DNA of 64,000 nt from a virus: IMG/VR virus record IMGVR_UViG_3300001199_000005, positions 1 through 64,000 of that record, one strand, 5' to 3'. Each line of letters opens with the position of its first letter. Position 1 is the first letter of the stretch. Shown in pieces: positions 1 to 64,000 of the stretch. A program made the position numbers and the translations under genes. The notes under the pieces were generated by a model that searched no databases, was not told where the DNA came from, and saw only the letters and a program-made list of their open reading frames with translations.

Positions 1-1065
1 AGGAATCAAGTCTGACCCATTTCTAATAATTGTGAAGCGCGATTCGCTACAGAAATTATCAAACAACTTTTCAACAGAATTTGATTTGTTTCTTGCCTCA
101 TACGTTTCTTTTTGAATTATTTTTTCAGTTAGAAATGTAAGTTTAGCAAAAGCTCTTGCAGATTGAAGTTGTTTCTTAGTTCTGAATACGAACCTATCAT
201 TTGCGTTTGCTACTTGTATAATCTCATCTTTTCTATATAAGTATCCACTTTCTTTAATTAGAGTACTTAATAATTCTTCTGCAGTATTCTCCGGCACAAG
301 AGTGCATAAATCAATATAAACTGAATTAATAGTGTTATAATAAACTCTTATTTCTCCATAGCCACCTATTAAAATTTGGTCAATTATTTCTATATCTCCT
401 AATTGGTTTATTTTAAATTTAGCTCCTTTTTTCCAACCCCTCATTTCGTAGTAAGCTAAGATTTCATCTGGATTAGCCAAATCAAATAAATCTTTTCTAT
501 TAGCAGCACCACCCATTATAGGAACATAAACTCTAAAATCTTCATCAGTAAATGATAAGGTATCGTTGTATATGCAATCTACTTTTAAAATCATATCTTG
601 TCCCCAAGTTGAAGTATTTAATCCCGCCTTAATTGCTCTATCATGTCTAAATACTACTATATCTTCATTTTTAAATTTGAATAATGTGCTAGCATATAAT
701 ATAGCCCTATCATAATCATTAAAAATTGTCACGTATTCATCATTTATCAGATAATAACTAAGCACTACTGATTCAAGAATAGTGCCCTTTGAATGAACTA
801 TACTTTCACCCAACATTTTATGTGTTTTATCAATAACTACATAAACAGAATCACCTATAAATACTTCTACCCTATCCGCTGTGTAGTAAGGTTCTTCAAT
901 CCATTCATTGATTTTTTCTATTGGTATATCAATATATATAGAACCACTACGACAAGGGAAGTTGAAAAAACAACTTAATCCACTGTTATCTAAATCTCCA
1001 ACATTAACTCCTATAGTACCAATAGGTACATTTGGATGCTCTTTTTTTAATTTACATTTTTTCAT
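1..1065 (-). CDS. Hypothetical protein, partial (runs off window start); paralog of 26154-27020
   Basis: Not in ORF track. Translated by hand from ATG 1065 (MKKCKLKKEHPNVPIG...). Contains LANPDEILAYYEMRGWKKGAKFK, matching LATPIEQIEYYQQQGWVKGAKFK of 26154-27020. Frame spot-checked, not every codon. Confidence 0.75.
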   Translation of the reverse strand, partial: MKKCKLKKEHPNVPIGTIGVNVGDLDNSGLSCFFNFPCRSGSIYIDIPIEKINEWIEEPYYTADRVEVFIGDSVYVVIDKTHKMLGESIVHSKGTILESVVLSYYLINDEYVTIFNDYDRAILYASTLFKFKNEDIVVFRHDRAIKAGLNTSTWGQDMILKVDCIYNDTLSFTDEDFRVYVPIMGGAANRKDLFDLANPDEILAYYEMRGWKKGAKFKINQLGDIEIIDQILIGGYGEIRVYYNTINSVYIDLCTLVPENTAEELLSTLIKESGYLYRKDEIIQVANANDRFVFRTKKQLQSARAFAKLTFLTEKIIQKETYEARNKSNSVEKLFDNFCSESRFTIIRNGSDLIP

Positions 1066-2909
1066 TTAAAATCTTCGATTGGTATTGTATTAACAAGTAC
1101 TAATTCATATTCTTCTATAAATACATCTTTTTTACTAGATTCACTCAATAGTTTTATATGTGATTTCATATCACCTATTCTATTCCAAATTTTACCACCT
1201 TTAGCGGAGTAATAGGCTGGGTAACTACCTGCTCCAGAATATTGACCGTTTTGTTTAGCTTTATAAACAAATTTTTTATATGGATTAAATCCAATCTTTG
1301 AATGGAATTCATCTTTAACATGTTTTAAAGCAGCTATATAGCCTGCTGTATAAGCATCAGCTGGTATAGCTTGATTATTAATCTCTTCATTCAAGAAGTC
1401 TTCTAACTCTTTTGCTAATTTTTCTATTGTCATTTTATAAATTGAATCCAACCTAACTGTATTAATTCATCTACTGACTTACCTAAATAAGGTAGGCCAT
1501 AGCCAAGATTCTGTAATCTCTGTAAAGCTTCAACATAATTCTTATGATGAGAATTCGCTGAACCTAAAGGGTTGTGTTTACTTATTTCTTTGTAAACTAA
1601 TGTATCTCCAAATATAACTGTTTTATGCTTAAATGGACCCCACATTTCTGAATATTCTAAACCAGAAACTGTTTGTTCAAACTTAGCGTTATTAACTCCT
1701 AAAAGTTCTAATATTAATTCAACATCTTCCTCATAAGCTTTCTTTAAATCAAGAAGCTGTAATTTGTACTCCTTAATATGATTAATGATGTTTTTACCGA
1801 ATGTAAAAGAGTTACTCTGAATTTTTTCTAAAACATCAATAGTTAATCTAGCTGTGAAATTGCTGTTAGCGTTAATAAACTTTACTTCTACATCTGCACA
1901 ATCCAAATACTGTGCAAAAAACTTAAATTTTTCAAAGTCCATACTTATTAGTTACATATTTTTATTAACATAATCGCGAATATTTATAGCCTGTTCTTCT
2001 GATAGTCCCCAATTTATCTTTTCCATTGGGTTCCAATCTTCTATACTTAGATAAGGAGGTAAATTTTCTGGTATATTCTCACAATTCCAGAACCACCAAC
2101 AATCAAGCATACTTTGTGGTGTTGCATATTGATAAGTAATACCTAATCTCTTCATCATTTCTTGTGGATGGTAGTACGGATATTTGTTACACTCTGTAAC
2201 GTCGTACATGCAATCATATCTTAAGTGCTTAGCCATAATTTTTTGTTATCAAGTACATGTACATAATTATCATATGTAAACGGTATATGTGTGTTGAGAT
2301 TGTTAACATAGATATAATCTCTATCAAAGGTTATATCGTTATCTAATATTTTACTAACACTCCAATTGTTTACAGTAAACATATCAATATGGTCTTTTAT
2401 AAGTTCCCATAATTTGATACATTCCTTTTTGAAGTAAATAGCATGTCGTATATAGTGGTGAGAGTTTAACCAGCCTATAGCTGATATATCTATTACCCAT
2501 AATTCTTTTGTATTAAGATATAATTTAATATAATCATCATCATACACTTCTAATCTTTCAATTATATCACATTTTATAAACTCAACATCTTTAGTATCTG
2601 CTAAATACGAAATTACTTTTGTTATGTTATGTACTTCCTCTGTAATGAAGTGAGGCCCGCCTTGGTCTATTTTATAAACTTCAATTTCCATTACTCGATG
2701 TCTTTAAATTTAACCCATTCAGTATTTTTATGACCAAAGGCAACTTCACATTCTCCCTTATTCTTGAGGATAGCTACAAAGCCGTATCCTTCACAGATAG
2801 CTGTCTTATAGTGTCCTTCTTCAAGATTATTAAATATGTCCCAAACAGAGAAGTCAGGTTTAAAGCCTAAATCTTTCTTTTTAATGTATTCCTTACTATA
2901 ATCAGCCAT
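1062..2909 (-). other. Run of five short hypothetical phage CDSs (1062-1451, 1430-1942, 1952-2236, 2221-2691, 2691-2909)
   Basis: Tightly packed or overlapping minus-strand ORFs; no recognisable motifs. Confidence 0.7.
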
Positions 2910-2914
2910 TTTAT

Positions 2915-3520
2915 TTAAAGTTCTAATTTAAAGCCCTGATTAATCAAATGTACTAATGCAGAAGCGTTACCACAGCTATCGCTAACTGGGTTATGGTTAT
3001 GCGGAAAGTTTTTATTATCACGAAAACGTTTCCAAGGATAATACGGGTCATTGTAAAAACCGCAATACAAATCACCTATTCTTCTTGCTGAACGGCCAAG
3101 CGGATTACCGCCTGTATAAGTATGTAGATAGTAGTTAATAAACTGCCAGTCATATGCCGGGTTATCTGACCACATTGTAGCACCGTCAGGACAGTTTATT
3201 TTCAACCAACTAACAAAATCTTTCATTGTGTCTTCAGGCTTTGCAAACTTCTCATGCTCTTTTCTGCTGAAGCCTGAAATAGCTAAAGAATCAGGTCTCC
3301 ATATTATAGAGATAGGGCAAGTCTGACCATAAAAGGTTATTACCTTTTCAGGATTTGTTAGTACATCTGGTGTAACTATTACAACACCAAAGCAAACCAT
3401 AGAGTATGGTCCTGGTATAGGGCCATCGCTCTCTACATCTATTACAATATGTTTTCTATTTACCTTCATCTTCTCGTTGTTGTTCTTTAGCCATTTCATA
3501 CCCTGCCCAATTGTCAACAC
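2915..3520 (-). CDS. DEDD-family 3'-5' exonuclease (true start probably internal, MKVNRKH)
   Basis: IDVESDGP, SDNPAYDWQF and HNPVSD motifs. Confidence 0.75.
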   Translation of the reverse strand: MLTIGQGMKWLKNNNEKMKVNRKHIVIDVESDGPIPGPYSMVCFGVVIVTPDVLTNPEKVITFYGQTCPISIIWRPDSLAISGFSRKEHEKFAKPEDTMKDFVSWLKINCPDGATMWSDNPAYDWQFINYYLHTYTGGNPLGRSARRIGDLYCGFYNDPYYPWKRFRDNKNFPHNHNPVSDSCGNASALVHLINQGFKLEL

Positions 3521-3686
3521 CTGCTGCCTCTAGGTATGATAACCAAGAACTGTCTTTTTCTAATGAATCTAATGCTGCTTGACTAATAATAGCTACATCA
3601 TCAGTAAGCAAATCTATCTGCTCATCTGTCATTGCTGTGATAAGTGAATTTATCTTATTAAAAAGCTGGGTTTGCTTCGTTGTCAT
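3456..3686 (-). CDS. Hypothetical protein
   Basis: 76-aa ORF with LEAAGVDNWAGY motif seen in small phage proteins. Confidence 0.6.
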   Translation of the reverse strand: MTTKQTQLFNKINSLITAMTDEQIDLLTDDVAIISQAALDSLEKDSSWLSYLEAAGVDNWAGYEMAKEQQREDEGK

Positions 3687-4542
3687 CAGTTGTTAAGAAT
3701 TTTGGTGCGTGTGGGTAATTAAACTCTAGTCTATATTCATGTATTGGCCCTATAGAAGACTTATGTTGAGTTTTATAGTTTTTTGCTATTTCAAGAATGT
3801 CATCTAAGTGTTTGGCATCTCCTTGAATACAAAGCGATTTATACATAAGTGTTTTATGTGGTTGTTGTACTCTAATATCTCCGAATTTTGTTTTACAAAT
3901 TCTATAAGATTCTTGAGGCACAACTTTTACTTCAACTTTAATATCTTTAGCTAACAACGGCATAAAAAATGTATAATCCATAGAGCCGTAATGTTGCAAT
4001 ACATTTTGCATGTTTGTCGCTAATTTGGGCAACATGAAGTAAGGCGCTACCAAATCTATATCTCCTACTTTTCTATTGAGTAATCCATGTAAAACAAAAT
4101 TTAGACTACCGCTAATAATGAAACCTTGATTACTAAGCTCCACCGCCAGTTTAAGAATTTCATTAAATCTTTTCTCTTCTAGTGTAGAATATAAGACTTC
4201 ATCTCCGATTTCTAATATACTGCAAACAAGTTTATCATGCTGTTCATCAAGCTGCCCGTAACCGAGTACTTCATAATAAACAGTATTACGATTCTTGTCA
4301 GGCGGGTAGTATGTAGCTGCTTGTTCTAAAGTTCTGCAGAAATGAAATCCTGAATTACACATTTTAATCTGACCATAATGAATATTAGCTTCTTTTTGTA
4401 GAAATTCATACTTATTACATACTAATGCTCCTTCAATATTTATAAAGCCTTTAACTCCTTTGATTGCTTGTTCTCTTGATAAATTTACCATTGTATCTTG
4501 CGATTGTTTTAAAATTTGCAGGGTCTGTTGAGTCCCCTTCAT
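3658..4542 (-). CDS. Two-domain protein: N-terminal CxSGFHFC phage domain plus nucleotidyltransferase-like domain
   Basis: KGF...C..Y.F...CNSGFHFC, then IISGSL...RKVGDIDLV (GS...DxD NTase signature). Confidence 0.5.
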   Translation of the reverse strand: MKGTQQTLQILKQSQDTMVNLSREQAIKGVKGFINIEGALVCNKYEFLQKEANIHYGQIKMCNSGFHFCRTLEQAATYYPPDKNRNTVYYEVLGYGQLDEQHDKLVCSILEIGDEVLYSTLEEKRFNEILKLAVELSNQGFIISGSLNFVLHGLLNRKVGDIDLVAPYFMLPKLATNMQNVLQHYGSMDYTFFMPLLAKDIKVEVKVVPQESYRICKTKFGDIRVQQPHKTLMYKSLCIQGDAKHLDDILEIAKNYKTQHKSSIGPIHEYRLEFNYPHAPKFLTTDDNEANPAF

Positions 4543-5163
4543 ATACTTGTATATCTTCTAGTTTTATATTGATTCTAAGACCTTCTACTAACTTAGCTCT
4601 ATTCCTAAGCCGTAGCTTATCAGCGGGATGAAGGTTTGCAACTACAACAGTATAGCTAAAATTATACTGCCCTAAAGAATTTGGAGAGCTTACAAATTTC
4701 TTGTAAAGTACTCCCCAATTTCCATTTAGCTTAGTTACTATGCCTATCATTTAACTCTAACAATTATTAACCAATTATGAGTACGCTTCTTTACTTTGTC
4801 ATATATCCAAGAAGTCTTAGATGTATTTAATTCTTTAAGCAATCCAGAGTCATGCTTATCAAACACACCTACACTAGCCATAAGCGTTCTTAAACTTTTA
4901 ATAGGGTCATCAACTATCGTAACATCTAAAGGATTACCATAGTTTTTATAAACAAGGCCACCAAATGTTTTTGGACTTATTGATAGTGTGTCAACTACTA
5001 ATTTTGCTTGGATAGAATTAATATCTTCAGTAAAACCTATTATGGCAAATTTACTATTAAAGCTATTGATAAACTGGAAGATATTTGTTGTTGAGTCAGT
5101 TTTAAGAAAGAATCCTGTACTTTGCTTGGTATTAAACCTCACCTTTAATTGTTTTTTATTCAT
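4451..5163 (-). other. Two hypothetical CDSs (4451-4750, 4747-5163)
   Basis: Overlapping stop/start packing. Confidence 0.6.
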
Positions 5164-5558
5164 TGAGTTAGCTGTTGTTTTTTTAATAGTTTTTCACATT
5201 TACTTTTCCAGTTACTTCCTATAGCACTAATACCTCTTGTATCTGTAGTTGAATTTATTACATGTAGTTCATGGAAATCATCATCTAAGTGCCATAAGAA
5301 CCTATACTCTCTTATAGTTTCTGCTTTTTCTTCCATATTGGTAAATAGAATCTTTTCTCTTGGAATACCTACAGCGTCAACGACGCTAAACAAATCGTCA
5401 TGTGATATATCACCTTGTACAAGTCCAATATATCTTGTAGTATCCTCGAATCTGGAAGTACAAACATAAACATCTGTACCTCTTTCCACTAATTCCTTAG
5501 CATATTTCTGTACTGAGCCTCTGCTCAATGTGTTGTCAAAATCAAATGATACTTTCAT
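5160..5558 (-). CDS. HAD-superfamily phosphatase-like protein
   Basis: SFDFDNTL (motif I), CTSR (II), K and HLDD (III/IV). Confidence 0.7.
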   Translation of the reverse strand: MKVSFDFDNTLSRGSVQKYAKELVERGTDVYVCTSRFEDTTRYIGLVQGDISHDDLFSVVDAVGIPREKILFTNMEEKAETIREYRFLWHLDDDFHELHVINSTTDTRGISAIGSNWKSKCEKLLKKQQLTQ

Positions 5559-5797
5559 CCAATTACTTGGCTACCATCTAACATTTGTGAATCTACTATT
5601 AAGTATATAGCTGCCTTGTTATTATCTATATAATCACAAGGCCATGCTTTATACTTTTTATCTGGTCTAAAAACTAATTCTTTCATTCTCTCTTCAGTAA
5701 ATTTTTCTGCTTCAAATATATTAGCAGTATAACCATTCCCACCTTTTCGCCACCATTCAATAGCATTGCCTACGTATCCTCTTTGTATGTAATACAT
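5555..5797 (-). CDS. Hypothetical protein
   Basis: 80-aa ORF in packed series. Confidence 0.6.
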   Translation of the reverse strand: MYYIQRGYVGNAIEWWRKGGNGYTANIFEAEKFTEERMKELVFRPDKKYKAWPCDYIDNNKAAIYLIVDSQMLDGSQVIG

Positions 5798-5803
5798 ACT
5801 GTT

Positions 5804-8179
5804 TTAAATTAAACCTCGTTCCATCATATATCTATAAGACATAAAACCATGATATTCAGAAAACCAACCATATTCAATCTGCGGTATATTTGCAATATCT
5901 TTTTTTATAAACTTAGTGTCCGAATAAAGACTGTATTCAATTGGGGAAGGACATTTAGCTGGATGTAGAAATGGAGATAAGTGTTTATCTGTAAATAACT
6001 TTTTACCAAGTAATATATCTTCTTCAATAGTCTTACCTTCCCATTTTCCATAACTTCCTCTAGCTGCTCTGGCAGAAGAAACAGATGCTGCTAAATTATC
6101 AAAATCATAGACATTATCTAACTTCATAATACCATAGTCATGGATTTCATTAGACATCTTTTCATCTAAGTTGACAAGAGGTAAATGCCATTCACCTGGT
6201 TTTAACATTTTGAAGTCGTACTCATTATAAGCATCCCACATTTTCTCTGCTAAATCCATAAGATGGATTTCTGCCATTCCTTTATTTATATGCTCATAGC
6301 CTTTTGTAAGAATTTGGTCTATAAATGAATTATAATCCAGATTTAATTCATTTATTTTTTTACCCACCTCTGCTTCAAAATCTTTTTTAGATTTTGAATA
6401 GGAAGCTATATAATATTCTGTCCATTTAGAGTGTATTAATTCATATTGGGGGCATCGTAGTTCGAAAAAATTAGCGAATTCGGTCCCAGTCACTAACACT
6501 TCTATATAACTAAATGGTTCTAAAAGTCTATTGCAAAGTTGTTTAGTAACATTTTCTTCTGAACTAAGCTTTTTGACTACCTCTACAGCCCTGTCTCTGG
6601 CCTCTAACCATAATCTTCTACAATTATCTATATGATTTGGCGCAGTAATATAGCTAGTTCCCTGCATACCTTTGTGATTACGTTGCCAGAATGAAGGTAT
6701 AAAAGGGTCTTCTTCTATTTCTTTCAACATAACTGAGATAGGTTTTGCCCTACTATTATGTACAACTATCCCATTCGCTATAAAATTTTTATAGATTCCA
6801 GACACTTCAATATCATAAGTCTCTTCTGTACCTATTAATTCAATTTTTGTAATTGCTACAAATTTTTGTACTAAACGGTTGCCCCTTATTCTAGGTTTAT
6901 TTATATCCTTTGCCAAAATAACAAGATTTTCATGTAAATTTAAAAAATCTTTTAAATTTTTCTTATTTTGTATCCAAAGCATAAGCTCTAAATCTAAATT
7001 TTTACTGTGAATAAATCTATGTATTTTTTTAGATATTGGAATTAAATTAGTAATATCAAAAGCCTTATCTTTATTATGCCAAACTGGGTCAATATGATGT
7101 AACTCTAATTCAGTGCCCGAACCAGTTAATGCACATTTATAATTATATTTTTTCATTACTTCTATACGAGATTCTGTTAAAAATCTTGTTAATTTTATTT
7201 CAAAATCTTTATAATTTTTATAAGAATTGGGTTTTCTACGCTTATTAGCACTTATTCGTACATTAACTAAACTACTTTCTGGTAAATGATAAGTTTTACC
7301 TTTATTCCAAGAACTACGTTTTAAGTTATTACTTAATAGCGTTCCTATAAAACCTCGTATATTAAATTTTTTACAAGCTTTTTTAACACGGTCTTCAGTA
7401 GTGTTGCATAAAGTTGCTATATTACCATTTGTTCTTTTTTCTTGTTTACGGGCTAAAAGCCAATTATAGTCTAAATATTCTTTAGTTTCATTTATTATTT
7501 TCCTTCTACTAAAATGTAAACCGTTTCTTCTACAAAATGCACCTGCAGCTTTTGAAATTAATCCTTGTTCTTTGCAGATTTCTATTAATGATTTGTTTTC
7601 ATTTTTACCTTTAATAAAAACATTTAAATCAAATTTTGTCCCATTAGTTGATATTTTGGGTATATTTTTATTATAAGAAACTATGTTATTATTAACACTT
7701 AGTCCAAATTCTTTTAGTGTTATCCAACCAATCTCAGAAAAAATTCTATGGTTTTCAGTACATTTAAGTTTATATCCATTTTCTAAGGTTATTTCGTAAA
7801 CTGTTTGAACACCCTGTTTAAAACAATTTGTAATATGTGAAGTAATAAATTCTCCTGAATCTTCGTTTAGTGTTCTAATATACATACCTTTAATTCTTTC
7901 TTGCATTTTACGTCCCTTAGAATCACCCTCAAACCATTTAGTAACTATATCTTTAATAGTCATACTAGTATGTTTTCGTTTTATTCCTTTTTTTAATAAA
8001 TGTGGACTTTCTATAGTTATTATAGTATCCCCACTTAAACAAGAAGACGCATTTTTTGCAAGCATCTTATGAGTAAGAAGTTCACAATGTACCACTCTTG
8101 GATAACGCAATAAATAAGTTACTAACTTTTTGTCGTTATATGGATTTAAGCTTCCAGCTACAATTTCAACTGTTGTCAT
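5804..8179 (-). CDS. thyX: Flavin-dependent thymidylate synthase-like protein containing an intein (exteins about 362 aa)
   Basis: ELLTHKMLAKNASS|SRAKP after intein removal; KQLCNRLLEPF, NFFELR, ARGSY, HLSPFLH motifs. Confidence 0.8.
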   Translation of the reverse strand: MTTVEIVAGSLNPYNDKKLVTYLLRYPRVVHCELLTHKMLAKNASSCLSGDTIITIESPHLLKKGIKRKHTSMTIKDIVTKWFEGDSKGRKMQERIKGMYIRTLNEDSGEFITSHITNCFKQGVQTVYEITLENGYKLKCTENHRIFSEIGWITLKEFGLSVNNNIVSYNKNIPKISTNGTKFDLNVFIKGKNENKSLIEICKEQGLISKAAGAFCRRNGLHFSRRKIINETKEYLDYNWLLARKQEKRTNGNIATLCNTTEDRVKKACKKFNIRGFIGTLLSNNLKRSSWNKGKTYHLPESSLVNVRISANKRRKPNSYKNYKDFEIKLTRFLTESRIEVMKKYNYKCALTGSGTELELHHIDPVWHNKDKAFDITNLIPISKKIHRFIHSKNLDLELMLWIQNKKNLKDFLNLHENLVILAKDINKPRIRGNRLVQKFVAITKIELIGTEETYDIEVSGIYKNFIANGIVVHNSRAKPISVMLKEIEEDPFIPSFWQRNHKGMQGTSYITAPNHIDNCRRLWLEARDRAVEVVKKLSSEENVTKQLCNRLLEPFSYIEVLVTGTEFANFFELRCPQYELIHSKWTEYYIASYSKSKKDFEAEVGKKINELNLDYNSFIDQILTKGYEHINKGMAEIHLMDLAEKMWDAYNEYDFKMLKPGEWHLPLVNLDEKMSNEIHDYGIMKLDNVYDFDNLAASVSSARAARGSYGKWEGKTIEEDILLGKKLFTDKHLSPFLHPAKCPSPIEYSLYSDTKFIKKDIANIPQIEYGWFSEYHGFMSYRYMMERGLI
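6755..8041 (-). mobile_element. Intein (429 aa) with HNH-type endonuclease
   Basis: Starts CLSGDT; block B LKCTENHRIF; ends TYDIEV...NFIANGIVVHN then Ser+1; internal CALTG...HHIDP...NL...H HNH motif. Confidence 0.9.
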
Positions 8180-8516
8180 GTCTTCTTTGTGAATTCATTA
8201 AGTTTTCTATTATTCTCTCTTTCTCATCTCTTTGGTCTTCATCCAGGATTTCAAAAGGTTCTCCCAGATGATTAAAGTCGCCTGTATATTCATAGCATGA
8301 CAATATTCTATGGACTTGTGCGGCAAATTGTTGCCACAAATCAGACATGGTCTTTGGTGTTATACCATCTGTTTTATTTTCTAAATTAGTTGGTATTAAG
8401 TACCAAACATTATTTATGCACTTCCTTACATTAGTAAAGAAAACAATACGGTCCGGCAAAGTAGTTACACGCACTTGTGGGTAAATGTATATAGTATCAG
8501 TGGTTTTTAATCTCAT
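8166..8516 (-). CDS. Hypothetical protein
   Basis: 116-aa ORF in packed series. Confidence 0.6.
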   Translation of the reverse strand: MRLKTTDTIYIYPQVRVTTLPDRIVFFTNVRKCINNVWYLIPTNLENKTDGITPKTMSDLWQQFAAQVHRILSCYEYTGDFNHLGEPFEILDEDQRDEKERIIENLMNSQRRHDNS

Positions 8517-8973
8517 TTTTTAATTTAGTTAGTAATTCTCCTAATAGGTTTTGACCCCTCCATGTTTTTCTGTTTTGTGCTTCTCTATCAGTTTCTCTTA
8601 AGCCTATTCCCCAAATTGCGTCATAAGGATTAGCTTCTACTAATGTTCCTTTAGTTACTAGCAATTGTTTTAGTAAATCAAGATTTTGGTAAAATTTAGC
8701 TTTTAACCCGTTATAGACTATATGTTTTTTACAATTATCCCATATTAAACCATTAAACTCAGATACTTTTCTACCTAATTCTTTATGTATTTCAGGATTA
8801 TTGGTTTTCATGATTTTATCGGCAATGTTAAAGTCCATGAATAGTAGTGCCTTCTGATACATCATAAACTGCTCCATACAGTTGTATGTTACACCGTTAA
8901 TTTTGAAAATACAAGGATACCAATTACTAAAAGGGCTTTTGTCTTTCCAAAAGAATGTAAATTCTTCCTGCTC
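8497..8973 (-). CDS. NADAR-family protein (start uncertain; frame extends upstream of track ATG 8877)
   Basis: FFWKDKSPFSNWYP...MEQFMMYQKA...LGR...KF.QN...LVEANPYDAIWGIG...GQNLLG. Confidence 0.85.
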   Translation of the reverse strand, partial: EQEEFTFFWKDKSPFSNWYPCIFKINGVTYNCMEQFMMYQKALLFMDFNIADKIMKTNNPEIHKELGRKVSEFNGLIWDNCKKHIVYNGLKAKFYQNLDLLKQLLVTKGTLVEANPYDAIWGIGLRETDREAQNRKTWRGQNLLGELLTKLKNEIKNH

Positions 8974-9198
8974 ATTACTATTCGATTTTTCTGCATGAGT
9001 ATGATTTAACCTAATTGAGCAGCACTTCTTTTTATAAACTCTTCTGTAGCATTTGCTACTTCATAAGGCGGTTTCTGGTTATTATCCATAATTCTATTTT
9101 TTATAATCTTTTCTTTCTAAAAGACATTCCTCTACAACTTTTAGTAACCTATCAACTGTTTCTTGTTCTTTTACTGTCATTTTTATTTTGTTTAGATT

Positions 9199-9879
9199 TC
9201 ATTCTATTGGGCCACCTTTTCCATTAAATCTCATAACGGGTTTATTAAGTTTCTCATAACATTTCCAATTTAAGTAAGCATCAAATAACGCGTTGTGCTT
9301 ATTGGCATTTTCTAGTCCAAGCTCTTTCAATGAGTTTAAATGGTAACCGATTCCTTCTCCATTGGCAAGTCCATAGTCTTCTCTTGAACAATCTGAGTCT
9401 ACACCTCTGTCTTTGAATAGTGTATGTATGTCATAGAAGTCATAGTACTTAATATTTGGCAAATGTATTGGTAATCCTATTTTATGCCCACCCATAGTTT
9501 CATGTTCTGTAATTAAATCTAGTAACATAGGTGCATCTATTACCATAAAATCTGCCCAGAATTCAATAGATTCAAATTGTTTTAACCAGCTTTTAAGTAC
9601 TAAAGAAATATAATCTGTATACCCACTATCTTTAAAATGCTGTAAATATGTTAGTTTATTAAAGTTAGTATTGGGTTTAGTAAGCTTACTAATAATATTT
9701 TCTTTTACCCAATCATCAGCTTTGTCTGGATTAAAATCTGTAAATTCTAAGTAAATACTTTTTATTTCTTTGCCTGTTACAGCAATTATCCCTATACTTA
9801 TAGGGTCAGCGGTTCTAGCTACGGAAGTTGCTTCGAAGTCGTAGAAGCAGATTGTTTTATTCATCACAAAAATATTCAC
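9199..9879 (-). CDS. DEDD-family 3'-5' exo(ribo)nuclease
   Basis: YDFEATS...ISIGI...KHNALFDA. Confidence 0.7.
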   Translation of the reverse strand: MNIFVMNKTICFYDFEATSVARTADPISIGIIAVTGKEIKSIYLEFTDFNPDKADDWVKENIISKLTKPNTNFNKLTYLQHFKDSGYTDYISLVLKSWLKQFESIEFWADFMVIDAPMLLDLITEHETMGGHKIGLPIHLPNIKYYDFYDIHTLFKDRGVDSDCSREDYGLANGEGIGYHLNSLKELGLENANKHNALFDAYLNWKCYEKLNKPVMRFNGKGGPIE

Positions 9880-10920
9880 AGGGTAAGTTTTTAGTTCTAC
9901 TTATTGTGTGCTCTACTTTTAAAAAATCTAAAGCTTTGATAAATCCTTCTATTTGTGAATCTATCTTATGATGGTAATTATCACCATCTAAAACTGATTC
10001 ACCATTAATTAGTAATTCAGTTCTATCTTCACAACGGATACACGTATTAATCTGAATCAGCATCACAATTAAGTTGACAGCTTGCTTCTATTCTCTCTAT
10101 TTTATACTTAATACCTAAACCTGATAAGCCGAGGACAAATGCTTCTAACCCTATCTCTATTTCTTTATGTTTATTAGTCCCTTTTAGAACTAAATAATCT
10201 GTAGTAGTGACTGTTTTAAGCCCACAATCCTTACAGGTATTTACAGTAACTATTTCCATTAGTTAATACAAATAGCATTAGTTCTTGGGTCTGTAATAGA
10301 TGTGTCACTAGGTACGAACATGTTTGCTGCTTGGTCATACTTACCTTCCAAAGGTCCTAATATGACTTTATAGTGTTTATTACCTTCATTATAACTGGAA
10401 TAAACAACTTCTAGTTCCGCACTATCTGGATATTTAGCTAAATGATTGGCTAAACTTTTAACGTAGTTTCTAAATGTCATCTGATTGTTGGTTTTTAATT
10501 GTTTTTCTATACTCTAACATTTCTTTTAAATTAGAAATGAAATCTTCCCCTTGAGCAATAGTCGCCTCTAAACTATAGATAGTTAGATGATGGTTAGGGT
10601 TAGTTTTTAGAACATTTTCTAGGTCTTCTTTAACATTAATTAATTCTTGTTCAGTTTCTTTAATGTCTACCTCTACTTTTTCATCTGGAATGTGAGAGTT
10701 CTTCTCGAACATTTGAATTTTTTCCGCTGTCATCAATATTGATTTTAATTGCATTTTTAGGAAATACTTTTGAACCATTATCTGTTATTATCATAACTGG
10801 TCCTATTCTAATAATATAACCTTGTGTTAATTCTTTATAGTATCTAGCTATAAATACTATAATATCGCCCACCTTTAACTCATTACCTAAAAAATCTTTA
10901 GCTATATATTCTTTAGTCAT
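9857..10920 (-). other. Five short hypothetical CDSs (9857-10066, 10047-10259, 10259-10480, 10470-10778, 10681-10920)
   Basis: Packed ORFs; the first two share NTCxxC...HxI...EaF..aL and look paralogous. Confidence 0.6.
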
Positions 10921-22473: not shown

Positions 22474-23502
22474 ACTGCTGTTTCAGCGACTTCATCACTT
22501 CCATTCTTTAATTTTTCTAATAAGTCTATTAAAATTTGCTTGTCGACAACAACCTCATCGAAATGTCCGTACTTACATTTATATCCAAAGATATATCTTA
22601 GGCCCATCCTTAGTCTACTAAAGAAACCATACTCCTGTAAGAACATTGAAATATAAACTTCGGGTTCATCTGTAAACTTTCTAAAAATTAATTGATGTTC
22701 AGGGCTGTGGCATCTACAAAGAACTAATTCTTGAGTTTCTATAATTTTTTTATCCTCCACTTTTGTATTTGTTTGTTAATTCAAATAGTGACTTTCTCTC
22801 TGTTTGTTCTTCTAGCTCTTTTATAGCTTCAAATTGCGATATAACTTCATCTTCATCAAGTTCTGCAGGTTCATTTTTGTTTGCTTCTATTATCTTTTCT
22901 TCAGATAGAAAGTATAACACATCGCCTAAACTGTCCATACTAAGTATGTAGTTTTTTATTTCTTCAATTGTGAATGTTTTCTGCATTATGTTAAGTATAA
23001 AATCAAAACAACTAATAAGACTAAAATAATAAACGTAATTATTCCTAATAAACCTTTACCAGTACTTGTGCCTAATAAGAAACCATCTAAGAAATCATTA
23101 TCTGAGTCATCCATCATATTTTTTCAATATCCAATCAAAACCTTTACAAACTGCATGTAAGCAGTATATTGCATCAATATACTTAATACCTTGTTCATCT
23201 TCGAATGGTATTCTTTCTTTAAATCTATAACCTTCAGTTGATTTAAGGTTACTTTCGTTAATCATAGTTATAACTCCTTTAGGTATTTCTTTTGATTCAC
23301 CAGCAAAAATATAATTTATTTCATTAATTAAAGAGCCGCTACAAGCGATATATCTTAGAAATCTTTCCTCAACAGTTTTCCCATAACGTTCTGGAATTTC
23401 CGTTAGACTTAGTACATGTACATATCCTTTCTTTACGTCGAAAGAAGACTTATCGTTAAAACAATGTACCTGATACTTATCAGATATTTTAACTGTTTTC
23501 AT
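22470..23502 (-). other. Hypothetical CDSs (22470-22760, 22750-22986, 23107-23502)
   Basis: Packed ORFs. Confidence 0.6.
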
Positions 23503-24371
23503 ATAAAGTATGGAGTAAACATCCCTTGAGTACAGCCTACAATGGGTAATCCTATTACATAATTTTGGTCATCATCTTCAGCATTATGTGTTATCTTTTG
23601 TGTAGAAGTGTCAGCCCCTAATTTCATAATATCTCTGTAAAATGTACGTACATACTCATCAGATACTTTTGCTGTTTCTACAATTAAGTGAAAACCACCT
23701 CTTGATTTAAGCCATTTACAAGCCTCTGGATTGATTATTCCTATAATATCAGGCTTAGTATCCATATCAAAATCGAAGTCTAAAAGAAGTCTTCTGGAAG
23801 GTGTCTGATGGAGAGAAGATAACGCTTCTTGTACTAAGTTATATCCGTGACTATCATTCTCTATTAATTTCATTAATTTATTGATAAGTTTAAACGTAGC
23901 CTTCTTATGGCTAACAGGATTAGGTACAACATATAAAGCTAAAGCTTCTTGAGGAATTTCAACCCTAATCCCGTTTCTATATTGATTATAACAACCAATA
24001 GGTACTTCAAGTTGTCTAATATTATCAAGCATTCTATCTTTATTAGTTAGGAATCTAGCTACTTGAGCTTTATCAGAACTAATGTGTTTAACATCTTTAC
24101 AGTACTTATTCCTTGCATACAAAGAAATATAGAATTCCTCGTTAGGCTCTAATCGAGGAAGCCATTCAATAAACTCTTTTAGTTTATCTTCATCATTAAT
24201 TATTTTGTAAAAACTGCTAGACCTTTCACTAACTCCTTGTGAATTATATATGTATTCTGATGTAGTAAGTGTTCCTTCAGGGTTAGTATCAGTTCCTTCA
24301 ACATGTATATAAAATTCTTGATTATCGACTGTATTATCGTCCTCTAAATTGTTTTCTTGATTATCACTCAT
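23499..24371 (-). CDS. Hypothetical protein, possible AEP/PrimPol-fold enzyme
   Basis: LLLDFDFD and SRGGFHL resemble AEP motifs I and II. Confidence 0.4.
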   Translation of the reverse strand: MSDNQENNLEDDNTVDNQEFYIHVEGTDTNPEGTLTTSEYIYNSQGVSERSSSFYKIINDEDKLKEFIEWLPRLEPNEEFYISLYARNKYCKDVKHISSDKAQVARFLTNKDRMLDNIRQLEVPIGCYNQYRNGIRVEIPQEALALYVVPNPVSHKKATFKLINKLMKLIENDSHGYNLVQEALSSLHQTPSRRLLLDFDFDMDTKPDIIGIINPEACKWLKSRGGFHLIVETAKVSDEYVRTFYRDIMKLGADTSTQKITHNAEDDDQNYVIGLPIVGCTQGMFTPYFI

Positions 24372-24375
24372 AGTC

Positions 24376-24717
24376 TTAAGATTTTAAAGAGGTATCTTCA
24401 TTTACTATTGTATTGTTAGATGTAACTTGACTGGACCATATTGTACCCTGGTCACATTGTTTATCACATTTTAAACAATTTGGCGGAACTATACCAAACC
24501 AAGGGTTAGGATATGTACAACCACCCCTGCACGGAGTATTTATAGGAAATGGATTATATGGCGGATAATCGCCAGGCGACCAATCATTGTGTGGCGGATA
24601 CCCACCTATCGGTGTAACATGAATCTCTTTACTATACTTCTCCTTAATTCTTTCTATTTGTTCTTTGGTTAGTTTATCTTCAAGATACCCCTCTAACCAG
24701 TTAATGAAGTTTGTCAT
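24376..24717 (-). CDS. Hypothetical Pro/Cys-rich protein
   Basis: 113-aa ORF. Confidence 0.55.
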   Translation of the reverse strand: MTNFINWLEGYLEDKLTKEQIERIKEKYSKEIHVTPIGGYPPHNDWSPGDYPPYNPFPINTPCRGGCTYPNPWFGIVPPNCLKCDKQCDQGTIWSSQVTSNNTIVNEDTSLKS

Positions 24718-24937
24718 AATCTTTTCTCATTTTACAGTTTTTAAAATTACATAAAATGTTTTACTGGGTTACTTCAGTAATCTTCTGTTTCGACAACATT
24801 TAATGCTTCACGGCTCCATTCATAATAACTATATAATGAAGCTATTCCATCTTCAAACGTATAAGATTCAATATAATTTTTATACCAGATACCACCTCTT
24901 AATTTTCGATACCATTTAAAATAGTTTAGCATAATTT

Positions 24938-25513
24938 TTATTGCTTATAAGTTCCCTCTACTTGTCTTTTAACTCGGTTAGCTGTCCTTTCGTTCAGCCA
25001 AAACAATGCTTGTTTAAGATTCTTTAGTGCTTCATTAGATTCTTCTGAAGGGACTAGGCTAATCTTGTATTCTAAATCAGTTATCATTACTCCCAGAAGC
25101 TGTTCGTGAAGTATTCCATCAACTCTTGGTATTGGATTAAGGTAGTTGTTTATTGCTTCAACATTCCTATAATATTGTGAATAATATGAATTACCACTTT
25201 CCAAAGATTCATTGGTAGCTTCTGTTTTCCATTGCATCATATCAATATCAAATTCTGGCTTACCAATACAAGGAGCTATGTCATTTGTGTGGCTAACAAT
25301 AGATTTGAACTCTTCTTTTGTTACAGTTCTTTTATCCTCTCTAACAAAAGTGATTTCTTGATAAGCATCGGGCCTGTCTTTCATTTTTGTAGGATGTACA
25401 CCAGGTTCAAGTTCAATTACTTTTTGAATACCTTTGCTATCAACTACTCCAAACTTAGGCAACATGTAAGATGTGCCTAATTCATTAACTAGAAATTCTT
25501 GTGATTTATTCAT
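24938..25513 (-). CDS. Tad1-like (Thoeris anti-defence sponge) protein with internal insertion
   Basis: C-terminal DGILHEQLL...DL....NEAL..LKQALFWLNERTANRVKRQVEGT resembles Tad1 as recalled (GV.D.DLL...DRL...ENA.AL...EEALMWMNRR..DR..RNVLGT). Confidence 0.6.
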   Translation of the reverse strand: MNKSQEFLVNELGTSYMLPKFGVVDSKGIQKVIELEPGVHPTKMKDRPDAYQEITFVREDKRTVTKEEFKSIVSHTNDIAPCIGKPEFDIDMMQWKTEATNESLESGNSYYSQYYRNVEAINNYLNPIPRVDGILHEQLLGVMITDLEYKISLVPSEESNEALKNLKQALFWLNERTANRVKRQVEGTYKQ

Positions 25514-25647
25514 ATTATTTATTATTTATTTAACTTAAAATTACTATCCAATACTATCTTTATATAGCATGTTCTGTATATATTGTAACTCGTATATCGT
25601 GTTGTAATCAAATAGTATCGCAGCTCGATACGTCAGGTAATAAAACG

Positions 25648-25890
25648 TCATCTATAACTTCTATGTAAGCTCAATCTCTTCTCCTTGATACTTATTGCTG
25701 TTTTTTTGTTTAGATTCATACTCTTCATAGGCTCTCCAGCCGTATGAGCTTGAAATTCAGTTTCAATTTTAATAATTTGATTATTAGTTTTTTCAAAGTT
25801 TTGTTGAAACACAAAACTTTCTTTCTTTATTACAGAATCGTCAACTACTATATAGTGAATTTCTGACAACTTTATTAATTTTTGTTTCAT
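25648..25890 (-). CDS. Hypothetical protein, possibly truncated
   Basis: N-terminus resembles 14362-15045 but protein is much shorter. Confidence 0.4.
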   Translation of the reverse strand: MKQKLIKLSEIHYIVVDDSVIKKESFVFQQNFEKTNNQIIKIETEFQAHTAGEPMKSMNLNKKTAISIKEKRLSLHRSYR

Positions 25891-25891
25891 T

Positions 25892-26152
25892 TTAGTTTAG
25901 TTTACATAAACTACACCATTCAGAGTGCTCTATTCTTATTTTAACACCATTAATGAACACAATAATTATATCACAAACATTAGATAAACCTAAAATGTTA
26001 TTCTTAGAGCTAAAATCGTAATGTTTACCAACAAATTCTTCAACTTCATATATAGTGTTTAATTCATACTCTACTTCAATTAAAGCTTCTGTTACAATAT
26101 TACCAAATATTTTTCAGCAATATCCTAATAATTTTTTAGATGAATATTGCAT
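25892..26152 (-). pseudogene. 86-codon ORF with in-frame TGA at codon 13
   Basis: MQYSSKKLLGYC*KIFGNIVTEALIEVEYELNTIYEVEEFVGKHYDF...HSEWCSLCKLN exactly fills the gap between flanking genes. Confidence 0.55.
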
Positions 26153-26153
26153 A

Positions 26154-27020
26154 TTAATCTAGCTGATAAAATTGTTTCCAAAGCTGCTCGTGATATTTTA
26201 ATGAAAATTCAGCCATTTCTTTTACAGGAAAAGCTAATGGGTAAAATTTAGTCCAGATTGTAATAACATTAAGTTCATTATTATATCGTTCAATGACGTA
26301 TTTTGTATTTTTGTTCTCCACCCAATCAGGAACCCAACTACCTACTATTGCTTTATGTAACTGTGAAAGTTGGGCAAAAGCTAAAGCACTTATTGCTTGT
26401 TTTTCATTACTGTAAACACCTTTCCACGAACTATGATGTAAGCAATTGATTTCTTGAACTGACATTAATTCGGAATCTTCGTCTAAACAGTAACCAACAA
26501 TATTTGGTAAATCTTCCCATCTTTTCGGATATTCTGATTCTTTGATTAGTTCACAATCTTCTATTTTTTCATATCTGTTCTTATCGTCAAGTGTTAATAC
26601 GGTGTAGTTTGATAAATCTGAACAGTGTAAACCAGCTAAGGTTCTAGTCTTATCGTTAAACTTAAATTTAGCACCTTTCACCCAACCTTGTTGTTGGTAA
26701 TATTCTATTTGTTCGATTGGTGTGGCTAATCTTAAATGAGATTGTTGATAAGCGTTATTTTTCTCATCTAAGACAAAATCACCTATGAAAACAATTTTAA
26801 ATATATCCTTTAATAGTTTGGTTGTAAAATCTTCTAACACTACAATATCACCAACTTTAAATTCTGAAACTAGCTCAAACCATTCTGGATTGTCTACTAC
26901 TGTCGAGATTGAGAAATTGATAGAAGAACCATTTCCATATACTCTATAACAAGTATTATCGTAGAATACTTGTTCACCTGCTTTTATACCTGGTAAATTA
27001 CGCAATAATTTGTATTTCAT
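26154..27020 (-). CDS. Hypothetical protein (paralogous family with 1-1065 and 16033-16515)
   Basis: Shared motifs listed for those features. Confidence 0.75.
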   Translation of the reverse strand: MKYKLLRNLPGIKAGEQVFYDNTCYRVYGNGSSINFSISTVVDNPEWFELVSEFKVGDIVVLEDFTTKLLKDIFKIVFIGDFVLDEKNNAYQQSHLRLATPIEQIEYYQQQGWVKGAKFKFNDKTRTLAGLHCSDLSNYTVLTLDDKNRYEKIEDCELIKESEYPKRWEDLPNIVGYCLDEDSELMSVQEINCLHHSSWKGVYSNEKQAISALAFAQLSQLHKAIVGSWVPDWVENKNTKYVIERYNNELNVITIWTKFYPLAFPVKEMAEFSLKYHEQLWKQFYQLD

Positions 27021-27099
27021 TTTTTTATTATCTTCGTTTTTCGAATTTTATTTCCTATTACTTCTAAGCTGCTCCACCAATTGCGACCAAACTTTAAGT

Positions 27100-28522
27100 T
27101 TAATCACTTTTTAAAATATTTAATTCCGTCAATACTTTTATTTCTTCTTCTGAAATATTCTCTTTTACTAATTCCCAACCATAATGGGTTTTACCATAAT
27201 ATAAATCATCCCAACCAGCCCAACGTGAACCTATCTCGCCTTTAGTAGTAATAATATACTCTTTCATTGCTTTTTCACAATATTCGTATGTAAAACTTTC
27301 TGGAAAATCTGGTATATGTAATTCGCAAAAACATTCCACATCTTTTTCATTCCAATAGGTAAACTCACAAAGCAAATCGTATAACTCTGATTCATTTTCT
27401 GCTATCATATAACACTCGACAGATTCATGTGAATCTTTTGGCGCTAAGTGCTTTACGAGTATTTTATATAAATTCATTATTTTTATTGATTGTATTTCAG
27501 TTTAAGTCTTTCTAATTCAGCTAATTCTTCGTTTTTAATCTGCTCTTCACATTTATTCTCTCTATCAATACGTAATTTACATTCTTCATCTGTTTCAAGA
27601 CGTTCTCCAAATGCTTCTATCGAGATGCTATTTGAACCACCATAACTATCAAGTTCAATAATAACTTCATCTGCTCCTAGTTTTTCAAGTTCGTCCAAAT
27701 CTTCTCTTAACTTTCCAATACTAACTCCATAAGTCCAACTAAAATAAAAATCAATATTTTTTCTTAATACTTTTTTTTCCATTTAAATTTAATTAAAGTC
27801 TGATATATCTATTCCACTTTCAAGTTCTTTTCTAAATTTTTCAACCATTTCATCAATAGTTATTTCACCTTTTTTAACTGCTTCTTCAATTTGTCCCATT
27901 TTTAATTCTGCACCATCTTTTCTATCATAGTAAAGAAAATCTGTACACAAATCACTAATTGTAGTTAAAATTTTCTGTTTAATTTTATTTTGAATTAAAT
28001 CAACTTCATGGAATTTTTTAAAGTAATCTAAAAACTGTTTTCTTGCCCAAGCATATTCACCTTTGCTTTCAATCTCTAAATCTTCTTTAATTAAGTCTAT
28101 AACAAGCGCATTGCCTGAAAATGATATTTTAATAATATCACCTATGTCACTACTTTCTACAGCATCCTTGTAGTCACTCTTATTAAACCAATTTTTGGTT
28201 AAATTATGATAATAAGTTTTACTTTCCATATCTATAATGATTCAAATTCTGCTTTCAATTTAAGGTAAGTTTCATATCTACCTTTCCGTAATTCTTTATT
28301 TTTGGCAATTCTTTTTTGATATTCTTCTTCAGTTTCTAATCTCTCTCTGGTGATTATCAATTTGGTGAAAGCATCCCAAAAATTACTTTCACTATATTCT
28401 TGTCTAATGATATTAATAATATCATTCTCTTGAATATCTTTTGGTAAATCAGAAAAACGAACATTATAGTATTCTCCTTCGAAGTTTTTAACACAAACCT
28501 CTTCTCTTATAATCTGTTTCAT
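27100..28522 (-). other. Four hypothetical CDSs (27100-27477, 27483-27782, 27789-28229, 28232-28522)
   Basis: Packed ORFs; 27483 and 28232 share an ERLETxEE...R...L..LK C-terminal motif. Confidence 0.65.
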
Positions 28523-28570
28523 TTTTTTTATTTAGAATAATTTTTATGTTCAAATATCATTTTCTTAGAT

Positions 28571-28615
28571 AAAAAAATAGGGTTGTAGGTATCTAATTAC
28601 CCTCTACAACCCTAT
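28571..28615 (-). terminator. Intrinsic terminator
   Basis: ATAGGGTTGTAG...CTACAACCCTAT hairpin plus U-run on minus strand, right after the stop at 28622. Confidence 0.75.
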
Positions 28616-28621
28616 AAAAAT

Positions 28622-28894
28622 TTAATTAAGAATAATCCAATCTTCTGCAAGAATGTCACTATTAGTAGGTGACCACACTTCAATATCCCCTTCTTCCGTT
28701 TTTAATGCTAAATAAGCACGATAAGGTACTAAAGCACCTTCACCAAAATGTTCTTTTGCTATTTCTGTTCGAGCTAGATAACTAGCTGCTGAAACTAAAT
28801 ATACAAACATGGTGTACCCACACCAACCATCTCTTGTCGCCCTCTTACCTTTTTTTAGTGCTCTAAGCGCTTGACTGAAATTTTTATTTTTCAT
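28622..28894 (-). CDS. DUF2829 / Tad2-like anti-defence protein
   Basis: NFSQALRALKKGKRATRDGW...PYRAYLALKT...WSPTNSDILAEDW. Confidence 0.8.
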   Translation of the reverse strand: MKNKNFSQALRALKKGKRATRDGWCGYTMFVYLVSAASYLARTEIAKEHFGEGALVPYRAYLALKTEEGDIEVWSPTNSDILAEDWIILN

Positions 28895-29057
28895 AGTTTT
28901 TTAATTATTAAGTTTTACTTCATACTGCCTGTAAGTTTCACCAGTCCAATAAAAACCATCAAAATGGCAGCAAGTTTCTGGGTGACAATTACAGTATACT
29001 TTGTACTTCTTTTTAAACAAAGTTTTCATATAGTTAATGTATAAATTCCATCTTTAC

Positions 29058-29089
29058 AAATAACCCTATATTTTGGTATAGGGTTATTT
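29058..29089. terminator. Perfect inverted repeat, possible terminator
   Basis: AAATAACCCTATA-TTTTGG-TATAGGGTTATTT. Confidence 0.55.
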
Positions 29090-29110
29090 ATTACTACTAT
29101 TCGCGAAGTA

Positions 29111-31997
29111 TCACACATAAATATCTATATCAAAGAAATCTCTATCATAATCGTTTTGTAAATCGATTAATGTGGCTATTGCATACTTAGCTTGGCATTC
29201 ACATTGCCACACTATTGAATCTTCGTCATGGGCAATTCTATAATCTGACCTAGTAATTATAAAAGTTACTGGAGTAATGAACCAATTAGCAATCTTCTCC
29301 AACATGATACCCATAATTACTGTCATAATCAATTTAGCAAGGAATGGAATATTGACGGCCCTCAACCATATTAACAGTATAGTAAAATAGATTAAACCAA
29401 TAACAATTTGTATTTTGGTAGAGTTTCTATTCTTCTTAACAACTTCTTGTGGTAAGTCCTCAGCTTTAATTAATTTCATCTATAGTTTTTTAAACGCATT
29501 CTCAGCTATAAGTAACACACTTATAAGCTCATCTAAGGTTTTGTGGACTAATGTGTTGCGTACACCACCTATTGAATAAGTATATGTAGCTTGATAACCT
29601 TCTGGCAGTTTGAAAATCTTTGCAAACTTAACATCTGGTTTATTGTATAAATCAATAAACACAGTGAGAAATTCTGGGGAGGATGTTTTAAAAGTCATAT
29701 TTTAATATTGGTTTATTTTCTAGTATTGCTATAATTTCTGTACGTAAGGTATTTGTTTTAAGAAGTTCAAGCATATTAACAATATTATTATCAGTATGAA
29801 TATAATTAATATATTGTCTATACGGTGATGCTTTTTCAAAGCTTGTTCTTATAAATGCAAATGAGCCAGTGATGCGCTCATATAAAATACCTTCTTCTAC
29901 TAATTGATTACTTGTTAGTAATATATTACCACAGTTGCATCTGCAACCATTCAAAAAATCATTAAAGAAAGAATCATCTTCTGATATTTCTTCTACATCT
30001 GGAAACCATGTTTGTAATGCTTGGTCAAAATAATAATCTACTCCATCAAACTTTTGCCTGTTGACAAACTTTATGATGTAATCAGGAATATGTAATTGTA
30101 TCATAAAGAACTATAGAGTGCTTGCGCATCTGACCATTCTTCATTAGATTCTACTTGTAATCCAAAACTATCTTCGCAGTAAAGCAGAAGAGTCTTTACT
30201 ATTAAATTCAAATGTGGCGACGACTCAATGTAGGTTTGACTAATATCACCAGCTTTAATTAGAAACTCCTTATTCTCATCCCATATATGAATTTCGTAAG
30301 GAGTTGTTCTATAATCTACCATATCCTTATCTGATATAGCCCTCTTTAGCAATCTACTAAAAAATGAAAGCAGATACCTAAACTCCTCTTTTGGAATTTT
30401 TCCTTTTATTATATACATATAGTAATGTTAAAAATAATCCACCTGGAACTACTAAGATTGTTAATAATACAACTAGATTAGTCCATGATAATAATGTGCT
30501 CATATTTCGTTTTAATCGTTTGATGTGGTGAACCATAAATAATTTGTTTAAAGCCTTTAAGCGGGTCAGCAGTTAAATCTGTTAAACTTATTGATACTGG
30601 ACTACTGTTATGATTTAGTTCTCCAAGATTAATACTTAGTGCAATATTTAGTTGTTGAATAATATCATACTTACTTTTAAATAGTCCGTTCTTAAAACCT
30701 ATGATTACTGGTCTGAAAACCTTTTGATACCAGTGATTTGATATACCACATGAAGTGACTAAATATTCATCACAATGCTCAACGTATTTAAAACAATTCT
30801 GATGCTTGATTACTAACTTAGCTAAATCGCTTTTAGTGTTAGAGTATATTAATTCTAGTAATTCCTTATTAATAATAAAGCTTAATTTATCTTGATGCTC
30901 GATTTGATATTCAAACAGTGCCTCCAAATCTTCAAAACTAAATTCTTCATAATCTCCGTTAAAAACTACTTTATTTTTACCTAAGTGATTATAAAATATG
31001 CCGTCGTATTTGCCTAATACTATACATTTATCGAGTTCTAACATCAGTTTTCGTGGTTATCAGGGAATTCATTTTCACCTATTTGAACAATAGGCAGTTC
31101 TGGATTTTCAAATATACACATTTGAAAAAATTCTTCGAAGCTACAATAAGGTTTTATCTTATTATATAATGTTGTGGTAGCAATTAAACAGCTTTGGCCA
31201 CATACATATTCTTCTAGAAAAAGGAATTCAGTAGAACCAAATTCTAGTTTCCTATCACCAGAGTACCAGTAACCGTCATGTAAATGATATTCTTCGTTTA
31301 TCATTACTGGTATAAGCTCTGGCTGCTCTTCAAGAACTGAAAAAGGAATTTTAAAAGGTTGATTTTGTTCAATCCAATCTTCATCATCTATTTCTTCTTC
31401 AACAGATACTCTTATAATCATTTGAATGAAAGTATAGTTTTAAGTTGGTAATTTCTAATGGCAGGACCTTGTCCTTGTTCTTTAAGTTTAGCTTCATTGC
31501 GATTAATAGCATGAATAGCGGTATCTAAATCTGATTGTTTTTCGCTGTGTATCCATAAACGTAACGGGAAGCAGTTTTTAGCAGTAAACTCTACATACAT
31601 TTCATCAATTAATTGATTTATAATAAAGCCGCTTCCTATGGAAATAATTCCGGGCATACCCTTCTTTAAAACTACTTCGTCAAATTCTTCCATACTCTTT
31701 ACTTTAACCCAAGTATGGTCTAAAGGTTCTTTTGACAATTCAAAAATAACCTTATTGCTTAGTTTTGATTCAAATAAGTTTATTGTCGATAACATTGTTT
31801 GCGATTGATTTAGCTTTTGCTTTATTATCTGCACGAATCTGTAAAAGCTCATTATCAATATAAATCGTGCAGCCTCCAGTGAATTTTTCATATATCTCAA
31901 CTTTAAAGCCGTTATAGTAATACGTAAATTTTCGGCTTGATAAAAGGATAGCACCCATAAAGAGTGCTAATCCTATAAAGAATATTATGGTTTCCAT
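29111..31997 (-). other. Eight hypothetical CDSs (29111-29479 with TM segments, 29480-29698, 29688-30104, 30101-30418, 30478-31044, 31044-31421, 31418-~31794, 31770-31997)
   Basis: Packed ORFs. Confidence 0.6.
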
Positions 31998-32806
31998 GAT
32001 TCTAAGTTATTTATTCTCCTTGCACCAACAGCATATTTAATATTATGCGGACGAGTGTAAAGATAACAAACTGTTTTAGTTTTATTAATTTCTACAAAGT
32101 TTTTGTAGTGGTCATCAATAAAAATATCTAAACCTAATTCTGTGCATAGTTCTGCTTTATCAACAACTAATGAGTAAACAGGTTTACATGGAAATTTGTT
32201 TTTAAATAACCAAAGTTCGGTTAGATGTGCAGGAATAGGCCTCGCTGTTATATAACAATGAGGTTCAAACTTTAGATTTTTATTTAGCGGCTTAATCTTT
32301 GCCCAGAATTCATCATCCTTAGCTAATTCTGTCAGCCTATCCATAACCTTATAATCAAAGTTCCAATGATAGAATTCTGGGTCTAAGTTATATCTTTCGC
32401 AGTAAGCTTCGCCAAAGTCTGCAAGAACTTCATCAATATCTAATCCCACTTTTCGTTGAGTTTCCCAAGGTTTCTTTCTATTATCCAATTCAGGATGACT
32501 ATGATAGAATTCACCAAGCATCATTAGATTCGCAGCAATATGATGTATGTGCATTAAACCTGATTCTTCATCATAATCTTCATAACTTTCAATTGCAGTT
32601 AAATGCCTTTTAGCAGATGCCAACACATCTTTAAATGGTAGCCCTTTTCTCCAATTGTCAGCACCACTTATTTCTTTTCCATCAACTACAACGGTATACT
32701 TATTAGCACCATAAGTCATTACTTTTCCTAGGCCTTCAATAAAACCAGGCTCGACTAGGTCAAGTCTGGTTTTACCTTGGTTATATCTTAAGCCTAATTC
32801 GCTCAT
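31985..32806 (-). CDS. dATP/dGTP diphosphohydrolase (DUF5664-like) fused to HAD 5'(3')-deoxyribonucleotidase
   Basis: GLRYNQGKTRLDLV...YGANKY...NWRKG...RHL...DEESGL.H..H, then LDIDEVLADF...ITAR...FIDD. Confidence 0.8.
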   Translation of the reverse strand: MSELGLRYNQGKTRLDLVEPGFIEGLGKVMTYGANKYTVVVDGKEISGADNWRKGLPFKDVLASAKRHLTAIESYEDYDEESGLMHIHHIAANLMMLGEFYHSHPELDNRKKPWETQRKVGLDIDEVLADFGEAYCERYNLDPEFYHWNFDYKVMDRLTELAKDDEFWAKIKPLNKNLKFEPHCYITARPIPAHLTELWLFKNKFPCKPVYSLVVDKAELCTELGLDIFIDDHYKNFVEINKTKTVCYLYTRPHNIKYAVGARRINNLESWKP

Positions 32807-34071
32807 AGTTTTTTAAACCTATCAGTAACTAATTGCAACTTATCTTCAAAAGACACAGTAGTGTCTTGTTCATTAGGCAAAGTAATATTAAGTTCATCAA
32901 GAACTTGTTGATAGCGTTTTACACTATAATCTAAACCTTGCATAAACATATTGACATACTCAAATTCTTCTATATTTAAGCCTTGAGCTTGATTAAACAG
33001 TTTGTCTGTAAATGGTATAGTAAATACATCTACTTCATCATCATTAAATGCTTTAAGCATTTCCATATTTTTAAATTCAGTGAATGGATAAAACTGGGTA
33101 GTCCTAATTTTGTGATAACCATCAATAGGTACAGCACAAATATCTTTTGGGTCAACTAAGCAACCAAGCATTGTATTACCAAAGCCGCTAAATGCAAAGT
33201 CTTTGCTACCAAGGTGCAAGCCCTTTGAGCAGGTATTTGATTGAACTCTATCTACTACTAGACTGCTTTCTTGAGCTACTTTACCTATTTGATAAGTAAA
33301 TGTACCTGTATGAGCATCGGTATAGGTTCTTGCTGTTTCGTCATTAAGTGGTAAACTCACTATTTTGTAATAGTTTTCAAGCAGACCAACACCACCTTCT
33401 AGACCTTCAAATATTGAACCGTCTTCCATTACTCGTAAACCTTCTAAGTTAGCACCTTTTGATAGTTTATTGTTAAGAGCATACAAAGTTCTACGTAAGA
33501 AAGGAAAGCTTCCTTTCTTAGTTAAATTAGCTGCACGGTATGCAACTAAATAACCATCTGGAGTAATCTTAATACCATTATTCTTACACCATTTAAAAAT
33601 ATTTAATCTTACTGCTGGAGTAGGATTAAGAAGTAAATTAGCCCAGAAATTAGTATAAGCTGATACTTCTTCTTCTGTACCTTCTAATAATTGTTCAGTA
33701 AGGTCAGCAGGAACTGCTATCTTAATTCCTTTGTAAATCAAATTATCATTAAGAACTGAATAAACTGGATATTTAACACAGAAATCAGTCAAGACCTTAT
33801 TCCAATCTTTAATTTTTCTAGTAGCTTCATCAATTTCAAGCTTATGTGCAGTAAGCTCTTTTCCTTCTATTGTGTGTTCTTGGAAAAACTTTTTAAGTCT
33901 TGGCCCATTATCTTCATCAGCTGTTGGACTTGTTTTGTCTATATCCGCTAGACTTAATTGTAGTGTGACAAAATCGTCCAGACTGAATGTGCCTGTAAGA
34001 TACGTATCGGAAGACTGTAACCATACAGTCACTATATGGTTAGTTCCGTCACTGAATGCTGTTGTTGTCAT
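32803..34071 (-). CDS. rIIB-like protein
   Basis: NFWANLLLNP...ITPDGYLVAYR...TDAHTGT...CSKGLHLG...VDPKDICAVP; adjacent to rIIA-like gene. Confidence 0.75.
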   Translation of the reverse strand: MTTTAFSDGTNHIVTVWLQSSDTYLTGTFSLDDFVTLQLSLADIDKTSPTADEDNGPRLKKFFQEHTIEGKELTAHKLEIDEATRKIKDWNKVLTDFCVKYPVYSVLNDNLIYKGIKIAVPADLTEQLLEGTEEEVSAYTNFWANLLLNPTPAVRLNIFKWCKNNGIKITPDGYLVAYRAANLTKKGSFPFLRRTLYALNNKLSKGANLEGLRVMEDGSIFEGLEGGVGLLENYYKIVSLPLNDETARTYTDAHTGTFTYQIGKVAQESSLVVDRVQSNTCSKGLHLGSKDFAFSGFGNTMLGCLVDPKDICAVPIDGYHKIRTTQFYPFTEFKNMEMLKAFNDDEVDVFTIPFTDKLFNQAQGLNIEEFEYVNMFMQGLDYSVKRYQQVLDELNITLPNEQDTTVSFEDKLQLVTDRFKKL

Positions 34072-36056
34072 TTTATTAATGTAGTAACTTCTTTTATCAT
34101 TGTACTTAAATTTAATTTATATTGTTCTAATAAGGCATCCTCCATGTCTTTCTTTTCTTTTAGTACTTCTGCATCATCCTGAAAACAGTTAGCGAACGGG
34201 CTAATGTACGATACTTTTGATATTGTTTCTGTAAGTGCGCAGAACTTTATCTTTTCTAGAATGTTTGAAGACATACCAACTTCAACAAACTTGCTAGGTC
34301 GGGGACTTACATAACTATATTCTGCCTTTGTAATACCTAATCGAGCACTCATTCTTTTGTAGAGCTCTGCAGCTGTCGGGTGAACAGAATCTTTCTTATT
34401 ATAACAATAGTGGTGCTCATTTAGTTCTTGTATCTTGGCCTTATTATTGCCGATAAAGTAATCTATATGCTGTAGAGTATTTCTTAGTTTTAGAGTTGTA
34501 GATGCATCAGCAAGAACTATTATTTCTATATTTAATTCTTTAGGAACTGGTGTATACAAATCTTTTTCTGCATGTTTACACCAAAATGGATTCCTCCCTA
34601 TAAGAACTGACTCTAATTCTTGTTTAAAAGAACCATTTCCAGGACTATAGGTAATCATAGGGTCAACAGTTTTAACTACTGGTTTAACATAACCAGGAGC
34701 TTTTGATATTTTAGGTCCTTTTAAAGTATCATACTCTTCTTTATTTAAAAAGAATAAATTTGCTACCTCTTCAACTACTTTTACTTCTTTATCACTATAA
34801 GACATATTTGTTACAATTTCCAGAATATACTTAGATTTCATCAATGCATCTTTAGCTTTATAAAATTTAGTTGTAGAAGATTTAACTGCTGCTTTATCTA
34901 AATCATCGTAGTTCAGAGCATCAATACGCTTCCACACTTTCTCTCTATTTCTATAATTCTTAAATTCTAAACTATAGAATCTAAATGTATTAATTATAAT
35001 TTTCTGAACATCTGCTAACCTCATATCAAACTTAAGACTAATAGTGTTAACAACACTATCCATTTTAACTTGAATAGGATAATTATAGTAATTAATAGCC
35101 TTATTAAATAGACACATGTATAGTGCTCTATTTTCATCAGTTTCTAATACTTTTGTTCCTTTTTGTGTTAGTTCGTTAATACACAGCTTAGCTTTATTCT
35201 CTAAAGCTTGTTCCAGTTTCTTATCAGAAATAAGTTCTTCTCTGTTTGGAGTTACAGCCAGTTCTCCTATATCAAATTTTAATACTATATCTTTAATATA
35301 ATTTTTAAGCTGGTTGTAGCTTTTTGGTATTACAGAAGGGTTTGGATATAAAACAGGGCCAAGAGCTATTCCATAACTAGAATCTACTATATAAAAATTG
35401 TCAAACTCAATTACTTTTGGTAGTACTACTTTGAAGTTATTAAGTATCACTCCTTTAAACAAAGGTACTATACTGACAACAGTATCTTCTATATTTTGAA
35501 AGTGTTCTGGTTTAATAGGGATACTAACTTTAGTTCCATTACGCTTATCAGTAGGTATTGCACCTAATGGTAAAATTTCAGGAACTGTATTATTTACTAG
35601 TTGGTATCTATATTCAACACCATCATAAACAGATACAATGTCCATAAAGTTATTATAAGCTAGGGCAGAAAATCTACCAATACCGAAACCACCAACAGTA
35701 CTATTACTTCCTCTTTTACTGGAAGCCCCTAGACTTTTATAAAGAGTCTCTATTCTTTCAGGAGATAGACCTAAACCAAAGTCTTCTATGTCTATGTACC
35801 CTGCTGCTTTTATTCCTCTTTTTGTAACTACTACAGGGCTTTTTTCTAATATGCCGTCTAATGATTCGCCTAAGTGTTGTGCTTTCTCTATTACTGCATC
35901 CTGTGCATTACATATTAGTTCTCTCAAACATGATTGTAATGGCGAAGCATAAGTATTAATAAGGAGATTGAAGGCATGCGCTACATTAGCTGGGTCAATA
36001 GTGCATAATATTGAACTCTGTGCTTGAATTTCATTTACTTTATAATCAACTTTCAT
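34068..36056 (-). CDS. rIIA-like protein (N-terminal HSP90/GHKL ATPase)
   Basis: RELICNAQDA, DFGLGL, SSKR, GGFGIG, NGT motifs; VTPNREEL. Confidence 0.8.
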   Translation of the reverse strand: MKVDYKVNEIQAQSSILCTIDPANVAHAFNLLINTYASPLQSCLRELICNAQDAVIEKAQHLGESLDGILEKSPVVVTKRGIKAAGYIDIEDFGLGLSPERIETLYKSLGASSKRGSNSTVGGFGIGRFSALAYNNFMDIVSVYDGVEYRYQLVNNTVPEILPLGAIPTDKRNGTKVSIPIKPEHFQNIEDTVVSIVPLFKGVILNNFKVVLPKVIEFDNFYIVDSSYGIALGPVLYPNPSVIPKSYNQLKNYIKDIVLKFDIGELAVTPNREELISDKKLEQALENKAKLCINELTQKGTKVLETDENRALYMCLFNKAINYYNYPIQVKMDSVVNTISLKFDMRLADVQKIIINTFRFYSLEFKNYRNREKVWKRIDALNYDDLDKAAVKSSTTKFYKAKDALMKSKYILEIVTNMSYSDKEVKVVEEVANLFFLNKEEYDTLKGPKISKAPGYVKPVVKTVDPMITYSPGNGSFKQELESVLIGRNPFWCKHAEKDLYTPVPKELNIEIIVLADASTTLKLRNTLQHIDYFIGNNKAKIQELNEHHYCYNKKDSVHPTAAELYKRMSARLGITKAEYSYVSPRPSKFVEVGMSSNILEKIKFCALTETISKVSYISPFANCFQDDAEVLKEKKDMEDALLEQYKLNLSTMIKEVTTLIK

Positions 36057-36759
36057 TCCAAATTATTGGTCTTAGTTCCTTAGAAATAAGAAACTTATTT
36101 ATAGTACTAAAACATTTATTACCATTCCACTCTCTATTATTCCTTATTGCAAAAGCAGGATGTTCATTGAGAATCTTTAAATGTTTATTGGTGATTAACG
36201 ATTCTAAAGTTTGAGCTTCTGAACCTATCAATAACCAGGCTAAATGTTCTTTTTTGTTAAGTACTTCAATTGTATTCTTAATAAATATTTCCCAACCTAA
36301 ATCTTTGTGAGATAAAGGTCTATTCTCTTCAACTGTTAGTGAAGAATTCAGAAGTAGTACACCCTGTCTTGCCCAGCAAGATAAATCTGTATACTCTGAA
36401 GGTGGAAATAATCTTAAATCAAAATCTATATGTTCTAGTATCTTTGCTAAAGATGGAACAGTTCTTAAAATTTCTCTGTATTCATCACATTTTTTTCTAG
36501 TAGAAAATGCTAGTCCATCAGCAACTCCTGGTGATGAGTACGGGTCTTGTCCTATAATAACTACTTTAACTGATACTTCTGGGCATTCTTTGAAAGCTCT
36601 AAACATGTCAGGACCGCCTGGATATACATTTATTTGACTACGTCGACTCTTTATAAAAGATAGTAGTTTCTTCATGTACTCTTTATTGAATTCAGGTACA
36701 AGAGATTCCCAAACTCCTAACGACCTTGCTAGAGAACTATATAATTCTTCATCTGTCAT
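36046..36759 (-). CDS. ung: Uracil-DNA glycosylase (family 1)
   Basis: VVIIGQDPY, GLAFS, PSL, QGVLLLN, HP motifs. Confidence 0.92.
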   Translation of the reverse strand: MTDEELYSSLARSLGVWESLVPEFNKEYMKKLLSFIKSRRSQINVYPGGPDMFRAFKECPEVSVKVVIIGQDPYSSPGVADGLAFSTRKKCDEYREILRTVPSLAKILEHIDFDLRLFPPSEYTDLSCWARQGVLLLNSSLTVEENRPLSHKDLGWEIFIKNTIEVLNKKEHLAWLLIGSEAQTLESLITNKHLKILNEHPAFAIRNNREWNGNKCFSTINKFLISKELRPIIWNES

Positions 36760-37769
36760 AGTATATACTTTTCAGGGCTGGTATAGCCATATACTTCACA
36801 AAAGGCGATACCTTTTAGTAGCCTTTGATATTCTGCATTACCGTATTCAATATATTTCTGAGGTATTTCAAAAAGTGCTGACCTATAAGGTTTTCTAGTT
36901 TCAACAACTATCATATTTAGTGTTAAACTATAATCATTGATATTTCTAAATTCTTTTCTAAGATACTCTACTAAATGAAAAGCGTAGAATGCCATCTGTC
37001 TGTAATGTTTTCTTGTAACAAACATTCCTGGATTTATTCTTGTTTCTCCACCAGGAATAGTAACTATCTTATTACCATAAGTTTCAAGAGGATAGCCTAA
37101 TGTTTTAAAATCATTTATTATAACCCTTTTGTATCTATGGTCAATGGACCAGTTATCTAACTTAGCTTTAGTTTTTAATTCTACTAATTTAGTCTTACCA
37201 CTATCGCCATTAATAGGTATTTCAAAAGTGTGGAAGTAAGCATCTTCTTTAAAAATGTCTACTGCTATTCCAGGATTCATAGCTTGAATACAGGTCCTAT
37301 TATTAAGTACTGATTCATAGCAACCTTTTATTTGTTCATATATATCTGGAGAAACTATAATAGCATCTTCTACAATTGGTGTATTAATATATGTCCATGC
37401 AGTTGCATTATCTTTAATCTTTTTTAACAAATCTTCATCAGCCATTTTAGCATAGTAATCAACTATTTTACAAGCACTTAATATCTTTGCATCAAGTTCT
37501 CTTTCCGAATTATCTAGCCTTACTTTGTCACAAACTTCTCCTAATTTTGCACTAGGTCTTGTAGCCTGTATAGTTGCAAACCTATTAAATTCTTCAAGCA
37601 CTGCATGCAATGCTGAACCTGTAACTAGTGCTTTACAGTACCCCGCGTACTCATCATATCCTTGTGCATATCTTTCTGGAGAACCATCTTCTTCTGGATT
37701 GAATAGCTTTAGTTTACTATTGCTAATAGCATCAATTGAGAAGTACTCTTTATCTTTTATTTTCATCAA
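36756..37769 (-). CDS. PD-(D/E)XK exonuclease (RecE/ExoVIII-like)
   Basis: AISNSKL, GSALH, KAKLD...INDFKT, YRQMAFY. Confidence 0.75.
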   Translation of the reverse strand: MMKIKDKEYFSIDAISNSKLKLFNPEEDGSPERYAQGYDEYAGYCKALVTGSALHAVLEEFNRFATIQATRPSAKLGEVCDKVRLDNSERELDAKILSACKIVDYYAKMADEDLLKKIKDNATAWTYINTPIVEDAIIVSPDIYEQIKGCYESVLNNRTCIQAMNPGIAVDIFKEDAYFHTFEIPINGDSGKTKLVELKTKAKLDNWSIDHRYKRVIINDFKTLGYPLETYGNKIVTIPGGETRINPGMFVTRKHYRQMAFYAFHLVEYLRKEFRNINDYSLTLNMIVVETRKPYRSALFEIPQKYIEYGNAEYQRLLKGIAFCEVYGYTSPEKYIL

Positions 37770-38214
37770 CTAACTTTTGAAAGTCCTGTTTAACAGCTAC
37801 TTGCTTACAGTAACTCTGAAATTTAGCATCAGAATATACGTGTTTCATCATGTTGACAGGCTTAGCCACTAAAGCAACATTTCCCTGTATATAACCTATT
37901 GAACTATCTATTCTGTCTAATGACATGTCATCATAATCTAATATTTGTTCTGTGTATTTACACCTCCTCCCACATCCATCGAGTAAACCTTGTAGGTATT
38001 CAATAGGTATAGTAAATTCTTTATCTCTATCTTCTGCAGATTTCTTAAACCTATTCCATAACTTAATATAATCAGGTTTAGAATGAGTGCATTTTTTGCA
38101 CTTAGTACCAGCATCATTAGCTTTCTTCCAAGATGCTTTACAACTATAATTTATTATATTGCCACAACCACATTGTCTATCATAAATTAATTTGACTTCT
38201 GGATTCTCGTTCAT
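37750..38214 (-). CDS. HNH/His-Me-finger homing-endonuclease-like protein
   Basis: CKYT...SLDRIDSSIGYIQGNV...NMMK. Confidence 0.7.
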   Translation of the reverse strand: MNENPEVKLIYDRQCGCGNIINYSCKASWKKANDAGTKCKKCTHSKPDYIKLWNRFKKSAEDRDKEFTIPIEYLQGLLDGCGRRCKYTEQILDYDDMSLDRIDSSIGYIQGNVALVAKPVNMMKHVYSDAKFQSYCKQVAVKQDFQKLVDENKR

Positions 38215-39226
38215 ATCTAATAGCTTTACAGGATTTAGTCCTCAACTTGTTATCCTTTAAAAGTTGCAAGACTTTGTTTACTTCCTTCTTAGCGTCTTCA
38301 AATCCAAGCCCTTTGATTAAATCACTGATGTCTTTATATCCTTGATTCTTTCGGTAACTTGATATTGCAACACAAGCAAGTTGATATTCATTTCTTACCT
38401 TAATCATACTTAGTTTACCAGCAGTATCCCAATCATAATTGATAATAACATTAGTAAACCTAGATTTTAGGTTATGGACTAACTCAGCAGATAATCTATT
38501 AGACTCTCCTTGAGGGGCTATAGCCCATAAACCTAAAGCACGAAATGACATAACATCCTTCATAGACTTAGTAACTATAACTAAATCTCCTGTGTCAGGT
38601 AATTGCTTTAAGCCTTGAATTGTATCTGTATTGCATAAAAATCTAAGAGATTGTTTAGTTGGAAAGTAAATCTTCCATCTATTTGTTCCAAAATAATAAC
38701 CATAGATAGGCATTCTTGGACTAGTTGAATAATGTGGGTACATATCTTCTTGGTAATTAATCCAGACATGTTCGCATTTAAACACTTTATATAGTTCCAA
38801 AATATCTGGAGTAATTCCAAATTGCTTCCAGTAATTAAGGTCTTTAGTTTCCATAGTACCTAATGTTACCGAAATTTGTTTGTATTCTTTTTCAGTTGGT
38901 AGTGTAGGAATACTAGAAACTTCTGGAATCTTACCACCCTTCATATCTTGATAAATCTTCTTTAAAGCTTGACTATATGTAATACCAAACTTTTCCATTA
39001 CAATAGAGATGAAATTACCATTAAATCCATTTCCGAAATCTTTCATTCGAATCTCACCAGCAGTATTTAAATAAAGACTGCAAGTTGGATTATTATCAGT
39101 TCTCAATGGCGATTTAAATAAGCCTGACTGAATCGGCACTCTAAGATAATATTCTATAATAGCAGCTTCTCCAATCGAATCTTTTAAATACTGCTTTGTA
39201 ACTATTGGTGTACTTTCTATTTTCAT
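38180..39226 (-). CDS. DNA primase (Toprim), crAss-like
   Basis: SPLRTDNNPTC N-terminal domain; TKSMKDV, APQGES, YDWDTAG, KDISD. Confidence 0.85.
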   Translation of the reverse strand: MKIESTPIVTKQYLKDSIGEAAIIEYYLRVPIQSGLFKSPLRTDNNPTCSLYLNTAGEIRMKDFGNGFNGNFISIVMEKFGITYSQALKKIYQDMKGGKIPEVSSIPTLPTEKEYKQISVTLGTMETKDLNYWKQFGITPDILELYKVFKCEHVWINYQEDMYPHYSTSPRMPIYGYYFGTNRWKIYFPTKQSLRFLCNTDTIQGLKQLPDTGDLVIVTKSMKDVMSFRALGLWAIAPQGESNRLSAELVHNLKSRFTNVIINYDWDTAGKLSMIKVRNEYQLACVAISSYRKNQGYKDISDLIKGLGFEDAKKEVNKVLQLLKDNKLRTKSCKAIRYERESRSQINL

Positions 39227-39229
39227 AAT

Positions 39230-39266
39230 AAAAAAAAATAAGGGGAGAAGACTTAACCTCTCCCCT
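39230..39266 (-). terminator. Intrinsic terminator
   Basis: AGGGGAGA...TCTCCCCT hairpin followed by U-run on minus strand. Confidence 0.75.
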
Positions 39267-39279
39267 ACTTTATGTTTTC

Positions 39280-39885
39280 TTATACTAAGTTTGCAATGTC
39301 AACTCCTGCGGCTACAGTAGCTTTTTCAATATCTGATGGTTTAGCTTTGGAAGCTTCTAGCACTTCAATACTCTTAGCTTCGTCGGCTGTAAGAATTAAG
39401 TTTTGCCCGAAGAACTTACCATCCTTTTTTAAATATAGTAGTCCGTTGTCACCAACGCCACTAACATATTTATTAATATCTACATATCCTGAACGAAGTT
39501 TAGTAATCTTCAAATCACCTGTTTTACCTTCAGCTGTTTTTAAGTAATTAAACATATCATCAAAAGATGAGAATTCATATTTGTTAGGTAAACCAACTCC
39601 TGATGTAATAACATTAATTCTTTGAATCAGTTGTTCAACAGCTGATGGTTTTTGCCCACCAGTTTCAAAAGCACCTCTTATTGTGTCTTTATCAGTTGGT
39701 TCCCATTCTGTAAGTTTGAATGAGCCGTTGGCATTTGTGAATATAATATTTACTATATTCTTTACTTCACCAGTATCTTTTATAGTTTTTTCTTCTTTGT
39801 TGACACTGATAACGACATTTTTGTGTAGACCTAAACCTAAATATGTTGATTTAGAGATGGTTGCTGGGTCGATTCCGAATTTCAT
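39280..39885 (-). CDS. Hypothetical protein, possible ssDNA-binding protein
   Basis: Position between Sak4-like ATPase and primase; function inferred from synteny only. Confidence 0.4.
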   Translation of the reverse strand: MKFGIDPATISKSTYLGLGLHKNVVISVNKEEKTIKDTGEVKNIVNIIFTNANGSFKLTEWEPTDKDTIRGAFETGGQKPSAVEQLIQRINVITSGVGLPNKYEFSSFDDMFNYLKTAEGKTGDLKITKLRSGYVDINKYVSGVGDNGLLYLKKDGKFFGQNLILTADEAKSIEVLEASKAKPSDIEKATVAAGVDIANLV

Positions 39886-39947
39886 AGTTTTTTTCTTATT
39901 AAGAATTTAATTTATACTTAGTATGTTTTACTCTTAATAAAAATAAA

Positions 39948-40367
39948 CTAAGCTTGTATTTCGTCAACTACCTGAGTTAATTCAGTTTCTTTAACTGAAG
40001 CTTCCAAAGGTTTTGCAACGAATTTGTAAACAGGATTTTCTGAGTTTTCTACTAATTCAAGAGTGAATACAGTTCCTAAGTTGGTTACAATACTACGCTT
40101 TTCTCCTGAATATTGGAATGAATTAGATTTATTTATCTTAGCACCTAAAGTACCTTTTTCACCTAAAGTTCCCCTATTCACAACGAGAACTACATCATTG
40201 TTTTCTCTTACACCTACGAAGAATCTATTAGTTTCTTCGATTTTTGCACTATTCACAAATGATTGTGATAACTTGATACTGTTTTTATACACTTTTGCAT
40301 CAAAAGATTCTTCTGCAAGTTTTTGAGCTTTTTTAGTATTAGCTAGGATTTCATTAATAAGATTCAT
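39948..40367 (-). CDS. Hypothetical protein
   Basis: 139-aa ORF. Confidence 0.6.
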   Translation of the reverse strand: MNLINEILANTKKAQKLAEESFDAKVYKNSIKLSQSFVNSAKIEETNRFFVGVRENNDVVLVVNRGTLGEKGTLGAKINKSNSFQYSGEKRSIVTNLGTVFTLELVENSENPVYKFVAKPLEASVKETELTQVVDEIQA

Positions 40368-40423
40368 AAGAATTTGATATATAAGTAAGAGTTTCTACAT
40401 GTGTTATACTTTATTTTTTTAAT

Positions 40424-41107
40424 TTAATTATCATATGCTTGGACGCATTCTAAAACATATCCTAAATCGTTAGGTATTTTTATATCTGGGAACATATCAG
40501 CAGGAGACTTACATGTGTCTGTACCTGATGATTGAGTTCTAAACCATTTCTTAACTACATTGCCTTCGATGGCGCCTTCGCCATAAAGAACAGTAGTGAA
40601 TAGTCCTTCAAGTACTACCTTTTCGTCAAGTAGTTTACCAATAGTCTTGAATTTCATACACATTTGACCACCATCAGCATACTCTTCTGCGTGACTTAGA
40701 ATAAATATAGTCAAATCAGGTCTTAGACTTCTAGCTGTTTCAAGTAAATCCCAAATCTGTTTAGCTAAATCTGTAAATTTATCGTAACCTTTAACTTTAG
40801 CATCATCCATAAATTTACCAGACATGATGTATTGAAAGTCATCAATAACAACAGCCTTAATACTTGGTTTGCCATCAATAGCAACAAGTAATTTAGCTAT
40901 TACTGCTGGGTCCCTAGTTGTAACATAGTTTTTTGACTCTGCATTATACAATTTTCTCCAACCTTTAAATGGTAAAGGTTTATCTATAGTATTAATTAAA
41001 TACGTTGTGGAAGGGTCTAAGCCTTTTATTCCTAATTTTTCGGATTTACCGATTGAGGAAGATTTACCCTGACCTGAAAGAGCAAGAACAGCAACGAGAT
41101 TAGCCAT
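40424..41107 (-). CDS. AAA_24 / Sak4-like ATPase
   Basis: ALSGQGKSS Walker A; VVIDDFQY Walker B; KTIGKLLD, EGLFTTVL. Confidence 0.85.
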   Translation of the reverse strand: MANLVAVLALSGQGKSSSIGKSEKLGIKGLDPSTTYLINTIDKPLPFKGWRKLYNAESKNYVTTRDPAVIAKLLVAIDGKPSIKAVVIDDFQYIMSGKFMDDAKVKGYDKFTDLAKQIWDLLETARSLRPDLTIFILSHAEEYADGGQMCMKFKTIGKLLDEKVVLEGLFTTVLYGEGAIEGNVVKKWFRTQSSGTDTCKSPADMFPDIKIPNDLGYVLECVQAYDN

Positions 41108-41139
41108 GTTTTCATATTGAAAAAACGTTAAGCTACTTA

Positions 41140-42120
41140 TTACCTAGAAGGTAATTCTGTTGTTGGATAATCCCAAATACGATTGTATTTGAGTTCATGT
41201 TTCTGTACTATAGTCCCAGTCCACCCATCCCTCTGTTTAAGCACTGAAAGTAGCATTAAATCATCTTCTTTTGTTGGGTCTAGCTTGGACTTACCTGTTG
41301 GTATCTTCTCAAAAAACTCTAAGCCATAGTAGCCAGGTCTGTGCATAGTAAGCACAATATCAGCACATTGCATAACAGAGTCAGCACCAAATATATCTGA
41401 AGCTACTACAAGACTTTTACCAATGTCTTCTCTACTTTTAGCAGCAGTTTCAATATTTCTATTTAACTGTGATAGAAATATAGTAATTGCACCAGTAGAG
41501 TTCTTCAACTCCATACCAGCCTTCATAAAACTAGTTATAAGTTCTTCTTCAGTTCTTTCTTTCGATTTACTAACTAACCTAGTATGGTCTACAACTACTA
41601 CAAATTGATAATCAGGATTATCCTTAATTATCTTATGTTTTCTAGCTGACCAAACATTAACGTTTTCAGTTATTTGGTTGAAATAAATTGGGTAATGGTC
41701 TAGTTCCTTAGATAAACTTAATAATCTTTCATAATACTCTTCTTCTAACGGAGTTTTGAAGTTAAGAATACTATTTACAGTCTTTTCTAATCCACTAGAA
41801 TACATTCTAAGAACATTTCTCCAACCAGGCATTTCCCAAGTATCAAACAGAACAATGACTTTATCTTTGTAGTAAGGATTAAGTATTGGGTCACAAAAAT
41901 CCTTAATATCTTGGATTATTCGTGCTGTCTTACCCTGACCTGACCTTGCTGCAATCACAACCTGCATTGACGGGTAGTACCCGCCTATGTTATCCTGTTC
42001 TTTTGGGGAAGATGTTAATAGAGGTTTTAAGTTACCAGCTCTTATTTGCTCAATGTACTTGTTGGTTTCTTTCGTTACCTCTGATATATGTCTGTAGCCT
42101 TCATATAAATTTGACAGCAT
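41140..42120 (-). CDS. DnaB-like replicative helicase
   Basis: AARSGQGKT, EM, VDH, LSQLNR, D..GAD...AD, KQRDG. Confidence 0.85.
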   Translation of the reverse strand: MLSNLYEGYRHISEVTKETNKYIEQIRAGNLKPLLTSSPKEQDNIGGYYPSMQVVIAARSGQGKTARIIQDIKDFCDPILNPYYKDKVIVLFDTWEMPGWRNVLRMYSSGLEKTVNSILNFKTPLEEEYYERLLSLSKELDHYPIYFNQITENVNVWSARKHKIIKDNPDYQFVVVVDHTRLVSKSKERTEEELITSFMKAGMELKNSTGAITIFLSQLNRNIETAAKSREDIGKSLVVASDIFGADSVMQCADIVLTMHRPGYYGLEFFEKIPTGKSKLDPTKEDDLMLLSVLKQRDGWTGTIVQKHELKYNRIWDYPTTELPSR

Positions 42121-42670
42121 TTTGTTCCTCTTTGAAATTCTCCCACATCTTGTTCTTAATAAAATCTTCTATTGTGAAGTCGATTTGCTTTTGCTGTTTT
42201 GCTATTTCTAATCCTGCCATGACTTCTCTGTGTATTGGTAGTGAAAATCTAATTTGTTTCCCGTACCACAAAAAGAAATCTTCAAGGGAAGCGAATTCTT
42301 TACCTATTTTTCTGGTAAGCAATGCTCTACCATCTATTCTATAAGACCTTTCGATTGGGAAAGCATCCCATAATTCTTGACCATGAATCAAAGCTTCAAT
42401 AAAGAATTTTGATTTAAACTTCTTTGTTAGTTGTAGACTTTCGTAGAAGAAAGGTCCAGAGCTGTCAAATGGTTCTAGAATACCTAGTTCTGTGAGTTTA
42501 TTTAACCTTCCATAATTAATATGAATTTTACCATCACTAAACTCAAAGTATTTGTAGGCCAGTGCCATTTGGTTATATTCGTGTGAAATGTGCAATATTT
42601 CAATAAGGAAATAATCCTCAGCTTGTATGCCGAGTTTGCACATTATATCTAATTGTTTTTCGATAGTCAT
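42101..42670 (-). CDS. Hypothetical replication-associated protein
   Basis: ORF immediately upstream of DnaB-like gene; ELWDAFP motif. Confidence 0.5.
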   Translation of the reverse strand: MTIEKQLDIMCKLGIQAEDYFLIEILHISHEYNQMALAYKYFEFSDGKIHINYGRLNKLTELGILEPFDSSGPFFYESLQLTKKFKSKFFIEALIHGQELWDAFPIERSYRIDGRALLTRKIGKEFASLEDFFLWYGKQIRFSLPIHREVMAGLEIAKQQKQIDFTIEDFIKNKMWENFKEEQNAVKFI

Positions 42671-42699
42671 AAGTTCTAAGCTTTAAGAAAACAGAATAC

Positions 42700-43092
42700 T
42701 CAAAGGCGGATAATATAGCCCTCACCTTTTATAGTATTAATGAAACCTTCCTTATTGGTCGGTAACAAATATAGCTTAGTTGAACCTTGTAATCTTATTG
42801 TGTCTCCAAATTTTTCATGTATAAAAAATTCTATAACATCTTCATTCCTTTCGTAGATTCTTGGAACTAATGGTGTAGTTGCTTCATTGAAAGCTTCCAG
42901 AATAAATCTCTGTGTGATTAACCATACTTCAAAATCTCTAAGTGGGGAATAGTATTTAACTTCTGAATTTAATGTTTGTAAAACAAGCTTACCAGTATAG
43001 AATCTATAATCAAAGTAGTTATCCCAGAATATGCTGTTCGGTCTTATCAACATCGACGTCAAATCCTGAAATAAATTGCCTGAGTGTGACAT
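42700..43092 (-). CDS. Hypothetical protein
   Basis: ORF in packed series. Confidence 0.5.
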   Translation of the reverse strand: MSHSGNLFQDLTSMLIRPNSIFWDNYFDYRFYTGKLVLQTLNSEVKYYSPLRDFEVWLITQRFILEAFNEATTPLVPRIYERNEDVIEFFIHEKFGDTIRLQGSTKLYLLPTNKEGFINTIKGEGYIIRL

Positions 43093-44469
43093 TTTTTATG
43101 TATTTTGATTCTCCTTTTGTAGCTGCTCTATTCCAAGTTTCATCTTGAGTTCCTTCAAGGACTAAATTAATAACTAATTTACTTTCAATATCAGCTTCTA
43201 ATCTAATCCCTCTTCCTCTTCTCTGCTTTCTTTGAATGTGGGAAGAAGTTCCTGCTAATATAATCACTTGATTAATTCCTTTTATATCTGCACCAAGGTC
43301 TAGTGCTTTTACAGTATTTAATGCTGTTATCTCGCCACTAGTTAGTTTAGCTATAAGCTTCTTCTTCGTACTTTCAGCTAAAGTACCATGATAAACTGCA
43401 CCAGTTATTTTCTTAGCGGTTTCTTTTGATTGTGAAAAAGTAAGGGTCTTAGTAGTAGTGTGGTCAGTATTTGCCAATATAAAATTAGTGAGAGCTATCT
43501 TTGCAGGATGGTCATAACAGAATCCTATCCTAGCTCTCATTGCCCTTACACCCATAGCGGCATTTCTTCTTATCTCGTTGGGCGGTATATTAAGTTCTAA
43601 AGATTTATCATTAACATAAGTTGTATCCTTTAATCCTTTGAACATATCATCTAAATTGTAATCGAACATTGCAAAACACTTATTAAATGTTGCTTGATTC
43701 TTTTTATATTCAGTTAAATCAACAGGTATAAAAATATTATATTCAACAAAATCTGATACCCATTTATTCTTTAAAGCCTCTGCTAATGTAATTTTATCAA
43801 TAATAGGACAAATTGTTAGGAAGACTTCTTCCTTCATGTCTGGCCTATTTACTGTTGCAGTTAATCCCAATAACCATTTATAAGTTATTTGATTGAATAT
43901 CTCTTTTCTAGTGGTAGAGGCAAATGCATGAATTTCATCAATGATTAACAAATGTACATCATAGTTTTTCTTCAAAGCAGTATTTATTACAACAACTTCC
44001 ACACAACTATCAACCTCACTTTCCCATTGTTCTTTCAAATGAGTAGTAGGCACTAAGACTAAAATTTTGGAATCAGGTCTTTTCTCTAGCATTCTTTTAC
44101 ATATAGTGGTTGCTACACGAGTTTTCAATTTTGTTATCGCGTGGCTTTTTATCCACGCTTCAATACCTTTTTCTTAGATATTGTTCAGCATATATTTTCA
44201 TCCGTTCTGGACGACGAGCACTCTTGGAGAAATTATATTCTATCACTAGTTTCATTCTCTATGCGTTACGGTGACTAATACTGTTACATATTAATTTACC
44301 TCGGTGCTACCATTCCAGGCTTCCTCCGATTTTGCTCATTTCATATTCAACTTTCCAGCTGAATAGGGCAATCTTAATTACCAAATCCTGTTACAGCCTC
44401 AATAGTTCCAATACCTTTATTAGCTTTCCACTTATCTATACATAATTCTTGTCTTTCATTTCTCGTCAT
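43019..44469 (-). CDS. SF2 DEAD/H-like helicase, spliced (exon 1 44380-44469, exon 2 43019-44125)
   Basis: MTRNERQELCIDKWKANKGIGTIEAVTGFG|KTRVA restores Walker A; DEIH, TAT and QRRGRGIR motifs. Confidence 0.9.
44126..44379 (-). mobile_element. ORF-less group I intron (254 nt) in helicase
   Basis: Exon ends in U, intron ends in G; P1 GGU|AAU-UAAG-AUUGCC with U.G at the splice site; P7 GCAUA/UAUGC; P9-like GCGUGG..CCACGC. Confidence 0.88.
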
Positions 44470-44696
44470 ATCAATTGTTCTACATCTATATAGACTTTTG
44501 GTAATTGATGTTCTTTTAAGAACTCTACTATTGCTTCCTCTAAGTTATCCATGATTACTTGCTCTTGCACTTTGACTTGAATATAAGGTAATTCAGTAGC
44601 ACTTACTTCAACACTAAAGAAGTCTTCATCATAGTAAATTCTAAGAAAAGCTCTGATTGCATCTCTTACTTGTATCATTTCTCCCAGTGTTCGCAA
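44466..44696 (-). CDS. Hypothetical protein
   Basis: ORF between PolA and helicase exon 1. Confidence 0.55.
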   Translation of the reverse strand: MRTLGEMIQVRDAIRAFLRIYYDEDFFSVEVSATELPYIQVKVQEQVIMDNLEEAIVEFLKEHQLPKVYIDVEQLI

Positions 44697-47643
44697 ATCT
44701 TTGCATCAGCAACAGAAGGAATTTTATCTAAGAAGTAACCTAATGATTTAATCATAACTTCTTCTAGCTTAGCTCTAGCTTCTTCTGCATGAATTCTAGG
44801 CACTGAGCAAACAAGCTCATCATGTACTGATAAAACTATTCTTCCCCATCCCATCTTTTCAAAGTATTGAAACATCCAAATCATAGCTAGCTTACAAGCC
44901 TCTGCATTAGTTCCTTGAATAGGGGCATTAGCGGCTTCACCATAGTCATCCCCTTTAAAGAATCTTATTCTACCAAGTTTAGATGTTCTAAGATAGCAAC
45001 ACCATTCTTCATCTAAAAGTCTAGGCGTGTTGGCTAATTTAATACAACTATCTAAGTAAGCTGATAGTTCTGGAATTGCTTTGTCAATGGCGCTTGATAT
45101 AGCTTTCGACACTTGCTCCCTTTCATGTGCAGGTCTAAACATATTGATATATTTAGCAAGTACACCGTAGATACGTTTCCATCCACCCTTGTACAGTTTT
45201 GAAAATGTCACTGACTTATGAGTATCCCTAAAGTCTTGTGGAACTATATCTTTACCCTTTACTATAACAGTCTTTTTATTCTTACTAATTTCAAAAGTCT
45301 CATCACCAAGTATAACATTCATACTAACTGTGGCAAGTTCGCTGTGCATATCAGTTCCTTTTAGTAGAGAATCTGATATTAATTTATCTCCTGAGTAGTC
45401 GGCTGCGATTCTACAACGGTAACACGTTGGACTGTACCTTATTCCTGTCTCTGGGATTGTGCCGTCCAGTCTCTACACCTTCAACACTTTTTTTTAAAGC
45501 GAAGCTTGGCTCGGTATTAAAGAAGCATCCTTCACCGACTTTGACACATTTTTACACGTAGATTGCTCTACGAGGAGACCATCAAACTTCATCTTTTTGC
45601 TCTTAAGATAAAATTTGGCTTCCGAATAAATTGAATTATAAAAAGATTTTATTGAATTTTGCTCTGAAACTGTTACTATATAAATCCTATTTCTACCCTC
45701 TTTATTATAGCCATTTAATTTAGCACGAATATTTTGGGAGAGTAAAAAATTTACAATTTGGTTTGCAAACAACTCTGAACATGTAGCAATAGATACCCGT
45801 AAGTACTTATTAGATTTACTTCTTTGCATATATACACACCCGTCACCATCAAAAGCTCCTCTAATAAATGACCATGTCATTGGGATGCCTAGATTAAGTG
45901 TTAAAGATTTTCTCTTAGTTATTCCAAGAGACTCTAAAAATAAGTGTGTTTCTTTTTGCGTAAAAACTACTCTATACTGCTTTTTATCAGAATTTTTAGA
46001 TAAATAGTGAGTGATTTTAGTATTATAGCCTATAAAGACACAATATTGCTCTAAATGTTCTTTATGTATGGACGCTAATCCAATTCTAAAAGCATTTGAA
46101 GAAATATAGCCATCTGTTGCTAACATACCCAACCAATAATTTGTTGAGCTCGATTTTAAATCTATAAAAGGATTTGATTTTACCACACTATTACTTTCAG
46201 TAATAGTTCTGTGTTTTACATCCTTGGAGATTATTCTTCGTATTGAAGTGGGATAGGTATTATACAGACTAGCAATATGTCCATAACTTTTTCCACTATT
46301 ATACAAATCAATAAATAAATCTTTAAATTGTACTAATGACATAATATTTTTGTTATCCACAAATATACGTTATATCATTAAACATTCAATTATTGTTACA
46401 AATAAATCTCAGCACCCGACATATCTGCAGCCACAAACACCTCACCCTCATTATCAGGAATGAAACAGGCTCTTATCTCAGGTTTCTTAGGAATATTTTG
46501 CAGATTAACATCAGCAGAAGAAAGTCGACCTGTTTCAGTAAAGCATTGGGAATATCTTGAACATAAGAATCCATTCATATCCAAACTCTTCAAGAACTCT
46601 GTACCATAAGTGCTTATTAATTTACTATACTCTCGATAAACTAATAGCAGCTCTAGAAGCTCTTTTAAAGGACATTCAGGATGCTCATTCAAGTAAAGCT
46701 GAAGTGTATCTTCACCACTCGATGGTTTAAGGACTACTTTATTGTCCTTTCTTTCTTCCACCATAGGTAATGGTAGCTCAAGCCTTGTGAATAAATCAAG
46801 TATCTGGTCACTAGAAGCATAATTGATATTGCCCACATTCTTATTTTCAGTAATTTTAGAATCACCGAATAAAGAAGTTTGCTCTATCTTTACTTTAACT
46901 CTTTCTCTAGTATAGATACCACCCCTTATAGTAGGATATATTCTACTTAATCTAACTAATTCTTTATCCATTAACTTCTCTGTTTCGAAAAGTTTCTTGT
47001 CCCAAAAAGTAATTAACTTATTCCACGAATTTGTATCTATCTTAACACCTCTATAATTCATTTGAGCTATAATAGGTGCTAATGTATTTTCCATCCTAAT
47101 AATGTGCATCAGCTCTAACCTTTCAGCTTTAGCTAAAATAGCTTCTCGTAACTTAAACATATAGATAGTGTCTGCAGCAGCATAGTCCAACTGCTCTTTA
47201 GAGAAAACATCGGTAGGTTTCATGCCTATAAATGATTTCTGTAAGTGTTCTTTCTGTGTGCTATCCATCTTTATTCCAAGAAGTTTATCTAACACACTTG
47301 GCAAGCTTGCAGACAATTTTAGGAGTTTTAACTCACCTTTACTATTCTTTCTTAATTCTTTTTTACCGTTAGTCAAGATTTGAAATCCTAACATAGTGCA
47401 GAATACTTTAGGAAGTATTCCATACTCATGGTAAATAAAACCTAATTCAAACACAGCATTATGAGCAATAAGCTCACAACTATTATAAAAATCAATCCAT
47501 TCTTCTCTTGTGTGTTCAGCTGGTTTCTTTACTATCGTAGTTCCATCCTTATAAGTAATAGAAACTAATAATATTTTATCTACTTTTGGATTTAAACCTG
47601 AAGTTTCAAAATCTAATCCAACTAATTCTTCTTTATGTAGCAT
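44675..47643 (-). CDS. polA: Family A DNA polymerase with 3'-5' exonuclease, spliced (exon 1 46406-47643, exon 2 44675-45413; 658 aa)
   Basis: DFETSG, HNAVFE, YAAAD exonuclease motifs; TGRLSS..NLQNIP; spliced motif A DMSGAEIRIAA; motif B KSVTFSKLY; NAPIQGT; motif C VHDEL. Confidence 0.92.
45494..46342 (-). CDS. Double-motif LAGLIDADG homing endonuclease (intron-encoded; ATG 46342 preferred to GTG 46360)
   Basis: YWLGMLATDG and SFIRGAFDGDG. Confidence 0.9.
   Translation of the reverse strand: MSLVQFKDLFIDLYNSGKSYGHIASLYNTYPTSIRRIISKDVKHRTITESNSVVKSNPFIDLKSSSTNYWLGMLATDGYISSNAFRIGLASIHKEHLEQYCVFIGYNTKITHYLSKNSDKKQYRVVFTQKETHLFLESLGITKRKSLTLNLGIPMTWSFIRGAFDGDGCVYMQRSKSNKYLRVSIATCSELFANQIVNFLLSQNIRAKLNGYNKEGRNRIYIVTVSEQNSIKSFYNSIYSEAKFYLKSKKMKFDGLLVEQSTCKNVSKSVKDASLIPSQASL
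46360..46389 (-). promoter_or_regulatory. Bacteroidota-type promoter inside the intron
   Basis: TTG-N19-TATATTTG matches the -33/-7 consensus. Confidence 0.55.
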
Positions 47644-50196
47644 AGTTTAAAGCACTAATACATTTTTGTAACGACCCAAGTTCTTTTAAGCAGCCTACAA
47701 ACTGCTTATTTTTAGGTAGGTCTAGTTCTTGATTTGTTATAATTACATAATATTTGTACTTAAATTCTGCTATATAGCTATGAATTTCTGCTTCTATTAT
47801 TTCATGCCTATCAGTTATCATATCTCCAGACCTATCAGTAAAGGTATCATCCAGATTAGGTGTAATACCAGAAGGTAAGTAATCTATACCTGCACTTATA
47901 AACCATTGGTCAAGCATCAAAGGCGATAATGTATCTTTAATCTTAGAAGCTACCACAACACTAGCTCCTGTTCTTTTCAAAAGTTCGTTGAAGACTCTTA
48001 CACATTCAGGGTCAGCATCATAATAAACATTATCATACTGATTTGGGTATGCTGTGATTAATGTATCCTCTAATAGGATTATTATAAGAGCCCCTTTTAA
48101 AAAGGGTAACTATTTTGTACTGAAGCTTTCATTTTATCTTGTAAAGCTTTGTAAGGTATTACTCCTGAAGAACCTGCACTAGTTATTATATCTAATAATT
48201 CTTCTATTTCCTGTTTACTAAAATCTCTCCAATTCAAGGAGTTATTCCAAGGAATGAATCTATTATTTGGTAATTTGTACCTAGTTGAAGCTGCCCTTGT
48301 TGGGCCTAAATCTACTAATCTATTAGCATCAGCAACTTCAGCCAATATTCCTTTATCCTTATAGAAAGCTGCATCTAGGACCTGTACGTGCTCGCCAGCA
48401 ATTATGACTCCTTTAACATCTTCAATAGTTTGAGTAGTAGCAGAACCAGGTGGAGCAGTTGTACCTCGTCTTGGTCTTGTGCCGGCAGTACTACCAGCAA
48501 CAGCTAATGGTATAACTTTAGCAACCCCTTTAACTTTCTTGTAAATCTCCATACCAATAGCCATTATTGAAATGATAGGTGTTGACCAGATGTTACATAT
48601 AGCTAACATATCTCCAGCAGCATACTTTATATTTGAATGAGTTACTTTAAGTCCAAACCAACTTAACGGTGAGTAAATCTTAAAATCAACAGCTTCTCGT
48701 GATATAGTTGTATAACCTTTAGAATCCATCCATATTGCAAATATTACCGCACATATAGCTAGAATACCTATAAACATAAAGAAGGTAACTATAATCCCAG
48801 CAGTAACAAGCTTATAATTATTTGCACTAAGAACACCAACAAATGCCATAATGAAGAAGGAACTAAATAACATTTCAAAAGAACTAAATGGTAGAATTCT
48901 CATCATATTACCTAGTGTATCTCCTCCTATACTAACTGCTATTGTGTAGTTCTCGCTTATAATCTGCACTAGTTGAAATACAGAAAACAATAGTATAGAG
49001 TGTGAATGTATAAATTCAATCGGGTCTGCTTTATATTTAAAAGAGTAGTATGCTCCGACTATTACTCCACCCATTACTACTATACCAACTATTATTTGCC
49101 AAGCTGTCATCCTTTAATTGCTTGCTCTAATCTATTTTTATTCTTTAACCATTTGTCTTTTAACTCAAGTTCGTAAGACATCATGTGTGGAATAAGGTTA
49201 GTGTATAATTCAACAAGTTGGAAGTTATCCATCATCTTGAAATCTGTTTTACCAGCAATTGATAATAAACTTTTTATAGATGCTAATGAGTACCCATACT
49301 TATCAACTGTCAATGGTTTTATAAATCTTAGTTTCTCTAAACAAGTTTTAGTGAAGAAATTGTTTCCATATTCTTTCTTTAACTCATTTATTTCATCATA
49401 AGTAAAGTAAACAGCTTCTCTTTGCAGAATCTTCTTTATGTCTAAATACTTAGGAACATGTGAATAATTCGGATTATCAAATGCATCTAAATCATTTACA
49501 TTAATATCTTCTATTGCTAGCATATTATAATTCAAATCTGAAAGGGACTTAGTATTTAAGTACTTAGCGCCTTCTTTTAAAGATTGAATCTCATTAAGCA
49601 ATTCTATATGGCTTAACTCTTCAAACTTATTCTGCTTAACAAAAATTACTAAGCCAATACTTCTTCTTAAATCTAGCAACTCTTCAATATGCCTATTATG
49701 ATTAAGGACCATATTATTACATAATTCCAACCAAGTTTTTAACTGCTCTTTACTAGCATTACCAAGTTTTATACTCTTGAAAACCTTTTCTTTTTTAGTT
49801 ATGGTTTTATTTTTACCATTAGAGTTTACAACTACTAATACTTCCCTCTCTGTAGGTACTTTCCATTCAACATTTTTCCAGTCTTCCATTATCAAAAATT
49901 GATGCACTTAATATAGTGCCTGTTCTTTTATCAAAGTATTTACTGGCTGGGTTAGGTAGATAATTTCCTTTCTCAGTTCTAATGAAGCTTTTTGGTTGGT
50001 ACACAAATGGGTCTCTTGGTGCAACTCTAGGAATAGATTTTGACATCTTATTCCATAATTCCAGACTATAGTACTTTAAATAATCCCGCTCTTCTTGAGT
50101 TATAGGGCCTTTACTGGAACTATTAGCATGGGATACTTTTGTTTCTACAATGATTCTTCTTGTTCTCATTGCGTTGTGTAATGATTTTTTACTCAT
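47633..50196 (-). other. Hypothetical CDSs (47633-~48094; 48097-49110 multi-TM membrane protein; 49107-49907; 49867-50196)
   Basis: Packed ORFs; 48097-49110 has about 5 hydrophobic segments. Confidence 0.65.
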
Positions 50197-50507
50197 AATG
50201 TATTTTTATATGCTTCGTTTACTGCATTTATTATACTAGGGTCAAATAGAATTGGGTCAATAATGACATCAATATGACCTATGGTTGTAACATTATTTAG
50301 TTTTGCGTATGAAGTCCGCACTAAGGAAGGATGGGTAACTTTCACAAGATTATGTAGCCCCACTGTGGTATGCGACGTTATAGGAAATACTAACCAATTA
50401 TAAGGTAACCCTGCTGTATTATTAAACTGTTTTGTAACAATGTAATATACCTTCTTTGCTCCTTCCTCATTACCTCTTGGAATAATTATCAAGTTTCCTA
50501 CTTTCAT
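50193..50507 (-). CDS. PemK/MazF-like endoribonuclease fold protein
   Basis: G.lIII...YIVT...FN......VFPITS...SYA...NVTTI pattern, 104 aa. Confidence 0.55.
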   Translation of the reverse strand: MKVGNLIIIPRGNEEGAKKVYYIVTKQFNNTAGLPYNWLVFPITSHTTVGLHNLVKVTHPSLVRTSYAKLNNVTTIGHIDVIIDPILFDPSIINAVNEAYKNTL

Positions 50508-50508
50508 A

Positions 50509-50691
50509 TTAAAAACCTTGAATTAGTTGATTTTCATAAGCCCATCTTTCCAGAAGTCTTTTTGGAGTATCACCAGTATGCCTGGCTTGCTCTTTTTTTC
50601 TTGCTGTTTCCAACCATTCTGGAAATTCTTTCTTACCCTCAAGACTTTTAATTGCTTTGATTGGGTCGATTAAATACTGCTCTATACTCAT
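50509..50691 (-). CDS. Small protein upstream of MazF-like gene (possible antitoxin)
   Basis: 60 aa, 1 nt before the toxin-like ORF; role inferred from position only. Confidence 0.3.
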   Translation of the reverse strand: MSIEQYLIDPIKAIKSLEGKKEFPEWLETARKKEQARHTGDTPKRLLERWAYENQLIQGF

Positions 50692-51955
50692 TTTGTTAAT
50701 AAATAAATAGTTATTATAGTTAATACTGCGGATATTATCTTAAAAATTACTAGAGTTGTTTTGGTGTCCCTAAACTTTTCCATTAATTCTTCATGCATTC
50801 TTGCTTTCAGGTCCATCTCCTTATTTACAGCTATCTTTAGTCTAGACATGTTATTTAAGAAAGAATTAAAGGTTATCTGAGCTAATCTATAACCTGCAAA
50901 CCAATAATGTTCTCCGTTTCTATCATTTTGTCTTAGATACTTGAAGTATTCTAAAATACCTTTGCCAGTAATTTCGTCTATTTCTTTGAACATCTCTTTT
51001 ACATCTTCATCTGACAACTCAAACATTTGTTGAATGTCATCATCGCTTTCATGTTTGTCCAAGACTATTGTTATGGACTCTTCAGACATTAAATACTCGT
51101 TAGGACCAATGCCCTGCTTTAGATTAAAATCTCTTATTAATCTTTTACCTGTTTCAATGTTGTTTCCTGTGAAACTAAGTATATCTCCATCGGTTGATTT
51201 ATACTTTTCTCCCCCTGAGTATACTCTAACAATATCATTTAAAGTGATATATTGTCTATTCTTTCTTAGCCCTAGTGTTATCATTCTTTAGGATTTTTCC
51301 CGGCTTAGGTTTATAAACCAATATAAACCAAATCATTGCGTATAGTGTGGCAGCTAGTAAACCGCCGTAAATAAATATATTAACCATATCAAACAATAAA
51401 TTAAATTTAATAATATACTTACTGCTATAAATATAAATTTATAGAAAAAAACTTTTATCTGTTGTAATAACATAACACATGGCACCACTAAAATAAATGA
51501 TGTTACATAAGTTATATCTAAACTTATTACAAGACCCTGCAATAGTAATGATATTGTTACTATAGACATAACGGTATAATCCCTATTAGCTAGCTTTTGC
51601 AAATGTAATCTTTTTAAATTTCTTTGAATTTCTTTTTAACCAAGATTCTGTTTTAACCAATGTATACCCATTAGCTCTTAAAATACTATCAAGTTCGAAA
51701 ATTGATAATGCCCTACCCTCTACTATTATTTGATGGGGAGTTAATTGACTCATATCGTTGAATGTTTAGTCTATTTTCTTTACTTAATTCTCTAGCCAAG
51801 TTCTCCACATAACTATAAGTCTTACTATGTATTGTCGCTAACTTTCTAAAAGAGAACTTATACAGAAGTAAATCTCGTATTAGTGCTTCTCTTAGTATTC
51901 TACTATGATTCGTTTGAATAGGCATACAGACAGCATTCAATATCTGTAGGTTCAA
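50688..51955 (-). other. Hypothetical CDSs (50688-51284, 51354-51602 membrane, 51713-~51907)
   Basis: Packed ORFs. Confidence 0.55.
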
Positions 51956-52325
51956 ATATATTACAAATTACTTTATAATATTGTTCCCAATCTCCCCCAG
52001 CTAATCCACAGCCTATAAATACAGGCATGGCGATAGACTTTGGCTTAAGCGCTACAATAGCGTACATACACTTCTTAAACCATTCTAATCTTGGTTCTTT
52101 ATCTGATTTTCCAGGATAATCCTGTGCATAGGCATTAATTATTCTACCATGAACTGATATTTCTCCAGGAATACGTTTGAAGTTGGAATCTATATAGGTA
52201 TTAGCTTCTGGAAAAACTTTGAATATTTGATTAGCAAGACCTGATGAATGATAACTTCTGCAATTACATTGATGTATGATGTAATCTTCTTTTGCTTTTA
52301 ATATATCACCGTTTATTTGTAACAT
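51903..52325 (-). CDS. Macrodomain (ADP-ribose processing) protein
   Basis: GDIL...IIHQCNC...GLA..I...FP...INAYAQ...IAMP..IGCGLAGGDW. Confidence 0.9.
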   Translation of the reverse strand: MLQINGDILKAKEDYIIHQCNCRSYHSSGLANQIFKVFPEANTYIDSNFKRIPGEISVHGRIINAYAQDYPGKSDKEPRLEWFKKCMYAIVALKPKSIAMPVFIGCGLAGGDWEQYYKVICNIFEPTDIECCLYAYSNES

Positions 52326-52582
52326 GTTTTAAAGTTATAGTTAATTGTATCTCTTCCTACAATAGAATATCCTGTACTAATAATAGTATCAGCTTTATAC
52401 TCTAACCATAATGACAGGCTATGCCCTTTATCATGGAAATGAACTGAATTCTCATACTCCACATAAAACAAATCAGGTGCTGGTACTTTATAGACCAACA
52501 CCTGATTAGAAAATTCAACCTGTAATTGACAGCCATAACTTGGGCATATTACAGCCCAAGCTATAAGCAGTTCCTGTATCAT
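52313..52582 (-). CDS. Hypothetical protein
   Basis: 89-aa ORF. Confidence 0.55.
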   Translation of the reverse strand: MIQELLIAWAVICPSYGCQLQVEFSNQVLVYKVPAPDLFYVEYENSVHFHDKGHSLSLWLEYKADTIISTGYSIVGRDTINYNFKTCYK

Positions 52583-54381
52583 ATATTGAATTTTTCTACA
52601 ACAACTTTTACTTCGTCGTAGGCATTATTTCTATATGAAATATCTAACGCTGTATAAGGATTAAGAATATCCCAATCTTTTACATTCATAACTAGTTTGG
52701 TAATGTTCTCCACTTGACCAGGAACAAAAATAAGTCCAGGAACTTCTTTGAAATCTCTTACATCCCTGTTTTGTCCAACATCCATCAAGACAACAAGTTC
52801 TGGTCTGTAGCCAACTTCTACCTCCATAATCTTCATGGCTGCGTCAAATGAACGAACCACGTCACGCTCATTATTAAAGTTACCATCACTGATTAATAAC
52901 CAGATTGGATATGAACTAAGTAGTTCTCTAATACTATCCCTTTCAGCAAGACTGGCTGTTTTCATTATACCGTGTATAGCTTCGCCAATAGAAGCTAAAT
53001 TAGTACCATTCCCAGTTTGAATAGCTGATAAGAAACCACTTAACTGCTTATAGTTCTCCAACAAAGACTTTCTTTTATCTACCAACGGCTGTTTTGCTGC
53101 TTGCACAGCTTCACCAAATCTAGTAGCTTTCTTGTCAACGTAGGAAATATATCTAGCCTTATCAGAAAATGTCCAGAATCCTGAATCAGTTTCGGTCTTT
53201 AGCAGAACAATGGTAAGTAAAAACTTAGCAACATCAATAGGCTTAATGGAGCCACTAGAACCACCATACATAGAGCCACTATCATCAACAAACACCATTA
53301 CTTTATCAGTACCTAGCTTAACAGTCTTCAAATACTCTTCAGCAGCAAGAGCGTCCACAGTTTCAGTTCTTAAAGCTTCTAGTATTGTTTTTGTATTATA
53401 TACACCACGACTAACTTTAGCTTCTTTCTCTAATTGCTTTAAGTTGATTTGGTCGGTCAAAGATAACTCTTTGCCTTCGTTATCAGCTTTAAAATCTCGT
53501 AGTGTTTGATTGCTTTTCTCTTTCGATTCTTGCCATTCTTTGAAAATGTCAATCATAGGAGTATCTACAATCTTCCATAATTCAGGCTGTTTAACTATTC
53601 TATTATAGACTCGTTTTCTAGCACCACCAGTAAGGTGGTCAAGCCAAGTCAAGAAGTCTTGTTTAGTAAACTTAAGTATTTCCTTAGTAGAAAACATTAC
53701 TGACTCTAACTGCTTGTTATGTTCTTTCTTAAACTCTTCGGCACCGATATACCTAGTATTCTTAGGATAATATTTAATATCCCAATTCATTACTGAACTA
53801 AGCTCAATAGCGAACTTATGTTTTAGTCTTTGAGCGGTGACAGAGGCCTTTGACCTAGCTACTTTGATAGTCTTATCTTTTAACTTCCTCTTAGGCTTTG
53901 AATGAGGAAGTACTAACTGTTTAGCAGCTATTACTCTTCTCATAGGATTGCCCTTAACCCAAGCAGCGAATATTTTTGCCTGTGTAGCTAAATCATAGAT
54001 ATTGTTTCTATCTGTGGTTACATAGTATAGCTCTGATAATGAGGTGAACTCAATCAATACACGTACTATTGCTTCCAAGAATTCAGGTTTGTCTATAAAT
54101 TTAACAAATATCCAGTTAAATATTACTTGTCCTGACTTTCTATTAGCGTAACCACCAATAGTTCTTTGACTTTTCGCATAAATCCAATGCTGTCTATTTG
54201 TAATTGCAATACATTCTGCTAGTAATACAAAGAACAATTGTTTGTGCTCTTTAGTAGTACATTCATGCCAAGCATTAGTAATATCTGATTCTGAAATCAA
54301 ATCTTTACCTATTGCGTTTGATAATACCAGTAGTGCTGGTTTGTTATCAAAAGGGGTCTTTTTTTGAGTTAGTGTTACCAT
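52579..54381 (-). CDS. vWA-domain protein with ~350-aa helical N-terminus (TROVE/Ro60- or DUF2828-like architecture)
   Basis: MIDAS residues VFVDDSGSM, GNGTN, LISDG; basic helical N-terminal region. The Ro60-like assignment is inference. Confidence 0.65.
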   Translation of the reverse strand: MVTLTQKKTPFDNKPALLVLSNAIGKDLISESDITNAWHECTTKEHKQLFFVLLAECIAITNRQHWIYAKSQRTIGGYANRKSGQVIFNWIFVKFIDKPEFLEAIVRVLIEFTSLSELYYVTTDRNNIYDLATQAKIFAAWVKGNPMRRVIAAKQLVLPHSKPKRKLKDKTIKVARSKASVTAQRLKHKFAIELSSVMNWDIKYYPKNTRYIGAEEFKKEHNKQLESVMFSTKEILKFTKQDFLTWLDHLTGGARKRVYNRIVKQPELWKIVDTPMIDIFKEWQESKEKSNQTLRDFKADNEGKELSLTDQINLKQLEKEAKVSRGVYNTKTILEALRTETVDALAAEEYLKTVKLGTDKVMVFVDDSGSMYGGSSGSIKPIDVAKFLLTIVLLKTETDSGFWTFSDKARYISYVDKKATRFGEAVQAAKQPLVDKRKSLLENYKQLSGFLSAIQTGNGTNLASIGEAIHGIMKTASLAERDSIRELLSSYPIWLLISDGNFNNERDVVRSFDAAMKIMEVEVGYRPELVVLMDVGQNRDVRDFKEVPGLIFVPGQVENITKLVMNVKDWDILNPYTALDISYRNNAYDEVKVVVEKFNI

Positions 54382-54597
54382 ATTTTCCTATTGTTAAATG
54401 TAAATGTACTTGATTTTTCTGAAGAGTCTGTACTCTGCTGAGTCACTTTCTCATTAAGGAGTTCAACAAACTTACTAAAAGATATTTTTTCTCTGTGAAG
54501 TTGGTTAAACCAATCTCTTACTTGAGCTACTATAAAAATTTTTTTCATTCTAATATATTATAAATATTGTCTACTTGAAATCCAGCAGCCTTACAAA

Positions 54598-54906
54598 TCA
54601 TTTTTTTTCAAGTTTTGGATTATGAAATATTTTAACTGATTCAGCAAGTGCATCTATAAGTTCGTCTTCTCTAAATTTTAGCAAAGTTGTGCTTACATTG
54701 ACAAGCTTCCAGAACTTTGCATTAATATCGTATATAGAAGGTTTCTCAATTAAATATAATCTACATTGATAAAATACTTGAGTACCTGCATAACAGGTAT
54801 TAGTTTCTACATCCATTACTTCTAATAATTGGAATGAATCTTCCTCAAAGACAAGGTGTTTCTTTTGTACTAAATCACCTATTGAATACTTGGTTTTAAT
54901 GTCCAT
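54598..54906 (-). CDS. Hypothetical protein
   Basis: 102-aa ORF. Confidence 0.6.
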   Translation of the reverse strand: MDIKTKYSIGDLVQKKHLVFEEDSFQLLEVMDVETNTCYAGTQVFYQCRLYLIEKPSIYDINAKFWKLVNVSTTLLKFREDELIDALAESVKIFHNPKLEKK

Positions 54907-54921
54907 ATTTTTATTTTAGAT

Positions 54922-54959
54922 AAAAAAAAATAAGCCTGCCGTTTTTACTTCAGCAGGCT
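54922..54959 (-). terminator. Intrinsic terminator ending the RNA array
   Basis: AGCCTGCTG...CGGCAGGCT followed by TA and U9. Confidence 0.75.
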
Positions 54960-54968
54960 ATGTAAGAA

Positions 54969-55697
54969 GACATACTATAAGGCGGATTCGAACCGCTTTC
55001 TTCTGATTTCAAGTCGGACGCTATACCAAAATAGCAGCTGTTAATGAGTTGTGAGTATGTCAAAGGCTGAAGCTTACTATTATTTTAAACGGACTGTTAT
55101 TTTTTTGTATAGTTGTAAGTAAGCTGAGTATCTATAATTTTTTTTAGTCTAGGAAAAGAATTCTATATTGGTCAATTTAAAAGGTTGATGCTCTACCGAG
55201 CGGGTAAAGTTGTAAGAATTCTAAAGAAGTAAGCATACCATATTGGTCAATTTAGCAGATTGGTGCCCGAAGGCTCTAAGTTGTAGGTATGCTGAATATC
55301 TATTATTTGAAATAGTCTAAGTAAGACATGCTTTTTGTTTGGCAACATTATCAGTGTTTATTTTTAGTTGTAAGCATATCGAAAGTCTTGAATAAGAACA
55401 CTATAGTTGTCAAAAACCAAAATTTGATGCCCGAATAGGCGTTTTTAGTTGTGAGTGTTCTGAATGTCTGAAAGAAGTACTATAATTTAAACACCCAAGG
55501 ATTTCTCCTGCAGAGTATTATTGGAATCGAACCAATTTTAACCATTTTGTTAATGATTGTAAGTACTTCAATATGTCTTGAAAAGAATACTATTATCCTG
55601 CTTTCGCAGTCTATACAGGAGTTGAACCCGTTACTGATTGATTATAAGTCAATTGCTCTACCAGATGAGCTAATAATTAATGAGTTGTAAGTATTCT
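54969..55697 (-). ncRNA. Tandem array of eight stem-framed tRNA-fragment cassettes
   Basis: Units 55584-55697, 55474-55569, 55395-55461, 55325-55380, 55232-55293, 55157-55222, 55071-55125, 54969-55061; each has an 8-bp covarying stem, YACAA(CU) and variable cargo. Confidence 0.85.
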
Positions 55698-55703
55698 GTT
55701 TTG

Positions 55704-55802
55704 TGCGGAAAACTGGGGTCGAACCAGTAGAACATATTTCGCTTTAGTTTGTCGAGGTCTAAAGCCTTTGAAATACTGCTTTGCCAATTTGCATATTTCC
55801 AC
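55704..55802 (-). ncRNA. tRNA-like RNA with elongated arm in place of the anticodon stem-loop
   Basis: Acceptor GUGGAAA/UUUCCGC-A; D-arm UGCAAAUUGGCAAAGCA; T-arm ACUGG-UUCGACC-CCAGU; central GUAUUUC..GCUUUAG/CUAAAGC..GAAAUAU. Confidence 0.7.
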
Positions 55803-55808
55803 ATTTTT

Positions 55809-55852
55809 AAAAAGACCTGCCGTGTTTCAATATCCTTCGACACGGCAGGTTT
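55809..55852 (-). terminator. Strong hairpin plus U-run (terminator or processing stem)
   Basis: ACCTGCCGTGT...ACACGGCAGGT-CTTTTT. Confidence 0.65.
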
Positions 55853-55855
55853 GTG

Positions 55856-56002
55856 CAGCGCATCTTTTAGAAAGTTTAATGCTGATGTATCCAAACGTTC
55901 TACCATTTAAACTACTCACCCTTGTTGTTATTGTTTTTGAGGGCAAGAGGGGGCTCGAACCCCTAATTTTTTGGAGGTCTGACTTTCTATATGCAACTGC
56001 TG
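55856..56002 (-). ncRNA. Circularly permuted tRNA-like RNA with YrlA/Y-RNA architecture
   Basis: Order: T-arm (AGGGG-UUCGAGC-CCCCU), acceptor closed by a loop (CUUGCCC...GGGUGAG), D-arm (GUUU-AAAUGGUA-GAAC); ends pair via UCCAAA/UUUGGA, UAGAAAGU/ACUUUCUA, GCAU/AUGC, CAGC/GCUG. Confidence 0.75.
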
Positions 56003-56088
56003 ATAAAGAATAAGCTAAGGCTATCGTTCAACACTAACTACGACAATTTAAACGTTAGGGTGAAGTTTAGACTGAAGCTTAAACGGTC

Positions 56089-56889
56089 TTAAATCTTACC
56101 TCGATGGAGATAAGAAAATATTTTGTTTGCTGTCATTTCTGATTCAACTGCTACAACATCATTAGCAACTTTTAATGCTTCTATAACTGCTGTTAATAAT
56201 CGTGAACGACGAGCAAGGATTTCTGCTCTTTGTGTATGTGTGTATTCTCCTGAAAAACGTTGATGTGAGTAATCACCAAGTTCCAAAGTATTATCTTTTG
56301 TAGCCACCATTGGAGTATACTTAGTGCTAGCATTCTCAATTTTACCAATATTAGGGTCTGGTAAAATGTATTGCTCTTTCACAGTAGTCTTGGTAGTACC
56401 AGTACGTAAAGGAGTTTCGTAGACTGCTCTTGAAGAATACATCTCATTAGTAGTTGGGGCCCAAATCTCATCATCATTACGTACTGGAATATTCTCGTAC
56501 AACTCCTTTAAAGTGCCATTTTCCAACAGTGATTTCAAACGAAGTAACTCTAATGATGAGAATTCACCAAACAATTCTCCATCTACCTCTAACTTTGCCC
56601 TTACTATGCCTTTAGCATTAGTTGCTTCTTGTGCAAATAAAGCATTAATATAATCAGCAGAAGTCCTTTCTAGGAAGTCTAACTTTTCTGCCACAGTTGT
56701 TACTACCAACTTGTTAGAACGCTCGCTTGGAACATCCATAGTTCCTGGTTTTGGCTCGTAACTCTTGCGTTCCCCCTTGAAAGCACCTTGAGAACTTTTA
56801 AAGAACTTTACATAATCTGTAATCATTCCTTTAAATATTGTCGAAAGGTGGTCTGTTTTGGCTAACAGAGTGTTTAACTTTAAGTTCAT
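56089..56889 (-). CDS. Hypothetical helical protein heading the ncRNA operon
   Basis: 266-aa ORF preceded by a promoter and followed directly by the RNAs. Confidence 0.75.
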   Translation of the reverse strand: MNLKLNTLLAKTDHLSTIFKGMITDYVKFFKSSQGAFKGERKSYEPKPGTMDVPSERSNKLVVTTVAEKLDFLERTSADYINALFAQEATNAKGIVRAKLEVDGELFGEFSSLELLRLKSLLENGTLKELYENIPVRNDDEIWAPTTNEMYSSRAVYETPLRTGTTKTTVKEQYILPDPNIGKIENASTKYTPMVATKDNTLELGDYSHQRFSGEYTHTQRAEILARRSRLLTAVIEALKVANDVVAVESEMTANKIFSYLHRGKI

Positions 56890-56939
56890 TTTTTGAAGTT
56901 TATAATTCTTATACTTATGTTTAGAACCTAACGATAGGA

Positions 56940-56969
56940 CAAAGTTAGTAATTATTGCTAATATACCAA
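56940..56969 (-). promoter_or_regulatory. Bacteroidota-type housekeeping promoter
   Basis: TTG-N19-TAACTTTG in the intergenic region upstream of 56889. Confidence 0.65.
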
Positions 56970-56986
56970 CTAAGTCCTAGTTTTTT

Positions 56987-57771
56987 TTATTGGTTGATAT
57001 AGCTCTCCAACTCTTTGATACGTGTTTGGCGAGCTTCTGTGTTAGTAGTAAGCTCCAATGTTTTCAAAGTATCTAATTCAGCCTTCATTTCAGCTTTCGC
57101 TTTGGCTGCTTTCGCTTTATTAGCTACTTCAAGCGCTTCGTTATACTTATACTTAATCAGACCTTCTAGCAATATTTTCCAGGTCGCTGATGTTGAATTT
57201 GGGCTTGTTGGTTTTTCTTGTAGACCGGCTAGGAAACTTGAACGGCTTTCCTTTGCAATATGCTCATTTAAGCGAGACAAAATTGTATCCAAGTGTTCTA
57301 CGGACAAATCCAGCAGCTGCCAAGGTGTCACAGCTGAAGATAAATTCTTTAAAGTTGTTCCTTGTGGTAATGTGGCTCCCGCTATTGATAGGGAGAAGAA
57401 TGCTTCTGCTAAGTTCATTATTAAGTTGATTTAAAGTTATTAATTGAGATAAAATACTCTATTGCGGAATGTGTCAATATGAACATTCCTAAATCTTGCC
57501 TTACAAATGTTTTTGAATAGTAAGGATTATGCAGGCTCAACGAAAGTTGGTTGTATAACCAAGGTAAATGATTCTTGATTAATAACACTACTTTAGCGTA
57601 CTTAATTTTCTTAGCGCCTTTCATGTAAGCTAACCATTGTTCAGCTGATATGTTAGAACAATTACATTTTAAAGTTATACCGTTAGTATCAGCTAAATCA
57701 AGTAATTCTTCTTTACTCATGCTTGTAGTTTTATTTTTTCCATAACAACATCTGTTAACAATTCTCTGCAA
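56987..57771 (-). other. Two hypothetical CDSs (56987-57418, 57421-~57720)
   Basis: Packed ORFs. Confidence 0.6.
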
Positions 57772-58169
57772 ATGTCCGCAGTTTCCTTTTGGGAGGTGGC
57801 ATAGTCGGCATCAGCGGCATAGGTGGCATAGGCGGCGGAGGCGGCGGCATCAGCGGCATAGGCGGCGGCATGGGCGGCATAGGCGGCGGCACTAGACAGC
57901 TCTTCATCGCCTATTTCTCCGTTCCCGTACCTTTCGCAAGCTATCAACGCATGTATGGACGCGTTATCCGCCATCTGGTGTTTAACAGTTGCGGCACACC
58001 TGCCCGCGGTCTTGACAATGAGCCGCTTGTCTATCGACAATTTGCTCGCAAACCACAGCATCCAGTCGCCTCTGCGGCAACTACACCAAGCATGTTTAAA
58101 AGAAGGCTGCTCATTATACCATTCTAATCCATCTTCACATGGGCCATATTTTGTTATATCAAATGTCAT
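57717..58169 (-). CDS. Hypothetical protein with Ala-rich AAY/AAD repeat tract
   Basis: PC.DG..W...W..C.RGDWMLW...AAAYAAHAAAYAADAAASAAYATYAADADYA. Confidence 0.7.
   Translation of the reverse strand: MTFDITKYGPCEDGLEWYNEQPSFKHAWCSCRRGDWMLWFASKLSIDKRLIVKTAGRCAATVKHQMADNASIHALIACERYGNGEIGDEELSSAAAYAAHAAAYAADAAASAAYATYAADADYATSQKETADICRELLTDVVMEKIKLQA
57795..57891 (-). repeat. GC-rich GCC/TAT/GAT codon-repeat tract
   Basis: (GCC)n-TAT/GAT/CAT units in an otherwise AT-rich genome. Confidence 0.8.
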
Positions 58170-58662
58170 TTCTTTTCTAAGTTATGTAATCTCCAATGTG
58201 TTACGATTGTATCTTTGCCTAAAGCTCTTAAGCTTTCTAATTTAGAATCGTGGGAAAAAAGAATTAATTTTTCTTTATAATACACTTTAAGTGCATAATC
58301 TCCCCAAATGGTTCTGTTGTACTCGATTAAGTAATCACCTTGCTTTTCTTTAGTTGTTCTAAAATAAATACTAAGCAGGTATATTATAAAACCAAGTATT
58401 AAAGCTATTATTATTGTTACCATTTTTCAACTTTTAGCACTCTTTTATCTAAACAATGTCCTAAAGTTAATCCTTCTGTTAAAAGATTGCTTACTGTAAC
58501 TTCTGGTAATGTCCCATTGTCATATAATCTCTTCTCCCAAACTTGTAGATGTCTGTCCATATAAAATATGACAAACTTAAACAGTTCCATAGCACCATCA
58601 AACTTATAATTGTTTGTTACTGTGCCAGCTAAAGAGCTAACAGTTTCAGTTATTTTGTACAT
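58166..58662 (-). other. Two hypothetical CDSs (58166-58423, 58417-58662)
   Basis: Packed ORFs. Confidence 0.6.
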
Positions 58663-58823
58663 CTTTATAAATTAAAAGCGCAAGTCCAAAGTCAGATACT
58701 GCTAGTATTATGTAAACAATAGCTAAATCAATTCCTTTGAAGTAATTGAAGTCTAAAGTATATAAGGACATTAATACTGATGGTCCGAATATACAACAAA
58801 ATATTTTTAGTAATTTCATAATT

Positions 58824-58858
58824 AAAAGAACTCCTCCTGAGTAACATCAGGAGGAGGT
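58824..58858 (-). terminator. Intrinsic terminator
   Basis: CTCCTCCTGA...TCAGGAGGAG hairpin plus UUCUUUU after the stop at 58866. Confidence 0.75.
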
Positions 58859-58865
58859 TTTGTTT

Positions 58866-59774
58866 TTAAGCTGCGACTTTCGATTTCTTTTCTTTTTTCG
58901 TTTTCTTTGCTTGTGGTTCAACCACATCAGCAACAACAGGGTTTTCAATTTCGCGTGGCTCTGTTACAATGATAGCAGTAACAGATTCAACAATTTCGAA
59001 TTCAGCATCTTCAGCTTGAGGTTCTGTTGACTCTGTAACTATAGGCACAACTTCAGGAACAACTTCGACAATTGTTTTCGCCTTGATAGAATCCATAATG
59101 TCTTTTACCAATTTGTGTGGCTCTGCTTTCGCTTTAGCTGCAACTTCGACTATATGTTTTGCAGTTGCAACTGTTTCTGCTTTGATAGCCTCTTTTAGCG
59201 CATACTCAATTTTCCTGCGGTTGTTGTCTGCCGCCCTACCCATGTCTGTAAGAGTATAACCCGCTTCTTGCGCCCTTAACTTTCTGCTAATCTCTTCTTT
59301 TTTGTCAAAAGATTTGATGGCAAATTCCAATTTAGCGCTTTCGTATAAGAAGCGTTCGTAAAGTTGTGGCAAAGAATAATCGGCAAAACCAGCGGATTTT
59401 GGCAAATCTTTATAGGAAGTTCTATCGAAATGAAATTCCAACGACCCTTCACAAATAGATTCGAAATACTGCTGAGTTTCTACCGAAGCAATAGTTTCGA
59501 AGGACAGTTCAACTAATTGTTGTTCTAAGATTTTTTTGTCGCCCGCTTCGTGATTCTTTCCTCTGAGAATTATACCGGCAAGATTGGCAGTATACTTCTT
59601 TCTGTACGTATCCAATCTTTGGATGTTGTCAGAATACTGTTTTACTTTGCCTGCTTCGGCACGTTCCTCATCTGTGATAAGTCCTGCTTTCACAGTGATT
59701 TGTTTGTTGGCGCTGTTGAAATCGGCTAAAATTGCAATCAATTCTGCTGATGATAAGTTCTGTAGATTTTTCAT
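58866..59774 (-). CDS. Hypothetical helical protein with acidic then basic tail
   Basis: 302-aa ORF. Confidence 0.65.
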   Translation of the reverse strand: MKNLQNLSSAELIAILADFNSANKQITVKAGLITDEERAEAGKVKQYSDNIQRLDTYRKKYTANLAGIILRGKNHEAGDKKILEQQLVELSFETIASVETQQYFESICEGSLEFHFDRTSYKDLPKSAGFADYSLPQLYERFLYESAKLEFAIKSFDKKEEISRKLRAQEAGYTLTDMGRAADNNRRKIEYALKEAIKAETVATAKHIVEVAAKAKAEPHKLVKDIMDSIKAKTIVEVVPEVVPIVTESTEPQAEDAEFEIVESVTAIIVTEPREIENPVVADVVEPQAKKTKKEKKSKVAA

Positions 59775-59784
59775 TTGTTTTTAA

Positions 59785-60573
59785 TTAAGAGTTGAGAAAA
59801 TTATTTAATGATAAAACATGATTCTTCAGGTTATCAATCTTATTGTAGTTATTCAGGTATGCTTTGTTAAGCACTTCTTCTAACAAAATAATTGCGAACC
59901 TTATCTCAGTAAAGTGTTTTAAAATATACTTTACATTTCTGGATTGCAGGATAATATTATTTTTCCTCCAATGATGGTAGATGTCTTCTACCCCTTTGAT
60001 TGAATAGTGATTTAACACATCTTCAATTTTGTAATCTACGCCTTGATATTCTATCAAGTAAATATAAAAGTCTGGTCTAAGAACACTAAGCATCTTTCTT
60101 TCATGTGCGCCTGTAATTCTTATGTCGTCAAGAACAATTACTGTTCTTCCCCTTAATAAATTGGTATCAATGTATAGTTCATCATTCTTAATAAGCTCGG
60201 TTCTTTCATCTAAATCCATACTACAATAAGGCTCGTTATGCCTAATTATTCTATGTACTTTAGTTAGATGTATCCTTTGCTTATAGAAAGTAGCTAATCT
60301 TTGAACGATAAATTCAGATAACACAAAGATTGGATTTGCTAGATTATCAGAACTGCCAGCCACTATAACAATTTCTTCATCTGTGGTTATAATACTTATA
60401 ACATAATTAGCAAATTCTTCTGCGAGCTTTTTAGTAGCTGTTATTACTCCATACTTATATTGACTATAAAGAGTGAGAATTAATTCATCTACTTCTCTTA
60501 TGTCTTTAAAGTTATGAAGGGCTAAAGTGCTGGCATGTTCTTGTATGTGATTTCTGTAATCTTCTCTCCCCAT
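59785..60573 (-). CDS. Phosphoribosyltransferase-fold protein
   Basis: YSQYKYG and PRPP-binding loop VIVLDDIRITGAHE. Confidence 0.75.
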   Translation of the reverse strand: MGREDYRNHIQEHASTLALHNFKDIREVDELILTLYSQYKYGVITATKKLAEEFANYVISIITTDEEIVIVAGSSDNLANPIFVLSEFIVQRLATFYKQRIHLTKVHRIIRHNEPYCSMDLDERTELIKNDELYIDTNLLRGRTVIVLDDIRITGAHERKMLSVLRPDFYIYLIEYQGVDYKIEDVLNHYSIKGVEDIYHHWRKNNIILQSRNVKYILKHFTEIRFAIILLEEVLNKAYLNNYNKIDNLKNHVLSLNNFLNS

Positions 60574-62972
60574 TCTTTTTCAAAGTAAGTCTTCAATTGT
60601 TCAGCTGTATCACAGTAGATTTTAATACTGTTATTCTGCAAGATAGCAAAACGTGCATTAAGCTCTATTCTGTATTGATGTGTTGAATCTTTGACTGTGA
60701 CATTTACATTCCACGGTGGATTAAGATTACTAAACTCTACCTTCATACTCTTCCCAAATTTCAATCTTAGCGCTAATCTTCTTCATGGTTAAGGTGATTA
60801 CATGTGATATACCTTCTTCTTCCAACAAATTCTGATATTGTTCAAGCAATTTACTATATTCAATATATTCATCCTCCGATTCTATTGGCAAAGATTTGGG
60901 TAAGCCAAAAGTTATCTTACATTTGTTTAAGTCATCTGTAAAATTTCTCAATAACTTTAGTTCAATACCAACTAGACGAAAATCAGAAAGAGTTAGTGTT
61001 CCATTATTGAATATATACCAACTTAATCCTTGCTCTGTATATGTTTCCGCAAAGACTATACATTCGTCAACAGTTAATATTTCTTGAACACCGTTGAAAT
61101 TGTCTCTGTATAACCACTCACCGTGGCTATTAAAGCCTACCGCTAAGGGTAGGCCTTTATATGGTTTTAACTTCATGGTTTTTCCGCGAGCATTGCTAAG
61201 AGTTCGCTAAAATCAAGGTCAATTTTGGGAATTTCTGGTCTGGTGTTAACTCCTACTTTAAAAAAGGTCAGAGCAATTTCTTTATCACCGTTTAAATGTG
61301 GTAATAACTTTTCAATTACTTCGCTATTTTTAACTTCATCATATACTACTAAAATTTCTGAGAGTTTTTCAAAAATCTCATCATTTCTTTCTTTGCTAAT
61401 ACCTAAAGCAGCATTTAAAGAATCTTTAGTGTGGTCAATAGGTGTCTCTGTTTGAACAACTCCAGGAATATTCAAACCTATTCCAACTGCTACTAATTTT
61501 TCAGCGTCTTCTAACGAGTCGCATTTGAATGTTATTCTGTGCATAATCTTTTTATATTGTAAACTTGTTTGTTGTACTAACATAGTTGGCAATGAGTTTA
61601 GCCAACGTTACAAACTTCTTGATTGAGAAGTCTTCCGAAGATACTGTATGAGTAACGACATTGTCTGCTAGCCTGCTGCTAGCAATTTTTACGCCTTTAC
61701 TTCTACAAAATTGGTCATTATCACTACATCTTGCAGCGCTAAAATTAATGGTTTTACCATCAACTGACTCTTTAGCCACAACTGTAGCTCTGTTTTTGAC
61801 CGTATGCGGGGAATGAAATATGTACATCATTAATAGATTTTTTTAAGTTCTCTGGACGCTTTGCAGATTGCTGCATCCGCTTTGATTTGAATTCTTCTGT
61901 TTATAATCCTTTGTACAAGATTAGCTAATGCTCGTAAGCATTTGACTTCTTCTTGTTCCGTCTTACAACTATTATAAGATTTCTTTAGTTGCTTCTTCTC
62001 TGCTAATAACTGAAGCAATTCGCTGTCGGTTACTTTCTCTGGTTTTGTTGTTGTGCTCATATTCCTTCAAATTTGATATTCTGATGTTTACAAAGCCTTC
62101 TAACAGCTTTCTCATACAAACCTACTCTATTTGGGCCACTGTAAGTATTCAGTATTTCCCAAATCTTATTCTCAAGAAACCACTTTGCGTAAGCTTCTGA
62201 AATAACTGTGACGGGTGCATTCAATTCAATCTCAAGGTTTGAACCTTTTACTTTAATTGAACTTGGACTACACCATTTCTTAAATTGTTCAGGCTTCCAC
62301 CCGACAATTATCCAAGAGTCTTCTATTATTTGCATATCTTGTTGTATAAATAAACGAATGTTTTAATTATAGTACACCTGTCCCGCTGAATCTGTTTTTT
62401 CTTTAAACAGCACTATACGTTCATAAAATTGTTGGTACGACTTTGATGTATCTATACTTTCTGATTTTGGAAAGTGGTTGAACGGGTCCATAAAGTCGTG
62501 TGCCCAATAACTTACTTTTTGTATTATTGGAGTTAAAGGTCTAACGTCGTAGTATCCTTTTATTTGCTTTTCAACTTTGGTTATATAATAAGTCTTATAA
62601 TAACATTCGTTAAGCTTAACAATTGTATATATTACTCTGTCTAAATTAATCCAACCAAGTATTTCTACTTCTTGGTCTATAGGTAGACTTATGAAACACA
62701 TTTGTTCTATTATGTGCTTCGACAGATTAATAACCTTTAATTCAACTTTTGCTTCCATTTTGATATGTTTAAAATGTTATAAGTTCTAAACGTACAGACC
62801 ACCAATAGACTTGGTAGAAAAAACTTGGGTAAAATATCCACCATACATGTGGTGATATTTTAACGGTGTACCACTGATATGGTAATGTCAATGCATTACC
62901 AAGCCATATGCTTACGGCAAACCACAAATTCAAAATCATAATTCCTGCTGTAAATACAAATACGTAGTTCAT
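60522..62972 (-). other. Eight short hypothetical CDSs (60522-60764, 60730-61176, 61173-61592, 61552-61830, 61830-62060, 62057-62335, 62363-62758, 62769-62972)
   Basis: Packed minus-strand ORFs. Confidence 0.65.
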
Positions 62973-63069
62973 TGTCTTTCCTGTTTAAGGTTTTTAATTC
63001 TGAAGTTCTATTTAGTAATAAAAAAAAATAGTGAATACAAATACAAAAACTATGGTTCGATACCAAGGG

Positions 63070-63152
63070 TCCCGTTGAAGGGACTCGAACCCTCACGACT
63101 TTCGTCAAGGGTTTTTAAGACTCTCATGTGCTACCAATTTCATCACAACGAG
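63070..63152 (-). tRNA. tRNA-Leu (UAA)
   Basis: Acceptor CUCGUUG/CAACGGG-A; loop CU-UAA-AA; long variable arm; GAGGG-UUCGAGU-CCCUU. Confidence 0.85.
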
Positions 63153-63158
63153 ATATTG

Positions 63159-63242
63159 TACCTTTAGAGAGATTCCAACTCTCAATTCCTCTCGGAAAAC
63201 GGGGTCTAAATCCGTTGCGTTTTGCAGTTTCGCCATAAAGGT
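63159..63242 (-). tRNA. tRNA-Leu (UAG), atypical D and T loops
   Basis: Acceptor ACCUUUA/UAAAGGU-A; loop UU-UAG-AC; long variable arm; T-loop UUGGAAU. Confidence 0.75.
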
Positions 63243-63334
63243 GTGTAGTGTCTTTGAGATTTAAACTCAATTTTATTTAGTAACTAAGAAATCAATAGTC
63301 AGTATAGTAAAGGTTGAACTTACATGCTATATTT

Positions 63335-63985
63335 TTAAAATTTTGATTTTATCCATTTCCTAATAGCATTGTCTGATACTCCATATTTTCTGCCAGTTCC
63401 ACAATATCCTAAATGTGATACATCATCCAATAATATTTCTAAAGCAGGTCTAATTGTTTTTCTACTAGATATTAAATAACTTTTTCTTAGTTCGGTGAGT
63501 TCTTTTGTAGTTTTCTTTTTAGCTTTTTCTTTTCTATTATTTTCCCTATCTTTTTTTGTTTTCAGCGAATGACAGTTTGGACAAAGTATTTGTAAATTTT
63601 TAAGGGAATTATCTAAATGGTTAGAATTTATATGGTCTAATTCTAATGGTATTTTTTCACTACACCATGTACTTAGTCCACAAAGTTCACATTCATCTTT
63701 TTTATAACCCTCGTTAATTAATCTTTTTCTTAACCCGCTACTAGCAATACCCCTTTTTCCAGATAAATAATCATCAATTGGGTATTTAAGTCCTTTAGGT
63801 TTTGAATTAAATGGTTTGCTACCAGTAAAATGTGTGTTGTCTATATTAAAAAACATACTTACTTTTTTAATATGTGATTGTGAACCGCCTCTTGTAGATA
63901 GATTTAATTTTCTACACACCTCAGACCAGTTATAACTACTTTTTACGATTAATTCGAGTTCTTCTTTTTTGTATTTAGTTTTCAT
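63335..63985 (-). CDS. HNH homing endonuclease
   Basis: CELCG...LELDHINSNHLDNSLKNLQILCPNCHS; C-terminal HTH-like GRKYGVSDNAIRKW. Confidence 0.88.
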   Translation of the reverse strand: MKTKYKKEELELIVKSSYNWSEVCRKLNLSTRGGSQSHIKKVSMFFNIDNTHFTGSKPFNSKPKGLKYPIDDYLSGKRGIASSGLRKRLINEGYKKDECELCGLSTWCSEKIPLELDHINSNHLDNSLKNLQILCPNCHSLKTKKDRENNRKEKAKKKTTKELTELRKSYLISSRKTIRPALEILLDDVSHLGYCGTGRKYGVSDNAIRKWIKSKF

Positions 63986-64000
63986 TGTAATTTTTAGTAG

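What the first reader, a model, noticed from the sequence alone, without database searches (positions are those of the whole stretch)
54969..55697. Array of eight RNA cassettes displaying different tRNA anticodon arms on a common covarying scaffold
Seen directly (minus strand): each unit is an 8-bp stem whose sequence changes while pairing is kept (AGAAUACU/AGUAUUCU, GAAGUACU/AGUACUUC, AGAACACU/AGUGUUCU, GAUAUGCU/AGCAUGUC, AGCAUACC/GGUAUGCU, AGAAUUCU/AGAAUUCU, AGCUUACU/AGUAAGCU, GACAUACU/AGUAUGUC). The 5' arm is always followed by YACAACU (UACAAUC in one unit), and most linkers carry AGAC. The cargo differs per unit, in transcription order: D+anticodon(UAU, Ile)+T arms; a T-arm only; hairpin+anticodon-like UUG (Gln); GAU (Ile); hairpin+GCU (Ser); D-arm+UUU (Lys); no clear arm; D+UGA (Ser)+T arms. 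None has an acceptor stem, so they should not be chargeable. Inference: a modular panel of tRNA mimics on a protein-binding handle. They could be decoys for host anticodon nucleases (PrrC and PARIS AriB cut tRNA-Lys) or partner RNAs for the nearby Ro60-like protein. I do not recognise this as a described system, but cannot exclude an existing Rfam motif.
Basis: partly seen in the sequence, partly recalled or inferred. Interest (0 to 1): 0.95.

Follow-up and report, generated by a model that had tools for sequence, protein, structure and literature searches.

The report
Phage Ro60-partner small-RNA array
A large uncultured phage carries eight tandem small-RNA genes that share one docking "handle" but hold different pieces of tRNA, and they sit beside a Ro60-shaped RNA-binding protein, so they are most likely an undescribed type of Y-RNA-like partner for that protein.

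Summary
On the minus strand of 54969-55697 there are eight units. Each is closed by a perfect 8-bp stem of differing sequence, followed at once by YACAAYY. This is the only such cluster in the 153-kb genome.

The same handle (consensus AAGNYACU-UACAAUA ... AGURNCUU) recurs about 300 times in 67 loci of distant relatives. It lies almost only on the strand of a 600-aa gene and is clustered around that gene. The gene's predicted structure matches Ro60/TROVE over its full length.

The stem covaries: 7 of 8 pairs show compensatory changes. The cargo falls into three classes:
- "mini" units, a quarter of which carry anticodon-type hairpins
- tRNA-sized units, many with a permuted tRNA
- closed handles inserted inside otherwise good tRNA genes

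My best reading is Y-RNA-like partner RNAs of a divergent phage Ro60, in which the handle docks the protein and the tRNA-like cargo acts as an adaptor. Binding, processing and the proposed anticodon-nuclease decoy role are untested. A tRNA splice or processing signal remains a minority rival.

Rfam and the papers I could search do not describe this handle. Earlier notes of this scan report analogous handles beside Ro60-like genes on other phage DNA.

The parts
55584..55697 (-). Unit 1: handle AGAAUACU/AGUAUUCU + UACAACU. Cargo is D, anticodon (CUUAUAA) and T arms plus a GAAA hairpin, with no acceptor end.
   Evidence: (tRNA model 5-66, 47.3 bits)
55474..55569 (-). Unit 2: handle GAAGUACU/AGUACUUC + UACAAUC. 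Cargo is a T-arm plus two other hairpins.
55395..55461 (-). Unit 3 (mini): handle AGAACACU/AGUGUUCU + CACAACU. Cargo is a small hairpin plus a 5-bp stem with loop UUUUGGU.
55325..55380 (-). Unit 4 (mini): handle GAUAUGCU/AGCAUGUC (one G.U) + UACAACU. Has a weak 4-bp hairpin with loop CUGAUAA.
55232..55293 (-). Unit 5 (mini): handle AGCAUACC/GGUAUGCU + UACAACU. Cargo is a UUCG hairpin plus a stem with loop CUGCUAA. Homologous in layout to L002:7650-7711.
55157..55222 (-). Unit 6 (mini): handle AGAAUUCU/AGAAUUCU + UACAACU. Cargo is a D-arm-like hairpin plus a stem with loop CUUUUAA.
55071..55125 (-). Unit 7 (mini): handle AGCUUACU/AGUAAGCU + UACAACU. Cargo is A-rich and unstructured.
54969..55061 (-). 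Unit 8: handle GACAUACU/AGUAUGUC + CACAACU. Cargo is D, anticodon (CUUGAAA) and T arms, with no acceptor stem.
   Evidence: (28.7 bits, acceptor pairs broken)
54922..54959 (-). Intrinsic terminator closing the array: 9-bp G+C-rich stem, then UAU followed by nine U.
   Evidence: read. The scan missed it because its loop is 9 nt.
55703..55802 (-). tRNA-like RNA directly upstream of unit 1. It has an acceptor stem, a short D arm and a T arm, but a long hairpin replaces the anticodon arm.
55809..55850 (-). 11-bp hairpin plus U5 between the YrlA-like RNA and the tRNA-like RNA. It is either a leaky terminator or a processing structure.
   Evidence: read. No Bacteroidota -7 box lies between it and the array.
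55866..55988 (-). YrlA-like RNA: terminal stem, T arm, acceptor hairpin, then D arm.
   Evidence: (RF02553, 21.1 bits, below the gathering score)
52579..54381 (-). 600-aa divergent Ro60-like protein (helical ring plus vWA domain with a DxSGS MIDAS motif). Proposed partner of the handle.
56940..56947 (-). The only Bacteroidota-type -7 box (TAACTTTG) upstream of the DUF7873 gene, YrlA-like RNA, tRNA-like RNA and array. A second box (TAAGTTTG, 54467-54474) precedes the Ro60-like gene.

Best explanation
The eight units are genes for small Y-RNA-like RNAs that partner the phage's divergent Ro60-like protein. Each RNA is closed by a handle: an 8-bp stem formed by its two ends, with a conserved single-stranded UACAA immediately 3' of the 5' arm. 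I infer that this handle docks the RNA on the Ro60-like ring, as the terminal stem of Y RNAs does on Ro60/Rsr.

The variable interior (tRNA body without acceptor end, T arm, D-plus-anticodon-arm half, or nothing) would be the adaptor part. By analogy with YrlA (tRNA-like) and YrlB (short), and with Y RNA tethering PNPase to Rsr, it would gate the protein or bring tRNA-recognising factors to it.

The array is probably made as one transcript that ends at the terminator at 54922-54959, and is then cut in the U/C-rich, often AGAC-bearing linkers.

Shown here: the repeated architecture, the covariation, the strand bias, the linkage to the gene and the Ro60 fold. Inferred: binding, processing and the adaptor function.
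For: 1. The architecture is real and under selection.
- Eight of eight perfect stems of differing sequence.
- In 67 loci of relatives, ACTTACAA occurs 412 times on the gene strand against 34 on the other strand.
- 315 of 385 distinct sites have a 7-bp partner arm, against 33 of 385 with randomised arm bases.
- In an alignment of 46 small units, 7 of 8 stem pairs show changes on both sides: 88 cells against 22.9 in shuffles, with 0 of 500 shuffles as high.
- A covariance model built from that alignment finds all eight window units, including units 1, 2 and 8 that were not in it, and nothing else on the minus strand of the 64 kb.

2. The partner protein has the Ro60 fold. The AlphaFold model has pLDDT 80.6. 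The 13 best Foldseek matches are all Ro60/TROVE over about 600 columns. VIA-align gives Z 10.8-13.7 with about 400 aligned residues spanning 15-593 for ten Ro60 entries, including Thermus phage phiLo Ro60.

3. Linkage to the gene.
- In this genome all handles lie 0.6-1.3 kb upstream of the gene.
- In five complete relatives of 172-185 kb, 37 of 51 same-strand ACTTACAA sites lie within about 5-8 kb of the gene.
- In 21 of 67 loci a unit ends less than 120 nt before the start codon. In 18 a unit starts within 150 nt after the stop.
- In a reverse search of IMG/VR for three spaced copies of the motif, all 18 hits that have real stems lie on contigs with this gene. The other 34 hits are plain tandem repeats with few or no partner arms. 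No relative of this protein and no TROVE domain was found in the 25 of their records that could be searched.

4. Context fits the known kind.
- A YrlA-like RNA lies in the same operon.
- Y RNA-like RNAs next to Ro60 are documented in bacteria and phages (PMC4201824, PMC12135203).
- The size classes (mini 45-85 nt, tRNA-sized 100-125 nt) parallel YrlB and YrlA.
- Linkers of 5-12 nt join handle and cargo, and there is no general second helix. This suits a tethered docking module better than a precise splice site.
Against: - No binding, expression or end-mapping data exist, and no RNA run holds this DNA.
- The handle bears no visible likeness to the Ro60-binding helix of animal Y RNAs or to the YrlA consensus. 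No unit matches RF02553.
- All handle-bearing contigs belong to one phage lineage, so co-occurrence with the gene could partly reflect shared descent. Closeness could also reflect a common tRNA region.
- In relatives the handle also sits inside otherwise intact tRNA genes and around permuted tRNAs with encoded CCA. A pure docking model does not require this.
Confidence: 0.6

Rival explanations
1. The handle is a cut-and-rejoin (splice or processing) signal of a phage system of fragmented tRNA genes. Closed handles would be introns at non-standard positions. Open handles around T-acceptor-D-anticodon units would be the ends of permuted pre-tRNAs that are circularised and reopened. The window's array would then be a set of by-products or relics.
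For: - 76 distinct closed handles lie inside tRNA genes with perfect acceptor stems.
- 70 of these become tRNAs that ARAGORN calls after 30-60 nt are deleted in silico. The junctions fall mostly in the D loop, with some at 26/27, 36-40 and 45-50.
- Permuted units carry a discriminator plus CCA and a short spacer between the acceptor strands.
- The relation of closed insert to open handle at the variable-loop position mirrors the intron and permuted-gene relation known in archaea and red algae (PMC3728597, PMC4090602).
- The phage has an RNA-ligase-like gene and a cyclic-phosphate-processing cREC gene.
Against: - Five of the eight window units, and about 30% of all units, have no T arm or acceptor stem and cannot yield a tRNA.
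- In some relatives the handle replaces the anticodon loop altogether.
- Ser or Leu anticodons sit on short-variable-arm bodies.
- There is no bulge-helix-bulge geometry and no general second helix.
- The distances from handle to cargo vary.
- There is no splicing endonuclease or RtcB in the genome.
Confidence: 0.13
2. The units are free-standing decoys or sponges for host enzymes that attack or modify anticodon arms (anticodon nucleases such as PrrC, RloC, PARIS AriB or Cas13). They would act without the Ro60-like protein, and the stem would serve only to stabilise the RNA.
For: - Anticodon-type 7-nt loops (YU-NNN-RN) on 4-bp or longer stems are enriched in mini cargos: 29 of 110 against 8.2 +/- 2.7 in shuffles.
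- UUU (Lys) is among the commonest triplets.
- The same cargo layout keeps the loop form while the triplet changes between phages.
- RNA-repair-type genes are present in the phage.
- tRNA-targeting defences and phage tRNA countermeasures are established (PMC12409363, PMC7824862).
Against: - Only about a quarter of mini units carry such a hairpin, and the stems are short and often mismatched.
- Unit 7 and many relatives have no arm at all.
- The strictly conserved UACAA and the tight linkage to the Ro60-like gene are not explained by this model.
- The enrichment could be a legacy of descent from tRNA.
Confidence: 0.12
3. The array is a graveyard of decayed tRNA genes flanked by a selfish repeated element (a small inverted-repeat insertion) that has no RNA-level function.
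For: The cargo is tRNA-derived and truncated to differing degrees. HNH and GIY-YIG homing nucleases lie in the same regions of relatives.
Against: - Stem sequences differ between copies but stay paired, with many compensatory changes. Copies of a mobile element would instead share their repeats.
- The motif shows a 12-fold strand bias.
- G.U pairs fit only the transcribed strand.
- The mini architecture is conserved across phages whose Ro60-like proteins are only about 30% identical.
Confidence: 0.05

Closest known systems
Bacterial and phage Y RNAs with Ro60/Rsr (YrlA, Rfam RF02553, and YrlB; Chen et al. 2014, PMC4201824; Thermus phage phiLo Yrl1/Yrl2, PMC12135203)
   Same: - Small RNAs encoded beside a Ro60-fold gene.
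- The two ends pair in a terminal stem next to a conserved unpaired stretch.
- The interior is often tRNA-like.
- Short and tRNA-like forms coexist.
- Several copies occur per locus.
   Different: - The handle sequence (8-bp stem plus UACAA) is unlike the YrlA consensus or the CGAA-type site.
- No unit reaches RF02553.
- There are eight tandem units.
- The cargo includes anticodon arms, which YrlA lacks, and normal-order tRNA bodies.
- In relatives the handle is also built into complete tRNAs.
- The protein is beyond the reach of Pfam TROVE.
Dictyostelium Class I RNAs (Rfam RF01414; PMC7919456)
   Same: - 42-65-nt RNAs with a short stem joining the 5' and 3' ends.
- A conserved motif lies directly after the 5' arm.
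- The rest of the RNA is variable.
- From my memory, not checked here, the 11-nt motif contains CUUACA, which resembles CUUACAA.
   Different: - RF01414 gives no match on the array at E up to 10.
- These are eukaryotic RNAs bound by an RRM protein, not by Ro60.
Non-canonical introns and permuted tRNA genes of archaea and red algae (bulge-helix-bulge system; PMC4090602, PMC3728597)
   Same: In relatives one RNA module appears as an insert at several tRNA positions and as the paired ends of permuted tRNA genes.
   Different: - There is no 3-4-3 bulge-helix-bulge.
- The genome has no splicing endonuclease gene.
- Many units have no tRNA to mature.
Phage tRNA genes that replace or evade cleaved host tRNAs (for example T5 against PARIS; PMC12409363)
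   Same: Phage-encoded anticodon arms in a genome with RNA-repair-type genes.
   Different: The window's units lack acceptor ends and cannot act in translation.

Membership tests
YrlA (RF02553) / bacterial Y RNA | Encoded next to a Ro60/Rsr gene | tested here: met
   The array ends 588 nt upstream of the start of the Ro60-fold ORF, on the same strand. The linkage recurs in relatives.
YrlA (RF02553) / bacterial Y RNA | Match to the covariance model at its gathering score (69 bits) | tested here: not met
   No unit matches at E up to 10. Only the neighbouring RNA at 55866-55988 matches, at 21.1 bits.
YrlA (RF02553) / bacterial Y RNA | tRNA-like domain in the order T arm, acceptor hairpin, D arm, on a terminal stem | tested here: not met
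   Units 1 and 8 have normal-order D, anticodon and T arms. Units 2-7 hold fragments. That order does occur in handle units of relatives.
YrlA (RF02553) / bacterial Y RNA | Bound by Ro60/Rsr through the terminal stem | not testable with these tools
   Needs EMSA or RIP. No tool here models protein with RNA.
Ro60/TROVE protein (the 600-aa neighbour) | Ring of helical repeats followed by a vWA domain with a MIDAS motif | tested here: met
   The secondary structure and the invariant D366-x-S368-G369-S370 fit. Full-length matches to ten Ro60 entries give Z 10.8-13.7.
Ro60/TROVE protein (the 600-aa neighbour) | Sequence match to Pfam TROVE (PF05731) | tested here: not met
   No match at E 0.01 for the protein or at E 0.1 in the genome. 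There are only marginal hits to vWA_Ro60 (E 0.059) and to TROVE chains in the PDB (E 0.42).
tRNA (RF00005) | Cloverleaf with a 7-bp acceptor stem and a free 3' end | tested here: not met
   ARAGORN calls none of the units without forcing an intron. Unit 1 aligns only to model positions 5-66, and unit 8 has broken acceptor pairs.
Dictyostelium Class I RNA (RF01414) | Match to the covariance model | tested here: not met
   No match on 54969-55697 at E up to 10.
Bulge-helix-bulge tRNA introns / permuted tRNA genes | Two 3-nt bulges separated by a 4-bp helix at the junctions | tested here: not met
   The handle has a one-sided unpaired UACAA stretch. No general second helix exists (4.89 against 4.49 bp, and none next to the handle).
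Bulge-helix-bulge tRNA introns / permuted tRNA genes | Splicing endonuclease and ligase encoded or available | tested here: inconclusive
   There is no tRNA_int_endo or RtcB. An RNA-ligase-like ORF scores 25.3 bits, just under the cut-off, and a cREC domain is present. The genome is about 85% complete.

The most novel reading that the evidence does not exclude
The Ro60-like protein and its handle RNAs form a modular particle whose exchangeable cargo presents a panel of anticodon arms (Ile, Gln, Ser and Lys types here). The particle would capture, sense or neutralise host enzymes that attack tRNA anticodon loops. In the relatives the same handle would be grafted onto working tRNAs, so that the particle guards or repairs the phage's own tRNAs.
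Probability: 0.15. Interest if true: 0.9.

Novelty: new variant of a known kind. Interest (0 to 1): 0.74.

Why it matters
What bacterial and phage Ro60 particles do, and why their Y RNAs imitate tRNA, remains open. This locus and its roughly 300 relatives offer several things:
- a compact, sharply defined docking module (8-bp stem plus UACAA)
- a natural series of cargos running from whole tRNAs to bare anticodon-D halves
- a protein so divergent that sequence profiles miss it

Together they give a direct way to test how Ro60 reads its RNA and what the tRNA-like part recruits. They also show that part of the "non-coding" DNA and of the odd, uncallable tRNA genes in large Bacteroidota phages is a family of structured RNAs. 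If the cargo proves to engage anticodon nucleases or repair enzymes, it would be a new RNA-based counter-defence.

Tried and rejected
- Expression: no RNA holder is listed for this DNA. The only full holder is a groundwater metagenome run, which may be the source.
- Close relatives: a single-protein scan of IMG/VR found none, and tblastn against GenBank phages found none. blastn of the array against phages matched only the tRNA-like part of unit 1.
- Family searches with no match: Pfam TROVE, RtcB, the tRNA splicing endonuclease and RF01414.
- Second helix: I tested whether a second helix stacks on the handle, as it seems to in unit 1. It is not general.
- Integron attC-like recombination sites: rejected by reading. 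UACAAC does not fit RYYYAAC, there is no inverse core at the 3' arm, and the strand bias points to RNA.
- CRISPR-like repeats: rejected, because the stems differ in sequence.
- Promoters and terminators: the sigma-70 promoter scan was uninformative for a Bacteroidota phage, and the terminator scan missed both minus-strand hairpins because their loops exceed 8 nt.
- ACAGCAA: the handle motif that earlier notes report in other phages is not used as a handle here.
- Complex prediction was not used, because it does not take RNA.

Full report
**What is in the window**

Read on the minus strand, 55697-54969 holds eight head-to-tail units. A mechanical scan of the whole 152,878-bp record looked for an 8-nt arm, then YACAAYY, then a fully pairing 8-nt arm within 140 nt. 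It returns exactly these eight on the minus strand, plus ten scattered matches on both strands, most of them G.U-dependent, among 211 other motif sites. Against that background rate (4.7%), eight of eight is a chance of about 2e-11.

The stems differ in sequence: AGAAUACU, GAAGUACU, AGAACACU, GAUAUGCU, AGCAUACC, AGAAUUCU, AGCUUACU and GACAUACU. All eight are in the minimum-energy fold.

Rfam recognises the interior of unit 1 as tRNA positions 5-66 (47.3 bits). Unit 8 scores 28.7 bits, with its acceptor pairs broken. Nothing else in Rfam 15 matches the units at E up to 10. ARAGORN calls none of them as plain tRNAs.

The remaining cargos are as follows:
- Unit 2 has a T arm.
- Units 3 and 5 pair a small hairpin with a 4-5-bp stem and 7-nt loop (UUUUGGU and CUGCUAA).
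- Unit 6 has a D-arm-like hairpin plus the loop CUUUUAA.
- Unit 4 has only a weak 4-bp hairpin (CUGAUAA).
- Unit 7 has no arm.

In tRNA terms, the hairpin-plus-loop units look like the D arm plus anticodon arm with everything else removed.

**Surroundings**

The record is a large uncultured phage. Earlier notes of this scan call it crAss-like, of Bacteroidota. The one full DNA holder is a groundwater metagenome.

Upstream on the same strand, in order, lie:
- a Bacteroidota -7 box at 56947
- a DUF7873 gene
- a YrlA-like RNA at 55866-55988 (RF02553 at 21 bits, with the T arm, acceptor hairpin, D arm order)
- a hairpin with U5
- a tRNA-like RNA whose anticodon arm is replaced by a long hairpin (55703-55802)
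- the array
- a strong terminator at 54922-54959

No promoter box lies between the YrlA-like RNA and the array. One read-through transcript is therefore likely, but this is an inference.

Two small ORFs follow, then a second -7 box, then the 600-aa ORF at 52579-54381. Pfam does not recognise this protein. PHROG 850, "RNA-binding protein", matches its C-terminal half. A model built on 33 relatives (pLDDT 80.6) matches Ro60/TROVE structures over its full length. These take the 13 best Foldseek places. With VIA-align they give Z 10.8-13.7 over about 400 residues spanning 15-593, above the vWA-only matches. The MIDAS motif DxSGS is invariant.

**Relatives**

The protein has only distant relatives (26-32% identity), all from metagenomes and many on contigs of 100-185 kb. 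I fetched 8 loci through exact proteins and 59 from IMG/VR. In these loci the same handle is abundant.

- ACTTACAA occurs 412 times on the strand of the gene and 34 times on the other strand, in 787 kb.
- Of 385 distinct sites chosen by that 8-mer alone, 315 have a 7-bp partner arm. Only 33 do when the four variable arm bases are randomised.
- The consensus is AAGNYACU-UACAAUA ... A-AGURNCUU followed by U-rich sequence.
- In an alignment of 46 small units (five from this window), 7 of the 8 stem pairs show changes on both sides. That is 88 such cells against 22.9 in shuffles, with 0 of 500 shuffles as high. All slid registers collapse to 31-44% paired. These rows were chosen for pairing, so the percentage paired is circular. 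The compensatory changes and the test are not.
- A covariance model from that alignment finds all eight window units and, apart from a reverse-strand echo of unit 7, nothing else in 64 kb. Units 1, 2 and 8 were not in the alignment and score weakly because of their large inserts.

**Linkage to the gene**

In this genome every handle lies within 1.3 kb of the Ro60-like gene, while the standard tRNA genes lie 9-18 kb away and carry no handle.

In five complete relatives of 172-185 kb, 37 of 51 same-strand ACTTACAA sites lie within about 5-8 kb of the gene, that is, in windows of 3.5-9.6 kb (gene positions). In 21 of 67 loci a unit ends within 120 nt of the start codon. In 18 a unit begins within 150 nt after the stop. 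None lies inside the gene.

As a reverse test I scanned IMG/VR for three spaced ACTTACAA copies and obtained 52 stretches. Eighteen of them lie on contigs that hold the Ro60-like gene: 17 by tblastn in the stretch itself, and one on a contig already known to hold it. The other 34 are plain tandem direct repeats with few or no partner arms. No relative of the protein and no TROVE domain was found in the 25 of their records that could be searched.

Caveat: all true arrays come from one phage lineage, so co-occurrence is not a set of independent events.

**Cargo classes**

Unit lengths are bimodal.

- **Mini units (45-85 nt; 116 sites).** Of 110 distinct cargos without a T loop, 29 hold a hairpin of at least 4 bp with a YU-NNN-RN loop. 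Shuffled cargos give 8.2 +/- 2.7. UUU and GAU are the commonest triplets. The layout of unit 5 recurs in L002, L004, L014, L043, L061 and L067 with other triplets.
- **tRNA-sized units (145 sites; 139 with a GUUCRA T loop).** Many are permuted in the order T arm, acceptor hairpin, D arm, anticodon arm. Some have the discriminator plus CCA before a short spacer.
- **Closed handles.** Here the stem is capped by a loop and the whole module is inserted into an otherwise good tRNA gene. I found 76 distinct cases. Seventy become tRNAs that ARAGORN calls after 30-60 nt are deleted in silico. The junctions fall mostly in the D loop, with some at 26/27, in the anticodon loop or in the variable loop. 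Infernal aligns some as tRNAs in which a 52-66-nt insert replaces the anticodon loop.

All classes share one logic: a tRNA-derived body, or none, tethered to the same handle. Only the place where the chain is open differs.

**Interpretation**

The best fit is a Y-RNA-like family for a divergent phage Ro60. Several points support this:
- The terminal stem with an adjacent conserved unpaired stretch, the coexistence of short and tRNA-like forms, the position beside a Ro60-fold gene and the presence of a YrlA-like RNA in the operon all match what is known for Rsr with YrlA/YrlB and for phage phiLo (PMC4201824, PMC12135203).
- Comparative-genomics work treats TROVE proteins with tRNA-like partners as an RNA-repair platform in large phages (PMC7824862).
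- This phage also has an RNA-ligase-like ORF (PF09414, 25.3 bits), a cREC cyclic-phosphate-processing domain and a macro-type phosphatase two genes downstream of the Ro60-like gene.

What the cargo does is inference. It could act as an adaptor that gates the ring or recruits tRNA-recognising proteins.

The anticodon-loop enrichment may also simply be inherited from tRNA ancestors.

The splice or processing rival explains the closed and permuted forms well. It fails for the third of units that contain no tRNA and for anticodon-less chimeras. It also lacks a defined junction geometry and an endonuclease. Decay plus a selfish repeat is contradicted by the covariation and the strand bias.

**Novelty**

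I found no paper on this handle, on permuted or handle-bearing tRNAs in phages, or on Ro60 in crAss-like phages. Rfam has no model for it.

The architecture recalls the Dictyostelium Class I RNAs, which have a short terminal stem plus a motif next to the 5' arm (PMC7919456). RF01414, however, does not match.

Earlier notes of this scan report analogous handles (stem plus ACAGCAA) beside Ro60-like genes in Felix O1-type and gut phages, and tRNAs with a built-in handle. So the scan has met this kind before on other DNA. Those notes are not independent evidence. In my loci the ACAGCAA form is not the one used as the handle.

I class the finding as a new variant of a known kind: real, well supported as a structure and as a gene-RNA pairing, and with its mechanism still to be shown.

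Noticed in passing
L006:10060-10940; L003:11980-12100; L040:4480-4830; about 76 sites in L003-L071: In relatives, a closed form of the handle (hairpin AGUNNC..GNNACU plus UACAAU) is inserted into otherwise good tRNA genes. The insert lies in the D loop, at 26/27, in the anticodon loop or in the variable loop. In some genes it replaces the anticodon loop entirely.
   Followed up: partly
L003:15503-15633; L002:7375-7486 and 7722-7899; L004:1219-1331; L006:10216-10319: Permuted tRNA units inside open handles, in the order T arm, acceptor 3' strand, discriminator (sometimes CCA), short spacer, acceptor 5' strand, D arm, anticodon arm. One of them (L002:7722-7899) has a 70-nt spacer.
   Followed up: partly
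window 18885-19337 (-) and 20312-21556 (-): A cREC (cyclic-phosphate-processing receiver) domain protein and an RNA-ligase-like protein (PF09414, 25.3 bits, whole profile covered). These are RNA-repair-type genes about 33 kb from the array.
   Followed up: partly
window 51903-52325 (-): Macro-domain / PHROG 335 phosphatase, two genes downstream of the Ro60-like gene.
   Followed up: no
window 55703-55802 (-): tRNA-like RNA with a good acceptor stem and T arm, whose anticodon arm is replaced by a long hairpin with the loop ACCUCGACAAA. ARAGORN can call it only by forcing a 22-nt intron.
   Followed up: partly
window 55866-55988 (-) and 56089-56889 (-): YrlA-like RNA directly after a DUF7873 gene. 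L002 also has a DUF7873 gene (512-1279), about 6.7 kb upstream of its Ro60-like gene.
   Followed up: partly
window 54969-55584 (-), linkers between the units: The 3' arms are followed by U/C-rich linkers. Five of the seven contain YAGAC, which also occurs in the internal loop of the YrlA-like RNA (CAGACCU). This may be a processing site.
   Followed up: no
L013, L016, L022, L026, L033, L040, L043, L046, L059, L061, L067 at about 4880-5045; L004:7927-7971: In many relatives a mini handle unit lies immediately before the start codon of the Ro60-like gene. This may be a co-transcribed partner RNA or an autoregulatory site.
   Followed up: partly
window 45494-46360 (-) and 46396-47643 (-): A LAGLIDADG endonuclease ORF lies next to an ORF covering only the N-terminal part of a family A DNA polymerase. 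This suggests a polymerase gene split by an intron or intein.
   Followed up: no
L078, L091, L095, L099, L100, L102, L111, L112, L119: Giant-virus bins and other contigs hold tandem direct repeats that contain ACTTACAA but have few or no partner stems. They are unrelated to the handle family, and are a warning against motif-only searches.
   Followed up: partly
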